DNA from: a virus
Lineage: Duplodnaviria > Heunggongvirae > Uroviricota > Caudoviricetes
Reading direction: 5' to 3' (one strand)
IMG/VR virus record: IMGVR_UViG_2634166457_000001
DNA length: 6,612 nucleotides
The notes under the pieces are model-generated. The model did not search any database. It saw nothing but the letters and a program-made list of their open reading frames with translations, and had not been told where the DNA came from. Position numbers and translations under genes: made by a program. Below are positions 1-6,612 of the stretch, one piece after another (the first letter of the stretch is position 1; each line of letters starts with the position of its first letter).

Positions 1-294
1 CGCTGTTGGTGGCGCTACTGAGCTGGACTATCCTTTTCGTGCCGTCGTGGCGTCCTGAGCGGTATATTTCCCGTTAGCAAGGTCATATGTTGCCTTTACC
101 GCCTTTGGTGTTGCCGCCAGCGTTTCTGAATCGCTGTTGGTGGCGCTACTGAGCTGGACAAGTCCTTTCCGTCGCTGTAGTGGCGTCCTGTGCGGTATAT
201 TTCCCGTTAGCAAGGTCATAGGCTGCCTTGACCGCTTTCGGCGTTGCGGCCAGTGCTTCAGACGTGCTGTTGGTGGCGCTACTGAGTTGAACAA
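1..294 (-). pseudogene. Out-of-frame continuation of the tail-fibre gene: repeat 2 is encoded in a second frame (ORF 28..294, ending TAG 28..30) and repeat 3 begins at about 28 and runs off the window start
   Basis: ORF 28..294 contains RKGLVQLSSATNSDSETLAATPKAVKATYDLANGKYTAQDATTARKG, a near-perfect copy of the repeat but in a different frame from ORF 146..829. Hand translation of 1..28 gives IVQLSSATNS back in the first frame. Confidence 0.6.
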
Positions 295-307
295 AGCCTT
301 TTGCGGT
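1..307 (-). repeat. Tandem direct repeats (period about 131-133 nt, about 2.3 copies in window, boundaries approximate) encoding the 44-aa tail-fibre repeat
   Basis: The plus-strand motif cgctgttggtggcgctactgagctggac occurs at 1..28 and 132..159, with the variant tgctgttggtggcgctactgagttgaac at 265..292. The encoded peptide repeat is LSSATNS-SE-LAATPKAVKA-YDLANGKYTAQDATTA. Confidence 0.85.
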
Positions 308-829
308 CAGCGAGGCGTCCGGGTGACGTCGTGACTGTTCATGTTCTTTCAGTTTGTCATTCACGTAATCCACTGTGGCCATAACCATGGTGTTATCCAC
401 GGTAAGCGCCACGGTGGCAGTGCTGGATACGGTCAGAATGGTGCGAAATGTTTGTGCACGTCCGGATCCTTCGGCAACGGCTGGCTTGTAACTTTCCGCA
501 GTATTGCCCACCGCGATCAAATCGCCGTGCTCATCAAATACACCAATTTCCCGGATCCAGAATCCGCCCGTTTCAGGAGGAATAACCAGCTCCGCAATAA
601 TGCGGTTCTGATGTGTTGCGTCCAGGATGACGCGATTAACAGTATGTCGCCACACCTCATGCACCAGACGGGTCTGCTTACTGTCTGGTGTGGGCAACGT
701 GCCGCCACCGTCGCCCACGGCCATGTGAGTCAGGCGGACAGGATTACCATCTGGCGCGGCTGCCTGAGCTAATTTTTTGGCACCAGTATCAGTGATAATG
801 GTTTTAAATTTTCGTGTTGTGGTACTCAT
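146..829 (-). CDS. H: Tail fibre protein, gpH-like N-terminal part (227 codons); the frame ends at TAG 146..148 after a frameshift inside the repeat region, and the gene's remainder lies beyond position 1
   Basis: ATG at 829..827. Translation MSTTTRKFKTIITDTGAKKLAQAA...MAVGDGGG...IAELVIPPE...AESYKPA...EHEQSRRHPDASLTAKGFVQLSSATNSTSEALAATPKAVKAAYDLANGKYTAQDATTA matches the conserved N-terminal domain and first 44-aa repeat of P2 tail fibre H as I recall it. Sits directly downstream of gpI, as in P2. Confidence 0.85.
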   Translation of the reverse strand: MSTTTRKFKTIITDTGAKKLAQAAAPDGNPVRLTHMAVGDGGGTLPTPDSKQTRLVHEVWRHTVNRVILDATHQNRIIAELVIPPETGGFWIREIGVFDEHGDLIAVGNTAESYKPAVAEGSGRAQTFRTILTVSSTATVALTVDNTMVMATVDYVNDKLKEHEQSRRHPDASLTAKGFVQLSSATNSTSEALAATPKAVKAAYDLANGKYTAQDATTATERTCPAQ

Positions 830-831
830 GC

Positions 832-1362
832 TTAATCGTCCGGATAAATGGTAATGACTTCACCGTCGTAAGTTGCTGCCGCCGTGAAAATATCCCCCGG
901 GATCTCCTGAATGATATTCAGCCCTGTCATGTGGCGGCTGACCGGGCGGGCATCAGCAATCAACCGCTCCATTTCCAGATACATTTCCTCCGTCACGCCA
1001 CTGTCCAGCGTGCCGACTTCAACGGTAAATGTTCCCGGTTCTCCGCCGAACTCCCACCACTCAGACACACGAATGAGGTATCCCAGCGGCTCAATGGCCC
1101 GGCGCAGTGCGCTGATGGTCCCTTTGTGTCGGTGTATCAGCCATGCATCACGAATCACCTGTCGCTTTGTCTCTTCCGGCCAGTTGCGATCCCAGCGGTC
1201 AACGGAAAATGCCCAGGCGAGATAAGGCAGCAGATGCACCGGGCAGGTGTCCGGCGACCACAGCGTGTTGAGGTCTACCGGAATGTCTGTAATGCGCGTT
1301 CCGACAGCTTCGGCACAACGCATGAAATTGCTGGCTGATGGCGGTAACAGTGAATTACTCAT
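832..1362 (-). CDS. I: Baseplate/tail formation protein gpI-like (176 aa)
   Basis: ATG at 1362..1360 overlaps the J stop (ATGAGTAA), with an AAGGTGG Shine-Dalgarno 5 nt upstream. Translation MSNSLLPPSAS...LWSPDTCPVHLLPYLAWAFSVDRWDRNWPE...GTISALRRAIEPLGY... resembles P2 gpI, and the 531-nt length matches P2 I as I remember it. The track's longer ORF (to 1395) is an upstream extension overlapping J. Confidence 0.85.
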   Translation of the reverse strand: MSNSLLPPSASNFMRCAEAVGTRITDIPVDLNTLWSPDTCPVHLLPYLAWAFSVDRWDRNWPEETKRQVIRDAWLIHRHKGTISALRRAIEPLGYLIRVSEWWEFGGEPGTFTVEVGTLDSGVTEEMYLEMERLIADARPVSRHMTGLNIIQEIPGDIFTAAATYDGEVITIYPDD

Positions 1363-2251
1363 TACGCCCACCTTCGCTGATGGTGAATGACTCACAGCGC
1401 GCCGCCTGTATGTCGCTGATGGCCATATTTTGTGTGGGTTCGATTATCTCCACGCGTTGCACACCGTGCACATGCAGTGCGGCAGCAATGGCGGACAACG
1501 CCACGTCCTGACCGATAAGCCCCTGCTCAGACAGCCACTTCCTGAACGACGATTCCGCCGCGGCCAGAATAGGTTCGGATTCCGGGCCGGGGTAAAAGTA
1601 CAGTTTTGCATTCAGCCGCCATGTCACGATTCTGGCACTCTGTACGGTCAGGCGGTCGGCCACCGGGCGGGTATCCTCTGCATTCAGAACGGCGCGAACG
1701 GTATTAAGCAACGCCTCCGTTGCTGTGCCGTCGCCCTCAGTGGACAGGATGGAAACCGTCACGTTGGCCGGAGACGGGCTGATGGCCCGCGCATCGCGTA
1801 CCAGACCGCTGGCGCTGCGTGCAAAATACTCGTATGCACCTGACGGGCCAGCAACACTCAGACCGTCATATGCCCGTTGCGCCCGTAGTCTCAGCGAGGT
1901 GTCACTTTCCATCACTGCGTCGGTGGTATCCGTTGCCGGAGTGATAACCAGGCGCTTTGTGTTCATATTGCCCGCGAGGTTGTCCAGGTCTGTCCCGGCG
2001 CTGTGGCTTAGCATGCAGGCGCGTGCACCCTCATTGACCCGCTGGCGTAACAGCATTTCACGAAACGACATGGTTTGAGCGATAACGTTAAGGGGTTCCG
2101 ATTCCAGCTCCAGCGCGGCGGAAACGGCTTCACGCTGTTCGGCGGGATAGGACGCAATCATCATGGCCTTTGTGTCAGCCAGAATTGCCTCAAAGTCAGG
2201 CTCCGCGATGATGGCGGGTTCCGGTAACTGTGAAAGGTCAACGGCAGGCAT
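1355..2251 (-). CDS. J: Baseplate assembly protein gpJ-like (298 aa)
   Basis: ATG at 2251..2249 preceded by GAGGGAG 6 nt upstream. Translation MPAVDLSQLPEPAIIAEPDFEAILADTKAMMIASYPAEQ... matches the gpJ N-terminus as recalled. Gene order W-J-I is as in P2. Confidence 0.9.
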   Translation of the reverse strand: MPAVDLSQLPEPAIIAEPDFEAILADTKAMMIASYPAEQREAVSAALELESEPLNVIAQTMSFREMLLRQRVNEGARACMLSHSAGTDLDNLAGNMNTKRLVITPATDTTDAVMESDTSLRLRAQRAYDGLSVAGPSGAYEYFARSASGLVRDARAISPSPANVTVSILSTEGDGTATEALLNTVRAVLNAEDTRPVADRLTVQSARIVTWRLNAKLYFYPGPESEPILAAAESSFRKWLSEQGLIGQDVALSAIAAALHVHGVQRVEIIEPTQNMAISDIQAARCESFTISEGGRNE

Positions 2252-2254
2252 GAT

Positions 2255-2605
2255 TTACTCCCTCAGCGTGATGGTTAATTCAACATTCTGCATGGTCTGT
2301 ATGACAGTGCCCGACAGCGTCACCCCGGCGCGGCCTCCTGCCTTCCAGGCAACGTCGATGGCATCCAGGGCAATGCGGGGTTCCCATCGTGTCAGCGCAA
2401 TCACGGCAGCACTCATGCATTGCAGACGCGTGGTGTTATTCATGGGTTCGTCAATCAAATCAGGCACAAGGCTGCCATATTCCCGTCGCATAACCCGGCT
2501 TGCCAGCGGGGTGGTCAGGATGTCCCTGACTGACTGTTTCAGGTGCTCCATATCGTTCAGGTTTCCCGTTCCGTCCGGGTTCATTCCTGTGTAGCGGGTT
2601 GTCAC
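2255..2605 (-). CDS. W: Baseplate wedge protein gpW-like (GPW/gp25 family, 116 aa), GTG start
   Basis: GTG at 2605..2603 with a strong AGGAGG 6 nt upstream; this GTG overlaps the V stop (GTGA). Translation (M)TTRYTGMNPDG...RVMRREYGSLVPDLID... resembles the P2 gpW N-terminus MTARYLGMN...; length matches. Confidence 0.85.
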   Translation of the reverse strand: MTTRYTGMNPDGTGNLNDMEHLKQSVRDILTTPLASRVMRREYGSLVPDLIDEPMNNTTRLQCMSAAVIALTRWEPRIALDAIDVAWKAGGRAGVTLSGTVIQTMQNVELTITLRE

Positions 2606-3183
2606 TGCGGGCCTCCTGTCGAATCGCTGCCACCTTTAACGCCACCGTGTTTATGCGTATGCACTGTGATGCCGTTTGAGGTGAAATTGCCGCCGCTGTG
2701 CGTGATATTGCCGCTCATCTTTCCCCCTTTTGTGACGTCAAGCGTCGCCGTTCTCAGAAGGTCTGTGCATTCCACGACGGGCGTATCCAGTGTCACGCTG
2801 ACGGATGCCTGCAGGGTGGCTGTTTTCATGCCGCTGGCGCTCAGTGCGCCTGCGGCCGCGTCGTAGCGGAACACCGCGCCATCCGGCGCGCTGACCACGA
2901 TTTCTTTCAGGCTTTTGCCGGGGGCCGGAATGGCATCACTCCACAGGCTGCCAATTATCATGGCGGTTTCCGGGTTGCCGCCAATGCAGGCAATTACCAC
3001 CTGTTCGCCTGGTGATGGCGGCAGCCACACATTGAAGGCTCCCGCGCGCGTGGTGTTCCAGCGCAACCAGCCTGTTTCCAGTTCGCCGCTGCGAACGCGC
3101 ACGCACCAGGATTCCTCATCAACTTCAGAGATGATCCCGGTGCGGATGATGTTGCTCAGCAGTCGCATGAGTTCTGCGCTCAC
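2602..3183 (-). CDS. V: Baseplate assembly/spike protein gpV-like (193 aa), GTG start
   Basis: GTG at 3183..3181 preceded by GGAGG 7 nt upstream, overlapping the S stop (GTGA). Translation ...NIIRTGIISEVDEE...GNITHSGGNFTSNGITVHTHKH... resembles P2 gpV (RTGII...HTGG...SNG...LHTHKH). Confidence 0.85.
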   Translation of the reverse strand: MSAELMRLLSNIIRTGIISEVDEESWCVRVRSGELETGWLRWNTTRAGAFNVWLPPSPGEQVVIACIGGNPETAMIIGSLWSDAIPAPGKSLKEIVVSAPDGAVFRYDAAAGALSASGMKTATLQASVSVTLDTPVVECTDLLRTATLDVTKGGKMSGNITHSGGNFTSNGITVHTHKHGGVKGGSDSTGGPQ

Positions 3184-3815
3184 CGTACAACCTCCGCAAT
3201 CCGGCCCAGCACCGTGTTATAAATCAGGCGTTCATCTGCCTGGCTGATACCCAGCAGCTCACGTACCGGGTAATCGGTGAAAATGCCCGGCGCAACCTGA
3301 TCGCGCTCACCGAACTGATGAACGCGTGCAATACGTGCGGCCACGCCGCTGTAACCCACCGTCACACCGGAAGCATCTGCACGGGCTTTCAGGTAGCGGG
3401 CGGTGCGCAGTTTTACGAACATGGGGACGCGCCTGGTGCTGTCCTGGTTGATGCGCCGGGTGCGTATTTCCAGAAAACGGTCGATGTCATCTCGGTAAAA
3501 CGTGCGGATATTGTTTTTATCCTCATCCCACCCGGTAATGGTTCGCCCGTATTTCCCCGTGTCGTGATGCCAGTTTTTCAGCGTGCGTGCTTCGTTATTC
3601 CAGATAAAGCGAATGCGTTCCTGTATCCGGGTTACGCGGCGTCTGCGTGGTGTCCACGCGGTCCCGTCCGGCGCTTTCTGTGACCGGATACGCGCCTGCT
3701 GGGCGCGGCGTAAATCCTGTGCCAGCTTTCTGGCGATGTTATTGATGGCCTGCTGATTCAGGCTGTCGCGGATGGCCTCAAAGGTTTCATCCACGCGGGT
3801 GAATGCCTTATCCAT
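3180..3815 (-). CDS. S: Tail completion / virion morphogenesis protein gpS-like (211 aa from ATG 3815; the track's ORF begins at GTG 3824)
   Basis: Sits between R and V as in P2. Contains motifs I associate with the gpS family (APDGTAWTPRRRR...MFVKLRTARYLKA...ARIARVHQFGERDQVAPG...RELLGIS). ATG 3815 overlaps the R stop (ATGGATAA). Appears longer than the roughly 150 aa I recall for P2 gpS. Confidence 0.7.
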   Translation of the reverse strand: MDKAFTRVDETFEAIRDSLNQQAINNIARKLAQDLRRAQQARIRSQKAPDGTAWTPRRRRVTRIQERIRFIWNNEARTLKNWHHDTGKYGRTITGWDEDKNNIRTFYRDDIDRFLEIRTRRINQDSTRRVPMFVKLRTARYLKARADASGVTVGYSGVAARIARVHQFGERDQVAPGIFTDYPVRELLGISQADERLIYNTVLGRIAEVVR

Positions 3816-4275
3816 CGTTTTCACCCCACGTCACATCCTGGAATACATGCGACCAGTCGCCTTCGGAAGATGGCAGGCGGGGTTTTGGCTCCGGCAGGTG
3901 TTCTGCCTGCGGTGTGCCCTGACTGCTGCGCGTGATGCGAACGCGTTCCCGCAGGGGGAGCGTAAACAGGAGATCGGCGCTGTCATCGTCATTGATAACG
4001 GCGGAAAATTTGATGTCCTGATTACGCTCCGGGTTGAGCAACAACTGTGGCTGATTTTCGGATAACCACGCCAGCAGCGGCAGCGTGAGGTCGTCCAGCT
4101 CTCCGGCGTAATCCATGACAAACATCACCATTTGATAGCGGTAAACAAACGAGGGCGTTTCTCCGGTCGTTTCAATGTTGCCGCTCTCCACGAAAATGGT
4201 GAATTTTTCCGGGTTAGCCTGACACCATCGGCATGAACGGGTCATGGCTTCACGCAGGGAATCAGTTTTCAGCAT
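3808..4275 (-). CDS. R: Tail completion protein gpR-like (155 aa)
   Basis: ATG 4275..4273 with GAGGA upstream. 155 codons, the same length I recall for P2 gpR. N-terminus MLKTDSLREAM... and the LAWLSENQP motif resemble gpR. Position matches P2 order. Confidence 0.8.
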   Translation of the reverse strand: MLKTDSLREAMTRSCRWCQANPEKFTIFVESGNIETTGETPSFVYRYQMVMFVMDYAGELDDLTLPLLAWLSENQPQLLLNPERNQDIKFSAVINDDDSADLLFTLPLRERVRITRSSQGTPQAEHLPEPKPRLPSSEGDWSHVFQDVTWGENDG

Positions 4276-4552
4276 GGTTGTTATCCTCGTTGTTCAGTCG
4301 TTGCAGCCTGCGCTGTTCCAGTAATTCAATGGCCCGTTTATCCGCGTTACAGGTTTCCAGTGCATCCAGAAGGCGGTCGCCCCATATACCGAGATTTCCC
4401 CATGTGGGAGTGTCAGGGAAGGGGGGAGGCATTACCGGTATGGTCAGCGTCTGCGGTATAAGCCGGACTGACGGCGCTGGCAGTGGCGCGTTCTGCGTGC
4501 CTGCGCAACCTGTCAGTAAAACGAGCGTCAGGCAAAGCGAGGGCGCATTCAT
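4262..4552 (-). CDS. lysC: o-spanin (LysC/Rz1-like outer-membrane lipoprotein, 96 aa), partly embedded in the lysB 3' end in another frame
   Basis: From internal ATG 4552: MNAPSLCLTLVLLTGCAG... gives a signal peptide with lipobox LTGC, followed by a Pro-rich mature region. The overlapped-spanin arrangement and 96-aa length match P2 LysC. Confidence 0.75.
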   Translation of the reverse strand: MNAPSLCLTLVLLTGCAGTQNAPLPAPSVRLIPQTLTIPVMPPPFPDTPTWGNLGIWGDRLLDALETCNADKRAIELLEQRRLQRLNNEDNNHAEN

Positions 4553-4820
4553 CTTTTGCAATATCGTTGCGTAGCTGTTCACGTCTGGCCTCTCCGTCCT
4601 GATTTCTCTGTTGATTTTCCACGCGGAGTTGCGCCAGCACCTGCTGCATATCCTGTACCCCGGTGCTGATGATATTCAGGGTGTCGACGGTACTTTTCAG
4701 GGTGCTGGCCTGTGCTTCGTTTCTGGCGTTCTCCCGGCCAAGCGACCATGACAGACGCATGGATGTTCCCCATGCGGCAATCAGAAGGAAAGCGACACCC
4801 AGCGTGGGCCAGAGCTTCAT
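4413..4820 (-). CDS. lysB: i-spanin (LysB/Rz-like, 135 aa)
   Basis: ATG 4820..4818 overlaps the endolysin stop (ATGA). MKLWPTLGVAFLLIAAWGTSM is an N-terminal transmembrane segment, followed by a Q/R/E-rich coiled-coil-like periplasmic region. The track's longer ORF (to 4964) is an out-of-frame upstream extension. Confidence 0.75.
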   Translation of the reverse strand: MKLWPTLGVAFLLIAAWGTSMRLSWSLGRENARNEAQASTLKSTVDTLNIISTGVQDMQQVLAQLRVENQQRNQDGEARREQLRNDIAKDECALALPDARFTDRLRRHAERATASAVSPAYTADADHTGNASPLP

Positions 4821-5209
4821 GCCGGATAGGCTCCGTGTGGTAACTGAAAATGCGGTCCGTCTTTCAGGGTCTTCCAGTCGCCGCCCCATTCCACCGGAAT
4901 ATTCAGTTCCCGGCTGGCCTGTCTGAATGCTGCTGCGATTTTTTCGTACAGCGGCCATTCCCATGACACCTGGCTGCCGATATAAGCCACAACATCCACG
5001 GCATGTCCCGTAAGGTGGCGGCTGTTCATGGTCTGGCTCTTACCTGTGGCCACAAGTTGCTTCTGGCGGTAACGGCTGCGCAACCCTTCGGTGATACCAA
5101 AATCCACTTCCGAAATTTCCAGTGCCCGTCGGGTCACTTTCACCAGATCAGGATTTACGCCCTGCAAATTCTTTTCGCTCCGGTTGCTGAATTTAAATGT
5201 GTTGCTCAT
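4817..5209 (-). CDS. Endolysin, M15-family zinc metallopeptidase type (130 aa)
   Basis: Lies between holin and spanins. SRHLTGHAVDV and GGDW...DGPHFQ resemble the H-x6-D ... H zinc-binding signature of LAS/M15 peptidases. ATG 5209..5207 has AAGGAG upstream and overlaps the holin stop (ATGA). Confidence 0.7.
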   Translation of the reverse strand: MSNTFKFSNRSEKNLQGVNPDLVKVTRRALEISEVDFGITEGLRSRYRQKQLVATGKSQTMNSRHLTGHAVDVVAYIGSQVSWEWPLYEKIAAAFRQASRELNIPVEWGGDWKTLKDGPHFQLPHGAYPA

Positions 5210-5529
5210 TCGTCCTTCTCCTTCACCCTGCGATTAAAGGCCGCAATAACCTTGTCGCGTGCTTTCTCTGCGCCCATAAAACCGATTGATGCGCCGATAA
5301 ACGTCACGGCATCTTCAGGAAACCCGAAGAAGCGCAACGACCCGGCCACGGCCATGGCAAGAACGCCGCACGCCAGCGATCCCGTTACGGTCTGAACCAG
5401 TGTTCGTCCGTCATAAAGACTCATCAGCGCGGAAATGCTGACCGCCGCGCCTACTGCATACACCGTTGGCAGGTGGTCAAAGAGCCACGCAATAACCTGC
5501 TCTGTGATCCCTGTTTGAATGGTGCTCAC
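5206..5529 (-). CDS. Holin (class I-like, about 107 aa from GTG 5529; an internal ATG start is also possible)
   Basis: Three hydrophobic segments (LPTVYAVGAAVSISALMSL, LVQTVTGSLACGVLAMAVAGSL, AVTFIGASIGFMGA) and a charged C-terminal tail KARDKVIAAFNRRVKEKDE. GTG 5529 has GGGGGGA 6 nt upstream. Sits immediately upstream of the endolysin. The track's ORF 5206..5748 over-extends across X. Confidence 0.65.
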   Translation of the reverse strand: MSTIQTGITEQVIAWLFDHLPTVYAVGAAVSISALMSLYDGRTLVQTVTGSLACGVLAMAVAGSLRFFGFPEDAVTFIGASIGFMGAEKARDKVIAAFNRRVKEKDE

Positions 5530-5531
5530 TG

Positions 5532-5732
5532 CTATTCCCCCCACAACTGAATCATTTCTCGTTTCTTCTTCTCCGGCTCCGGCATCTCCACTTCCTGCCC
5601 GGCGTCCAGAAATACCTGCTGACAGAGCCCGGGGTTGGCATCCAGCACCTTTTCGGTGACGCCCTGCGTCGTGCCGTAGTACCGGAAACAGAGCGAATCC
5701 ACGGTGTCGCCTTCCAGTGCCTTCACCTTCAT
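5532..5732 (-). CDS. X: Tail protein gpX-like (small LysM-like protein, 66 aa)
   Basis: From ATG 5732: MKVKALEGDTVDSLCFRYYGTTQGVTEKVLDANPGL...QLWGE resembles P2 gpX (MKTFALQGDTLDAICVRYYGRTEGVVETVLAANPGL...NLWE). The ATG overlaps the upstream stop (TGATG). Confidence 0.85.
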   Translation of the reverse strand: MKVKALEGDTVDSLCFRYYGTTQGVTEKVLDANPGLCQQVFLDAGQEVEMPEPEKKKREMIQLWGE

Positions 5733-6612
5733 CAGCACAACTCCGCAAAGATTCGCGGGCGGCGCAGAATGTCAGAGATGGCCCAGCTCACATCGCGCCA
5801 CAAATCCGATGTCTGTATATCCAGTGCGTCCGCCCGGCGGTCGCCCTTGTCCGTTGTGTCCGCATCGCGGTAACGCTCCAGAATCAGGGCGCGTGTGGCG
5901 GTATAAACAGCATTGCGCCAGTGCCAGAGATTGACGCTTTCTCCGTTAATTACGGGTGCCGGAACATCGGCCAGCGTCTGATGGCCAGCCGCCTGCTGTT
6001 CCTGCTGCCATGCTTCCAGCTCGCGGGTAACGTGTGCCACGGCCCCAGTGGCGGTATGCAGCAGGCGGGAGGTGGTCACACGGCCCGGCAGTCGTACCGC
6101 CAGACGCAGCTCACGCAGCACAATATCCGGCCAGAATGCACCCGCTGAAATACGGGTATCACCATCATCGGTATCGGTGATGTCGTCCTGCGCCTGCGGT
6201 GTGCTGGCGTCTTCTGGTTCGGCTGCGGAATCGGCTTTTTTCAGGGCGCGGGAAAGGGTTGCAATCTCGCGTTTCACACCTGCGTTCGGGTTCAGGTGCA
6301 TCGCTTCGCGCAGCAGCTTCAGTGATGAGGCCATGCTGTCCGCATCGGTCAGGCCACGACGGGCAAAGGCACACGCCTTGCATAATTTGGCGCGCACTTC
6401 GTCCGGCATGTCCTGGTCGGTGACAATCTCCCGGAGGGTATCCAGTGGTTCGATAAAGGCGGATAAATCCGCGTCGGCATCCGTCCCGGCCTGCGTCAGT
6501 ACCGGGTTGCAGATTTCTTCGGTCAGTACCGTGGCAGCAGTACGGCCAAAGTTATCCGGCATAATGAGGTTGTGACGGACCACATACGCACCAATACGCA
6601 GCGCCAGCGGAA
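5732..6612 (-). CDS. Partial ORF, 5' end beyond the window: terminase small/endonuclease subunit gpM-like C-terminal region continuing in-frame, with no stop, into head completion/stabilisation protein gpL-like sequence
   Basis: Frame is open from 6612 down to TGA 5734..5732. The upstream part contains DMPDEVRAKL and AGVKREIATL, which I associate with P2-type gpM. The downstream part (FWPDIV...LADVPAPVINGES...LILERYRDADTTDKGDRRADALD...LWRDVSWAISDIL) occupies the gpL position immediately upstream of X. No ATG start for a separate L gene was found. Confidence 0.65.
   Translation of the reverse strand, partial: PLALRIGAYVVRHNLIMPDNFGRTAATVLTEEICNPVLTQAGTDADADLSAFIEPLDTLREIVTDQDMPDEVRAKLCKACAFARRGLTDADSMASSLKLLREAMHLNPNAGVKREIATLSRALKKADSAAEPEDASTPQAQDDITDTDDGDTRISAGAFWPDIVLRELRLAVRLPGRVTTSRLLHTATGAVAHVTRELEAWQQEQQAAGHQTLADVPAPVINGESVNLWHWRNAVYTATRALILERYRDADTTDKGDRRADALDIQTSDLWRDVSWAISDILRRPRIFAELC

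What the first reader, a model, noticed from the sequence alone, without database searches (positions are those of the whole stretch)
1..310. Tail-fibre gene H is interrupted by two opposite single-base indels, each at a junction between 44-aa repeats
Three copies of the tail-fibre repeat are present, but the middle copy is in a different frame from its neighbours. The linker encoding T-T-A-R-K-G-L between conserved caggacgcc and gtccagct should be 21 nt. It is 22 nt at the first junction (plus strand 160..181) and 20 nt at the second (plus strand 29..48). Frame A therefore stops at TAG 146..148 and frame B at TAG 28..30, while repeat 3 returns to frame A. The out-of-frame repeat still encodes a near-perfect peptide repeat, so the lesions are either very recent or are errors in a repetitive region. 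As written, the fibre is truncated after the N-terminal domain, implying a defective or tail-fibre-less prophage unless the shifts are bypassed.
Basis: seen in the sequence. Interest (0 to 1): 0.5.

Follow-up and report, generated by a model that had tools for sequence, protein, structure and literature searches.

The report
Tail-fibre frameshifts at a contig end
The two one-base frame shifts in this prophage tail-fibre gene are really in the deposited sequence, but they lie in the last 172 bases of a draft contig that stops inside a tandem repeat, so they are most likely assembly errors, not biology.

Summary
On the minus strand, the P2-type tail-fibre gene H starts at 829. Its linkers between 44-aa repeats are 22 nt (181..160) and 20 nt (48..29) instead of 21. 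This gives stops at 148..146 and 30..28, and repeat 3 returns to the first frame.

The window is exactly one contig of an Escherichia coli M114 draft scaffold (GCA_001186315.2, KQ241477.1). Position 1 abuts a run of 1369 N inside the repeat array. The two indels are the only indels in about 6.2 kb aligned to three close relatives. No other assembly examined carries either one.

The last 114 nt of the window reappear as the first 115 nt after the gap. There the linker is an intact 21 nt. Deleting the extra A at junction 1 and merging the two contigs through that overlap gives an uninterrupted 643-aa H. It differs at 2 residues from an intact H in a 99.7%-identical E. coli prophage. In that prophage the two contigs overlap and nothing is missing.

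The best reading is a contig-end or collapsed-repeat consensus artefact (about 0.8). The main rival is real decay (about 0.15). The same prophage also has a 217-nt gpM–gpL fusion deletion and two amber codons in its terminase gene. Only the reads or resequencing can settle it. Interest is low.

The parts
146..829 (-). Gene H as written: a 227-aa ORF with the N-terminal tail-collar fibre domain and repeat 1, ending at TAG 148..146.
   Evidence: Pfam PF12571 covers aa 6-153 (E = 6.5e-55) and PF03406 covers aa 173-213. The identical product is deposited as KNA40509.1, 'phage tail fiber [Escherichia coli M114]'.
169..301 (-). Repeat 1. It spans 133 nt because it contains the extra base. It encodes K177-GFVQLSSATNSTSEALAATPKAVKAAYDLANGKYTAQDATTA.
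160..181 (-). Junction 1 linker, 22 nt instead of 21: ACTACAGCG[A]CGGAAAGGACTT. The extra base is at window position 172 (or 173, depending on which relative it is aligned to).
37..168 (-). Repeat 2. It is 132 nt, internally intact, and reads in a shifted frame because of junction 1.
   Evidence: PF03406 hit with E = 6.6e-21.
29..48 (-). Junction 2 linker, 20 nt instead of 21: ACGACGGCACGAAAAGG[-]ATA. One A is missing between positions 32 and 31. The shifted-frame stop TAG is at 30..28.
1..36 (-). Stub of repeat 3, back in the first frame. Position 1 is the contig end, directly next to 1369 N in scaffold KQ241477.1.
1..114 (-). A stretch that is present a second time in the same scaffold, straight after the gap (L003 10199-10313). 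The two copies are identical except that the post-gap copy has the A missing here.
   Evidence: Both copies carry the strain-specific T>G change at H nucleotide 817.
832..1362 (-). Gene I (baseplate/tail protein, PF09684), immediately upstream of H. It is intact. It is listed here to fix the synteny V-W-J-I-H.

Best explanation
The two opposite one-base indels are most likely errors of the draft assembly, not mutations. Gene H of this P2-like prophage of E. coli M114 carries a tandem array of four 132-nt units that are 90-92% alike. The assembler could not traverse the array, so one contig (this window) stops inside unit 3 and the next contig starts inside unit 2. The scaffolder placed 1369 N between them, although on the evidence of the closest relatives they overlap by 115 nt.

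In the last 172 nt of the window contig, the consensus was probably built from reads of more than one repeat junction. That is an inference. At junction 1 both alleles of a column that differs between junction types (G in one, A in the other) were written one after the other. At junction 2 a column that differs between junction types (C/A) dropped out.

Shown: the position at a contig end, the internal contradiction at junction 2, the uniqueness of both indels, and the clean ORF after repair. Inferred: the consensus mechanism, and that the junction 1 insertion is an error. No second copy of junction 1 exists in the assembly.

The real gene is then an ordinary 643-aa tail fibre.
For: - The window is exactly the DNA between two N runs of scaffold KQ241477.1, and position 1 abuts 1369 N.
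- The two indels are the only indels in 6189 aligned nt against L001, L002 and L005. A further roughly 7 kb of the same scaffold aligned to close relatives has no indel in coding sequence apart from a 27-nt in-frame allele that an intact relative shares.
- The last 114 nt of the window equal the first 115 nt after the gap, except for the missing A. The same assembly therefore also contains junction 2 with a 21-nt linker.
- The pre-gap and post-gap contigs map to 10001-10829 and 10715-13614 of L013, a prophage 99.7-99.9% identical. They overlap, and no sequence is missing. The same holds against JNE181771.
- Dropping the extra A and merging through the overlap gives a 1932-nt ORF of 643 aa with no stop. 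It differs at 2 residues from the intact 643-aa protein P0013.
- Neither indel occurs in any of 5,426 complete E. coli genomes: 0 of 94 records matching junction 1 and 0 of 622 matching junction 2.
- The exact 227-aa product is recorded on this one contig only.
- All 22 linkers in 10 intact H genes are 21 nt.
- Both indels sit on columns that differ between the two junction types: column 25 (G/A) is written as GA, and column 35 (C/A) is lost.
- The 90% cluster that holds the fragment has 499 members. Fourteen of the 15 listed are labelled 'partial'.
Against: - No reads are available, so nothing here is direct proof.
- Junction 1 lies 172 nt from the contig end, and no second copy in the assembly contradicts it.
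- The other contig ends examined in this scaffold are free of indels within the part that could be aligned, so the assembly does not simply have noisy ends. Those ends are L011 8965 and 10001, and the start of the post-gap contig, which also lies inside the array.
- The same prophage has other lesions that look real: a 217-nt deletion at 7-nt microhomology that fuses gpM to gpL, and two amber substitutions in the terminase gene. Real frameshifts in a decaying element would therefore not be surprising.
- The scaffolder's estimate of 1369 nt could mean that the array is truly longer than in relatives. In that case the apparent overlap would be two different repeat units.
Confidence: 0.8

Rival explanations
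1. The frameshifts are real and recent, in a prophage that is already decaying. H is a pseudogene truncated after repeat 1, and the two indels arose independently after selection on the phage was lost.
For: - The same prophage has a 217-nt deletion that fuses gpM and gpL in frame at the microhomology AGGACGA (window 6183-6189). All ten listed best-matching complete E. coli genomes carry the extra DNA there.
- The terminase large-subunit gene differs from its closest complete-genome relative at only 3 bases. Two of them create TAG stops, W161* and Q450*.
- The closest relative, L013, has all of these genes intact, so the lesions are recent.
- Singleton lesions fit very recent mutation as well as they fit error.
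Against: - Two independent 1-nt indels would both have to fall in the 300-nt repeat array of a roughly 33-kb prophage. They would also have to land at homologous linker positions, with opposite sign, and on columns that differ between junction types.
- The post-gap contig holds the same 115 nt with an intact junction 2. A real junction 2 deletion therefore needs at least one extra repeat unit that no close relative has.
- Neither site is a homopolymer run or another mutable tract (read from the sequence).
Confidence: 0.15
2. The repeat array is truly expanded. The 1369-N gap would hide about ten more 132-nt units, giving a fibre gene of about 3.4 kb. The apparent overlap of the two contigs would then be two different but identical units. 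The indels could be real or not.
For: - The gap length is a specific estimate (1369), not a placeholder.
- H proteins in the database come in length classes 608, 652 and 696 aa, which differ by exactly one 44-aa unit. Copy number therefore does vary.
- Flanking contigs that each run a little way into an array of near-identical units would look just like this.
Against: - The other gap estimate in the same scaffold is off by about 600-700 nt: 1035 N where relatives have about 1.6-1.7 kb. These estimates are therefore unreliable.
- None of the 120 best relatives is longer than 710 aa.
- The two contigs tile without remainder onto two independent close relatives.
Confidence: 0.04
3. The shifts are read through by programmed ribosomal frameshifting, or they are switched by phase variation.
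For: Only that the second indel restores the frame, and that the out-of-frame unit still encodes a perfect repeat.
Against: - No relative has the shifts. All 22 linkers in 10 intact genes are 21 nt, and thousands of relatives are single ORFs.
- It would take a +1 event and then a -1 event within 140 nt.
- I saw no known slippery motif and no homopolymer or simple-sequence tract at either site (read; no motif scan was run).
- The shifted frame meets a stop 8 codons after junction 1.
Confidence: 0.01

Closest known systems
Tail fibre protein gpH of P2-like (Peduovirus-type) prophages of E. coli; nearest intact example P0013 (643 aa, E. coli GCA_013085585.1, locus L013)
   Same: - Same gene order: R-S-V-W-J-I-H, then a tail-fibre assembly gene.
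- Same domains: PF12571 N-terminal domain, PF03406 44-aa repeats and PF07484 collar.
- DNA identity is 99.7% over the window.
- After repair, the protein differs at 2 of 643 residues.
   Different: As deposited, the M114 copy has a 22-nt and a 20-nt linker and is split by an N gap. The junction 1 linker is of the ACTACAGCGCGG type, as in strain JNE181771, whereas L013 has the ACGACGGCACGA type there.
Phage P2 gene H itself (Peduovirus P2, NC_070905)
   Same: The N-terminal part is homologous, at about 80% DNA identity over query bases 300-900, which is the N-terminal domain region. The position in the late tail operon is the same.
   Different: The match to P2 does not extend into the 132-nt repeat-array part of the query at megablast level. 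This is a related prophage lineage, not P2.
Assembly errors at contig ends in collapsed or unresolved tandem repeats of short-read draft genomes (general knowledge of assembly practice, not a biological family)
   Same: - The indels sit at a contig end next to an N gap inside a tandem array.
- The flanking contigs overlap and were not merged.
- The gap size does not match relatives.
- The indels fall on columns that differ between repeat copies.

   Different: The sequencing platform and assembler for GCA_001186315.2 are unknown to me. The other contig ends of this scaffold that I could check are free of indels.

Membership tests
P2-type tail fibre gpH | N-terminal tail-collar fibre domain (Pfam PF12571) | tested here: met
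   E = 6.5e-55, 185.7 bits against a cut-off of 23, covering aa 6-153 of the 227-aa ORF.
P2-type tail fibre gpH | Tandem phage tail fibre repeats (Pfam PF03406) | tested here: met
   one hit in the frame-A ORF, one in the shifted-frame ORF, and four in the repaired 643-aa protein (E = 7.7e-80).
P2-type tail fibre gpH | Position downstream of V, W, J and I and upstream of a tail-fibre assembly gene | tested here: met
   A macro-domain gene lies between H and the assembly gene, as it does in the close relatives.
P2-type tail fibre gpH | A single uninterrupted reading frame through to the C-terminal receptor-binding part | tested here: not met
   As deposited, there are stops at 148..146 and 30..28, followed by an N gap. 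The feature is met only after one base is removed and the contigs are merged.
Assembly artefact (contig-end or collapsed tandem repeat) | The lesion lies at a contig end next to a gap, inside a repeat | tested here: met
   both indels are within 172 nt of the N run and inside the 132-nt array.
Assembly artefact (contig-end or collapsed tandem repeat) | The same assembly or independent data contradict the lesion | tested here: inconclusive
   Junction 2 is contradicted by the post-gap copy, provided the two contigs truly overlap. Junction 1 has no second copy.
Assembly artefact (contig-end or collapsed tandem repeat) | The reads do not support the indels | not testable with these tools
   No read data can be reached from here.
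True pseudogene in a decaying prophage | The lesion is reproduced in an independent assembly or in related strains | tested here: not met
   The exact product is on one contig only. None of the matching records among 5,426 complete E. coli genomes carries either indel. The scans of the GTDB and JGI collections were negative but had little power: the intact allele itself was found once and not at all.
True pseudogene in a decaying prophage | Other inactivating lesions in the same element | tested here: met
   The gpM-gpL fusion deletion and two amber codons in the terminase gene.
Programmed ribosomal frameshift or phase-variable tract | The shift site is conserved in relatives, with a slippery motif or a simple-sequence tract at the site | tested here: not met
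   every relative has 21-nt linkers and one frame. Neither site has a homopolymer run longer than 4 nt, and neither indel lies in such a run.

The most novel reading that the evidence does not exclude
The lesions are real. E. coli M114 would then carry a P2-like prophage caught very early in decay. Against a 99.7%-identical intact relative it would have five independent inactivating changes among only about 30 differences: two amber codons in the terminase gene, an in-frame gpM-gpL fusion deletion, and two frameshifts in H. The H repeat array might also be expanded by about 1.4 kb. Such an excess of knock-outs over neutral changes would point to selection for inactivation, or to an unusual mutational history of the strain.
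Probability: 0.12. Interest if true: 0.3.

Novelty: not a real feature. Interest (0 to 1): 0.07.

Why it matters
It matters mainly as a caution. A frame-shifted tail fibre in a draft genome looks like prophage decay, and GenBank annotates it that way, as a 227-aa 'phage tail fiber'. Here the lesions sit at a contig end inside a tandem repeat, and the same assembly contradicts one of them.

Pseudogene counts and calls of 'defective prophage' made from such drafts will be inflated at repeat-bearing fibre genes. Most listed members of the fragment's cluster are annotated as partial, which suggests H is often incomplete in drafts.

If the lesions were real after all, the finding would still be an ordinary prophage pseudogene. 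The only modest interest would lie in the number of independent knock-outs in one young prophage.

Tried and rejected
- **Programmed frameshifting or phase variation:** rejected. No relative has the shifts, I saw no slippery motif or repeat tract at either site, and a stop follows junction 1 after 8 codons.
- **IS element hidden in the 1369-N gap:** considered because the size fits many IS elements. Rejected as the main reading, because the two flanks share 114/115 nt. That is far more than any target-site duplication, and neither contig end carries non-H sequence.
- **Recombination or gene conversion between the two linker types as the source of the junction 1 insertion:** rejected. The two types are colinear, so any crossover would give 21 nt, not 22.
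- **A generally indel-prone assembly (noisy long reads or homopolymer errors):** rejected. Roughly 13 kb of the scaffold aligned to close relatives shows no other coding indel.
- **A global GC>AT damage or mutagenesis signature in the strain:** the three differences in the terminase region are all GC>AT. Over the whole locus only 13 of 28 substitutions against L013 are GC>AT, so there is no clear signature.
- **Exact-pattern scans for the junction 1 insertion:** nothing was found in the GTDB species genomes or in JGI metagenomes. The intact allele was itself found only 0 and 1 times, so these scans carry little weight.
- **Literature searches:** searches for the assembly accession and for strain M114 found nothing.
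- **Look-up with the 68-aa gpX reading:** it returned other strains, not the source scaffold. Those loci served only as extra intact H genes for the linker count.

Full report
**What is in the window.** The genes lie on the minus strand. They form the late region of a P2-like prophage. In order they are: part of the terminase small subunit gene M fused to L, then X, holin, endolysin, LysB/LysC, R, S, V, W, J, I and the start of the tail-fibre gene H. H begins at ATG 829 and runs off the window at position 1. Pfam places the N-terminal tail-collar fibre domain (PF12571, E = 6.5e-55) at aa 6-153. The tail-fibre repeat (PF03406) follows from aa 173.

**Checking the observation.**
- Frame A gives 227 aa and stops at TAG 148..146.
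- The second 44-aa unit reads perfectly in another frame and stops at TAG 30..28.
- The third unit (IVQLSSATNS) is back in frame A.
- The linker between CAGGACGCC and GTCCAGCT is 22 nt at 181..160 and 20 nt at 48..29. All 22 such linkers in 10 intact H genes of other E. coli prophages are 21 nt.
- Against the closest intact genes, the lesions are one extra base in GCG[A]CGG (window position 172) and one missing A in AAAAGG[A]ATAGTC (between positions 32 and 31).

**Where the window comes from.** The exact 227-aa product is recorded on a single contig. That contig is scaffold KQ241477.1 of GCA_001186315.2. The protein is deposited as KNA40509.1, 'phage tail fiber [Escherichia coli M114]'. The reverse complement of the window is exactly the DNA between two runs of N in that scaffold, one of 1035 N and one of 1369 N. 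Window position 1 is therefore a contig end, and the scaffold gap starts inside the repeat array of H. Both indels lie in the last 172 nt of the contig.

**The indels are isolated and unique.**
- Against three relatives (L001, L002, L005) the two indels are the only indels in 6189 aligned bases.
- Further parts of the same scaffold, about 7 kb, align to close relatives without any coding indel. The one exception is a 27-nt in-frame allele in the His-rich C-terminal part of H, which the intact relative P0013 shares.
- No complete E. coli genome in RefSeq has either indel. The 66-nt junction 1 query found 94 records and the junction 2 query found 622. The best identity in both was 98.5%, which is one gap.
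- Pattern scans of the GTDB species genomes and the JGI metagenomes found no copy of the junction 1 insertion. The intact allele was itself found only 0 and 1 times, so these scans say little.

**The assembly contradicts itself.** The last 114 nt of the window contig are identical to the first 115 nt after the gap, except that the post-gap copy has the missing A and so a 21-nt linker. Both copies carry the same strain-specific T>G change at H nucleotide 817.

On the two closest relatives the two contigs tile with a 115-nt overlap and nothing missing:
- JNE181771: H nucleotides 1-829 and 715-1959.
- L013 (E. coli GCA_013085585.1): positions 10001-10829 and 10715-13614. This prophage is 99.7% identical over the window and 99.9% identical after the gap.

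The 1369-N gap is therefore most likely spurious. The other gap estimate of the scaffold is also wrong, by about 600-700 nt: 1035 N where relatives have about 1.6-1.7 kb.

**The repair test.** Removing the extra A at junction 1 and merging the contigs through the overlap gives a 1932-nt ORF of 643 aa with no internal stop. A search of 5.8 billion proteins found an intact 643-aa E. coli tail fibre, P0013, that differs from the repaired protein at only two residues, M150V and L223I. Its prophage has intact P, M, L and H genes.

**A likely mechanism for the errors (inferred).** The 132-nt units 2 and 3 differ at 10 columns, six of them in the linker.
- The junction 1 linker type is ACTACAGCGCGGAAAGGACTT. 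The junction 2 type is ACGACGGCACGAAAAGGAATA.
- The window's junction 1 reads GC-G-A-CGG. At the column where the two types differ (G against A), both bases are present in series.
- The window's junction 2 has lost the column where they differ (C against A).
- This is what a consensus built from a pile-up of reads from two non-identical repeat junctions would give. A crossover between the two colinear linker types could not change the length.
- The 90% cluster that holds the 227-aa fragment has 499 members, and 14 of the 15 listed are labelled 'partial'. This suggests that H is often left incomplete in draft assemblies.

**Why the rival is not negligible.** The same prophage has other lesions that do not look like assembly errors.
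- At window 6183-6189, a 217-nt deletion between two copies of AGGACGA removes the end of gpM, the intergenic region and the first 13 codons of gpL. It fuses the two genes in frame. All ten listed best-matching complete E. coli genomes carry the extra DNA at that point.
- Just outside the window, the terminase large-subunit gene differs from its closest complete-genome relative at only three bases, all GC>AT. Two of them create TAG stops, W161* and Q450*.

If these are real, the prophage is already defective, and real frameshifts in H would be unremarkable. Against that, two independent real 1-nt indels would both have to fall in the 300-nt array. They would have to sit at homologous linker positions, with opposite sign, on columns that differ between the junction types. 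A real junction 2 deletion would also need an extra repeat unit that no close relative has. The other contig ends I could check are free of indels within their aligned parts, so the claim is not that this assembly has noisy ends in general. The claim concerns only this end, inside the array.

**Verdict.** I put about 0.8 on an assembly artefact and 0.15 on real recent lesions. I put 0.04 on a truly expanded array and 0.01 on programmed bypass of the shifts. The underlying gene is an ordinary P2-type tail fibre. Only the reads or resequencing can close the question.

Noticed in passing
window 6183-6189 (minus strand); fused ORF 5732-6610: A 217-nt deletion relative to the close relatives examined. 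It lies between two copies of AGGACGA and fuses the terminase small subunit gene M (which loses its basic C-terminal tail) in frame to head-completion gene L from codon 14. All ten listed best-matching complete E. coli genomes carry the extra DNA at this point. It is deposited as KNA40520.1, 'phage head completion protein, partial'.
   Followed up: partly
L011 6923-6925 and 7790-7792 (same scaffold, outside the window): The terminase large-subunit gene P has two amber codons, W161* (TGG>TAG) and Q450* (CAG>TAG), and no indels. It differs from the closest complete genome (E. coli 7_33_46A) at only 3 of 1801 bases, all GC>AT. Two stops among three changes is far more than chance would give (about 1% by my estimate).
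   Followed up: partly
window 1 and 6612 (both ends); L003 1183-2217 and 8830-10198: Both ends of the window are contig ends at scaffold gaps. Neither gap length agrees with close relatives: 1035 N where relatives have about 1.6-1.7 kb (the rest of gene O, all of the capsid gene N and the start of M), and 1369 N where the flanks overlap by 115 nt.
   Followed up: yes
L003 11413-12315 and 12946-13518: A 300-aa macro-domain protein gene sits between H and the tail-fibre assembly gene. A serine acetyltransferase gene lies just downstream on the other strand. Both are present in the close relatives as well. They look like cargo genes of this prophage lineage.
   Followed up: no
H genes of L001, L013, L014 and proteins P0001-P0120: H proteins fall into length classes 608, 652 and 696 aa, which differ by exactly one 44-aa unit. 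The junction 1 linker is of one sequence type in JNE181771 and of the other in L013, although the two genes are otherwise 99% alike. Both facts point to unit gain or loss and to gene conversion within the array.
   Followed up: partly
L003 about 11290-11300 (H C-terminal His-rich part, after the gap): A 27-nt in-frame deletion (IGAHTHTVG) relative to JNE181771 in a short HTH-rich repeat. The intact 643-aa proteins P0013 and P0064 share it, so it is a real allele and not an error.
   Followed up: yes
cluster of KNA40509.1: The 90% cluster that holds the 227-aa fragment has 499 members. Fourteen of the 15 listed are 'partial' H proteins of 81-268 aa from draft E. coli assemblies.
   Followed up: no
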